From IMG/VR virus record IMGVR_UViG_2565956600_000007: 12,520 nucleotides of DNA; one strand, 5' to 3'. Within the stretch, counting starts at the first letter, position 1. Every line of letters starts with the position of its first letter. A model generated the notes under the pieces. That model was not told the origin of the DNA. It was given only the letters and a program-made list of their open reading frames with translations, and did no database searches. The position numbers were made by a program, and so were the translations under genes. Origin of the DNA: a virus. Its lineage: Duplodnaviria; Heunggongvirae; Uroviricota; Caudoviricetes. Of the stretch, positions 1 to 12,520 are shown one piece after another.

Positions 1-9
1 TTAAACTGT

Positions 10-567
10 TCATGCGTTAGTTTCTCCACAACCAGAAGCAATCGACGCCACGACGCCCGGAGCTGCACACTCGCGGGCGTCATTACTTTCTGAAACGCAA
101 AAAATTTTGTAGACAAGTGCTGCATGCTCCTGCAGCTTCGAAATTGAGAGATACAGCTCGTCGTTAATTGCTGTCTTCTCATGCGGTTCCACTACACCGT
201 CTTCGATTGCCGAACGAATCTGTTTTGAATAACTGCCGATCTGTTCAATGACTTCCAGTAAACGCTGGTTAATATCGGCATTGTCCACATCCTCGACGTC
301 AGGAAGAGACACAAAGACGCCATTTGCAGACTGCGCCACAGCGTCAGCAATGAAGTGAGTTCCACCAGCACGTTGCAAAATCATTGCCCATCCCAGCGGG
401 AAAATCTGATCGCCATCGGCACGAAGGCGGTTAAATAATGCGTTCTCTGTTACATCCAGCCACTCAGCAGCTTCAGCGTAACCCCCCGGCAACGCCGCGA
501 TAGTTTTTCTGACAGCTTTCACGTACCACTCAGGCTGTTTTTCCACTTTCCAGTGATGATTACCCAC
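10..567 (-). CDS. Phage CII-like (possibly CP76-family) regulatory protein, 185 aa
   Basis: Complete ORF on the minus strand whose ATG (565-567) overlaps the 3' end of the upstream cro-like gene by 8 nt. Sits in the cro-cII position of a lambdoid immunity region. The family assignment is from memory of the N-terminal region and is not verified. Confidence 0.55.
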   Translation of the reverse strand: MGNHHWKVEKQPEWYVKAVRKTIAALPGGYAEAAEWLDVTENALFNRLRADGDQIFPLGWAMILQRAGGTHFIADAVAQSANGVFVSLPDVEDVDNADINQRLLEVIEQIGSYSKQIRSAIEDGVVEPHEKTAINDELYLSISKLQEHAALVYKIFCVSESNDARECAAPGVVASIASGCGETNA

Positions 568-820
568 GGCTTACCTCCTGTTCCTGTGGTTTAAACCCAT
601 TCTGGTTTTGGCTAGATTGAAAACGTGCCGGATAAAGAATCTGCATTTCGCTGATTTCACCCTTAAAAAAATTGGCCAGACGTTCTGCAAGATCGATAGA
701 TGGAATTTGTTCCAGTCTTTCAATACGACTCAGCGTCGCTGGATTGACCTGAACGCCAGCAGCAACATGCTGCAAAGTAAATCCGTGCGCCTTACGCACA
801 TTCCGTAATGGTGATTGCAT
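560..820 (-). CDS. cro: Cro-like HTH (XRE-family) transcriptional regulator, 86 aa
   Basis: Helix-turn-helix-like segment FTLQHVAAGVQVNPATLSRIERLEQIPSIDLAERLANFF. Transcribed divergently from the cI-like gene across an operator-bearing intergenic region. GGAGGT Shine-Dalgarno (revcomp of 824-829) sits 3 nt upstream of the ATG. Confidence 0.8.
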   Translation of the reverse strand: MQSPLRNVRKAHGFTLQHVAAGVQVNPATLSRIERLEQIPSIDLAERLANFFKGEISEMQILYPARFQSSQNQNGFKPQEQEVSRG

Positions 821-917
821 ATGACCTCCACATATTGCGTGATGAGCATATTATTTCACGCAAATATTTTGCGCAAGTTGATTTGCTTAACGCGCAATAA
901 AGAAATGTAATAAACGC
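821..917. promoter_or_regulatory. OR-like divergent operator/promoter region between cro and cI
   Basis: A perfect TTGC-N7-GCAA dyad at 883-897 (TTGCTTAACGCGCAA), plus degenerate copies at 835-849 (TTGCGTGATGAGCAT) and 869-883, and the inverted pair TTGCGTGA (835-842) / TCACGCAA (856-863). TGTAAT (-10-like, 906-911) lies 6 nt before the cI ATG with TTGCTT (-35-like, 883-888) at 17 bp spacing, which suggests a leaderless cI transcript. Confidence 0.55.
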
Positions 918-1610
918 ATGAACATAGGAAACCGAGTCAGACAACTTCGCCAGGCGAAGAACATGAAAATCGCCGATCTCGCTGAAGCAATAGGAGTGGA
1001 TGCGGCGAATATCTCACGCCTGGAAACAGGTAAGCAGAAACAATTCACTGAACAAGCCCTGAGTAATATTGCCAGGAGCTTAGGTGTTGATATTGCTGAT
1101 CTCTTTACCTCAGACTTCAAAAGTAATACTGTATGTAAAAACAGTATTAGTGAGGATGTTGCGCAGGTGAAGGATGTATTCCGTATTGAAATGCTGGATG
1201 TCAGTGCCAGTGCGGGAAATGGCCTTATCCAGGGCGGTGATGTCATTGATGTGATTCATGCCATTGAATACAGAACTGATAATGCTGTATCGATGTTTGG
1301 CGGACGGCCAGCCAATCACATTAAAGTTATCAACGTTCGTGGGGACAGTATGTGTCCAACCATTGAGCCAGGAGATCTCATCTTCGTTGATGTCAGTATC
1401 AATCAGTTTGATGGAGATGGTATCTATGTATTTGGTTTTGATGATAAAATTTATGTCAAACGACTGCAAATGATACCTGACAAACTACTGGTGATTTCTG
1501 ATAACCAGATTTACCGTGAATGGGGAATTACCAGCGAAAATGAACACCGGTTTATGGTCTTTGGAAAGGTCTTAATCAGCCAGTCACAAACCCTTAAGCG
1601 ACACAATTAA
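918..1610 (+). CDS. cI: CI-type prophage repressor, N-terminal HTH plus C-terminal S24 (LexA-like) autopeptidase, 230 aa
   Basis: N-terminal HTH (NRVRQLRQAKNMKIADLAEAIGVDAANISRLETGK). Ala-Gly linker (SASAGNG). C-terminal GDSM serine motif and VKRL lysine motif as in LexA/lambda CI. No Shine-Dalgarno upstream, consistent with a leaderless mRNA. Confidence 0.9.
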   Translation: MNIGNRVRQLRQAKNMKIADLAEAIGVDAANISRLETGKQKQFTEQALSNIARSLGVDIADLFTSDFKSNTVCKNSISEDVAQVKDVFRIEMLDVSASAGNGLIQGGDVIDVIHAIEYRTDNAVSMFGGRPANHIKVINVRGDSMCPTIEPGDLIFVDVSINQFDGDGIYVFGFDDKIYVKRLQMIPDKLLVISDNQIYREWGITSENEHRFMVFGKVLISQSQTLKRHN

Positions 1611-1630
1611 CCCTTACCTCCTCATCAATT

Positions 1631-1651
1631 AGCCACCCAAAGGTGGCTTTT
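1631..1651 (+). terminator. Possible intrinsic terminator after cI
   Basis: Stem AGCCACC (1631-1637) / GGTGGCT (1642-1648), loop CAAA, followed by TTT. The U-tract is short, so this is weak. Confidence 0.4.
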
Positions 1652-1665
1652 CATCACCCTTTAAA

Positions 1666-1704
1666 TTGCATATCTCGCAACAAAAACACTTGCATAATGC
1701 GCAA
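1666..1704. promoter_or_regulatory. OL-like operator pair (candidate pL region)
   Basis: Two perfect TTGC-N7-GCAA dyads, TTGCATATCTCGCAA (1666-1680) and TTGCATAATGCGCAA (1690-1704), 24 bp centre to centre, matching the dyad in the cro/cI intergenic region. CATAAT (-10-like) at 1693-1698. Confidence 0.5.
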
Positions 1705-2129
1705 CTTCATTTTATCTTTCTTTCCAGACAAACAAACAAGGTACTAACAAAATTTGGTTGTAACACGGCGTATGGCACATGCGTCGTTAGCGGTCTGGGG
1801 ACGTTAAAGGGGACAATCCACTCCTTGCTCGGGCAAACAAACCAGGTAGCCGGAATGTGCAAGTCAATGATGATGCTGATAAGACGCCTAACCAGCGTGG
1901 CGATTCGGTTTGACGCCTGGGAAGAGACCAGGGTGCAACGATGAGGGCATTTATGGAGCCGCGACAAAGTGTGGTGCCGTAACTGGCTAAGTGCTCTCAG
2001 CGTTGTGGTAATCCGCGAAATGGCGCGGCGGTAAGTATGGCGGGGTTACTCTTTCCCCGTTGAGGACACCGGATTGTCAGGTTGACCATACGCCTGAGTG
2101 ACAACCCCACCACAACAGCCACTGCTTTG

Positions 2130-2175
2130 GCGGTACCAGTTTGTACCCTTGCTTCCGGCTGGTACCGCTCTTTTT
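2130..2175 (+). terminator. Strong hairpin plus T5 tract in the early-left leader (tL-like terminator or boxA-like element)
   Basis: Perfect 10-bp stem GCGGTACCAG (2130-2139) / CTGGTACCGC (2159-2168), 19-nt loop, then TCTTTTT (2169-2175). The 3' flank CGCTCTTTTTACAA resembles boxA-like antitermination sequences. Confidence 0.45.
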
Positions 2176-2312
2176 ACAAAACAGAGAAGAGCATCACCGG
2201 ACGACGGGCTCATAACCCAATCCATCCGGGCGGCTGCCACCGCAGGTGTTCTTCTCCGTTTTGTGGAGAAACCAACCGACCTTGCAGGGTCGATATGATG
2301 AGGAGCAGCAAA

Positions 2313-2675
2313 ATGGCTAGCGAACGCAGTACTGATGTGCAGGCATTTATTGGGGAGCTGGACGGCGGCGTATTTGAAACCAAAATCGGCGCAGTTCTCA
2401 GTGAAGTCGCTTCCGGTGTGATGAACACGAAAACCAAAGGTAAGGTCTCGCTCAACCTGGAAATCGAACCGTTTGATGAGAATCGTGTGAAAATCAAACA
2501 CAAACTCTCGTATGTTCGCCCGACTAACCGCGGGAAAATTTCCGAAGAAGACACCACCGAAACGCCGATGTATGTCAATCGCGGTGGTCGCCTGACTATT
2601 CTGCAGGAAGACCAGGGACAATTACTGACTCTTGCTGGTGAACCTGACGGAAAACTCCGCGCAGCAGGTCATTAA
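2313..2675 (+). CDS. Phage early protein, YfdP-like, 120 aa
   Basis: AGGAG Shine-Dalgarno at 2301-2305, 7 nt before the ATG at 2313. The longer six-frame ORF from 2082 has no ribosome-binding site and runs through the terminator-like hairpin. Size and position match the first gene of the YfdP-YfdQ-YfdR block (from memory). Confidence 0.6.
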   Translation: MASERSTDVQAFIGELDGGVFETKIGAVLSEVASGVMNTKTKGKVSLNLEIEPFDENRVKIKHKLSYVRPTNRGKISEEDTTETPMYVNRGGRLTILQEDQGQLLTLAGEPDGKLRAAGH

Positions 2676-2740
2676 TATCGTTCTTAATTAACTGATTATT
2701 TATCTCATCACTGAATATCTTTATATAGTGAGGACTTATT

Positions 2741-3565
2741 ATGTCTCAGAACTTAGACGCAACCGCAATTAATCAAATCCATGCCCTTATTTCTGCTCAG
2801 GGTGTTAATGAAATTATCAGTAAGATTGGTGCCGATGCTGTGGCATTGCCTGAGAATTTCCGCATTCATGATCTGGAAAAATTTAATTTAAATCGCTTCC
2901 GTTTCCGTGGTGCGCTTTCCACTGCCAGCATCGATGACTTTACCCGTTATTCTAAAGATCTTGCAGATGAAGGCACCCGCTGCTTTATCGATGCTGATAA
3001 TATGCGTGCCGTCAGTGTGCTTAACCTGGGTACTATTGATGAACCAGGTCACGCAGATAACACCGCCACTCTCAAACTGAAAAAGACAGCACCGTTCTCT
3101 GCTCTGTTGTCTGTTAATGGCGAGCGTAACTCCCAGAAATCACTGGCAGAATGGATTGAAGACTGGGCCGACTACCTTGTGGGCTTTGATGCTAATGGTG
3201 ACACCATTCAGGCAACAAAAGCGGCTGCGGCGGTCCGTAAAATCACGATTGAAGCAAACCAGACCGCTGATTTTGAAGATAATGACTTCAGCGGCAAACG
3301 CTCCCTGATGGAGTCTGTCGAAGCGAAGACTAAAGACATTATGCCAGTGGCATTTGAATTTAAATGCGTTCCGTTTGAAGGCCTTAAAGAACGTCCGTTT
3401 AAATTACGCCTCAGCATTATCACTGGCGATCGTCCTGTACTGGTTCTGCGCATTATTCAGCTGGAAGCGGTGCAGGAAGAAATGGCTAACGAATTTCGTG
3501 ATCTGCTTGTTGAGAAATTTAAAGACAGCAAAGTAGAAACCTTTATTGGTACTTTTACCGCCTGA
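2741..3565 (+). CDS. yfdQ: Phage protein, YfdQ-like (DUF2303), 274 aa
   Basis: GTGAGGA Shine-Dalgarno at 2728-2734. Length and order (120 aa, 274 aa, then an HD-domain protein) match the CPS-53/KplE1 yfdP-yfdQ-yfdR arrangement as I recall it. Not verified by search. Confidence 0.65.
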
Positions 3566-3577
3566 TTTCATTACTGC

Positions 3578-3599
3578 AAATGCCCCTGCGGGGGCATTT
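3578..3599 (+). other. Stem-loop between the yfdQ-like and yfdR-like genes
   Basis: Stem AAATGCCCC (3578-3586) / GGGGCATTT (3591-3599), loop TGCG. No extended U-tract beyond the stem, so it may be an attenuator or an RNA-processing or stability element. Confidence 0.4.
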
Positions 3600-3692
3600 A
3601 TGGAAACGTAATTGACTCAATAATCGCCGGATGGTGAGGGCTTTCTTTTACCAGAATTCAGCGCGGTGCAGCGCATATACGTGGAGAACAAA

Positions 3693-4217
3693 ATGTCATT
3701 TATTAAAACTTTTTCCGGGAAGCATTTTTATTATGACAGGATAAATAAAGACGACATCGTTATTAACGATATCGCGGTTTCTCTTTCAAATATCTGTCGC
3801 TTTGCAGGACATCTTTCACATTTCTACAGCGTCGCCCAACATGCGGTGCTTTGCAGCCAACTGGTACCGCAGGAATTTGCTTTTGAAGCGTTAATGCATG
3901 ATGCAACAGAAGCGTATTGCCAGGACATTCCCGCACCACTGAAACGCCTTCTTCCTGACTATAAACGGATGGAAGAAAAAATAGACGCCGTAATCCGTGA
4001 GAAATACGGGTTACCCCCGGTTATGAGTACGCCCGTGAAATATGCCGATCTCATCATGCTGGCAACCGAACGCCGCGATCTCGGGCTTGATGATGGCTCT
4101 TTCTGGCCCGTACTGGAAGGTATCCCGGCAACAGAGATGTTCAAAGTTATTCCACTGTCGCCAGGCCATACCTATGGGATGTTTATGGAACGCTTTAAAG
4201 AGTTAACTGAGTCGTAA
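3693..4217 (+). CDS. yfdR: HD-domain phosphohydrolase (YfdR-like 5'-deoxynucleotidase family), 174 aa
   Basis: HD-superfamily motifs: His in SVAQHAVL and the H-D pair in EALMHDATEAY. GGAG Shine-Dalgarno at 3683-3686, 6 nt before the ATG at 3693, which is preferred over the upstream ATG at 3666. Confidence 0.7.
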   Translation: MSFIKTFSGKHFYYDRINKDDIVINDIAVSLSNICRFAGHLSHFYSVAQHAVLCSQLVPQEFAFEALMHDATEAYCQDIPAPLKRLLPDYKRMEEKIDAVIREKYGLPPVMSTPVKYADLIMLATERRDLGLDDGSFWPVLEGIPATEMFKVIPLSPGHTYGMFMERFKELTES

Positions 4218-4325
4218 AAATCAGCACGTACGAATTCAAACTCTGCCATAAAAGAACATATAAGTAATTTATTAACATATAGATATAGGTTATATTACAA
4301 ATTGAAAAATTATTGGAGAGCAACA

Positions 4326-5192
4326 ATGAATCAAAATCCATTCTCATTCTATGACTTTCTTGGATATTTAATACCAGGTGGTTTTTTTATCCTATTAATG
4401 TATTTCTGTGGTTTGACATTCGATCTAGATATTGTTATTGACTTAAGTGAATTGCTCAGAGGTCAAAGTCAAATCTTTGGCATTTTGAACTACGCTTCAA
4501 TAGTTATTATATCTTATATAGCTGGACATTTTATTTCTATCACGTCAGCATTTTTTATCGAAAAATACATGAATAAAGAATTAGGATATCCTTCCAAATA
4601 TCTATTTAAAAAATTGATAGATACCTCAGAAAGCATTTGTAGCCCATCATGCGATGAGAGAAGCGCTGATAAAAAAACAAAAATAAAGAATCGCATAATC
4701 AAATGCGTATTATGTCCAATAATACTATGGGATTTTATAACACAAAAACTATGTTATTCTCAATCTCTACCATTTCATTTAGCTAATACAACATGGTTAA
4801 TGATCAAAGAAGGTTATGAGAAAAAGTTCATAACAAATCGCCAATTATTACAAGATAAAAACGGACTTGATGATGATCTCTTCAGATTGGCATATCATTA
4901 TGTTTATGAGTTTTCAAAACAACATCAAACAAAAATTCAAAACTATGTTGCATTATATGGTTTTTGCAGAAACATATGTTTAATCTTTATAATTTCATTT
5001 TGGGTATCAGTTCCAACCTTTATTTATCGATTATGTACTCATAGTGATTATCTTTATAGTTTACTTTCAATAATGCTTAGCTTTTTCTTCGTCTATGTTT
5101 TCTATGTTGGTTTTGTTAAATTTTATAGAAGATATACTTTAGAAGTATTAATGGCATTTGCTGTACTTCAAAGTAACGACACTATTCGTTAA
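4326..5192 (+). CDS. AT-rich integral membrane protein of unknown function (about 4 TM helices), candidate moron, 288 aa
   Basis: GGAGAG Shine-Dalgarno at 4315-4320 before the ATG at 4326. Hydrophobic segments: FLGYLIPGGFFILLMYFCGLTF, IFGILNYASIVIISYIAGHFISITSAFFI, YVALYGFCRNICLIFIISFWVSV, LYSLLSIMLSFFFVYVFYVGFV. Composition is much more AT-rich than the flanking phage genes, with Lys/Asn/Ile/Tyr-rich codon usage. Confidence 0.7.
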   Translation: MNQNPFSFYDFLGYLIPGGFFILLMYFCGLTFDLDIVIDLSELLRGQSQIFGILNYASIVIISYIAGHFISITSAFFIEKYMNKELGYPSKYLFKKLIDTSESICSPSCDERSADKKTKIKNRIIKCVLCPIILWDFITQKLCYSQSLPFHLANTTWLMIKEGYEKKFITNRQLLQDKNGLDDDLFRLAYHYVYEFSKQHQTKIQNYVALYGFCRNICLIFIISFWVSVPTFIYRLCTHSDYLYSLLSIMLSFFFVYVFYVGFVKFYRRYTLEVLMAFAVLQSNDTIR

Positions 5193-5233
5193 TAATGTTG
5201 CTCCCGTGTGCAGACGGGATAATGGAGAAACGT

Positions 5234-5440
5234 ATGCTGAACCTCGATTGTGTTCCTATCTCAACTTATTGCAAAGAAACTGGCGAAACTCCTGAAGCAA
5301 TAAACAAACGTGTACAGCGCGGTGTTTGGCGTGAAGGTGTTCAGGTTTTAAAGGTTGAAGGCGTTAAGGAGAGGTGGATTGATCTTAGTGAGGTTGCAAA
5401 ATGGGCCAGACAAAACTGCTCAAACTACCGCGCGGCGTAA
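5234..5440 (+). CDS. xis: Excisionase (Xis-like), about 68 aa
   Basis: Small basic protein immediately upstream of int, overlapping it by 40 nt as in lambda xis/int. GGAG at 5224-5227 precedes the ATG at 5234. Alternative in-frame starts at 5222 and 5195. Confidence 0.6.
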   Translation: MLNLDCVPISTYCKETGETPEAINKRVQRGVWREGVQVLKVEGVKERWIDLSEVAKWARQNCSNYRAA

Positions 5441-6573
5441 CAATCAGGAAACACCGCCAGGGAGAAACGATCAATATAACTTTCACCTACAAAGGAGTTA
5501 GATGTCGTGAGCCGCTTTCCAATCTGGAAGTAACATCAAAGAACATTAAATACGCCGAGCGTACACTCGGCGAAATCCATAATAAGATCGAAAGGGGAAC
5601 ATTCATTTATGCAGAATATTTTCCCCGTTCTGCTCGTTTGAAAATTTTTGGTAATGCTGCTGCAGGCAAAACGGTAAAGATGTACCTGGACGAATATCTT
5701 GAAATCTGCGAAACAAGAAAACTTTCACCCTCTACGATTGGTGGCTATAAAAAATGCCGTAGTGCGTTAGCCTCACTTCACATTTGCCCTGCAAGTGAAT
5801 TAACACCAGCAACCCTGAAAGCGTGGATTCAAAGCCAGAAAACAACCTTAAAAACCATTCGCAACCAGTTATCTTTCCTACGGTCAGCACTTGATGAAGC
5901 CGTGACCGATGGGGTACTTCAAATTAACCCCGTATCGTTAGTAACAGCTTCGCGCTACCAAAGTGATAAGTCAGAAGCAGAAAGCAGCTATGTGGTTGAT
6001 CCGCTATCACCAGCAGAAGTTGATGCATTACTAGCAGCAGCCGGAAACAAACAATGGGAAAATCTGTTCCGGTTCGCCATACATACAGGCCTGCGTAGTT
6101 CTGAATTATGTGCCCTACGATGGCATGATATCGACTTTGTTGGAAAAACAGCCCATGTTCAGAGCGCAAGTGTTGTCGGAGTTATCAAAGGAACAAAGAC
6201 AAAAGCCGGTACCCGTAAAGTTGAACTGACTGAAGAAGCAATGTTGGCGTTGATAAACCAGAAGCCATTTACATTCATGAAGGATGCTACTGTCTTTGAA
6301 GATCCAAAGACCAATAAACCCTGGGCAAGTGCTGATGCAATTAGGAAAAAAGCATGGGTGCCAACATTGCGAAAAGCAGGTATTCGTTACAGAAACCCAT
6401 ATCAAACCAGGCATACATTCGCCACCAGCCATATCAGCCGGGGAGCAAACCTGTTTTGGCTTGCGGCTCAAATGGGCCATAAAGGGCCTGAAATGTTATT
6501 CAGGCACTATGGACAATACTTGAAAGAGTATGATGGGAGGGCAAGTATCAAGGATAAAAAGGCTTTATTTTAA
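5401..6573 (+). CDS. int: Tyrosine recombinase, lambda-type phage integrase, 390 aa
   Basis: N-terminal arm-binding-like region (LPRGVTIRKHRQGETINITFTYKGVRCREPL). Catalytic signature residues: R in TGLRSSELCALRW, H-x-x-R in TRHTFATSH, and a C-terminal H...Y in GHKGPEMLFRHYGQY. Confidence 0.9.
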   Translation: MGQTKLLKLPRGVTIRKHRQGETINITFTYKGVRCREPLSNLEVTSKNIKYAERTLGEIHNKIERGTFIYAEYFPRSARLKIFGNAAAGKTVKMYLDEYLEICETRKLSPSTIGGYKKCRSALASLHICPASELTPATLKAWIQSQKTTLKTIRNQLSFLRSALDEAVTDGVLQINPVSLVTASRYQSDKSEAESSYVVDPLSPAEVDALLAAAGNKQWENLFRFAIHTGLRSSELCALRWHDIDFVGKTAHVQSASVVGVIKGTKTKAGTRKVELTEEAMLALINQKPFTFMKDATVFEDPKTNKPWASADAIRKKAWVPTLRKAGIRYRNPYQTRHTFATSHISRGANLFWLAAQMGHKGPEMLFRHYGQYLKEYDGRASIKDKKALF

Positions 6574-7182
6574 GTCATTATGCCAATCGTCTACTGTTTG
6601 AAACCAAATTTTTAACCTTTGCATAAAGGTACGATCCTTTTTGGGAGGGTGGTACCTTTGAAAAGAAGTATGTAACGCTTCGATAACTCCCATACAAGCA
6701 TCAATTACTTCTTGTGCTTTAACCGGGCGATCGGCATCTGAAAGCTTGTGAGCGACCTCACAATCCAGAGTTGCTTTCTCTAGTACAGATGAGAACACCT
6801 CGTCAGGTATATACAGTCCTCTGCTTTCCAAAATGCAAATCAGTTTGGAAACTTGTTGAGCTTTAGCCAAGATAGTTAACAAGTATGAAACAGAAGCCTT
6901 TGTTCTATCCTTTTGCAACCTTAACAATCGATGCTTTGATGCTCTAATTTTAGGTTGAGTTGTCTGACTGAGCCAATAGTTAGAAGAAATATCAGAAATT
7001 TCAATAACTAACTTTGAAATAGCATCAATAATTGATTTCGATTCAGAACGTGTCGCCAGTTTTACAGAATTATTGTACGCAACTCGCCATCCAATGAAAA
7101 CTAAGCAGACGCTAACTACTGTGATACACCACGAATACTGTCCTATTTGTGCTACTAATGACATTGGTTCCGTACTGATCAA
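6565..7182 (-). CDS. Membrane-anchored protein of unknown function (N-terminal TM helix plus helical domain), third gene of the cargo operon, 205 aa
   Basis: TTG start at 7182 preceded by AAGAGG at 6 nt spacing; alternative ATG at 7164. N-terminal hydrophobic segment YSWCITVVSVCLVFIGWRVAY. The 3' end overlaps the int stop convergently by 9 bp. Confidence 0.55.
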   Translation of the reverse strand: MISTEPMSLVAQIGQYSWCITVVSVCLVFIGWRVAYNNSVKLATRSESKSIIDAISKLVIEISDISSNYWLSQTTQPKIRASKHRLLRLQKDRTKASVSYLLTILAKAQQVSKLICILESRGLYIPDEVFSSVLEKATLDCEVAHKLSDADRPVKAQEVIDACMGVIEALHTSFQRYHPPKKDRTFMQRLKIWFQTVDDWHNDLK

Positions 7183-7192
7183 CTATCGCCTC

Positions 7193-7519
7193 TTATACTC
7201 TTTCTGGTTGTGCTAAATCAATAAATTTATCAATCTGTTCTTTGTAGAACGGAACATCACTTTTTATAATCAAACGTGCTTTAACGTTGGCTTTAGGTAT
7301 CCCTTCCTTACGGATGAGACCTCCAAACGCCTCTTCTAAGAAAGAGGAACCAACACCCAGTGCTATACCGCGAAAATCAACCACAATCTCCTGTTCAGTA
7401 CCCTTCAGCGCAGGCACCAAAAACTCTCTACGAAATCTTTCCGCACTGTGTGGGCTATCCGTTGTGTAACGTCCGAAAGGTGTTCTGGAGAACTCCTTCG
7501 CTATGACGATATTTCTCAT
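7193..7519 (-). CDS. STAS-like (DUF4325-like, anti-sigma-factor-antagonist-like) protein, 108 aa
   Basis: Small protein with a VVDFRGIALGVGSSFLEEAFGGL segment resembling the SpoIIAA/RsbV region that carries the phosphorylatable Ser. AGGAG Shine-Dalgarno 8 nt upstream of the ATG. Starts 4 nt after the ATPase gene stop. Confidence 0.6.
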   Translation of the reverse strand: MRNIVIAKEFSRTPFGRYTTDSPHSAERFRREFLVPALKGTEQEIVVDFRGIALGVGSSFLEEAFGGLIRKEGIPKANVKARLIIKSDVPFYKEQIDKFIDLAQPERV

Positions 7520-7523
7520 AAAA

Positions 7524-8435
7524 TCATCTCCTGGGAACCAGCGACCATTGTAGTAAAGTACCCGGTATGTACTCAGCTAGCTTCTCACATCGAGGACTAC
7601 TGTCATTAGAATTATAGCTATAACGAGCCCTTCCTGTTAGTATCAGAAGTGTCTCATTATCCTCACAACCTGCCCCAATAGGTCTCTTGATATCTTCAGA
7701 GCCATTTCCCCGTCCGGAACCAACAAAGCGGGATTCCCCTACTAACATAGCTCTTTCCACAGAAGATACTTCGTTTTGAATGCTATGACCATCACCATTA
7801 GGCACGAAACTTCTATAAATCCCCAATCCAAGGTCACAAACGATAAAAACGACTTTATTTTCATCACGATTGAACCAAGCGCACTGCCACCATCGTTTAC
7901 CTTTGAGAAGCTGAATATCTGACTCGAACCCCTCATCTTCATACGCATGATGAGAAACATTGAGCAAAGCTTCACTAATCGCTGTCAGCAGTAAGCCTAA
8001 CTGTTCATTATTAAGCAGAGCACTTTTCTGCAGCATGAGTACTGTTTCAACAATATGCTCGTAAGGTTCGACAGCTGACTGAAAGTATCGTTCCTCCCTC
8101 GTAAGTGCATTCAGTTTCTCTTCTGTGCCAGCAAGCAAAGCACGAGCAAGTCCAGTACCAACGATCCATCTATGCCCAGATGGGTTATCATCCTTTTTAG
8201 GCCATTTAAAACGTATAAAATTAGGGTCCCGGGTTAAAAATTGAGCTCTATTTACTATGGCAAAGAACAGTACCGATGCCGCAGCTGAGGCAAATTTTAC
8301 CTTGGACAAATCAACTATAACTCGACCTTTATTTTTTACTCCAATCGATTCAATCGAGTTGATGAAGTTCAATGTCCCAGCCCTAGAATCATCTGAGTAA
8401 ATGCAAAATTTGCTTGGGGGTACCAGTATGGTCAT
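7524..8435 (-). CDS. GHKL-type ATPase (HATPase_c-like, RsbW/SpoIIAB-like putative Ser kinase) with a roughly 140-aa N-terminal domain of unknown function, 303 aa
   Basis: Bergerat-fold motifs in the correct order and spacing: N-box EALLNVSHHA, G1 box VCDLGLGI, G2 box GSGRGNG. First gene of a tightly packed three-gene minus-strand operon with an AT-rich upstream region (8436-8583). Confidence 0.65.
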   Translation of the reverse strand: MTILVPPSKFCIYSDDSRAGTLNFINSIESIGVKNKGRVIVDLSKVKFASAAASVLFFAIVNRAQFLTRDPNFIRFKWPKKDDNPSGHRWIVGTGLARALLAGTEEKLNALTREERYFQSAVEPYEHIVETVLMLQKSALLNNEQLGLLLTAISEALLNVSHHAYEDEGFESDIQLLKGKRWWQCAWFNRDENKVVFIVCDLGLGIYRSFVPNGDGHSIQNEVSSVERAMLVGESRFVGSGRGNGSEDIKRPIGAGCEDNETLLILTGRARYSYNSNDSSPRCEKLAEYIPGTLLQWSLVPRR

Positions 8436-8583
8436 AGCGATGTCATTCTTATACGATGGATTTATAGATTATCTACTATTCATAGTTGGTTATGAAGACT
8501 GGGATATAACAGTAAAAGATACGTGTAAGATCCGCAAGATAGTTAATGTCGAAAAAAATCATTAATTACATCAAGTTAGTGAT

Positions 8584-8619
8584 ATTTGGACTCGGGTTCA
8601 ACTCCCGCCAGCTCCACCA
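8584..8619 (+). other. ssrA: tmRNA (ssrA) 3'-terminal segment (T-arm, acceptor 3' strand, CCA): att core or displaced ssrA end
   Basis: ATTTGGACTCGGGTTCAACTCCCGCCAGCTCCACCA closely matches the 3' end of enterobacterial tmRNA as I recall it (GGACGCGGGTTCAACTCCCGCCAGCTCCACCA). Sequence upstream of 8584 is unrelated to tmRNA, so this is only a fragment. Confidence 0.7.
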
Positions 8620-8666
8620 AAATTCTCCATCGGTGATTACCAGAGTCATCCGATGAAGTCCTAAGA

Positions 8667-8698
8667 GCCCGCACGGCGCAAGCCCTGCGGGCTTTTTT
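8667..8698 (+). terminator. Intrinsic terminator downstream of the ssrA 3' segment
   Basis: Stem GCCCGCA (8667-8673) / TGCGGGC (8686-8692), 12-nt loop, then TTTTTT (8693-8698). Confidence 0.7.
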
Positions 8699-8752
8699 GT
8701 GCCCTCAATTTGTCCCGCGAAGTCCGAAGAAAACTAATTAAATCCGATCCTT

Positions 8753-8806
8753 TTAGGCACCTTGTTAGGCACCTCATAAAGCTTTATTGTTTTTTGAGGT
8801 GCCTAA
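8753..8806. promoter_or_regulatory. Three copies of a 9-bp motif TTAGGCACC upstream of the P4-type integrase (candidate arm-type or regulatory sites)
   Basis: Direct copies at 8753-8761 and 8765-8773, and an inverted copy GGTGCCTAA at 8798-8806, 19 bp upstream of the int ATG. Confidence 0.4.
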
Positions 8807-8824
8807 AACTATGGAAACCCGGCA

Positions 8825-10066
8825 ATGGCAAGACAAACCAAACCTCTATCCGTTAAAGAAATAGAATCAGCCAAACCCAAGGAGGCGGACTACGTTCTCT
8901 ATGATGGCGATGGCCTTGAGCTACTCATTAAATCCAGCGGGAGTAAAATCTGGCAGTTTCGCTACATTCGCCCTGTCACCAAGAAACGAGCAAAGAAGAG
9001 CATAGGCTCCTACCCGTCAGTTACCCTTGCCGATGCCAGAAACTACCGTGCAGAGTCCCGCTCACTACTGGCTAAACAGATCGATCCGCAGGAACATCAG
9101 CAAGAACAATTGCGCAGTTCGCTGGAAGCCAAAACCAACACTTTCCAACTCGTAGCTGAACGTTGGTGGAATGTGAAGAAAGCCAGTGTGACAGAGGACT
9201 ATGCGGAAGATATCTGGCGCTCTCTTGAAAGAGACGTCTTTCCTGCGATTGGCGACGTTAGCGTTACAGATATTAAAGCTCATACACTGGTTCAGGCCGT
9301 ACAACCGGTTCAGGCCAGAGGAGCACTGGAAACTGTTCGTCGCCTGTGCCAACGTATTAATGAGGTCATGATCTATGCCCAGAACACAGGGCTGATTGAT
9401 GCTGTTCCCAGCGTTAATATCGGTAAAGCCTTCGAGAAGCCTCAGAAAAAGAACATGCCCAGCATTCGACCGGATCAGCTACCTCAGTTAATGCAGACGA
9501 TGCGAACAGCCAGCATTAGCCTTTCCACACGCTGCCTGTTCATGTGGCAACTTCTTACTATTACCCGCCCTGCCGAAGCGGCTGAAGCTCTCTGGGAAGA
9601 GGTAGACATAGAAGCGCGAGAGTGGAAGATTCCTGCAGCACGCATGAAAATGAACCGCGACCATACTGTTCCATTGTCAGATGAAGCAATTGCGATACTA
9701 GAGATGATGAAGCCGTTAAGTGGAAATCGAGAATTTATCTTTCCCAGCCGCATCAAGCCAAACCAGCCGATGAACAGTCAGACCGTAAACGCATCGCTAA
9801 AACGCGCAGGTTTTGGTGGGGTGCTCGTTTCACACGGCCTGCGATCTATCGCCAGTACAGCCCTTAATGAGCAGGGATTTCCACCTGATGTTATTGAGGC
9901 TGCACTTGCTCATGTGGATAAGAATGAGGTTCGTCGTGCGTATAACCGTAGTGATTATCTTGAGCAGCGACGGCCTATGATGCAGTGGTGGGCTGATTTT
10001 GTGATGGCTGCAGATCACGGTAGTATGATTGAAGGAGGGATAAAGGCAATGCGGTTAGTTGGATGA
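8825..10066 (+). CDS. intA: P4/CP4-57-type tyrosine integrase, 413 aa
   Basis: N-terminal arm-binding-like region (KPKEADYVLYDGDGLELLIKSSGSKIWQFRY). Catalytic R in TITRPAEA, H-x-x-R in HGLRSIAST, C-terminal Y in RRAYNRSDY. Lies about 200 bp downstream of the ssrA 3' segment in the same orientation, as for intA next to ssrA in E. coli K-12 (from memory). Confidence 0.9.
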   Translation: MARQTKPLSVKEIESAKPKEADYVLYDGDGLELLIKSSGSKIWQFRYIRPVTKKRAKKSIGSYPSVTLADARNYRAESRSLLAKQIDPQEHQQEQLRSSLEAKTNTFQLVAERWWNVKKASVTEDYAEDIWRSLERDVFPAIGDVSVTDIKAHTLVQAVQPVQARGALETVRRLCQRINEVMIYAQNTGLIDAVPSVNIGKAFEKPQKKNMPSIRPDQLPQLMQTMRTASISLSTRCLFMWQLLTITRPAEAAEALWEEVDIEAREWKIPAARMKMNRDHTVPLSDEAIAILEMMKPLSGNREFIFPSRIKPNQPMNSQTVNASLKRAGFGGVLVSHGLRSIASTALNEQGFPPDVIEAALAHVDKNEVRRAYNRSDYLEQRRPMMQWWADFVMAADHGSMIEGGIKAMRLVG

Positions 10067-10146
10067 CATGTCGTAGCTAAAACCCGTTCTGTTTTTGGGT
10101 AGATTAACCTGAAGGTCTGCAATTTTAAATGACGCTGAAAGAAGTT

Positions 10147-10172
10147 AAACCCTGCTCTTAAGCAGGGTTTTT
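10147..10172. terminator. Bidirectional intrinsic terminator between the convergent integrase and cargo operon
   Basis: Stem AAACCCTGCT (10147-10156) / AGCAGGGTTT (10161-10170), loop CTTA, flanked by T and A runs. Confidence 0.6.
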
Positions 10173-10204
10173 ATGATTTATTCTAATTTTGGTTTTGAAT
10201 CTTT

Positions 10205-11299
10205 CTATTTTAAATCAGCCTTTGCGGCTCGAATATCTGCGTTTTTTGCTGAGTATTCCCATTCGTCAGCGATTCTAAATAGCATTGCAGAAGTACGGAC
10301 GCAGTGGGGCATTGAATTTGCCCATTCTCGGTACTGCTCAGCTAATATCCTTTCTTGGTTTCCACCTTCGTAACGCATACGAGCAAATACCCCCCTTTTA
10401 TTGTACCTACCAATTTGTATACCTTGCTCTAACTCATCAGAAGATAATATTTCAATGATGTGCCGAATTGCTTCATGTGGCCAGGAATTATCTACTGAGC
10501 TATTAGGGGCATGTGCCAGAATTTTTCCTATTACATGATCAGTGATTTCTTGGCGATGATGCAATTTTGCTAAATGGCGTACATTCTCACACCAATCTTC
10601 AAGTTTATCTTGATCAATTTCATTGTCTATCTGCCCTGGTAGTATTCGTAATTTTTCAAGTAATCTGTATATAGAAGTAGCTCTTTTAACTTCCAACTCC
10701 GATGGTTCTGTTTGTTCATCTTCGTCACTACGATATACAATACATATTGCTTCTATAAAAACCTCTGGCTTTTTCATCATTAGACGATGCAGGATAAGTG
10801 GCTCATCGCTATCCGGAAAACAAGGCAAGTAGGTCATTTCTTTAAATGCCAAATCTGTTTCAGAAACATCGTTACGTTGTTTGAGTTCATCAAAAACTTT
10901 TTTTACATAGTACGATAGCATTGTATCAAATTGGATATCCTGGCTATTTATTTCTTTAACGACTATATCTAGAAGATATAAAAGTGTTGTAGATGGAATC
11001 TCAGAAAGGCGTTGATTTGCTGATATAATAGCAGCAAGACCCCGGCCCCTTTCTATATATTTATCCATAAGAACAAATAAATCCGAAGTTTTACCCATCA
11101 TTGCAATGGGTTGTTTTTGCAACCAATATTTTTCGTTGATGTTATCTTCAAACCCTTCAATAATGCTCCATATCTCTTGTGAGTCTCTTAACGATGCTAA
11201 GATTTTCCCAGCCCTATCAGGGGTAATTTTAAACTGTTTAAAATACACTTTTATTTTATTAAGCCATTCAGCACCAAAGCATTCAACACCATATTGCAT
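10205..11299 (-). CDS. Hypothetical protein (AT-rich, predicted largely helical), distal gene of a translationally coupled pair, about 364 aa
   Basis: ATG at 11297-11299 overlaps the upstream stop as TAATG. The six-frame TTG start at 11305 is less likely. No Walker A, nuclease or other motif recognisable by eye. Confidence 0.65.
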   Translation of the reverse strand: MQYGVECFGAEWLNKIKVYFKQFKITPDRAGKILASLRDSQEIWSIIEGFEDNINEKYWLQKQPIAMMGKTSDLFVLMDKYIERGRGLAAIISANQRLSEIPSTTLLYLLDIVVKEINSQDIQFDTMLSYYVKKVFDELKQRNDVSETDLAFKEMTYLPCFPDSDEPLILHRLMMKKPEVFIEAICIVYRSDEDEQTEPSELEVKRATSIYRLLEKLRILPGQIDNEIDQDKLEDWCENVRHLAKLHHRQEITDHVIGKILAHAPNSSVDNSWPHEAIRHIIEILSSDELEQGIQIGRYNKRGVFARMRYEGGNQERILAEQYREWANSMPHCVRTSAMLFRIADEWEYSAKNADIRAAKADLK

Positions 11300-12520
11300 T
11301 AACAACCCACAAACTTCATCAATATTTTTTTGTTGTTAATAAGCATTACAAACAAATCATTTAATTTTTCTTCATCCAACGAGAGTGCTGATATATGCCT
11401 TGCTGCAATAAAAACATTATTAACTTGTTGAAAAAGGTCTTTCACCCCAGACAAACCTAAAGTAAAGTATATTTCCCTAAGTTTTTCACTTCGCATTTCT
11501 TCGACAGAAGAAAAAATTCCGCCAGCATTTTCAATTGACTCTTCAATATCAGAATCCCAATCATTGAAAATCCATAAACTGGCTCTAACCATGTCAATTG
11601 GTTTATAATTATCAAGTATTTTCGCTATTTTTTCCATAGACTCAAATTTAAATGCCCAGTTCGCATCTGAATATTTTTTATGGCGAGAATACTCATGACG
11701 CAAAGCCTCCCATACGATGAACTGATCCTCTTCAGTTTGTTGAGAAAGGCAAAGTTCAAGATGAGAAAGTGTTTCATCTATTGCATTCTCAGGGAATGAG
11801 CTTAAATGAGAGATTAGGATTTCCCATCTTGTTGGGAGTATACCTGCAAGTTTAATTGCTTCTTGGATAATAAAGATTTGCCCCTCCCAAACAACGCCCC
11901 ACGTTAGTTTTTCTACATCTTTATCCGACTCTCTGAACTTCATTTTTTGGTTTTGATCAGAGGTATCATGGGAGCGAGGAAGGAGATTTTGTAACAAACT
12001 CCACCCAATACTAGGAACAATAGTGATAATTTTTTTTATAATTGCATTTCTAACTTTTACTGGTGCCCATGTATTAGGAGACCATGCCAGAAAAATGGTT
12101 CTTAAACTATTAAGAGGGCGATCTGAGTAAGTTCCTCCGGGATCTATTACAGCGAGTTTTGCAAGACAGATTGCAGCGCGTAATAGATATGTTTGTTCCC
12201 AAGCCAAGGCTTCCAATGCCCATTTTAATCCATGATAATGACTTCGAGGAGTTAACAGCCCTTTATCTTCATTGAATATTGGAGCAATCATTTCCCCATT
12301 GCCCTTAAGCAATTGCTCAAGGGCATCAAGGAAAGGGCCAGGGGCAGCTTCTGCCAGCAGCGGAAGTTGATCTCGCAAACTAACAAATAGTCGATGGTCG
12401 TTAGCAAGTCCCGGAATACTCTGAACTATTTTGTTAACAAAATCTTGGGGTGTCATACCAGTAACCCGGAATTCGGCCTGTTCATGTAATATGATCTTAC
12501 CCAGCAATAGTGGACACGCG
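11299..12520 (-). CDS. Hypothetical protein, 5'-partial (the reading frame is open to the window edge; more than 402 aa)
   Basis: The frame is open through 12508-12519 on the minus strand, so the true start is outside the window. AT-rich, with no recognisable catalytic motif. Confidence 0.65.
   Translation of the reverse strand, partial: ACPLLLGKIILHEQAEFRVTGMTPQDFVNKIVQSIPGLANDHRLFVSLRDQLPLLAEAAPGPFLDALEQLLKGNGEMIAPIFNEDKGLLTPRSHYHGLKWALEALAWEQTYLLRAAICLAKLAVIDPGGTYSDRPLNSLRTIFLAWSPNTWAPVKVRNAIIKKIITIVPSIGWSLLQNLLPRSHDTSDQNQKMKFRESDKDVEKLTWGVVWEGQIFIIQEAIKLAGILPTRWEILISHLSSFPENAIDETLSHLELCLSQQTEEDQFIVWEALRHEYSRHKKYSDANWAFKFESMEKIAKILDNYKPIDMVRASLWIFNDWDSDIEESIENAGGIFSSVEEMRSEKLREIYFTLGLSGVKDLFQQVNNVFIAARHISALSLDEEKLNDLFVMLINNKKILMKFVGC

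Follow-up and report, generated by a model that had tools for sequence, protein, structure and literature searches.

What is encoded by the roughly 600 bp that separate the leftward operators of this phage from its first early-left gene? In the window, by which we mean the whole 12,520-nucleotide stretch analysed, positions 1705-2312 begin behind operator repeats that overlap a promoter-like site and run to the first supported ORF, which matches a PHROG of unknown function and has no Pfam match (Table 1). Transcription from PL would start near position 1725, and int (5401-6573) lies downstream of the PL leader. In SfV and SfII the position homologous to the repressor-gene terminator is annotated as a rho-independent terminator. 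A first-pass annotation had called the interval a GC-rich non-coding leader without an N-like gene, and had offered two explanations for it: cis-acting antitermination of the HK022 put type, or a non-coding RNA.

Table 1. Features of the leader and its surroundings, numbered from the first letter of the window.
Feature	Positions	Strand	Basis
cI-like repressor gene	918-1610	+	sequence
Repressor-gene terminator, AGCCACC-CAAA-GGTGGCT + T4	1631-1652	+	sequence
OL operator repeats, 15 bp each, TTGCAT-N5-CGCAA	1666-1680, 1690-1704	+	sequence
PL, promoter-like TTGCAT(1690)-17 nt-TATCTT(1713-1718), overlapped by operator repeats	1690-1718	+	sequence
Module A (core + P6)	1751-2007	+	at least 6 helices, pseudoknot, strong covariation
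Module A core	1751-1939	+	conservation boundary ~1751, alignment, covariation
A helix P2	1766-1774:1778-1786	+	alignment, covariation
A helix P3, encloses P4	1793-1797:1843-1847	+	alignment, covariation
A helix P4	~1807-1812:1821-1826	+	energy-minimum fold and inspection only
A helix P5	1884-1887:1895-1898	+	alignment, covariation
A pseudoknot	1890-1893:1907-1910	+	alignment, covariation
A helix P5b	1916-1920:1928-1932	+	alignment, covariation
P6, long hairpin with variable tip	1934-1939:2002-2007, 1940:2001, 1943-1953:1988-1998	+	covariation, fold
Helix P7, GUUGUGGU with ACCACAAC	2002-2009:2109-2116	+	both strands kept around unrelated B interiors
Domain B, hypervariable	2010-2108	+	enclosed by P7
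T, intrinsic-terminator-like hairpin + C-UUUUU	2129-2141:2157-2169, tail 2170-2175	+	fold, conservation, covariation
boxA-like string CGCTCTTTTTACAA (T 3′ shoulder, U-tract and first module C bases)	2166-2179	+	sequence
Module C, three-way junction	2176-2264	+	fold, covariation
C closing helix	2176-2182:2258-2264, 2184-2195:2245-2256	+	covariation
C hairpin 1	2197-2201:2225-2229, 2203-2204:2221-2222, 2206-2208:2216-2218	+	covariation
tRNA-fMet anticodon stem-loop copy CGGGCTCATAACCC, apex of hairpin 1	2205-2218	+	alignment to metZ
C hairpin 2, variable	2230-2243	+	
Small hairpin, CGACCU/AGGGUCG side	2277-2282:2287-2292	+	fold, sequence
Shine-Dalgarno AGGAG	2301-2305	+	sequence
First early-left ORF, yfdP-like, ATG 2313	2313-2675	+	phrog_204, E = 1e-49

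Composition, ORF and frame tests agree with the description of a non-coding leader. In a composition scan, G+C content was 0.53-0.57 over 1800-2400 and 0.38-0.45 on either side. The six-frame ORFs of the region (1666-1944 and 2098-2298 on the plus strand, 1707-1967 and 2046-2621 on the minus strand) have no match in Pfam. No frame is kept open across 44 diverged relatives, 25 of which lack any plus-strand open frame; the lengths of these relatives show no preference for any residue modulo 3, and their variable columns lack a 3-nt periodicity. A conserved protein gene, the finding that would have told against the first-pass annotation, thus came up neither in Pfam nor by frame conservation, and these two results rule out protein coding by 1705-2312. 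With no supported ORF in the interval, the absence of an N-like gene from the leader also stands. The plus strand as a whole (613 nt) folds with a z score of -4.3 against 20 shuffles.

The interval is a chain of conserved plus-strand RNA modules, here called A, B, T and C. The core of module A was aligned in 44 sequences, each below 93% identity. In this alignment 98.7% of pair cells are paired and 11 of 27 pairs have changed on both sides, giving 104 both-sided cells; shuffling gave 28.4 ± 6.5 (0/500), and sliding the partners no more than 15. Compensatory changes maintain the helices of A even among members whose identity falls to about 50-65%, and the boundaries of its conservation are sharp. 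Between the helices run invariant joining segments (UGGCACAUG, AGCGGUC, GGUAGCCGGAAUGUGCAAG and GGAAGAG); the loci were gathered by exact 17-19-nt patterns among the matches listed, a biased sample in which the pattern segments are invariant by construction. Helical G-U pairs occur on the plus strand only, and the tRNAs that flank relatives of A lie on the same strand. R1, a covariance model of the A core, scores 144.6 bits on the window. The core is followed by P6 (1934-2007), which folds with z = -4.0 and shows compensatory changes at 9 of its 18 predicted pairs in 21 diverse sequences. Covariance analysis across relatives, which the first-pass annotation had suggested as a check, was run and gave strong covariation in A, P6, T and C; of the two explanations originally offered, it is the structured non-coding RNA that is borne out. 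An outer P1 helix (~1755-1763 with 2002-2010) was considered and rejected: it shows one-sided changes only, and its 3′ strand better fits the P6 base and P7. A second possible pseudoknot would join GCACAU (1775-1780) to AUGUGC (1856-1861); the two are complementary, and both sides are invariant.

Domain B, by comparison with A, is hypervariable. Among its variants the segment from GUUGUGG to the tail measures 80-209 nt and the interiors are unrelated, while both strands of P7 are invariant among relatives. The GUUGUG sequence can pair either with 1934-1939 at the base of P6 or with its P7 partner, and these pairings are mutually exclusive. The place of B is occupied in epsilon15-like phages by a real tRNA-Arg(UCU) whose acceptor stem begins at GUGG. 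We reject the reading of B itself as a degenerate tRNA. An ARAGORN search of the window gave neither tRNA nor tmRNA, neither ARAGORN nor RF00005, the tRNA model of Rfam, detects a cloverleaf in B or C, and 57 B-domain variants gave no tRNA even at lowered ARAGORN thresholds. We therefore treat B as a hypervariable insert in which T-arm-like hairpins are present at times; such tRNA-like hairpins are also embedded in P6 tips.

The first-pass annotation had pointed to a strong terminator-like hairpin with a run of five T at 2130-2175. This hairpin, T, spans 2129-2175 and is conserved in relatives. Its 13-bp stem consists of 10 perfect pairs plus wobble extensions, and its folding energy (-21.2 kcal/mol, z = -2.8) was equalled by only 2 of 200 shuffles. 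The loop is large (15 nt) and the U-tract interrupted, and a simple terminator scan missed T because the loop exceeds 8 nt. Homologous GGCGGU...ACCGCC-C-U5-ACA elements occur at 139 of 205 loci among the matches listed, and 4 of 11 stem pairs covary. A stable, G+C-rich hairpin with a U-tract directly 3′, kept in relatives, is what is expected of an intrinsic terminator, and termination at T is predicted to be efficient. A strong terminator here would be awkward unless there is read-through or antitermination, because transcription from PL must still reach xis and int. T is part of the RNA unit: epsilon15-like phages, which have no long operon after the unit, also have T at its end, and in one such locus (L002) it comes after the tRNA.

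The 3′ flank of T had also been likened to boxA. The string CGCTCTTTTTACAA is indeed present, and the window sequence GCUCUUUUUACAA resembles the rrn boxA GCUCUUUAACAA, but the motif coincides with the terminator tail and is not conserved. GCTCTTT is found in only 10 of 45 homologous T-tail variants among the matches listed, most of which read GCCCTTTTTACA (that is, GCCCUUUUUACA at the position compared with boxA). A conserved boxA of the GCUCUUUA type in the leader is thereby ruled out, and unlike lambda nut the leader is accompanied by neither a boxB-plus-N system nor an N-like ORF.

Module C, which folds with z = -3.7, is found at more than 120 IMG/VR loci among the matches listed. Across its alignment 90.7% of cells are paired and 11 of 31 pairs are altered on both sides, with 32 both-sided cells compared with 10.8 ± 2.4 after shuffling (0/500) and at most 9 with partners slid. 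The apex of its first hairpin (2205-2218) matches the tRNA-fMet gene metZ of E. coli K-12 over 14 of 14 nt, and three consecutive G-C pairs close a CUCAUAA loop, as in the anticodon arm of the initiator tRNA. The GGG/CCC pairs are held in 20 of 20 C sequences, in 3 of which one pair is G-U; the C search pattern included the anticodon-arm copy, and the loci found with it could therefore not vary there. The thrS operator is a regulatory RNA that mimics tRNA, and some phage tRNAs counter anticodon nucleases. What module C shares with tRNA-mimic and decoy RNAs is the tRNA-fMet anticodon stem-loop, copied over 14 nt; it differs in copying the anticodon arm alone, with no cloverleaf by ARAGORN or the Rfam tRNA model. 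An acceptor-like stem and an ACCA end distinguish the C homologue of Klebsiella phage GZ7 from the window copy, which has neither.

Where else is A found? Of the complete E. coli genomes about 30% have it, in no case annotated, and Stx2c, cdtI and UPEC prophages carry it. Lambdoid phages hold A in PL leaders behind three repressor families (at least 88 loci); the same PL hexamers lie 39-47 nt 5′ of the core behind the two commonest repressor types, and the promoter lies about 115 nt 5′ behind the third. These lambdoid copies are mostly more than 95% identical to one another. In P1-like phages A begins 1-2 nt after tRNA-Ile2 within the C1-controlled ban operon, in P1 itself in a 286-nt gap upstream of ban, with the promoter about 2.3 kb away. 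T is absent from the P1-like members, and P6 from some of them; for this reason A must sit inside an mRNA there, and it might have a cis role in those phages. Epsilon15-like phages have the order TTGAC(A/C)-17-TACCTT, A, tRNA-Arg, a hairpin P8, T and a second terminator. The architecture of the unit is thus kept across unrelated settings, in lambdoid, P1-like and epsilon15-like phages. A same-strand tRNA abuts or is embedded in the unit at 64 of 204 loci among the matches listed, and ARAGORN finds none at the window copy. Each phage genome carries one copy of A: BLAST hits fall in one place per record, and in the complete 47-kb cdtI genome the one R1 match (144.6 bits) is on the PL side. A scan of GTDB species gave about 7 true matches, all in Enterobacteriaceae, together with about 30 chance matches; this taxonomic range is a lower bound because the pattern took the CAGG/GGTCTG class only. 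Among the flanking ORF clusters of the matches listed, Pfam, PHROGs and PADLOC gave no conserved protein partner.

The A-B-T unit (~1751-2175, ~430-500 nt) is a previously unannotated RNA family in phages of Enterobacterales. At gathering thresholds, Rfam 15 matched only tRNAs, and those in the relatives, when the window and five related loci were searched; in E-value mode, 1550-2450, 2170-2275 and a further locus (L291) gave noise or the relatives' tRNAs only. Literature searches by exact sequence and keyword returned no description of the A RNA. A preprint on Pas sRNAs is unrelated and deals with late-region sRNAs.

The leader is best read as a set of structured RNA modules of the phage tRNA-island kind, placed directly behind PL. 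In the explanation that we favour, and to which we give about an even chance, A-B-T is a discrete non-coding RNA gene that is made first from PL, ends in part at T and acts in trans, with C a separate 5′ UTR. The unit would consist of the pseudoknotted core A, P6, P7 holding B or, in other phages, a tRNA, and its own terminator. When repressor leaves OL, polymerase starting at PL (~1725) would make the A-B-T RNA first, and a large share of transcripts would stop at T to yield an abundant, probably stable trans-acting RNA of about 450 nt. The remaining transcripts would pass T, bear C as their 5′ UTR and express the early-left genes down to xis and int, and C would form a separate conserved three-way junction displaying the initiator-tRNA anticodon-arm copy. 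The parallel with GOLLD and ROOL, together with the links to tRNAs, makes a part in tRNA biology or translation during lytic growth the most likely trans role of A-B-T; it may act as a scaffold, or as a decoy against host nucleases that target tRNA.

GOLLD and ROOL are phage and prophage RNAs found near tRNA islands, and the GOLLD linker at times holds tRNAs (PMC12286853). The A-B-T unit is likewise phage-borne and near tRNAs, with tRNA-Arg replacing B and the P1 tRNA-Ile2 abutting A, and in both cases several helices and pseudoknots go with the lack of a partner protein. The differences are that the window and five related loci match no GOLLD or ROOL model in Rfam, with none at E ≤ 10 in 1550-2450; that A-B-T is smaller; that GOLLD and ROOL come mainly from Firmicutes, Actinobacteria and environmental sources, whereas A-B-T occurs in Enterobacterales; and that in lambdoid phages A-B-T is under repressor control as the predicted first product of PL. 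The resemblance is one of setting, not homology. The tRNA cluster of T4 encodes two stable RNAs, species 1 and 2, to which no function is assigned. These phage RNAs, too, share transcripts with tRNAs, and tRNA processing enzymes presumably make their ends, but they are smaller than A-B-T and belong to another phage group, and no homology is expected.

The A RNA has gone unannotated although few genetic systems have been studied as closely as E. coli, its lambdoid prophages and P1. If functional, it would offer a genetically tractable counterpart, in Enterobacteria, of the GOLLD and ROOL RNAs of phage tRNA islands, and would bear on how the early-left operon runs in N-less phages of the LLS, SfV and ST64B type, while the anticodon-arm copy in C would suggest an RNA decoy or mimic mechanism.

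A bolder version of the preferred reading is possible but doubtful. Here A-B-T would be a new large pseudoknotted RNA, a ribozyme or an RNA-only assembly able to embed a tRNA, and C a decoy or P-site mimic, so that the leader would serve as a cassette for host takeover or anti-defence. A-B-T would then be the first product after prophage induction in the many E. coli genomes that carry it and in phage P1. Enteric VapC toxins cleave tRNA-fMet at the anticodon stem-loop site copied by C (PMC7180214), and C could soak up nucleases of this type.

Put-like antitermination, the other explanation first offered, would have the nascent A (or C) RNA bind polymerase in cis and resist T and later terminators, allowing a phage without N to reach xis and int. 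The N-less, PL-proximal setting that had suggested it holds good: A is the first element behind PL, searches of the window, mEp460, a Stx2c phage and cdtI turned up no N-like gene, and a transcript from PL meets a terminator-like hairpin before the genes, with int further downstream. At locus L002 two terminators precede the next gene, in a stretch where a scan saw no promoter-like site, and the long invariant unpaired segments of A could make a protein- or polymerase-binding surface. Specialists guess at a put-like mechanism for LLS, a related N-less phage (PMC12315714), in agreement with this reading. Yet the put RNA is about 70 nt with two stem-loops (PMC9378689), compared with about 260 nt and at least six helices for A. 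A blastn comparison of 1611-2312 with the complete HK022 genome returned chance matches only (≤26 nt), and R1 on HK022 gave noise only (7.4 bits, E = 0.44, in a tail gene). There are two copies of put and one of A, none being on the PR side, where the window has no room for one because cro and cII overlap. Homology to put is thereby ruled out, and neither similarity to put, nor a second copy behind PR, nor conservation of boxA is supported. Like put, A follows closely on PL in an N-less lambdoid phage, ahead of a terminator and early-left genes; unlike put, it also adjoins tRNAs in P1-like and epsilon15-like phages, in P1 after a tRNA and far from the promoter. Relatives without A keep the same operon. 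SfV, a viable phage, has lost the A core and retains T and the same early-left genes, and therefore A is dispensable in cis for passing T; ST64B has no match to A, and its early-left genes are as in SfV and the window. Conservation of T as part of the unit would be odd for a unit that abolishes termination, and we consider this explanation unlikely.

Could the leader instead be a tRNA-island remnant, brought in by recombination and without a function of its own in lambdoid phages? The mosaic make-up of the leader, the T-arm hairpins in P6 tips and B, the partial deletion in SfV and the near identity of most lambdoid copies would fit such an origin. Decay is improbable, however, where compensatory changes keep at least six helices in three unrelated settings, the conservation boundaries are sharp and A is kept behind three immunity types and in so large a share of E. 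coli genomes.

Least probable of all is that A is a ligand or factor aptamer whose state is relayed to T by the competing GUUGUG pairings (1934-1939 or 2109-2116), setting entry into the early-left genes: A is complex, pseudoknotted and highly conserved, with T downstream, and the exclusive P6-base and P7 helices could signal a switch, but an 80-210-nt domain without conserved interior, or a tRNA and hairpin, separates A from T and would leave no conserved alternative-pairing path, the 5′ strand of T has no alternative partner save a weak 4-bp hairpin, P1-like members lack T, and no gene class lies consistently downstream of A.

At minimum, the annotation of the PL-leader region should change. 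Several records carry spurious "hypothetical protein" calls over A.

The window holds the immunity region and early-left end of an E. coli lambdoid prophage, and 702 nt of it (1611–2312), taking in the leader, are 99.9% identical to those of O55:H7 CB9615 and ETEC strains. The first-pass annotation had read the leader as non-coding, and this held up. Some 600 nt between the promoter and position 2313 are without a supported gene, the six-frame ORFs gave zero Pfam matches, and no conserved reading frame is open throughout 44 diverged relatives, in which variable columns are aperiodic and lengths are even modulo 3. G+C content is 0.53–0.57 in the leader versus 0.38–0.45 alongside. Under distant BLAST comparison with phage records, the 702 nt fell apart into pieces that each have their own distribution, making the leader a mosaic, and 4,768 genomes hold some portion of it. 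Within this mosaic, 1751–2264 almost certainly encodes conserved structured RNAs of families previously unannotated, as far as the open-access literature goes.

Features of the prophage immunity and early-left region and of the leader RNAs
Feature	Coordinates	Strand	Remarks
cII-like gene	10–567	−	
cro-like gene	560–820	−	
cI-like S24/HTH repressor	918–1610	+	
Terminator of cI-like repressor	1631–1652		
Two 15-bp operator repeats	1666–1680, 1690–1704		
Promoter-like TTGCAT-17-TATCTT	1690–1718		Overlapped by operator repeats
Module A	about 1751–2007	+	
Helix P2	1766–1774:1778–1786	+	
Helix P3	1793–1797:1843–1847	+	
Helix P5	1884–1887:1895–1898	+	
Pseudoknot	P5 loop with 1907–1910	+	
Helix P5b	1916–1920:1928–1932	+	
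P6 hairpin	1934–1953:1988–2007	+	18 predicted pairs, compensatory changes in 9
Helix P7, enclosing domain B	2002–2009:2109–2116		GUUGUGG(U):(A)CCACAAC; 3′ of P6
Terminator hairpin T	2129–2141:2157–2169	+	−21.2 kcal/mol, z = −2.8; then C-T5 at 2170–2175
Module C, three-way junction	2176–2264	+	89 nt directly 3′ of T
yfdP-like ORF	start 2313		AGGAG-ATG
Genes 3′ of yfdP-like ORF			In order: DUF2303/YfdQ, HD phosphatase, low-GC ORF, small ORF, integrase
Small ORF, excisionase position	5195–5440		No Pfam match
Prophage integrase	5401–6573		

Five helices of the module A core were tested in an alignment (A2) of 44 sequences with less than 93% identity. Pairing is retained in 98.7% of pair cells, both sides have changed in 11 of 27 pairs, and doubly changed cells number 104 versus 28.4 ± 6.5 after shuffling, with 0 of 500 shuffles as high. 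Shuffle controls can be inflated by related sequences; controls with partners slid, which address this, gave no more than 15 such cells. P3 cleanly tells two sequence classes apart, one having U-A where the other has C-G (GGUCUG...CAGGU versus GGUCCG...CGGGU), and the frequency of G-U pairs assigns module A to the + strand. The long unpaired segments UGGCACAUG, AGCGGUC, GGUAGCCGGAAUGUGCAAG and GGAAGAG are invariant; the invariance of GUAGCCGGAAUGUG is partly built in by the search design. GCACAU in the P2 loop (1775–1780) is perfectly complementary to AUGUGC in an invariant joining segment (1856–1861), and the two, invariant on both sides and outside the reach of covariation, may form a second pseudoknot. 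The variable P6 tip carries T-arm-like hairpins (GGUUCAAUUCC, GUUCGAUUC) in loci L097, L161 (SPN1S) and L260, and these are captured tRNA gene fragments.

Module A has sharp conservation boundaries. It lies upstream of ban in P1, P7, D6, SJ46 and RCS47, and occurs in phiV10, TL-2011b and further Uetakeviruses, as well as in Salmonella, Klebsiella and Enterobacter phages. Exact searches of IMG/VR with two 17-nt patterns, both taken from the best-conserved part of the module, gave at least 120 loci apiece; locus sampling is skewed by these patterns, and IMG/VR locus counts are among the matches listed. Lambdoid copies of the element have no tRNA. P1-like copies start 1–2 nt past the tRNA-Ile2(CAU) CCA terminus, and the 3′ GUUGUGG of phiV10-like copies runs into tRNA-Arg(UCU), sharing its initial four bases; wherever a tRNA flanks the element, both have the same orientation. 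The P1 element (139.6 bits with the covariance model) occupies the unannotated 286-nt trnI-ban gap within the C1-controlled ban operon, which also holds a dicF-like region, tRNA-Asn and tRNA-Thr besides tRNA-Ile2. It falls at 2521–2705 of locus L287 (P1 NC_005856 68500–73000), in a record that is elsewhere densely annotated. Among complete E. coli genomes, 1,638 of 5,426 carry module A, with 258 places on plasmids, and it is unannotated there. 'Hypothetical protein' CDSs, mostly on the opposite strand, cover RNA modules in mEp460 (gp36 and gp37) and cdtI (orf40) (L289 4462–5015; L380 33705–34160), and UTI89_C5094 is another such entry; these calls are probably spurious.

Downstream of P6, segments from GUUGUGG to its partner tail range from 80 to 209 nt among relatives and their interiors are unrelated; in phiV10-like phages a true tRNA-Arg sits at the domain B position. 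A hairpin, AUCACG...CGUGAU, comes next in most relatives and is absent from the window. The hairpin and T5 tract described in the first-pass annotation are present at 2129–2175, close to where it had placed them. Homologues of T (GGCGGU...ACCGCC-C-U5-ACA) occur in 139 of 205 loci among the matches listed, with covariation at 4 of 11 stem pairs. The palindrome GGTACC/GTACC appears three times in and around T (2133–2137, 2143–2147, 2161–2166), and other T variants do not keep this repetition, which would let the RNA form alternative hairpins or pair with a second molecule. In 88 lambdoid loci with three repressor families, among the matches listed, the unit starts 39–47 nt past the PL −10 hexamer in the two commonest families and about 115 nt past it in the third. 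A phiV10-like locus (L002) has the order TTGACA-17-TACCTT, A, tRNA-Arg, hairpin, T, second terminator and small gene, an arrangement that reads, from its sequence, as a self-contained stable-RNA transcription unit. We put at about even the chance that A-B-T would be an RNA gene with its own terminator whose product acts in trans, not a cis-acting leader.

Alternatively, the leader RNA could act in cis as a put-like antiterminator, as the first-pass annotation had proposed alongside a non-coding RNA. N is absent from these phages, xis/int can be reached from PL only across T, and Casjens and colleagues speculated on put-like antitermination for the related phage LLS (PMC12315714). Nonetheless, we regard this mechanism as unlikely. 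Neither blastn nor a covariance model detected similarity to HK022, the complete cdtI genome has one copy only, and module A, at ~260 nt with at least 6 helices, contrasts with the ~70 nt and two stems of put (PMC9378689). Moreover, the unit conserves T even without a following operon, and in SfV, where an insertion has eliminated the A core, AGCGTTGTGG-B-T-C and the same genes are retained. In SfV (L290 700–1800), orf33 and other sequence replace the A core, the 3′ end of P6 is kept, and the retained B domain, T and C precede a yfdP-like gene. The boxA-like string CGCTCTTTTTACAA does exist in the window (2166–2179), but it is confined to the window's variant (10/45). The hypervariable domain, or entire tRNA, separating A from T makes a riboswitch reading of module A less likely.

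The proposed trans-acting RNA gene finds its closest known kind in GOLLD and ROOL, phage and prophage RNAs of unknown function that lie by tRNA islands and sometimes have tRNAs embedded (PMC12286853). The likeness lies in context and not in homology, as the GOLLD and ROOL Rfam models gave no match to the window RNA.

Module C always abuts the U-tract of T in lambdoid leaders, and more than 120 loci are found in IMG/VR. Pairing holds in 90.7% of cells across 20 sequences, and both sides have changed in 11 of 31 pairs; doubly changed cells number 32, versus 10.8 ± 2.4 when shuffled and at most 9 with partners slid. At the apex of its hairpin 1, CGGGCTCATAACCC (2205–2218) is a 14/14-nt match to E. 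coli initiator tRNA-fMet in its anticodon stem-loop, both in the three G-C pairs and in the loop, CUCAUAA. Enteric VapC toxins cleave tRNA-fMet within this same stem-loop (PMC7180214), which suggests by analogy that module C might serve as a decoy. A homologue is present in GZ7 and other Klebsiella phages, 3′ of tRNA-Asn and tRNA-Arg and downstream of Q. The GZ7 copy (L291 1205–1280), immediately past the two tRNAs, has an acceptor-like stem, GGCCUG/CAGGCC, followed by ACCA, and a CAU anticodon-like loop, and may be an armless tRNA-like RNA; neither ARAGORN nor Rfam called a tRNA in module C or this homologue.

Elsewhere in the window, a 296-aa ORF (4302–5192, +) lies between the early-left genes and xis/int in a stretch of 27–31% G+C. 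Pfam gave no match, and PADLOC linked it only weakly to Csx27, a membrane protein (E = 1.4e-5); the ORF has the appearance of a moron or accessory gene. Past the prophage integrase, 6565–12507 carries ORFs for a DUF4325 (STAS-like) protein and a histidine-kinase-like ATPase (7193–8435, −), a second tyrosine integrase (8825–10066, +) and two large ORFs with neither Pfam nor PADLOC match (10205–12507, −), an arrangement suggestive of another element integrated in tandem.

What the first reader, a model, noticed from the sequence alone, without database searches (positions are those of the whole stretch)
4218..5233. Strongly AT-rich multi-TM membrane protein inserted between conserved early genes and xis (candidate moron, possibly superinfection exclusion or abortive infection)
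The gene at 4326-5192 has its own AT-rich upstream region and a good Shine-Dalgarno sequence. Its composition is far more AT-rich than the flanking yfdR-like and xis/int genes. It encodes two N-terminal and two C-terminal hydrophobic helices around a hydrophilic central domain of about 130 aa. In the CPS-53 layout I recall, other small genes occupy this position, so it looks like a swapped-in accessory gene. A small hairpin (TCCCGT at 5202-5207 / ACGGGA at 5214-5219) lies between its stop and xis.
Basis: partly seen in the sequence, partly recalled or inferred. Interest (0 to 1): 0.5.

Follow-up and report, generated by a model that had tools for sequence, protein, structure and literature searches.

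The report
Swapped-in Csx27-like prophage membrane gene
A strongly AT-rich gene has been swapped into a resident E. coli prophage just before its excision and integration genes. It encodes a four-helix inner-membrane protein from a large, unstudied family distantly related to the CRISPR accessory protein Csx27, and it probably helps exclude other phages, though that is untested.

Summary
Window 4213-5202 is a 990-bp cassette with GC 0.28 against 0.44 for the rest (z = -9.8). It carries one ORF (4326-5192, 288 aa, GGAG Shine-Dalgarno) between yfdR and xis/int. Prophages with the same xis/int, and K-12 CPS-53, carry yfdS/yfdT-type genes there instead.

The protein has four transmembrane (TM) helices, both ends in the cytoplasm, and a cytoplasmic helical domain of about 130 aa. 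It is under purifying selection (dN/dS about 0.2).

The family is large (957 clusters at 50% identity, many phyla; phrog_12528) and nearly always AT-rich relative to its flanks. It usually sits alone in variable regions.

Two links are new:
- 51 of 66 diverse members match the PADLOC Csx27 model (type VI-B CRISPR accessory protein), colinearly and nearly full-length.
- A 43%-identical homologue is protein 2 of "DUF4760 + 4TM", the third commonest cassette in the P2 defence hotspot (1102 occurrences). It is catalogued but absent from the held tables of tested systems.

The moron reading is supported. A defence or exclusion role is plausible but unproven. The hairpin is no better than chance and belongs to the xis leader.

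The parts
4213..5202 (.). Exchanged cassette: leader, ORF and 10 nt beyond the stop. It replaces the yfdS/yfdT-type genes of related prophages.
   Evidence: blastn against AVS0171 (L005) and K-12 (L006): homology stops at 4212 and resumes at 5203. Most E. coli hits end at query 913, which is window 4212. This is the lowest-GC 990-nt stretch of the window. No flanking direct repeats.
4218..4325 (+). AT-rich leader (GC 0.26) with GGAG Shine-Dalgarno at 4315-4318. The only promoter-like site is weak: TTTATT-17-TATATT from 4268.
   Evidence: The tool's sigma-70 scan finds nothing here. A relaxed scan finds one site matching 3/6 + 5/6. In another prophage lineage (L110) homology starts only at 4313, so the leader is not always part of the mobile unit.
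4326..5192 (+). CDS of 288 aa, WP_001075212.1. Four-TM inner-membrane protein of family phrog_12528, a remote Csx27 homologue.
   Evidence: dN/dS is 0.16-0.22 against homologues 80-88% identical at the nucleotide level.
4335..4421 (+). Conserved N-terminal motif NPFSxYDFLGYxxPG running into TM1 (aa 4-32).
   Evidence: Invariant or near-invariant columns in A3. Hydropathy. The Csx27 model alignment starts here, at model position 4.
4479..4559 (+). TM2 (aa 52-78) with invariant Y64, G67, S74, near-invariant H68, and E79 at its cytoplasmic end.
4560..4943 (+). Cytoplasmic helical domain (aa 79-206). It holds the YPS motif, P131 in a hydrophobic helix, and R187/H191/E195/H200 just before TM3. It includes a variable, low-confidence stretch at aa 101-113.
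   Evidence: 21 K+R. Helices and pLDDT. Conservation.
4944..5126 (+). TM3 (aa 207-237; NYVALYGFxR with invariant R215, plus W226) and TM4 (aa 241-267; FYxGFxKF).
5127..5189 (+). C-terminal cytoplasmic helix (YRRxTLExxM motif).
3693..4217 (+). Left flank: yfdR (5'-deoxynucleotidase, HD domain). It is the last conserved gene before the variable slot.
5234..5440 (+). Right flank: excisionase-like gene (phrog_2917). Its leader (5203-5233) contains the 5202-5219 hairpin.
5401..6573 (+). Right flank: tyrosine integrase.
   Evidence: Arm-DNA-bind_2, Phage_integrase.

Best explanation
Shown. Window 4213-5202 is a single-gene accessory cassette (a moron). It was recombined into the last slot of the early-left operon of a CPS-53-like lambdoid prophage remnant, directly upstream of xis-int. 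It encodes a polytopic inner-membrane protein with four TM helices and both ends in the cytoplasm. Three long TM helices extend into a cytoplasmic helical domain of about 130 aa.

The protein belongs to a large, horizontally mobile, AT-rich family (phrog_12528) that has no Pfam model. The family is a remote homologue of the type VI-B CRISPR accessory protein Csx27. It also includes the 4-TM protein of the 'DUF4760 + 4TM' cassette of the P2 defence hotspot.

Inferred. The protein is a self-contained membrane effector that excludes other phages or mobile DNA. The most conserved residues are D10, Y14, H68, E79, R187, H191, E195, H200, N206, R215, K265, R268 and E273. By the predicted topology, all of them sit at or just inside the cytoplasmic face of the TM bundle. 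I read this as a ligand- or signal-sensing site that controls the bundle. In this model an infection cue opens or rearranges an oligomeric bundle and compromises membrane energisation. That is an abortive-infection logic, like RexB or Csx28, but with sensor and effector in one chain. In P2-like phages the adjacent 1-TM DUF4760 protein would be an added regulator.

Timing is open. The gene may be expressed in the lysogen or only after induction from the early-left promoter.
For: Cassette and moron status:
- Breakpoints at 4212 and 5203.
- The slot is filled by other genes in K-12 and AVS0171.
- GC and GC3 are far below the flanks.

The protein is real and functional:
- dN/dS is 0.16-0.22.
- 957 clusters at 50% identity with E <= 1e-3, and 208 with E <= 1e-30.
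- A confident model with pLDDT 89.5 and pTM 0.88.

Topology.

Csx27 homology:
- Window protein E = 1.4e-5 over aa 6-268 against model positions 4-188 of 206.
- 51 of 66 diverse members hit, best E = 2.2e-10.
- Most detailed matches are colinear, starting at model position 4 and ending at about 180-190.

Defence-type contexts:
- The P2 hotspot cassette, system #3 with 1102 occurrences in Table S5B of PMC9122126, seen again in L003, L004 and L138-L144.
- A distant member sits among MmeI-type RM, DEAD+T5orf172, HEPN_AbiU2, NucS-like and PDDEXK genes.
- Immediate neighbours elsewhere include integrases, type I RM subunits, ResIII and AAA_21.
- A Bacteroides member lies 2 nt upstream of a patatin gene.

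Family-wide foreign composition: 44 of 44 viral loci and 76 of 79 genomic loci are lower in GC than their flanks.

Self-contained: no neighbour family is shared by more than 3 of 78 loci.

Precedent from established knowledge: membrane effectors such as RexB and Csx28 act by depolarisation (Csx28 as cited).
Against: - There is no experimental evidence for any member. The P2 cassette appears only in the catalogue table, not among the cloned systems in the held text.
- The window protein matches no PADLOC model other than Csx27 and tm_4.
- Many chromosomal members sit alone among housekeeping genes (after nrdAB in Pseudomonas, among core genes in Rheinheimera) or in polysaccharide loci. These are not defence islands.
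- No convincing independent promoter precedes the gene. In Enterobacter prophages it is packed into the operon with spacers of about 40 nt. It may therefore be expressed only after induction, which suits a lytic-cycle function as well as lysogen defence.
- The only assayed relative, Csx27, repressed immunity rather than enhancing it.
- The oligomeric state and any pore are pure inference.
Confidence: 0.4

Rival explanations
1. Superinfection exclusion at the DNA-entry step. The protein sits in the inner membrane and blocks or diverts incoming phage DNA, without killing the cell. In function this resembles T4 Imm, P22 SieA or HK97 gp15. It also fits the published prediction that Csx27-family proteins are channels that handle DNA crossing the membrane.
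For: - Inner-membrane location with both ends in the cytoplasm.
- Carried by temperate phages at accessory slots next to int or in the P2 old/tin hotspot.
- Csx27 homology.
- The Makarova 2019 proposal of an ssDNA channel, as quoted.
- Expression from the early-left operon would suit exclusion during the phage's own lytic cycle.
Against: - From general knowledge, exclusion proteins that block entry are usually narrow, lineage-specific families. This family keeps about 30 near-invariant residues from Proteobacteria to Firmicutes, Bacteroidota, Chloroflexi and wall-less Acholeplasmataceae. That argues for a conserved biochemical activity rather than a specific block.
- There is no similarity to SieB or other known exclusion families.
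- The ssDNA-channel idea is itself untested.
Confidence: 0.2
2. A membrane-embedded enzyme that alters the envelope (lysogenic conversion), for example by modifying a lipid or a lipid-linked glycan precursor at the cytoplasmic face. This could change phage receptors or surface antigens.
For: - A conserved His/Glu/Asp/Arg/Tyr/Ser cluster at the cytoplasmic membrane interface looks like an active site.
- Some members lie in polysaccharide loci. Immediate neighbours include GT2 (3), WecG (2), epimerase (2) and GT1 (2), and a Bacteroides member sits at the end of a capsule locus.
- The position at the prophage end near int is typical of conversion genes (general knowledge).
Against: - Only a small minority of the 78 loci have sugar-pathway neighbours, and no such gene accompanies it in phages.
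- There is no similarity to any known transferase, acyltransferase or hydrolase by sequence or fold.
- Polysaccharide loci are themselves low-GC variable regions that collect unrelated cargo.
Confidence: 0.12
3. A regulator or anti-defence factor. Like Csx27, which lowered Cas13b interference, the phage protein would dampen a host or competitor immune effector, or a membrane stress response. This would benefit the phage during induction or infection.
For: - The only assayed relative represses immunity.
- The gene is co-oriented with and tightly packed at the end of the early-left operon, with no clear promoter of its own. That predicts expression during lytic growth.
Against: - E. coli lacks type VI-B CRISPR, and the window holds no cas gene or CRISPR array.
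- Most family members are chromosomal and not in phages.
- P2-hotspot cargo is mostly defensive in the cited study.
Confidence: 0.1
4. A decaying or functionless ORF carried along in an AT-rich spacer of a prophage remnant.
For: - The prophage looks defective: replication gene O is a pseudogene in the closest genome.
- One viral locus carries a split copy (L137).
Against: - dN/dS is 0.16-0.22, and the seven homologues compared have intact frames.
- 176 E. coli genomes carry it at >=99% identity.
- Deep conservation across phyla.
- A confident, well-packed model.
Confidence: 0.03

Closest known systems
Csx27 (accessory membrane protein of type VI-B1 CRISPR-Cas; PADLOC PDLC01605, related model tm_4)
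   Same: HMM-level homology is significant, colinear and nearly full-length. It starts at the shared N-terminal motif and ends at TM4. Both are predicted four-TM proteins. From memory of the abstract, and as quoted, Makarova et al. 2019 (FEMS Microbiol Lett fnz088) described Csx27 as part of an expansive 4-TM family found in non-CRISPR contexts.
   Different: - The window has no cas13b and no CRISPR array.
- This protein is about 80 aa longer, through a cytoplasmic helical insertion between TM2 and TM3.
- It is carried by temperate phages of Enterobacteriaceae.
- It usually stands alone. The immediate neighbours show none of the competence, ubiquitin-system or WYL partners reported for the Csx27 family.
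- Csx27's own mechanism is unknown. It repressed Cas13b and did not localise to the membrane in E. coli.
- I could not read the 2019 paper, so I do not know whether this subfamily was included.
Protein 2 of the 'DUF4760 + 4TM' cassette, system #3 of the P2-like phage hotspot (Rousset et al. 2022, PMC9122126, Table S5B)
   Same: It belongs to the same family: 43% identity over the full length, with all motifs shared. Both are phage accessory cargo at a variable slot, and both are AT-rich (GC 0.32 against 0.52 in the flanks).
   Different: - In P2-like phages a 165-aa, 1-TM DUF4760 gene sits directly upstream. Here the upstream gene is yfdR and the window has no DUF4760 gene.
- The phage type and slot differ: a lambdoid early-left operon end against the P2 old/tin hotspot.
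- The P2 cassette has no reported activity in the held text.
RexB of phage lambda and Csx28 (membrane effectors of abortive infection)
   Same: This is an analogy in how it may work. All are small polytopic or oligomeric inner-membrane proteins encoded by prophages or defence loci. RexB is also a 4-TM protein (noted in Rousset's tables). Csx28 forms a depolarising pore.
   Different: There is no sequence or fold similarity, and PADLOC gives no RexB or Csx28 hit. RexB needs RexA and Csx28 needs Cas13b, whereas this protein has no conserved partner.
Classical superinfection-exclusion proteins (SieB PF14163, P22 SieA, T4 Imm/Sp, HK97 gp15)
   Same: They are prophage-encoded membrane proteins at accessory positions. 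Some relatives of this prophage also carry SieB elsewhere in the genome.
   Different: There is no homology. This family is far more widely distributed than any known exclusion family.

Membership tests
phrog_12528 (PHROGs v4, unknown function) | Full-length match to the family HMM | tested here: met
   E = 8e-174, aa 1-288 against profile 1-288 of 288. All 66 diverse members also match.
Csx27 superfamily (sequence level) | Significant, colinear similarity to the Csx27 profile | tested here: met
   Window protein E = 1.4e-5, aa 6-268 against model 4-188 of 206. 51 of 66 family members hit, best 2.2e-10. Five of the seven detailed matches span model position 4 to about 180-190; two are partial. 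No alignment to individual Csx27 sequences could be made.
Csx27 superfamily (sequence level) | Four predicted transmembrane helices | tested here: met
   Four hydrophobic segments and the positive-inside pattern; helices in the model.
Csx27 sensu stricto (type VI-B1 accessory protein) | Encoded next to cas13b and a CRISPR array | tested here: not met
   The neighbours are yfdR and xis/int. The window has no large effector ORF and no repeat array.
Csx27 sensu stricto (type VI-B1 accessory protein) | Modulates (represses) Cas13b interference | not testable with these tools
   This is a functional assay (Smargon et al.).
'DUF4760 + 4TM' cassette of the P2 hotspot (Rousset 2022, system #3) | 4-TM protein homologous to protein 2 | tested here: met
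   42-44% identity over the full length to P0121 / L003. The sequence matches Table S5B apart from single-residue differences.
'DUF4760 + 4TM' cassette of the P2 hotspot (Rousset 2022, system #3) | Adjacent 1-TM DUF4760 partner gene | tested here: not met
   The upstream gene is the HD-domain yfdR. No scanned window protein matches DUF4760. The only 1-TM candidate (6565-7182) shows no similarity.
'DUF4760 + 4TM' cassette of the P2 hotspot (Rousset 2022, system #3) | Location between the portal gene Q and replication gene A of a P2-like phage | tested here: not met
   The window is a lambdoid, CPS-53-like prophage.
Known anti-phage defence systems (PADLOC-DB v2.0.0) | Match to a validated defence protein model other than CRISPR accessories | tested here: not met
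   The window protein hits only Csx27 and tm_4. Three distant family members give marginal hits to the candidate models PDC-M48A and PDC-S47.
Superinfection exclusion (SieB and similar) or holin/lysis proteins | Sequence or fold similarity to a known family, or position in the lysis cassette | tested here: not met
Moron (independently acquired prophage accessory gene) | Present or absent between otherwise homologous prophages, with deviant composition | tested here: met
Moron (independently acquired prophage accessory gene) | Own promoter and terminator, with expression in the lysogen | tested here: inconclusive
   No consensus promoter or terminator flanks the gene. There is only one weak promoter-like site. 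The downstream hairpin is not a terminator. No transcript data were available.

The most novel reading that the evidence does not exclude
The family (phrog_12528) is a new, widespread, single-gene membrane immune module with a fold not represented in the PDB. The 4-TM protein would sense an infection cue at its conserved cytoplasmic juxtamembrane site and then act on the membrane or on incoming DNA. Csx27 of type VI-B CRISPR and the very common 'DUF4760 + 4TM' cassette of P2-like phages would be two domesticated versions of the same effector. That would link a CRISPR accessory protein of unknown mechanism to phage-versus-phage warfare in Enterobacteriaceae.
Probability: 0.3. Interest if true: 0.65.

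Novelty: new variant of a known kind. Interest (0 to 1): 0.45.

Why it matters
Three points make it worth a bench test.

1. The family is large and found across many phyla, yet it has no Pfam or NCBIfam model, no structural relative and no assigned function. One member is the third most frequent cargo of the P2 defence hotspot, so a result would explain more than a thousand catalogued loci.

2. The link to Csx27 gives an easily handled E. coli model for a CRISPR accessory protein whose mechanism has been unknown since 2017.

3. This exact gene is carried, 100% identical, by well-studied ExPEC and APEC strains (UTI89, S88, IHE3034, APEC O1, NU14) and by the E. coli type strain. It may therefore affect phage susceptibility of clinically relevant lineages, which matters for phage therapy.

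If it turns out to be inert or only a lytic-cycle helper, it is an ordinary hypothetical moron.

Tried and rejected
- Pfam and NCBIfam on the protein, and Pfam on 66 diverse relatives: nothing.
- PDB sequence-profile search: nothing at E <= 1.
- Foldseek against viral structures (BFVD): best E = 0.64.
- The AFDB library was unavailable.
- Conserved-partner search: all-against-all BLAST of the four genes on each side in 78 genomic loci found no neighbour family in more than 3 loci. Pfam and PADLOC on the immediate neighbours were heterogeneous.
- A DUF4760 partner in the window was rejected.
- The hairpin as a terminator or regulatory element was rejected.
- Transposon-like insertion was rejected: no direct repeats around the cassette.
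- No tRNA attachment site in the window.
- A holin or lysis role was rejected on position and lack of homology.
- Literature: the accession WP_001075212 appears in no held paper. 'Csx27-like', 'Csx27 family' and 'Csx27 homolog' returned nothing. Makarova et al. 2019 and the Mol Cell version of Smargon et al. are not held.
- Three context look-ups landed on contigs too short to be informative.
Full report
**1. The observation**

The ORF at 4326-5192 (+) is real. It encodes 288 aa, and GGAG sits at 4315-4318, 7 nt before the ATG. RefSeq annotates exactly this frame as WP_001075212.1, 'hypothetical protein'.

GC falls to 0.27-0.31 across about 4200-5250, against 0.40-0.50 on either side. The ORF has GC 0.284 and GC3 0.215, whereas yfdQ, yfdR, xis and int have GC3 of 0.39-0.48. 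The deviation is therefore at the codon level and not only a matter of amino-acid content. Against the rest of the window (0.436), the 990-nt segment is 9.8 standard deviations low. It is also the lowest-GC 990-nt stretch of the whole window.

Hydropathy gives two N-terminal and two C-terminal hydrophobic segments around a K/R-rich domain of about 130 aa. That domain has 21 K+R, against 1 and 0 in the two short loops. This puts both termini and the central domain in the cytoplasm.

The hairpin at 5202-5219 exists, but 34 of 200 shuffles fold as well (z = -0.93) and no T-run follows it.

**2. It is a swapped-in cassette**

- The 1016-nt region occurs once per genome in 205 of 5426 complete E. 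coli genomes. 176 copies are >=99% identical, including UTI89, S88, IHE3034, APEC O1, NU14 and the type strain ATCC 11775.
- A 3-kb query around it hits 3009 genomes. In most of them homology ends at query 913, which is window 4212, the 3' end of yfdR.
- K-12 CPS-53 continues with yfdS, yfdT and torI.
- Strain AVS0171 has an identical xis product and the same integrase. It carries a yfdS-like gene and a 216-nt ORF in the slot.
- Pairwise blastn places the breakpoints at 4212 and 5203. In another lineage (L110) the left break is at 4313, so only the Shine-Dalgarno sequence and ORF are shared. In a third lineage (L113) the right break is at 5236.
- No direct repeats flank the segment. It therefore moved by recombination at gene boundaries, not by transposition.
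- The hairpin lies in the xis leader, which prophages lacking the gene also have.

**3. The protein family**

Pfam and NCBIfam find nothing. PHROGs gives a full-length hit to phrog_12528, function unknown.

The word-indexed search found 593 relatives, all of those listed being unnamed or 'hypothetical', mostly from Enterobacteriaceae. An exhaustive profile search found 957 clusters at 50% identity with E <= 1e-3, of which 208 have E <= 1e-30. Nearly all of those listed are 260-300 aa.

A genome scan confirmed 115 loci. They come from Gamma-, Beta- and Deltaproteobacteria, Bacteroidota, Firmicutes, Chloroflexi, Acidobacteria, Spirochaetes, Gemmatimonadota and an Acholeplasmataceae MAG.

In 66 diverse members the invariant or near-invariant residues are:
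- N4-P5-F6-S7, Y9-D10-F11-L12-G13-Y14, P17-G18
- Y64, G67-H68, S74, E79
- Y88-P89-S90, P131
- R187, H191, E195, H200
- N206-Y207-V208-A209-L210, G212, R215, W226
- F263, K265, F266, R268, L272-E273, M276

By the topology, nearly all of these lie at or just inside the cytoplasmic face of the four TM helices. This placement is inferred, because I could not inspect model coordinates.

dN/dS against homologues 80-88% identical at the nucleotide level is 0.16-0.22.

**4. Structure**

With the 66-sequence alignment, AlphaFold2 gives pLDDT 89.5 and pTM 0.88. The model is all-helical, and TM2, TM3 and TM4 continue as long helices into the cytoplasmic domain.

**5. Two connections to known things**

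(a) Csx27. PADLOC's Csx27 model (type VI-B CRISPR accessory protein) matches the window protein at E = 1.4e-5, over aa 6-268 against model positions 4-188 of 206. It also matches 51 of 66 diverse family members, best 2.2e-10. A second VI-B-associated model, tm_4, matches 19 of 66.

The fuller matches are colinear. They start at model position 4, on the N-terminal PFSxYDF motif, and end at about model 180-190, on TM4. This argues for true remote homology rather than shared hydrophobicity.

Csx27 is a predicted membrane protein that repressed Cas13b interference in E. coli. Its mechanism is unknown. Makarova et al. 2019 extended it to a broad 4-TM family and proposed a DNA channel (quoted; the paper is not held).

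(b) The P2 hotspot. In P2-like phages a 43%-identical homologue lies between portal gene Q and replication gene A, next to ParM/StbA-type genes and directly after a DUF4760 gene.

Table S5B of Rousset et al. 2022 lists exactly this pair as system #3 of the P2 hotspot, with 1102 occurrences: '1 TM in protein 1, 4 TM in protein 2'. It appears neither in the main text nor in the held tables of cloned systems. It therefore seems to be untested.

**6. Genomic contexts**

Phages. Of 43 viral loci with neighbour maps, at least 23 have the homologue immediately upstream of an excisionase and/or integrase at the prophage end. The integrases fall into at least four lineages:
- the window type (89-98% identity),
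- the Klebsiella P7641 type,
- relatives 45-46% identical to the P7641 integrase,
- relatives 23-25% identical to it.

The upstream genes differ between these prophages. Five loci are of the P2 type with DUF4760. In Enterobacter prophages the gene is packed into the operon with spacers of about 40 nt.

Chromosomes. Across 78 loci no neighbour family recurs in more than 3 loci. Immediate neighbours are heterogeneous: integrase 4, GT2 3, RNR small subunit 3, ResIII 2, type I RM S subunits 2, AAA_21 2. Individual cases are:
- a clear defence island with MmeI-type RM, DEAD+T5orf172, HEPN_AbiU2, FRG, PDDEXK and NucS-like genes;
- a solitary low-GC insertion after nrdAB in Pseudomonas;
- a solitary gene among core genes in Rheinheimera;
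- the end of a Bacteroides capsule locus, 2 nt before a patatin gene.

Composition. The gene is lower in GC than its 4-kb flanks in 44 of 44 viral loci (0.318 against 0.475) and in 76 of 79 genomic loci (0.329 against 0.420). This is the signature of persistently mobile cargo.

**7. Interpretation**

Shown:
- It is a single-gene cassette of foreign composition, placed at a variable slot of the prophage.
- It encodes a conserved, selected, four-TM inner-membrane protein.
- The family is large and uncharacterised, homologous to Csx27, and includes a very common P2-hotspot cargo gene.

Inferred: it has a defence or exclusion role. I favour a self-contained, gated membrane effector acting by abortive infection (confidence 0.4). 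The reasons are the deep conservation of a cytoplasmic juxtamembrane polar cluster, the absence of a conserved partner, and the precedents of RexB and Csx28.

A block of DNA entry (0.2) fits the phage context and the DNA-channel proposal. It sits less well with conservation across many phyla.

A membrane enzyme (0.12) and a regulator or anti-defence role (0.1) cannot be excluded. The latter deserves attention because there is no convincing promoter. The gene lies at the end of the early-left operon, so it may be made only after induction. Csx27 itself also lowered immunity.

A functionless ORF is disfavoured.

**8. Novelty and verdict**

The gene itself is catalogued (RefSeq, PHROGs, Rousset's table) but has no function. 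I did not find the family-wide link to Csx27, or the recurrent position before xis-int, in the held literature. I could not read the 2019 Csx27 family paper, so I cannot say whether it covers this subfamily.

I rate it a new variant of a known kind: a stand-alone, phage-borne, enlarged Csx27-superfamily protein. It is of moderate interest, easy to test and potentially informative. As it stands, it is a well-characterised hypothetical moron.

Noticed in passing
window 6565-8435 (- strand): A three-gene cluster follows the integrase and overlaps its 3' end by 9 nt. It consists of a 205-aa protein with an N-terminal hydrophobic segment, a 108-aa STAS-like DUF4325 protein, and a 303-aa protein with a weak HATPase_c_2 match. 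None has a PADLOC or NCBIfam hit. Strain AVS0171 has a different gene after the same integrase, so this may be a second variable cargo slot.
   Followed up: partly
window 8825-12507: A second integrase of the PRK09692 type (8825-10066, E = 5e-281) is followed by AT-rich ORFs on the minus strand (10205-11305 and 11299-12507, GC 0.32-0.39). In the closest genome (MEI7BO1-21) these two are annotated as one 1248-aa hypothetical protein, followed by a 1283-aa P-loop NTPase. In the window the reading frame appears split at about 11299-11305. This looks like a separate island abutting the prophage, possibly defence-related.
   Followed up: partly
window 1-12520: ARAGORN finds no tRNA or tmRNA gene although two integrases are present. 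In UTI89 the prophage end abuts glaH (csiD) rather than the second island.
   Followed up: partly
window 1611-2312: About 700 nt between the cI-like repressor gene (918-1610) and yfdP have the highest GC of the window (0.54-0.56). They carry overlapping ORFs on both strands. The closest genome annotates no gene there, and UTI89 annotates a frameshifted pseudogene.
   Followed up: no
L178 2169-2966 (closest genome, just left of the window): Replication protein O is annotated as a truncated pseudogene, so the prophage carrying the cassette is probably defective in that strain.
   Followed up: no
L177 10001-12875 (Bacteroides sp. MAG): A 321-aa family member ends 2 nt before a 635-aa patatin-like phospholipase gene, which is followed by an AEP-like gene. 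The group sits at the end of a capsule locus. This may be a two-gene module pairing the 4-TM protein with a lipase effector.
   Followed up: no
L174 8612-10882; L059, L060, L082, L083 (Pseudomonas/Stutzerimonas): Family members are inserted right after nrdA-nrdB as solitary genes with GC 0.34-0.42 in genomes of about 0.60 GC. No mobility gene is seen in the one annotated locus (L174).
   Followed up: partly
L137 about 5800-6865 (IMG/VR prophage): A split copy of the gene is present: a 67-aa ORF and a 189-aa ORF, 92% and 75% identical to the window protein. This is the only disrupted copy seen among the viral loci.
   Followed up: no

Follow-up and report, generated by a model that had tools for sequence, protein, structure and literature searches.

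The window, meaning the whole stretch of 12,520 nucleotides analysed (Caudoviricetes record IMGVR_UViG_2565956600_000007), contains a cassette of three minus-strand genes, here termed A, B and C, which lies between the integrase gene of a lambdoid E. coli prophage and a duplicated 3′ end of ssrA. The features of the locus are as follows.

7524–8435, minus strand: gene A, a STAS-GHKL serine kinase of 303 residues (RefSeq WP_000154254.1, annotated 'hypothetical protein').
8076–8435, minus strand: N-terminal STAS domain of A, approximately residues 1–120, containing F48 (which aligns with VapK F54) and S50.
7524–8066, minus strand: C-terminal GHKL (Bergerat-fold) kinase domain of A, approximately residues 124–303.
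7193–7519, minus strand: gene B, a DUF4325 STAS-like protein of 108 residues (WP_001244589.1), the presumed kinase substrate and switch.
7346–7348, minus strand: TCC codon of B Ser58, candidate phospho-acceptor in the motif G-S-S-F-L-E-E-A-F-G-G-L, as read from the sequence.
6565–7182, minus strand: gene C, a membrane-anchored four-helix-bundle protein of 205 residues from a TTG start or 199 from the ATG at 7164 (WP_000060412.1), the presumed output or effector.
7078–7134, minus strand: single transmembrane helix of C, approximately residues 17–35 of the 205-residue form, predicted N-out/C-in from hydropathy and flanking charge.
5401–6573, plus strand: lambdoid prophage integrase (Arm-DNA-bind_2 and Phage_integrase), from the open reading frame, the RefSeq annotation and the Pfam domains of equivalent integrases in homologous loci.
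8588–8619, plus strand: att core, a duplicated ssrA 3′ end (tmRNA T-arm and acceptor, ending CCACCA), from the sequence and a partial Rfam match.
8468–8496, minus strand: weak sigma-70-like promoter candidate upstream of A, TTCATA-17-GATAAT, from a consensus scan (9 of 12 matches), inside the 150-bp spacer between A and att.

The first-pass annotation of this DNA had described three tightly packed genes positioned between the integrase and an att-like ssrA segment. The open reading frames bear out both the packing, with gaps of 4 nt between A and B and 10 nt between B and C, and the placement. The 10-nt gap corresponds to the TTG start of C; RefSeq starts C at the ATG at 7164, which yields 199 residues and a 28-nt gap. 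Given an AAGAGG Shine-Dalgarno sequence 7 nt ahead of the TTG and the existence of 205-residue homologues, the longer form is plausible. The integrase gene and C are convergent, the 3′ end of the former overlapping the end of the latter by 9 nt. At the att core the Rfam tmRNA match is partial, with high posterior probability for bases 8588–8619 only, and ARAGORN detects no complete tmRNA in the window. The impression that the cassette is more AT-rich than the phage core holds, as its GC content is 41.2% and that of C alone 38%, compared with 46.4% in the early region of the prophage and 44.2% in the integrase gene, but the bias is modest. No LexA box was found upstream of A. Promoter-like sites there are no commoner than in shuffled sequence, so that the site at 8468–8496 is a candidate only. 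Neither a sigma factor nor a PP2C phosphatase gene occurs among the open reading frames and annotations of the window or of homologous loci.

Every one of the 65 loci in which A occurs has B and C directly behind it in unchanged order, even where identity in A falls to 30%, a linkage far beyond chance. These loci come from Enterobacterales, Vibrionaceae and Pasteurellaceae, with Haemophilus and Photobacterium among them, as well as from AS1, an isolated Marinobacter phage. Approximately 2.5% of complete E. coli genomes (129 + 10 of 5426) carry the cassette, the well-studied strains UTI89 and NU14 among them. It is almost absent from sequenced isolated phages: among 50,697 deposited phage genomes, tblastn with A and megablast with the cassette returned no match, and tblastn with B returned one good match, phage AS1. 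All three proteins have hypothetical annotations, an IS3 element has inserted into the cassette in one genome and C is truncated at one locus (L014), features that would fit decaying or non-functional remnants. The conservation data effectively refute such a reading, which we consider highly improbable. All three frames are intact in the other 64 of the 65 loci, across Enterobacterales, Vibrionaceae, Pasteurellaceae and the Marinobacter phage, and catalytic and motif residues are invariant. The apparent truncation or absence of C in several Klebsiella contigs, which would have suggested counter-selection of a toxin, is a gene-calling artefact, as each of these contigs retains an intact frame whose non-ATG start the gene callers had missed.

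Structure prediction was run on A and C. Comparison of the predicted model places the kinase domain of A nearest to SpoIIAB, RsbW and UsfX, and its motifs comprise an N box (E155/N159), the strand K178-G-K180-R181-W-W-Q, a G1 box (D201xGxG205), a G2 box (R242-G243-x-G245) and G292-T293. Residues E155, N159, D201, G203, G205, G243 and G245 are invariant in 25 homologues and align with those of VapK and CapK, the kinases of two systems considered below. The initial description of A as an RsbW/SpoIIAB-type GHKL kinase with N, G1 and G2 boxes is thus confirmed. The fold assignment rests on structure comparison, since the score of A against Pfam PF13581 (HATPase_c_2), 22.9 bits, lies below the gathering threshold of 27.4; some A homologues have a precomputed PF13581 match. 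A PDB sequence search with A gave one marginal match, to the RsbW N box. The N-terminal domain, previously left without assignment, is now identified as a STAS domain, as in VapK and CapK.

For B, the Pfam search gave a clear family, DUF4325 (PF14213, 51.9 bits against a cut-off of 23; homologue clusters, n=151), rather than the canonical STAS family of SpoIIAA and RsbV. A GSSF segment had been singled out where anti-sigma antagonists carry their phosphoserine, and this small STAS-like protein indeed has G57-S58-S59-F60 at the expected position. Ser58 aligns with VapS Ser48 and is Ser in 23 of 24 aligned family members and Thr in the remaining one. These sequence relationships strongly suggest that B is the substrate of kinase A. 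PDB sequence matches of B were dismissed as chance.

The closest known system to the cassette is VapKSC/CapKS (Chambers, Rani, Min, Villa & Corbett, EMBO J 2026; PMC13373217). VapK and A are both proteins of approximately 300 residues in which an N-terminal STAS domain is fused to a GHKL kinase, with a direct identity of approximately 18%. The A family profile alone aligns only weakly with VapK (hhalign probability 6%, 10 bits), and the homology becomes clear only with an intermediate-sequence profile: once broadened with second-iteration relatives, the profile matches VapK at 48.8 bits (E 3e-17, residues 28–284) and CapK at 28.6 bits. B and VapS are both DUF4325 proteins (51.9 and 62.7 bits, respectively) of approximately 110 residues in which helix 2 begins with a conserved Ser. 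Both systems are three-gene operons with a common gene order, and neither includes a phosphatase or a sigma factor. CapK-CapS resembles the A–B pair in layout; there a STAS-GHKL kinase phosphorylates its STAS partner on a conserved serine. The catalytic N-box Asn of CapK, N218, has its equivalent in A N159, and the K-G-K-R strand that precedes the G1 box of A resembles CapK K237-G-K239, predicted to bind ssDNA. The first-pass annotation could assign the operon to no named defence system. This still holds for defence models, as A, B and C have no match in PADLOC-DB 2.0.0 at E ≤ 1 or among NCBIfam models, but not for the kinase–STAS pair, which is homologous to VapK–VapS. Its proposed scheme of a kinase acting through a STAS phospho-switch on an effector is the mechanism shown experimentally for VapKSC, where the mutants VapS S48A and S48E abolish function and where approximately 2-log protection against phage Bas42 requires the nuclease, the serine and the predicted ssDNA-binding residue of the kinase (PMC13373217).

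The third gene of VapKSC encodes a cytoplasmic PIN (VapC) nuclease, whereas that of the cassette encodes a single-pass membrane protein with a four-helix bundle. The cassette is a previously undescribed VapKSC relative in which the PIN toxin is replaced by membrane protein C. The RefSeq accessions of A, B and C are absent from the supplementary files of the VapKSC paper, although proteins may be listed there under different identifiers. An N-terminal HTH is present in CapK, and CapS has a DNA-binding wHTH at its C terminus; A starts at the STAS domain and B is STAS only. CapK-CapS controls a downstream immune operon, while downstream of A and B there is only C, followed by the convergent integrase. 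The aromatic residue that stacks on ssDNA is F54 in VapK and W68 in CapK, but at the equivalent position, A F48, an aromatic residue (F, Y or W) is present in 14 of 25 family members, and the others vary. The activating signal may therefore differ. B ends approximately 20 residues earlier in the alignment and lacks the C-terminal helix of VapS (residues 94–116), which inhibits VapC by reaching into its active site (PMC13373217). Any inhibition of C must consequently work differently.

The lack of this inhibitory helix weakens an antitoxin role for B and would suit a reversed, SpoIIAB-like wiring. Here A would bind and hold C, unphosphorylated B would compete for A and free C, and phosphorylation of B would reset the switch. 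The relationship of the A kinase domain to SpoIIAB, RsbW and UsfX points the same way, as these proteins bind a STAS antagonist in addition to their target. However, although the kinase fold of A is of the anti-sigma class, the cassette departs from SpoIIAB-SpoIIAA and RsbW-RsbV modules in having no sigma target and a membrane protein as third partner. A also carries its own STAS domain, which to our knowledge anti-sigma kinases lack. In classical partner switches the antagonist is normally regenerated by a PP2C phosphatase, and none is encoded in or beside the operon. Furthermore, in VapKSC, the nearest characterised homologue, it is the STAS protein and not the kinase that binds the toxin (PMC13373217). 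We regard the reversed wiring as unlikely.

Protein C has one hydrophobic segment, at approximately residues 17–35 (Kyte-Doolittle maximum 1.81), and its predicted structure is all-helical (pLDDT 84), consisting of the transmembrane helix and a four-helix bundle. This agrees with the earlier view of a single N-terminal transmembrane helix followed by a helical soluble domain. No Lys or Arg precedes the segment and three follow it, an N-out/C-in charge bias from which the bundle is predicted to be cytoplasmic and within reach of A and B. No member of the C alignment has a convincing match to PIN or any other Pfam family, and the label DUF4760 borne by one UniRef homologue record was rejected on the same grounds. 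Neither a toxin-like fold nor a nuclease motif was found. An LATRSESKS stretch was considered as a phosphorylation target and dropped, as its serines are not kept in Haemophilus, Photobacterium and AS1. In this region of the juxtamembrane helix only R39, E41, K43 and D47 are conserved, forming an invariant polar face. C is the fastest-evolving component of the cassette, with 29–37% identity where B retains 51–73%.

Such rapid divergence is often seen in components that contact an invader. Combined with the lack of a toxin-like fold and with a polar face suggestive of a conserved protein–protein contact, it raises the question of whether C is a toxin at all. C might instead tether the A–B pair to the inner membrane or serve as a sensor there, and so localise or activate the pair, for instance in response to incoming phage DNA or a disturbed envelope, with the output passing through other host or phage proteins that are phosphorylated, or through B acting elsewhere. 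This arrangement appears improbable given that none of the contexts surveyed shows an additional output gene linked to the cassette, and that the sensor function of CapK and VapK sits in the STAS-GHKL groove of the kinase itself (PMC13373217).

We favour, with a probability of roughly 50%, a model where the prophage carries, in this cassette, a VapKSC-type phospho-switch with three components and a membrane-acting output. In the resting lysogen, unphosphorylated B would bind the cytoplasmic four-helix bundle of C and hold it inactive. Infection or a DNA-damage cue would activate A, possibly through ssDNA in the groove between STAS and kinase domains as in CapK and VapK, and A would phosphorylate B on Ser58. 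Phospho-B would then dissociate from C, and the freed C would act at the inner membrane; its most probable mode of action would be to oligomerise and dissipate the membrane potential. The infection would be aborted or the superinfecting phage excluded. The activating signal, the interaction of B with C, the activity of C and the anti-phage role of the whole are here inferred.

The genomic positions of the cassette bear on its role. The proposal that it is cargo between integrase and att is borne out in homologous loci, with this junction occupied at several chromosomal sites, but the cassette also occurs elsewhere. In Providencia it lies at the lysis/terminase junction and in Yersinia behind the tail genes; phage AS1 has it in the immunity region, beside cI/cro and next to a putative repressor, and it also forms a chromosomal islet without phage. 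The cassette thus occupies typical moron slots, and its homologues combine strict three-gene linkage with accessory-gene positions in unrelated prophages. VapKSC is likewise found on mobile elements, and in defence neighbourhoods. In a sister prophage of E. coli JJ1886, with a 96% identical integrase, the slot between integrase and att instead holds an AAA_15 ATPase and a PD-Lambda-5_B match (411 bits), and in other sister prophages it holds an IS or genes of no known function. Next to a 98% identical integrase there is a cassette allele that has diverged (52% identity in A), which indicates cassette exchange. The junction in this lambdoid prophage group is a cargo-exchanging hotspot.

A role in the prophage life cycle or in host physiology, such as DNA-damage-responsive timing of induction or lysis, or envelope modulation as lysogenic conversion, is a further alternative. 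DNA damage is the cue that induces lambdoid prophages, and the AS1 cassette adjoins a putative repressor. CapK and VapK respond to DNA damage, and the boundary between immunity and general stress response is described as blurred by the VapKSC authors themselves (PMC13373217). Yet the cassette is dispensable and replaceable, since the slot in sister prophages with near-identical integrases has different cargo or is empty; among prophages it is found at four distinct positions, in addition to the phage-free islet, and A has no upstream LexA box. Such a role seems doubtful. The cassette probably defends the lysogen against other phages.

A possible functional parallel is provided by RexA-RexB of phage lambda, a prophage-encoded pair expressed in the lysogen from beside the immunity genes. 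There a cytoplasmic sensor governs a protein of the inner membrane which, once activated, depolarises the cell, so that superinfection is aborted. The position of the cassette in phage AS1, adjoining immunity genes, is similar. The two are not known to be related in sequence or fold; Rex consists of two components, its membrane protein RexB is polytopic, and it lacks a kinase or STAS switch. It may tentatively be proposed, at slightly less than even odds, that the cassette is a new anti-phage or abortive-infection system, in which a damage- or infection-sensing STAS-GHKL kinase and DUF4325 switch controls single-pass inner-membrane effectors of a new four-helix-bundle family, as a kinase-controlled functional analogue of Rex.

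The first description of the kinase–STAS switch in phage defence appeared only in 2026 and gave it two outputs, namely a repressor and a PIN toxin (PMC13373217). If confirmed, the cassette would add a membrane-acting output to this logic, assign a function to three families currently labelled hypothetical (phrog_3364, phrog_30059 and part of DUF4325) and add a system that current defence finders miss. Its presence in UTI89 and NU14 makes it experimentally accessible, and a like sensor and switch on a different effector provides a way to examine what the kinase senses and how a phosphorylated STAS protein frees structurally unrelated partners. If the model is true, the kinase–STAS pair would be a portable trigger of general use, to which phages and bacteria couple unrelated killing modules.

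The stretch is E. coli chromosome spanning the right end of a lambdoid prophage, and is 100% identical to strain NADC1036 over 6400-8900 and 99.6% identical over 1746-12520. Within the prophage, ymfK/ymfT/ymfL-type immunity genes are followed by yfdP, yfdQ and yfdR. The features around the cassette are:

5401-6573, prophage integrase
6565-7182, minus strand, gene C, ORF of 205 aa from TTG (membrane-anchored protein)
7193-7519, minus strand, gene B, ORF of 108 aa (STAS-like protein)
7524-8435, minus strand, gene A, ORF of 303 aa (STAS-GHKL kinase)
8588-8619, duplicated ssrA 3' end (att core)
8825-10066, CP4-57-type integrase

ORFs A, B and C separate the prophage integrase from the att core, with intergenic gaps of 4 nt and 10 nt, and the cassette has a GC content of 41.2% versus 46.4% for the prophage early region. 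The first-pass annotation, which had described three close-packed minus-strand genes between int and att, more AT-rich than the phage core, was right in every particular. RefSeq starts C at an ATG at 7164; the TTG start has a good AAGAGG ribosome-binding site upstream, and 205-aa homologues exist. The 3' end of C reaches 9 nt into the convergent integrase gene.

Three further features of the window lie outside the cassette. A perfect CTGT-N8-ACAG LexA-box-like sequence (CTGTATGTAAAAACAG, 1129-1144, plus strand) is found inside an S24-peptidase repressor-like gene (918-1610); matches of this kind occur in the window about as often as expected by chance. Rfam gives a match below threshold to IsrM, a Salmonella sRNA (8610-8698, plus strand; 32 bits versus a gathering score of 376, E 2e-7). 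It covers the segment that separates the ssrA 3' end from the terminator hairpin at 8680-8694, and the most likely explanation is shared island sequence flanking ssrA, not an sRNA gene. The region that directly follows the CP4-57-type integrase, 10205-12507 (minus strand, 37.5% GC), holds two ORFs of 366 and 402 aa in different frames, neither with a Pfam or PADLOC match. The NADC1036 equivalent is annotated as one 750-aa hypothetical gene and the comparison with this strain over 10.8 kb contains one gap; a frameshift in the strain of the window may account for the split.

The three genes behave as a unit. Profile searches of 65 A-carrying loci, taken from representative genomes, from contigs that encode specific homologues and from IMG/VR viral contigs, placed B then C directly downstream of A on the same strand in all 65, among them a Haemophilus locus (A 32% identity) and a viral contig (A 30%). 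C is truncated in a single case, to 101 aa (locus L014, 11260-11565), and C genes apparently missing from Klebsiella contigs proved to be gene-calling artefacts. Divergence is uneven, with identities in the same loci of 43-58% for A, 51-73% for B and 29-37% for C. Such conservation excludes reading the cassette as a decaying remnant. Among 5426 complete E. coli genomes, 129 carry the window's allele, UTI89 and NU14 among them, and a further 10 carry a second allele. UTI89 has the sequence of 6565-8600 unchanged. One complete E. coli genome (NZ_CP070045.1, FDAARGOS_1303) has an IS3-family element inside the cassette.

The genomic contexts of the cassette are diverse:

E. coli, Salmonella and Klebsiella: int-att junction of lambdoid prophages (integrase of Arm-DNA-bind_2 type), the chromosomal site being ssrA, a position adjoining csiD/glaH or one adjoining a LysR-family gene
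Yersinia: after prophage tail genes
Providencia: between lysis cassette and small terminase subunit
Photobacterium: small chromosomal islet, adjoined in one contig by an IS4 N-terminal fragment
Marinobacter phage AS1 (isolated temperate phage, MK088078.1): complete homologous triad, at 2871-4797 of locus L069

In AS1 the triad (AS1_41, 78.6 bits; AS1_40, 103 bits; AS1_39, 30.8 bits with one TM helix) lies in the immunity region, immediately downstream of an HTH protein and in divergent orientation to a cro/cI gene. About 50 extra residues, basic in character, extend the N-terminus of the AS1 kinase homologue; a similar extension is found in many weaker A relatives with lengths of 350-380 aa. 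The int-att slot is itself variable, as three prophages with integrases 93-97% identical in DNA hold different contents:

JJ1886 (NC_022648.1; locus L027, 5924-8636): AAA_15 ATPase (577 aa) and a DNA adenine methylase, the latter a PADLOC PD-Lambda-5_B match of 411 bits
WP2-S18-ESBL-07 (locus L028, 5893-7081, minus strand): two overlapping genes of 127 and 271 aa without Pfam or PADLOC match, which may be another uncharacterised cargo pair
AR_0374: an IS4-family element only

The JJ1886 integrase is ~96% identical in DNA to that of the window, and its different neighbours therefore indicate that the int-att junction exchanges cargo. The second cassette allele (A 52% identical) adjoins an integrase 98% identical in protein to the window's. 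These contexts are hallmarks of accessory (moron or defence) cargo rather than core phage functions, in agreement with the cargo status first proposed. The positions beside the AS1 repressor and at the prophage end, reading inward from att, recall lambda rexAB and fit expression in the lysogen. A less probable alternative to defence is a role of the cassette in the prophage's own damage response. Francisella phage vB_FhiM_KIRK encodes, between repressor and integrase, a consecutive 293-aa protein of unknown function, 112-aa DUF4325 protein and 125-aa TM protein (Fhv_0046-0048; PMC7924643), possibly a distant version of the cassette as judged from the published gene table. A second cargo position is suggested at 4302-5192 (plus strand), between a yfdR-like gene and the xis/int genes, since sister prophages such as JJ1886 have other small genes there. 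In the window it holds a 296-aa ORF of 28.4% GC, far below its neighbours, with several hydrophobic segments. Pfam gives no match to this ORF, and PADLOC only a weak one (E 1.4e-5), to Csx27, a membrane protein associated with Cas13b.

By sequence, A gives a sub-threshold HATPase_c_2 match (22.9 bits versus 27.4) and a marginal RsbW N-box match. The GHKL N, G1 and G2 boxes that had been read in the first gene are nevertheless borne out, as the Bergerat-fold motif set is invariant across 25 aligned homologues, the most distant at 41% identity:

N box: E155, N159
G1 box: D201-x-G203-x-G205
G2 box: R242-G243-x-G245
G292-T293
Family-specific strand: G179-x-R-W-W-Q

Homologues of A form ~163 clusters at 90% identity, every one annotated as hypothetical, mostly from Enterobacterales with others from Vibrio, Photobacterium, Salinivibrio, Rheinheimera and metagenomes. 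Searched by profile, 1.84 billion cluster representatives yielded 101 relatives at E <= 1e-30 and 1179 at E <= 1e-10, which makes the cassette one branch of a large STAS-GHKL family. B, the most conserved cassette protein, is a clear member of Pfam DUF4325 ('STAS-like'; 51.9 bits versus a cut-off of 23), confirming its earlier assignment. Its motif G-S58-S59-F-L-E-E-A-F-G-G-L-I-R is almost invariant. Of 24 family members, 23 have Ser at residue 58 and one has Thr.

The closest characterised relatives are the kinase-STAS systems VapKSC and CapK-CapS (Chambers et al., EMBO J 2026; PMC13373217). VapKSC is a three-gene operon of VapK (STAS-GHKL, 296 aa), VapS (STAS domain and short C-terminal helix, 116 aa) and the PIN toxin VapC, which VapS binds and inhibits and the phosphomimetic S48E frees; the operon gives ~100-fold protection against phage Bas42, lost in VapC D28A, VapS S48A and VapK F54A (PMC13373217). 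CapK has HTH, STAS and GHKL domains and is activated by ssDNA to phosphorylate Ser54 of CapS, a STAS and wHTH repressor, de-repressing an adjacent immune operon (PMC13373217). Compared with the protein sequences in the appendix of that paper, the unaided A family profile scarcely picks up VapK (10 bits, hhalign E 0.006). A profile broadened with 127 second-iteration relatives matches VapK at 48.8 bits (E 3e-17 as a single comparison) over residues 28-284, covering both domains, and CapK at 28.6 bits. The N box, G1, G2 and G3 motifs of both kinases line up with A, VapK F54 takes the position of A F48, and K237-G-K239-R of CapK, a predicted ssDNA contact, corresponds to A K178-G-K180-R181. VapS is likewise a DUF4325 protein (62.7 bits), and its Ser48 aligns with B Ser58 by BLASTP and MAFFT, placing the GSSF segment of the second gene at the phosphoserine position as anticipated. 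There are also differences: only 14 of 25 family members have an aromatic at A position 48, A and B are without the HTH and wHTH domains of CapK and CapS, B lacks the C-terminal inhibitory helix of VapS, and C is not a PIN nuclease.

The STAS domain of A contains F48-A49-S50 (S50 codon 8286-8288), the same triplet as VapS F46-A47-S48. Of 25 homologues of A, 23 have Ser or Thr at position 50, where VapK has Arg. As Ser50 sits where a phospho-acceptor would be expected, autophosphorylation or pseudo-substrate autoinhibition of A is a possibility.

C has no Pfam, NCBIfam or PADLOC match, and structure searches returned generic or designed helical bundles only. Its single hydrophobic helix has no basic residues before it and three after, predicting an N-out/C-in orientation. 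The structure prediction is all-helical (pLDDT 84), consistent with the one N-terminal TM helix and helical soluble domain originally described, and models one long helix that leaves the membrane to join a cytoplasmic four-helix bundle. Conservation is seen in a juxtamembrane polar face (R39, E41, K43, D47 in 199-aa numbering) and in a T-L-D-C-E motif. C always accompanies the A-B pair and its conserved bundle is predicted to face the cytoplasm. C is most simply read as a putative effector, and a sensor or tether role is a less probable alternative.

Our analysis supports a model in which, by homology, A probably phosphorylates B on Ser58: active site and acceptor are both conserved, and the two genes are always linked. 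Having neither phosphatase nor sigma factor, the operon fits a one-way trigger as in VapKSC rather than a reversible developmental switch. We infer that C may be a toxin, that B may bind it and that the cassette may defend against phage. Unphosphorylated B would keep C inactive until an infection cue, possibly ssDNA, activates A, although the ssDNA-sensing residue is not universally conserved. Phospho-B would then release C, whose simplest action at the inner membrane would be to oligomerise and collapse the membrane potential, and the infecting phage would be aborted or excluded. Less probably, kinase A itself sequesters C. We give the whole chain from kinase A through B and C to defence a probability of about one half.

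The partner-switching interpretation of the first-pass annotation is supported, as the homologous VapKSC uses a kinase, STAS and effector switch (PMC13373217). Its statement that no named system could be assigned holds in part: PADLOC misses the cassette, but the sensor-switch pair belongs to a family characterised in 2026, and the cassette is not categorically new. In the searched literature no description of a kinase-STAS pair coupled to a membrane protein was found, and the RefSeq accessions of A, B and C are in no paper recovered by literature search and absent from the VapKSC supplementary files. As a combination of three genes that includes one for a membrane-anchored four-helix-bundle protein, the cassette is undescribed, and PADLOC does not detect it. 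The IS3-interrupted cassette and the truncated C of L014 represent rare natural knock-outs that can be compared with intact strains. Conservation of the cassette reaches from Enterobacterales to a Marinobacter phage, and standard uropathogenic E. coli strains carry it.

Follow-up and report, generated by a model that had tools for sequence, protein, structure and literature searches.

Why a short copy of the 3' end of ssrA, the tmRNA gene, should lie between the genes of a lambdoid prophage and a P4-type integrase is the question raised by this locus, which was analysed within a window of 12,520 nucleotides (the whole stretch of DNA; unless another sequence is named, positions refer to it). 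The initial annotation had proposed that a lambdoid phage integrated into the ssrA 3' end beside a resident P4/CP4-57-like island, resulting in tandem occupancy of the site, and the repeat structure, the gene content and the related genomes described below agree with this proposal. Positions 8436-8824 are very probably an attR junction, formed when a lambdoid phage integrated into the 3' end of ssrA in front of an older P4-type island. The features identified in the window are the following.

1-5221, no strand assigned: early and immunity region of the lambdoid prophage (ymfL-like, Cro-like, CI-like repressor, yfdP/Q/R, hypothetical gene)
5222-5440, plus strand: excisionase (Xis), overlapping the integrase start (PHROG 2917, E=8e-45)
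5401-6573, plus strand: prophage integrase of 390 aa, Arm-DNA-bind_2/DUF3596 type (Pfam Phage_integrase)
6565-8435, minus strand: three cargo genes (205 aa, 108 aa and 303 aa) in the slot between int and attP
8436-8592, plus strand: phage-derived non-coding attR arm, from the start of the last cargo gene up to the core
8593-8620, plus strand: att core of the prophage attR, comprising the last 27 nt of ssrA and one A
8621-8824, plus strand: flank travelling with the P4-type integrase island (hairpin, terminator, integrase upstream region)
8628-8655, plus strand: hairpin (fold/scan)
8663-8698, plus strand: Rho-independent terminator, stem GAGCCCGCAC.GGC / GCC.CTGCGGGCTT followed by a T-run
8825-10066, plus strand: P4/CP4-57-type tyrosine integrase of 413 aa (Pfam Arm-DNA-bind_3, Phage_int_M, Phage_integrase)
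10205-12520, minus strand: start of the island cargo, a large hypothetical gene that runs off the window

The sequence shared with ssrA is the 27-mer CGGGTTCAACTCCCGCCAGCTCCACCA at 8593-8619 on the plus strand, which occurs a single time in the window and for which 0 chance matches are expected when up to 3 mismatches are allowed (200 shuffles). It is the exact 3' end of ssrA in E. coli 55989, K-12, NADC1036 and EC21, and it comprises the 3' part of the T-stem 5' strand, the T-loop, the T-stem 3' strand, the acceptor 3' strand and CCA. ARAGORN identified neither a tmRNA nor a tRNA in the window, and the Rfam tmRNA model (RF00023) reached 21.9 bits, below its gathering score of 47, the alignment being credible only over the T-arm, the acceptor 3' strand and CCA, with a supposed 5' part made up entirely of non-canonical pairs. 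The fragment at 8593-8619 is not a tmRNA gene, as no full-length match above the gathering score was obtained, nor does a complete gene lie immediately upstream (ARAGORN, Rfam), where the initial annotation had allowed that one might have been overlooked. Upstream of 8593 the likeness to ssrA is restricted to GGAC (8588-8591) and two T's. Proceeding in this direction, the first mismatch is T8592, where ssrA has a G, and TTTGGACT at 8585-8592, inside the phage arm, is a near-match to ssrA with T8592 replacing G. The resemblance to tmRNA was initially estimated at ~36 nt; that only the 3' end is copied stands, but the span is ~32 nt. The T-stem substitution originally attributed to a displaced copy disappears, since T8592 falls outside the repeat and belongs to the phage-derived arm, of which it is the base adjoining the core. 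The arm was correctly described as divergent, and it is phage-derived, bearing no relation to the ssrA upstream sequence, but T8592 is no mutation. Immediately left of the core the window reads ...GTGATATTTGGACT, which belongs to the phage arm, and to the right AAATTCTCC..., which belongs to the island spacer.

Alignment of a full ssrA 3' end with the fragment, the check suggested at the outset, was carried out on the junctions of related genomes and revealed a 28-bp perfect direct repeat, in which the attR core recurs without change at the 3' end of the intact ssrA that borders the opposite end of the prophage. The attL and attR sites have exactly 28 bp in common, corresponding to the 27-mer plus A. 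No second copy of the core was found by a pattern search of the whole window, as expected given that the window spans just the last 8.6 kb of the prophage; the second copy, the absence of which would have weakened the initial proposal, is present at the other prophage end in the related genomes. Five complete E. coli genomes contain window positions 7400-10200 at 99.9% identity or more. Over its full length the window is matched best by MEI7BO1-21 (99.2%), and no genome in the collection searched matches all of it at 100%. In NADC1036 the order is smpB, ssrA, cargo, lambdoid prophage, three minus-strand cargo genes, fragment, P4-type integrase and decayed island. The ssrA gene of this strain is 363 nt long, ARAGORN-valid and encodes the tag ANDENYALAA, and the two cores lie 46,428 bp apart, bounding a complete 46.4-kb prophage (tail, head, terminase, lysis, Q, replication, immunity, yfdPQR, xis, int). 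MEI7BO1-21 displays the same order with a degraded prophage of ~23 kb. In genomes that match the junction at 99.7% or more, the far end of the prophage adjoins an intact ssrA oriented like the fragment, and from these close relatives an intact ssrA would be expected at the far end in the source genome of the window as well. Within the window just a 3' fragment is visible, as would also be the case if ssrA had been truncated in place and the fragment were the sole remnant in a strain without a functional tmRNA gene. Nevertheless, a complete, ARAGORN-valid ssrA lies beside smpB at the other prophage end in all junction genomes examined, and the attP of the free phage LLS carries a restoring copy; such a truncation has a vanishingly small probability.

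The DNA that follows the phage end differs among strains. The arm 8436-8592 is identical in NADC1036, WL164 and C31 regardless of the DNA to the right of the core. In WL164 the same phage arm, core and identical cargo proteins precede a different integrase island, and in C31 they precede an ancestral-type flank. One phage end is, therefore, joined to three different right-hand flanks across strains, identifying the phage as an independent unit with its right boundary at 8620/8621. The empty site is represented by EC21 (smpB, ssrA, ~155 nt, ypjA) and the island-only site by 55989.

The DNA to the left was initially described as prophage cargo rather than tmRNA, and this is borne out by the cargo genes, phage integrase and excisionase found there. 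The prophage integrase is 91% identical to the integrase of phiNP and 86% to that of phage LLS, both of which carry an ssrA-core att site, and the window Xis is 92% identical to phiNP Xis. The integrase encoded at 5401-6573 is the enzyme that probably made the junction. Window positions 1-4212 display ~96% nucleotide identity to mEp460, PhiR and Stx2 phages, and a lambda-like gene order was found by combining this match with the annotation of NADC1036. Positions 596-1745, which hold the immunity functions with a CI-like XRE repressor at 918-1610, match MEI7BO1-21 and not NADC1036; prophages otherwise 99.6% identical are mosaic at immunity.

The three cargo genes encode a 205-aa protein of no assigned function, a 108-aa DUF4325 (STAS-like) protein and a 303-aa protein with a weak match to a histidine-kinase-like ATPase (HATPase_c_2). 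PADLOC returned no match for any of the three, and the PHROGs that they matched are without known function. In relatives the slot between int and att is occupied by an AAA ATPase (phiNP and several E. coli prophages) or by one unrelated gene (LLS), suggesting a variable position for moron or defence genes. The variable cargo next to attL also looks defensive, comprising a type II restriction endonuclease, a cytosine methyltransferase and a GIY-YIG protein in NADC1036 (locus L003, 12792-16648), and AbiTii plus the STM2766/STM2767 helicase pair in MEI7BO1-21 (locus L011, 22821-26814).

The ancestral sequence following ssrA can be recognised from strains with an empty site. In EC21 the trailer after CCA starts with ATCATGATTGG... 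and is 96% identical over 230 nt to the K-12 DNA beyond the distal fragment of CP4-57 (psaA). By the logic of integration, the EC21-type trailer is the ancestral ssrA trailer because it is found past psaA. Alignment places its terminator, a hairpin plus T-run, ~128-152 nt after CCA; the consensus terminator scan misses the EC21 terminator, the T-tract of which is interrupted. Behind the intact ssrA of NADC1036 lies a homologous trailer, 91% identical to the ancestral one, with phage DNA after the terminator, and the terminator stem displays compensatory changes (GCCCAC/GTGGGC to GCCCGC/GCGGGC). A ~155-nt homologue of the ancestral trailer lies in the attL arm of NADC1036 (L003, 12558-12712) and in the attP arms of LLS (L012, 4028-4180) and phiNP (L006, 26-185). 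The homologue in the attP arm ends just past the terminator and, therefore, the phage replaces the whole 3' trailer of ssrA, beyond the last 28 nt.

A synthetic attP, composed of the window arm, the core and the attL arm of NADC1036, was used as a query against phage records and recovered Escherichia phage LLS (PQ299149), a free temperate phage isolated on K-12. LLS displays the order xis, int (86% identical), one cargo gene, the same 28-bp core and a homologous trailer with terminator, and its depositors annotated the site as ‘tmRNA pseudogene’ and attP. The record of Citrobacter phage phiNP (OR565852) is bounded by the core, with one mismatch in the 27-mer at the record end. A megablast search of the int-to-core stretch against phage records revealed only phiNP (integrase) and short core matches, and in the searches of phage records the exact left arm of the window was present in no deposited phage.

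To the right of the core, positions 8593-8840 are equal, base for base, to the phage-free ssrA-int junction of 55989. Over 8621-8824 the flank matches the ssrA-int spacer of 55989 at 100% identity and that of K-12 at 88%, and is unrelated to the trailer of the empty-site strain EC21. The P4-type integrase had been placed at an ssrA-intA-like spacing, and the distance from CCA to the integrase ATG is indeed 205 nt in the window, as in 55989, compared with 203 nt in K-12. The integrase at 8825-10066 is 85% identical to IntA of CP4-57 (K-12), and in 55989 an integrase with the same protein accession lies directly 3' of an intact ssrA. In every genome examined the window-type spacer and terminator are immediately 5' of a P4-type integrase. 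Because the terminator at 8663-8698 adjoins such an integrase in all of these genomes and is unrelated to the ancestral trailer, we conclude that it was supplied by the island and differs in origin from the ancestral terminator of ssrA. In strains that have the island alone, this element acts as the terminator of ssrA; in the window it has been orphaned. The initial annotation called it native: an intrinsic terminator is real and present in K-12, but it is island-borne, since a different ancestral trailer and terminator occur in empty-site strains and beyond the distal end of CP4-57.

Just 5' of the integrase start, TTAGGCACCT is present in three copies, two direct (8753-8762 and 8765-8774) and one inverted (8797-8806). 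In CP4-57 of K-12 the corresponding positions are occupied by three copies of TAGGCCCA. The copies of TTAGGCACCT are probably protein-binding sites, either integrase arm-type or regulatory/autoregulatory, a role suggested because the motif changes in concert with the 85%-identical integrase.

The presence of a structured fragment followed by a terminator raises the alternative that the two form a functional sRNA gene, IsrM-like or a tRNA-like mini-RNA. The Rfam IsrM model (RF02763) matches 8610-8698 with E=6e-6, the stretch 8584-8705 folds better than shuffled sequences (z = -4.6) and the terminator is at a suitable distance. Against this, the IsrM match reaches 32 bits compared with a gathering score of 376 and covers only the ends of the model (the first 7 and last ~50 of 329 positions), the aligned part being the terminator module; a scan found no plus-strand promoter-like site upstream; the inherited T-arm and the terminator account for the good fold; and the left arm differs among LLS and phiNP, so there is no conserved upstream element. 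A functional sRNA gene is, therefore, extremely improbable. Identity with the IsrM sRNA gene itself was rejected, as the terminator module alone is shared, below the gathering score. A partial IsrM match of 45 bits was also observed in WL164 (locus L008, 5050-5248), alongside the 32 bits in the window, both lying within the spacer and terminator module that follows ssrA, and the 3' end of the model of this Salmonella island sRNA appears homologous to the surrogate ssrA flank of ssrA-targeting islands.

The window reaches just 2.4 kb into the island, and the large gene entered there, which in both MEI7BO1-21 and 55989 encodes 1248 aa, is broken into two frames by the loss of 1 nt near 11325 compared with NADC1036 and those two strains, reflecting either a pseudogene or a sequencing error. 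PADLOC returned no match for this gene. In NADC1036 the island is decayed, with IS3 copies, no distal repeat and a ypjA truncated by IS3; no distal (psaA-like) ssrA repeat of the island was detected within ~21 kb downstream (up to 3 mismatches, blastn-short). Neither alpA nor the primase-like yfjI, both present in K-12, is among the annotated features of the NADC1036 island, as judged from the annotation only.

These observations suggest the following course of integration. The phage attP would consist of a copy of the 28-bp ssrA 3' end joined to a ~155-nt copy of the trailer with its terminator, and the phage Int would recombine attP with the ssrA 3' end within the 28-bp identity, with Xis taking part in the reverse reaction. 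The crossover most likely occurs across the 7-nt T-loop, which is the probable overlap region because inverted CGGG/CCCG half-sites flank it; sites in the T-stem region are a major class for tDNA-targeting integrases (PMC4383910). Integration would rebuild an intact ssrA at the smpB-proximal end (attL) from phage-borne sequence, while the old ssrA 3' end and its flank, with the island terminator and integrase, would be displaced to the distal end (attR). The resulting fragment would be a hybrid, in which phage DNA gives way after ~8592 to the shared core (8593-8620), itself followed by island DNA from 8621. It is expected to be a scar and not a gene, its sole anticipated activity being that of a substrate for excision by Int and Xis, and, as the two 28-bp copies do not differ, excision would give back an unaltered ssrA. 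The source prophage may have lost the capacity to excise, that of its closest relative being degraded.

The two elements can be placed in a probable order of arrival. New elements normally target the functional copy of a tDNA, such that the newest lies nearest the gene. The island most probably arrived first and the phage later. An island with an integrase region at least 99% identical is found in several hundred genomes and the tandem in about a dozen; in every phage-free example listed the island is directly 3' of an intact ssrA; NADC1036 combines a complete prophage with an island that has decayed and lost its distal repeat; and it is the phage that adjoins the live gene. In the opposite order, the phage would have entered an unoccupied ssrA and the island would later have entered the displaced attR fragment. 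The final sequence is identical either way, making the junction alone uninformative on order, the fragment holds the last 15 nt of ssrA (CCGCCAGCTCCACCA), a block repeated by K-12 psaA minus one T, and the phage does occur at island-free sites such as C31. Nevertheless, the wide distribution of the island directly after intact ssrA in phage-free genomes, compared with the dozen or so genomes with phage plus island, the decay of the NADC1036 island (IS3, lost distal repeat, truncated ypjA) beside a complete prophage, and the general principle that the newest element is nearest the gene, as in the arrays described in PMC4383910, make this reversed order very improbable.

A junction of this kind resembles known systems. 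In PMC4383910, which cites Williams 2002 and 2003, an intact tDNA with a displaced fragment is given as a signature of integration and tandem arrays are described, and the same paper reports the tmRNA gene as the most enriched target of tDNA-targeting elements. Lambdoid and Stx2f phages insert at ssrA, leaving intA leftovers at the prophage extremity (PMC11597368; also PMC7067040). Similar to the tDNA-targeting elements compiled in Islander (PMC4383910), the present prophage, which carries a tyrosine integrase, is bracketed by an intact gene and a direct 3' fragment, the identity block runs from T-loop to CCA, and a second element with its own integrase lies behind. Of the Islander expectation for arrays, one fragment per member, half was found here, the second element having no distal fragment in NADC1036. 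Phages LLS and phiNP share with the window integrases at 86-91% identity, the order xis/int/cargo slot/attP, the core and the arm with trailer plus terminator; in contrast, they carry other cargo between int and attP, the immunity region is mosaic, and the window phage lies upstream of a second island.

The relationship with CP4-57, reportedly described by Kirby in 1994 as a cryptic prophage at ssrA-intA, is one of similar placement and different contents. The likeness of the window island to CP4-57 of K-12 resides in the 85% identity of the integrase to IntA, the position after ssrA, and the surrogate terminator and spacer (88%). Major differences involve the cargo (alpA/yfjI-type genes in K-12, absent from the NADC1036 island annotation), the psaA-like distal fragment of K-12, which was not found for the window-type island in NADC1036, and the repeats, TAGGCCCA in CP4-57 and TTAGGCACCT in the window. 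In addition, the CP4-57 integrase adjoins a live ssrA, whereas that of the window adjoins a displaced copy. Excision of CP4-57 deletes T357 of ssrA and disables trans-translation (PMC10107115); in contrast, the window fragment retains the T357-equivalent T. The attR fragment of MEI7BO1-21 (locus L011), CCGCCAGC-CCACCA, is without this T, as is the psaA fragment of K-12, although the missing T in MEI7BO1-21 may be an assembly error. If the loss is real and the crossover lies to the left of it, excision of the MEI7BO1-21 prophage would inactivate tmRNA, as for CP4-57. It is highly unlikely that the fragment has a further role, whether as a source of a tRNA-like RNA or as a secondary attB for leapfrogging ssrA-targeting elements, or that excision switches tmRNA off in relatives lacking T357.

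The window junction is an ordinary example of an already described arrangement, namely tandem tDNA islands at the ssrA phage hot spot, and its importance is little beyond correct annotation. It fixes the point (8620/8621) at which the prophage ends on the right and the older island begins, and it indicates that the tmRNA gene of the strain should be intact elsewhere. What is commonly taken for the ssrA terminator in K-12-type strains is island-supplied, while in phage-bearing strains ssrA is followed by a phage-supplied, ancestral-type trailer, in which the terminator is ~80 nt farther from CCA. Excision of this prophage should leave tmRNA unchanged, unlike that of CP4-57 (PMC10107115).

What the first reader, a model, noticed from the sequence alone, without database searches (positions are those of the whole stretch)
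10205..12520. AT-rich, translationally coupled gene pair of unknown function beside a P4-type integrase (candidate novel cargo or defence locus)
Two large ORFs on the minus strand, convergent with the integrase, are joined by a TAATG stop/start overlap at 11297-11301, and the upstream one continues beyond the window. Their base composition is visibly more AT-rich than the integrase, suggesting separate acquisition. I see no ATPase, nuclease or other hallmark motif in either protein, so the function is not predictable from sequence. In P4-like satellites the region next to the integrase is a reported hotspot for anti-phage systems.
Basis: partly seen in the sequence, partly recalled or inferred. 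Interest (0 to 1): 0.7.

Follow-up and report, generated by a model that had tools for sequence, protein, structure and literature searches.

The report
Broken Avs-like phage-defence gene, not a pair
The two "coupled genes" are the rear 60% of one large, phage-defence-type gene that this E. coli strain has broken with a one-base deletion and an IS3 insertion, so the locus is a decaying copy of a known kind of immune gene and not a new two-gene system.

Summary
The ORFs, the TAATG at 11297-11301 and the low GC (0.375 against 0.495 for the integrase) are real. The reading as a coupled gene pair is wrong.

More than 120 homologues are single proteins of about 1,250 aa that span both ORFs. The junction lies 24 nt downstream of an A7 tract (11325-11331). 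This tract is A8 and in frame in 144 of 187 E. coli carriers.

The upstream ORF does not continue past the window. Bases 12492-12520 are the left inverted repeat of an IS3 inserted after codon 487.

The intact gene (1,248 aa, WP_000871158.1, for example in O104:H4) lies between the ssrA integrase and PD-lambda-4/Avs8.

Structure prediction and fold searches show three modules:
- an N-terminal PD-(D/E)xK nuclease;
- an AAA+/STAND-like module that lacks the Walker A motif in all 213 members checked;
- an alpha-solenoid sensor.

The best PDB matches are Avs5, SAMD9 and Avs3. A profile comparison with Avs8A gives 87% probability (E 3.9e-6).

Verdict: this is a pseudogenised, Avs8-related antiviral STAND-like gene. 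The defence guess is right in spirit. The claims of a pair, of coupling and of novelty are not supported.

The parts
10205..11324 (-). Codons 876-1248 plus stop of the ancestral 1,248-codon gene (C-terminal part of the alpha-solenoid), now in the shifted frame. Annotated in RefSeq as a separate 364-aa 'hypothetical protein' (WP_001317263.1) starting at M885 (ATG 11299-11297).
   Evidence: AF2 model of the 95%-identical Klebsiella fragment P0121: pLDDT 85, all-alpha.
11325..11331 (-). A7 homopolymer (T7 on the + strand), the frameshift site. The in-frame allele has A8 (…AAC AAC AAA AAA AAT ATT GAT… = NNKKNID).
   Evidence: An 81-nt probe found 43 genomes with the window allele and 144 with one extra base.
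11297..11301 (-). TAATG. TAA is the premature stop created by the frameshift. ATG is codon M885 of the original frame. It is not a coupling signal.
11332..12491 (-). Codons 488-874 of the ancestral gene, holding the first part of the sensor solenoid. This includes the block most similar to Avs8A (aa 528-791).
12030..12037 (-). Second homopolymer, A8, at codon 638-640. It is intact here. The Intestinirhabdus alba orthologue changes frame at about aa 640.
12489..12491 (.). ATA, one copy of the 3-bp target-site duplication made by the IS3 insertion.
   Evidence: ATA lies on both sides of the 1,258-bp IS3 in L001.
12492..12520 (+). Left inverted repeat of IS3 (TGATCTTACCCAGCAATAGTGGACACGCG). The element interrupts the gene after codon 487.
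   Evidence: RefSeq annotates an IS3 transposase immediately beyond this point.
10147..10170 (.). A 10-bp-stem hairpin between the convergent integrase and the gene. It scores as terminator-like on both strands.
8825..10066 (+). IntA/P4-type tyrosine integrase of the ssrA island (context, not part of the gene).
   Evidence: Arm-DNA-bind_3, Phage_int_M, Phage_integrase. ssrA lies next to it in L008 and L009.

Best explanation
Window 10205-12491 is the 3' 61% (codons 488-1248) of a single 1,248-codon gene.

Shown: the gene is inactivated here by two lesions. One is an IS3 insertion after codon 487, whose end fills 12492-12520. The other is a 1-bp deletion in an A8 tract at codons 873-876, which creates the apparent TAATG 'overlap'.

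Shown by structure prediction and fold search: the intact protein (WP_000871158.1, for example in E. coli O104:H4) is an Avs-type, Avs8-related antiviral STAND-like receptor. It has an N-terminal PD-(D/E)xK nuclease domain, an AAA+/STAND-like module with a winged helix but without Walker A/B motifs, and a long alpha-solenoid.

Inferred by analogy with Avs8A and other Avs proteins: the solenoid binds a conserved phage protein, the protein oligomerises, and the nuclease is switched on so that the infected cell aborts the infection. The conserved acidic 'ADSPDEV' loop in place of GxxxxGK[ST] suggests this happens without ATP hydrolysis.

Inferred: in this strain the gene is dead. At most a C-terminal sensor fragment with no effector could be made.
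For: One gene:
- More than 120 homologues of 1,247-1,259 aa cover 100% of the reconstructed protein and read through the junction.
- E. coli member P0002 reads …LINNKKNIDEVCG….
- The reconstructed gene is 3,746 nt, one base short of 1,249 codons.
- 144 of 187 carriers have the extra base and a single annotated ORF.
- Intact 3,747-nt genes occur in L008 and L014.

IS3:
- The exact inverted repeat lies at the window end. In L001 the elements are 1,258 bp with perfect ATA and CAT duplications, and excising them restores the ORF.
- The insertion site is empty in 75 of 185 genomes.

Architecture:
- The AF2 model of family member P0270 (834 aa) has pLDDT 92.7 and pTM 0.85.
- In Foldseek against the PDB, the only hits at E<=1e-4 are EfAvs5, human SAMD9 and Avs3.
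- The C-terminal model is all-alpha, and the frameshift point lies inside helix 209-223.

Relation to Avs8A:
- hhalign gives 87% probability, E 3.9e-6, for aa 528-791 against 556-817, plus a colinear N-terminal hit at E 0.0015.
- A Shewanella family member hits the PADLOC PD-Lambda-4_A model at E 9.5e-5.

Context:
- In E. coli the gene is adjacent to PD-lambda-4 A+B.
- Elsewhere it lies next to AbiE, RES-Xre, SIR2, OLD-type and HEPN_AbiV genes.

Avs8A function comes from bioRxiv 10.1101/2025.07.02.662641 and PMC13581612.
Against: - No member of the family has been tested here, and defence activity is inferred.
- The E. coli protein itself hits no PADLOC, Pfam or NCBIfam model.
- Similarity to Avs8A is confined to part of the sensor at useful confidence. 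The NTPase-like region alone gives hhalign E 0.86.
- Walker A is absent in 0 of 213 full-length members, so a defining STAND feature is missing.
- The canonical (D/E/Q)xK lysine is a conserved glycine (E74-F-G76), so nuclease activity is not assured.
- Foldseek TM-scores to Avs proteins are low (0.19-0.26) because domain orientations differ.
- Some relatives carry an HTH domain and are annotated as regulators or antitoxins.
Confidence: 0.8

Rival explanations
1. [quoted passage not shown]
For: The overlap exists. RefSeq annotates two hypothetical proteins in the 43 genomes with this allele.
Against: - All homologues across Proteobacteria, Bacteroidota and Actinomycetota are single ORFs.
- 144 of 187 E. 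coli carriers have one ORF.
- The junction falls inside a confidently predicted helix.
- The upstream ORF is itself cut by IS3.
Confidence: 0.02
2. The A-tract is a contingency (phase-variation) switch, or a site of programmed ribosomal or transcriptional slippage. On this view the A7 allele is a reversible OFF state of a costly defence gene and not simple decay.
For: - A7 and A8 both occur in IS3-free backgrounds (TW10590, KSC64, RX24 against O104:H4) and in IS3-bearing backgrounds. This implies recurrent change at the tract.
- A second A8 tract at codon 638 coincides with the frameshift in the Intestinirhabdus alba orthologue.
- A more distant homologue (L004) is also split.
Against: - Eight adenines is a short tract with a modest slippage rate.
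- Recombination between alleles could also give the four combinations.
- In the window the IS3 insertion kills the gene whatever the tract length.
- The draft I. alba and metagenome frameshifts could be sequencing errors.
- No switching rate was measured.
Confidence: 0.12
3. The family is not an immune receptor. It is a large regulator or 'addiction module' protein, as some database names suggest (XRE family regulator, HigA antitoxin).
For: Distant members carry an N-terminal HTH_3 domain. Fragments of the E. coli protein are named 'XRE family transcriptional regulator' or 'addiction module'.
Against: - The E. coli clade and most of the family lack the HTH.
- The names are propagated from the HTH-bearing relatives.
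- The nuclease + NBD + WHD + solenoid architecture and the top PDB matches are those of Avs/SAMD9.
- Neighbourhoods are defence islands and mobile elements.
- HTH domains are also found on defence proteins.
Confidence: 0.06

Closest known systems
Avs8A / PD-lambda-4A (EcAvs8, WP_000963924.1): Mrr-type nuclease + STAND P-loop NTPase + tandem-repeat sensor. It binds HK97-fold major capsid proteins and degrades dsDNA (bioRxiv 10.1101/2025.07.02.662641; PMC13581612).
   Same: - Similar length (1,248 against 1,282 aa) and the same order of modules.
- N-terminal PD-(D/E)xK fold.
- Sensor block aa 528-791 aligns to 556-817 at 87% probability, E 3.9e-6, and the greedy alignment is colinear end to end.
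- The two genes are divergent neighbours in the E. coli ssrA island.
   Different: - About 19% identity.
- No PADLOC PD-Lambda-4_A hit for the E. coli protein.
- Walker A GxxxxGK[ST] is present in 116 of 116 Avs8A proteins and absent in 0 of 213 here.
- No acidic Walker B residue after the third strand ('MIFLPRD').
- The nuclease motif is ExG rather than QxK.
- There is no Avs8B-like partner, and distant homologues stand alone.
'KpAvs8' of Lee et al., Nature 2026 (PMC13581612): an Avs8-type protein from Klebsiella pneumoniae with natural absence of nucleotide-binding residues.
   Same: It is described as having degenerate Walker A/B motifs and an Avs8-type capsid sensor. K. pneumoniae and another Klebsiella-like source carry 94-95% identical copies of the protein studied here (P0121, P0122).
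   Different: Identity could not be checked. No accession or sequence for KpAvs8 is in the text or in the supplements held. The Klebsiella hits seen here are 579-aa fragments.
Other antiviral STAND proteins and SAMD9 (Avs3 8dgc, Avs4 8dgf, EfAvs5 9jap, SAMD9 9zjv)
   Different: No sequence similarity, low global TM-scores (0.19-0.26), and those proteins bind nucleotide.
Homopolymer-controlled (phase-variable) defence genes, such as phase-variable restriction-modification systems (general knowledge)
   Same: Frameshifts at A8 tracts inside the coding sequence, polymorphic among isolates.
   Different: The tracts are short, no switching was measured, and in the window the gene is also irreversibly broken by IS3.

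Membership tests
Translationally coupled two-gene operon | Two ORFs that are separate genes in related genomes | tested here: not met
   All full-length homologues are single ORFs of about 1,250 aa. 144 of 187 E. coli carriers have one ORF across the junction.
Antiviral STAND (Avs) proteins | N-terminal effector domain (for example a nuclease) | tested here: met
Antiviral STAND (Avs) proteins | Central STAND NTPase fold (NBD, helical domain, winged helix) | tested here: met
Antiviral STAND (Avs) proteins | Walker A (GxxxxGK[S/T]) and Walker B nucleotide-binding motifs | tested here: not met
   No full-length member (0 of 94 and 0 of 119) has the motif at aa ~200-300, against 116 of 116 Avs8A proteins. 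The family has conserved 'A-D-S-P-D-E-V' (aa 221-227) after the first strand.
Antiviral STAND (Avs) proteins | C-terminal repeat sensor | tested here: met
Antiviral STAND (Avs) proteins | Protection against phage, triggered by a phage protein | not testable with these tools
   This needs plaque assays and co-expression toxicity tests with the intact allele.
Avs8 / PD-lambda-4 | Match to the family's sequence model | tested here: not met
   The E. coli protein has no PADLOC hit even at E<=1. Only 2 of 21 diverse family members reach E<0.01.
Avs8 / PD-lambda-4 | Homologous sensor domain | tested here: inconclusive
   hhalign gives 87% probability, E 3.9e-6, over 245 columns, and 74% with smaller profiles. 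The rest of the sensor is not significantly similar.
Avs8 / PD-lambda-4 | Two-gene operon with Avs8B | tested here: not met
   The gene is divergent from the Avs8AB operon in E. coli. It has no conserved neighbour in 11 other contexts.
P4-like satellite defence hotspot | The island carries P4 satellite genes beside the P4-type integrase | tested here: not met
   No P4 genes are annotated in the ~22 kb beyond the integrase in RM10466 or in the ~10 kb in O104:H4. What is annotated is this gene, Avs8AB, hypothetical genes, IS3 copies and CP4-57-type remnants (ypjA, ypjC), up to tRNA-Ile.

The most novel reading that the evidence does not exclude
The intact gene represents a very large family (about 3,000 clusters at 50% identity) that Pfam, NCBIfam and PADLOC 2023 do not annotate. 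Its members are STAND-derived immune receptors that have replaced the P-loop with a conserved acidic loop, so they would sense phage and fire a variant PD-(D/E)xK nuclease without nucleotide binding. In Enterobacteriaceae their expression may also be toggled by slippage at two internal A8 tracts.
Probability: 0.25. Interest if true: 0.6.

Novelty: new member of a known kind. Interest (0 to 1): 0.3.

Why it matters
For annotation, RefSeq lists two (in some strains four) 'hypothetical proteins', and other sources name fragments 'XRE regulator' or 'addiction module'. In fact there is one disrupted gene. Merging them removes a false candidate operon from defence-island screens.

For biology, the intact allele is present in about 1% of complete E. 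coli genomes, including the O104:H4 outbreak lineage. It is an easily testable Avs-like receptor that lacks nucleotide-binding motifs across the whole family. If it is active, it would show how a STAND receptor can signal without ATP. Its repeated inactivation (two IS3 insertions and homopolymer frameshifts) next to a working Avs8 illustrates the turnover and cost of immune genes.

Tried and rejected
- Pfam, NCBIfam and PADLOC scans of both window ORFs and of the intact protein gave nothing.
- A profile search of PDB sequences gave nothing.
I worked around this with hits from window-based searches.
With the window fragment it returned only two close loci.
- The homologue search with the downstream ORF returned only fragments.
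- The afdb50 fold library was unavailable.
- hhalign restricted to the NTPase-like region against the Avs8A NTPase domain showed no similarity (E 0.86). The P-loop correspondence therefore rests on the predicted fold and on my reading of the motif order, not on sequence alignment.
- The KpAvs8 accession or sequence could not be found in the paper or the supplements held.
- A literature search for the WP accessions found no paper.
- I considered and rejected a sequencing error at the A-tract, because 43 independent complete genomes share A7.
- I considered and rejected a P4 satellite context.

Full report
**1. What is in the window**

The window is E. coli chromosome. Two minus-strand ORFs lie convergent with a 413-aa tyrosine integrase at 8825-10066 (Arm-DNA-bind_3, Phage_int_M and Phage_integrase domains). 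The TAA at 11301-11299 and the ATG at 11299-11297 overlap as TAATG. GC is 0.369 and 0.380 for the two ORFs against 0.495 for the integrase. A 10-bp-stem hairpin at 10147-10170 between the convergent genes scores as a terminator on both strands. Neither ORF matches Pfam, PADLOC or NCBIfam.

**2. The upstream ORF is cut by IS3**

- The last 29 bases of the window (12492-12520) are exactly the left inverted repeat of IS3.
- In strain RM10466 (L001), which is identical to the window from about 8593 onward apart from one SNP, a 1,258-bp IS3 sits there, flanked by a perfect ATA duplication.
- A second, inverted IS3 with a CAT duplication lies 1.3 kb further on.
- Removing both elements and one copy of each duplication restores an 883-codon frame starting MKWIKALNLQQW…, which runs into the window's upstream ORF.

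**3. The 'pair' is one gene with a frameshift**

- Just upstream of the junction is an A7 tract (11325-11331), and the downstream frame is open back to 11335.
- Joining the frames at the tract gives a 1,248-aa protein. More than 120 database proteins of 1,247-1,259 aa cover 100% of it at 45-83% identity.
- In the alignment they read through the junction: window …LINNKK|ILMKFVGC* and QQK|NIDEVCGLLMQYG… against P0001 …LINSDKNIDAAGGVLINDG….
- An E. coli database member reads …LINNKKNIDEVCG….
- The reconstructed gene is 3,746 nt, one base short of 1,249 codons.
- The TAATG is therefore the stop reached 8 codons after a 1-bp deletion, next to the first Met (M885) of the old frame.

**4. Population survey (5,426 complete E. 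coli genomes)**

| Feature | Result |
|---|---|
| Junction probe (81 nt) | found in 187 genomes |
| Window allele, A7 (two ORFs annotated) | 43 genomes |
| One extra base (A8) | 144 genomes (those listed annotate one ORF) |
| IS3 site after codon 487 empty | 75 of 185 |
| IS3 site after codon 64 empty | 58 of 153 |

- Fully intact 3,747-nt genes exist, for example in O104:H4 (WP_000871158.1; L008 6419-10165) and in MEI7BO1-21. The latter also shares the window's left-hand context.
- A7 and A8 each occur both with and without the IS3, so the tract has changed more than once or the alleles have recombined.
- A second A8 tract (window 12030-12037, codon 638) coincides with the frameshift in the Intestinirhabdus alba orthologue.
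- The 90% identity cluster of the protein holds many fragment lengths.
- The gene is thus repeatedly inactivated in Enterobacteriaceae.

**5. What the intact protein is**

Sequence libraries give nothing. The family is nevertheless large. A full phmmer scan with the window fragment found 3,069 representatives at 50% identity clustering (E<=1e-3), mostly about 1,250 aa.

An AlphaFold2 model of family member P0270 is confident (pLDDT 92.7, pTM 0.85). P0270 is 834 aa, covers the N-terminal two-thirds, and was modelled with a 60-sequence alignment. The model shows:
- an alpha-beta-beta-beta-alpha-beta domain at aa 1-145;
- a beta-alpha nucleotide-binding-like domain at 175-310;
- a helical bundle;
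- a winged-helix-like unit at 359-421;
- an alpha-solenoid.

The C-terminal 579 aa were modelled from the 95%-identical Klebsiella fragment P0121 (pLDDT 85). They are all-alpha, with only generic HEAT/TPR matches. The frameshift point lies inside helix 209-223.

**6. Relation to Avs8**

In E. coli the gene's divergent neighbour is PD-lambda-4 A+B (PADLOC E=0). This system has been renamed Avs8. Its Mrr nuclease-STAND-repeat protein binds HK97 major capsid proteins and degrades DNA (bioRxiv 10.1101/2025.07.02.662641; PMC13581612).

- Pairwise BLASTP gives weak but colinear matches.
- Profile-profile comparison improves as the profiles become more diverse: 12%, then 74%, then 87% probability, with E 3.9e-6 for aa 528-791 against 556-817. 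There is also a colinear N-terminal hit at E 0.0015.
- A Shewanella member hits the PD-Lambda-4_A model at E 9.5e-5.
- The NTPase-like region alone is not similar by sequence (E 0.86).
- None of 213 full-length members has GxxxxGK[ST] there, against 116 of 116 Avs8A proteins.
- By my reading of the model and motif order, the first strand and helix are 'KISLAADSPDEVIAFAIAAIR', with conserved D222, D225 and E226 where the P-loop would be. The third strand, 'MIFLPRD', lacks a Walker B acid.
- In the nuclease domain D54 and E74 are invariant, but the usual lysine is G76. K84 is conserved nearby.

**7. Context elsewhere**

The gene stands alone, with no conserved partner, on plasmids, islands and transposon-rich DNA. 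Its neighbours are often defence or toxin-antitoxin genes:
- AbiEi/AbiEii;
- an Abi protein, SIR2, two RES-Xre pairs and AbiEii;
- HTH-ImmA/IrrE, a PDDEXK nuclease and DUF4238;
- an OLD-type ATPase-TOPRIM;
- an SMC-like ATPase and HEPN_AbiV.

A sub-clade has an extra N-terminal HTH_3 domain. This explains names such as 'XRE family regulator', 'HigA antitoxin' and 'addiction module' attached to fragments.

**8. Mechanism**

Shown:
- one gene, broken here by IS3 and a frameshift;
- the Avs-like tripartite fold;
- no Walker motifs;
- defence-island neighbourhoods.

Inferred:
- the solenoid recognises a phage protein, perhaps a capsid protein as for Avs8;
- this drives oligomerisation and activation of the nuclease, ending in abortive infection;
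- the step does not use ATP hydrolysis.

The Nature 2026 paper tested a 'KpAvs8' with naturally degenerate Walker motifs. Klebsiella carries 94-95% identical copies of this protein. I could not obtain the KpAvs8 sequence, so identity is plausible but unproven.

**9. Verdict**

It is not a gene pair, not translationally coupled, not in a P4 satellite, and non-functional in this strain. It is a new (or possibly already described) member of the Avs kind, and interest is modest. The residual interest lies in the family-wide loss of nucleotide-binding motifs and in the recurrent homopolymer frameshifts.

Noticed in passing
window 6565-8435 (minus strand): A three-gene cluster lies between a prophage integrase (5401-6573) and the IntA-type integrase. 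It encodes a 205-aa hypothetical protein, a 108-aa STAS-like DUF4325 protein (E 6e-14) and a 303-aa protein with a weak HATPase_c_2 match (E 9e-5). This resembles an anti-sigma kinase/antagonist pair and has no PADLOC hit. It may be prophage cargo worth its own look.
   Followed up: partly
window 4302-5192 (+): A 296-aa ORF sits in a sharp GC trough (0.27-0.30) just upstream of the prophage integrase. It has weak matches to the CRISPR VI-B accessory membrane protein Csx27 (PADLOC E 1.4e-5, NCBIfam E 0.02, far below cut-off). It is probably a membrane 'moron' gene.
   Followed up: partly
window 1-8592: The left part is the end of a lambdoid prophage (ymfL, XRE repressor, yfdP/Q/R, integrase). 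No tmRNA gene is in the window, whereas in O104:H4 ssrA lies directly beside the IntA-type integrase. In RM10466 a P2-like prophage occupies the same position. Different prophages therefore stack between ssrA and this island.
   Followed up: partly
window 12030-12037; L003 about 8088-8097: There is a second A8 tract in the gene (codon 638-640). The Intestinirhabdus alba orthologue changes frame at about aa 640, at this tract. This may be a real mutation or a draft-assembly error.
   Followed up: partly
L001 22493-26277: Two IS3 copies in inverted orientation, each with its own target duplication, bracket the 432-codon middle piece of the gene. The arrangement looks like a composite transposon.
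   Followed up: no
L004 6637-10744: A distant metagenomic homologue is also split, into 1,134-aa and 247-aa ORFs that overlap by 41 nt, next to AbiEi/AbiEii. This is another independent frameshift or an assembly error.
   Followed up: no
L005 6713-10777; L006 152-4264; L011 5764-9726; L012 5728-9765: Plasmid-borne relatives in Rhizobium, Shewanella, Arthrobacter and Thalassospira carry an additional N-terminal XRE-type HTH of about 70-120 aa. It is fused to the nuclease domain and is the source of misleading 'regulator/antitoxin' names.
   Followed up: partly
P0001 and P0138 (both with a 28,110-bp longest contig, source ENA): An 83%-identical intact orthologue of this gene and a 94%-identical Avs8A are each reported with a longest contig of the same length. 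This suggests that the two genes travel together in another enterobacterial lineage.
   Followed up: no
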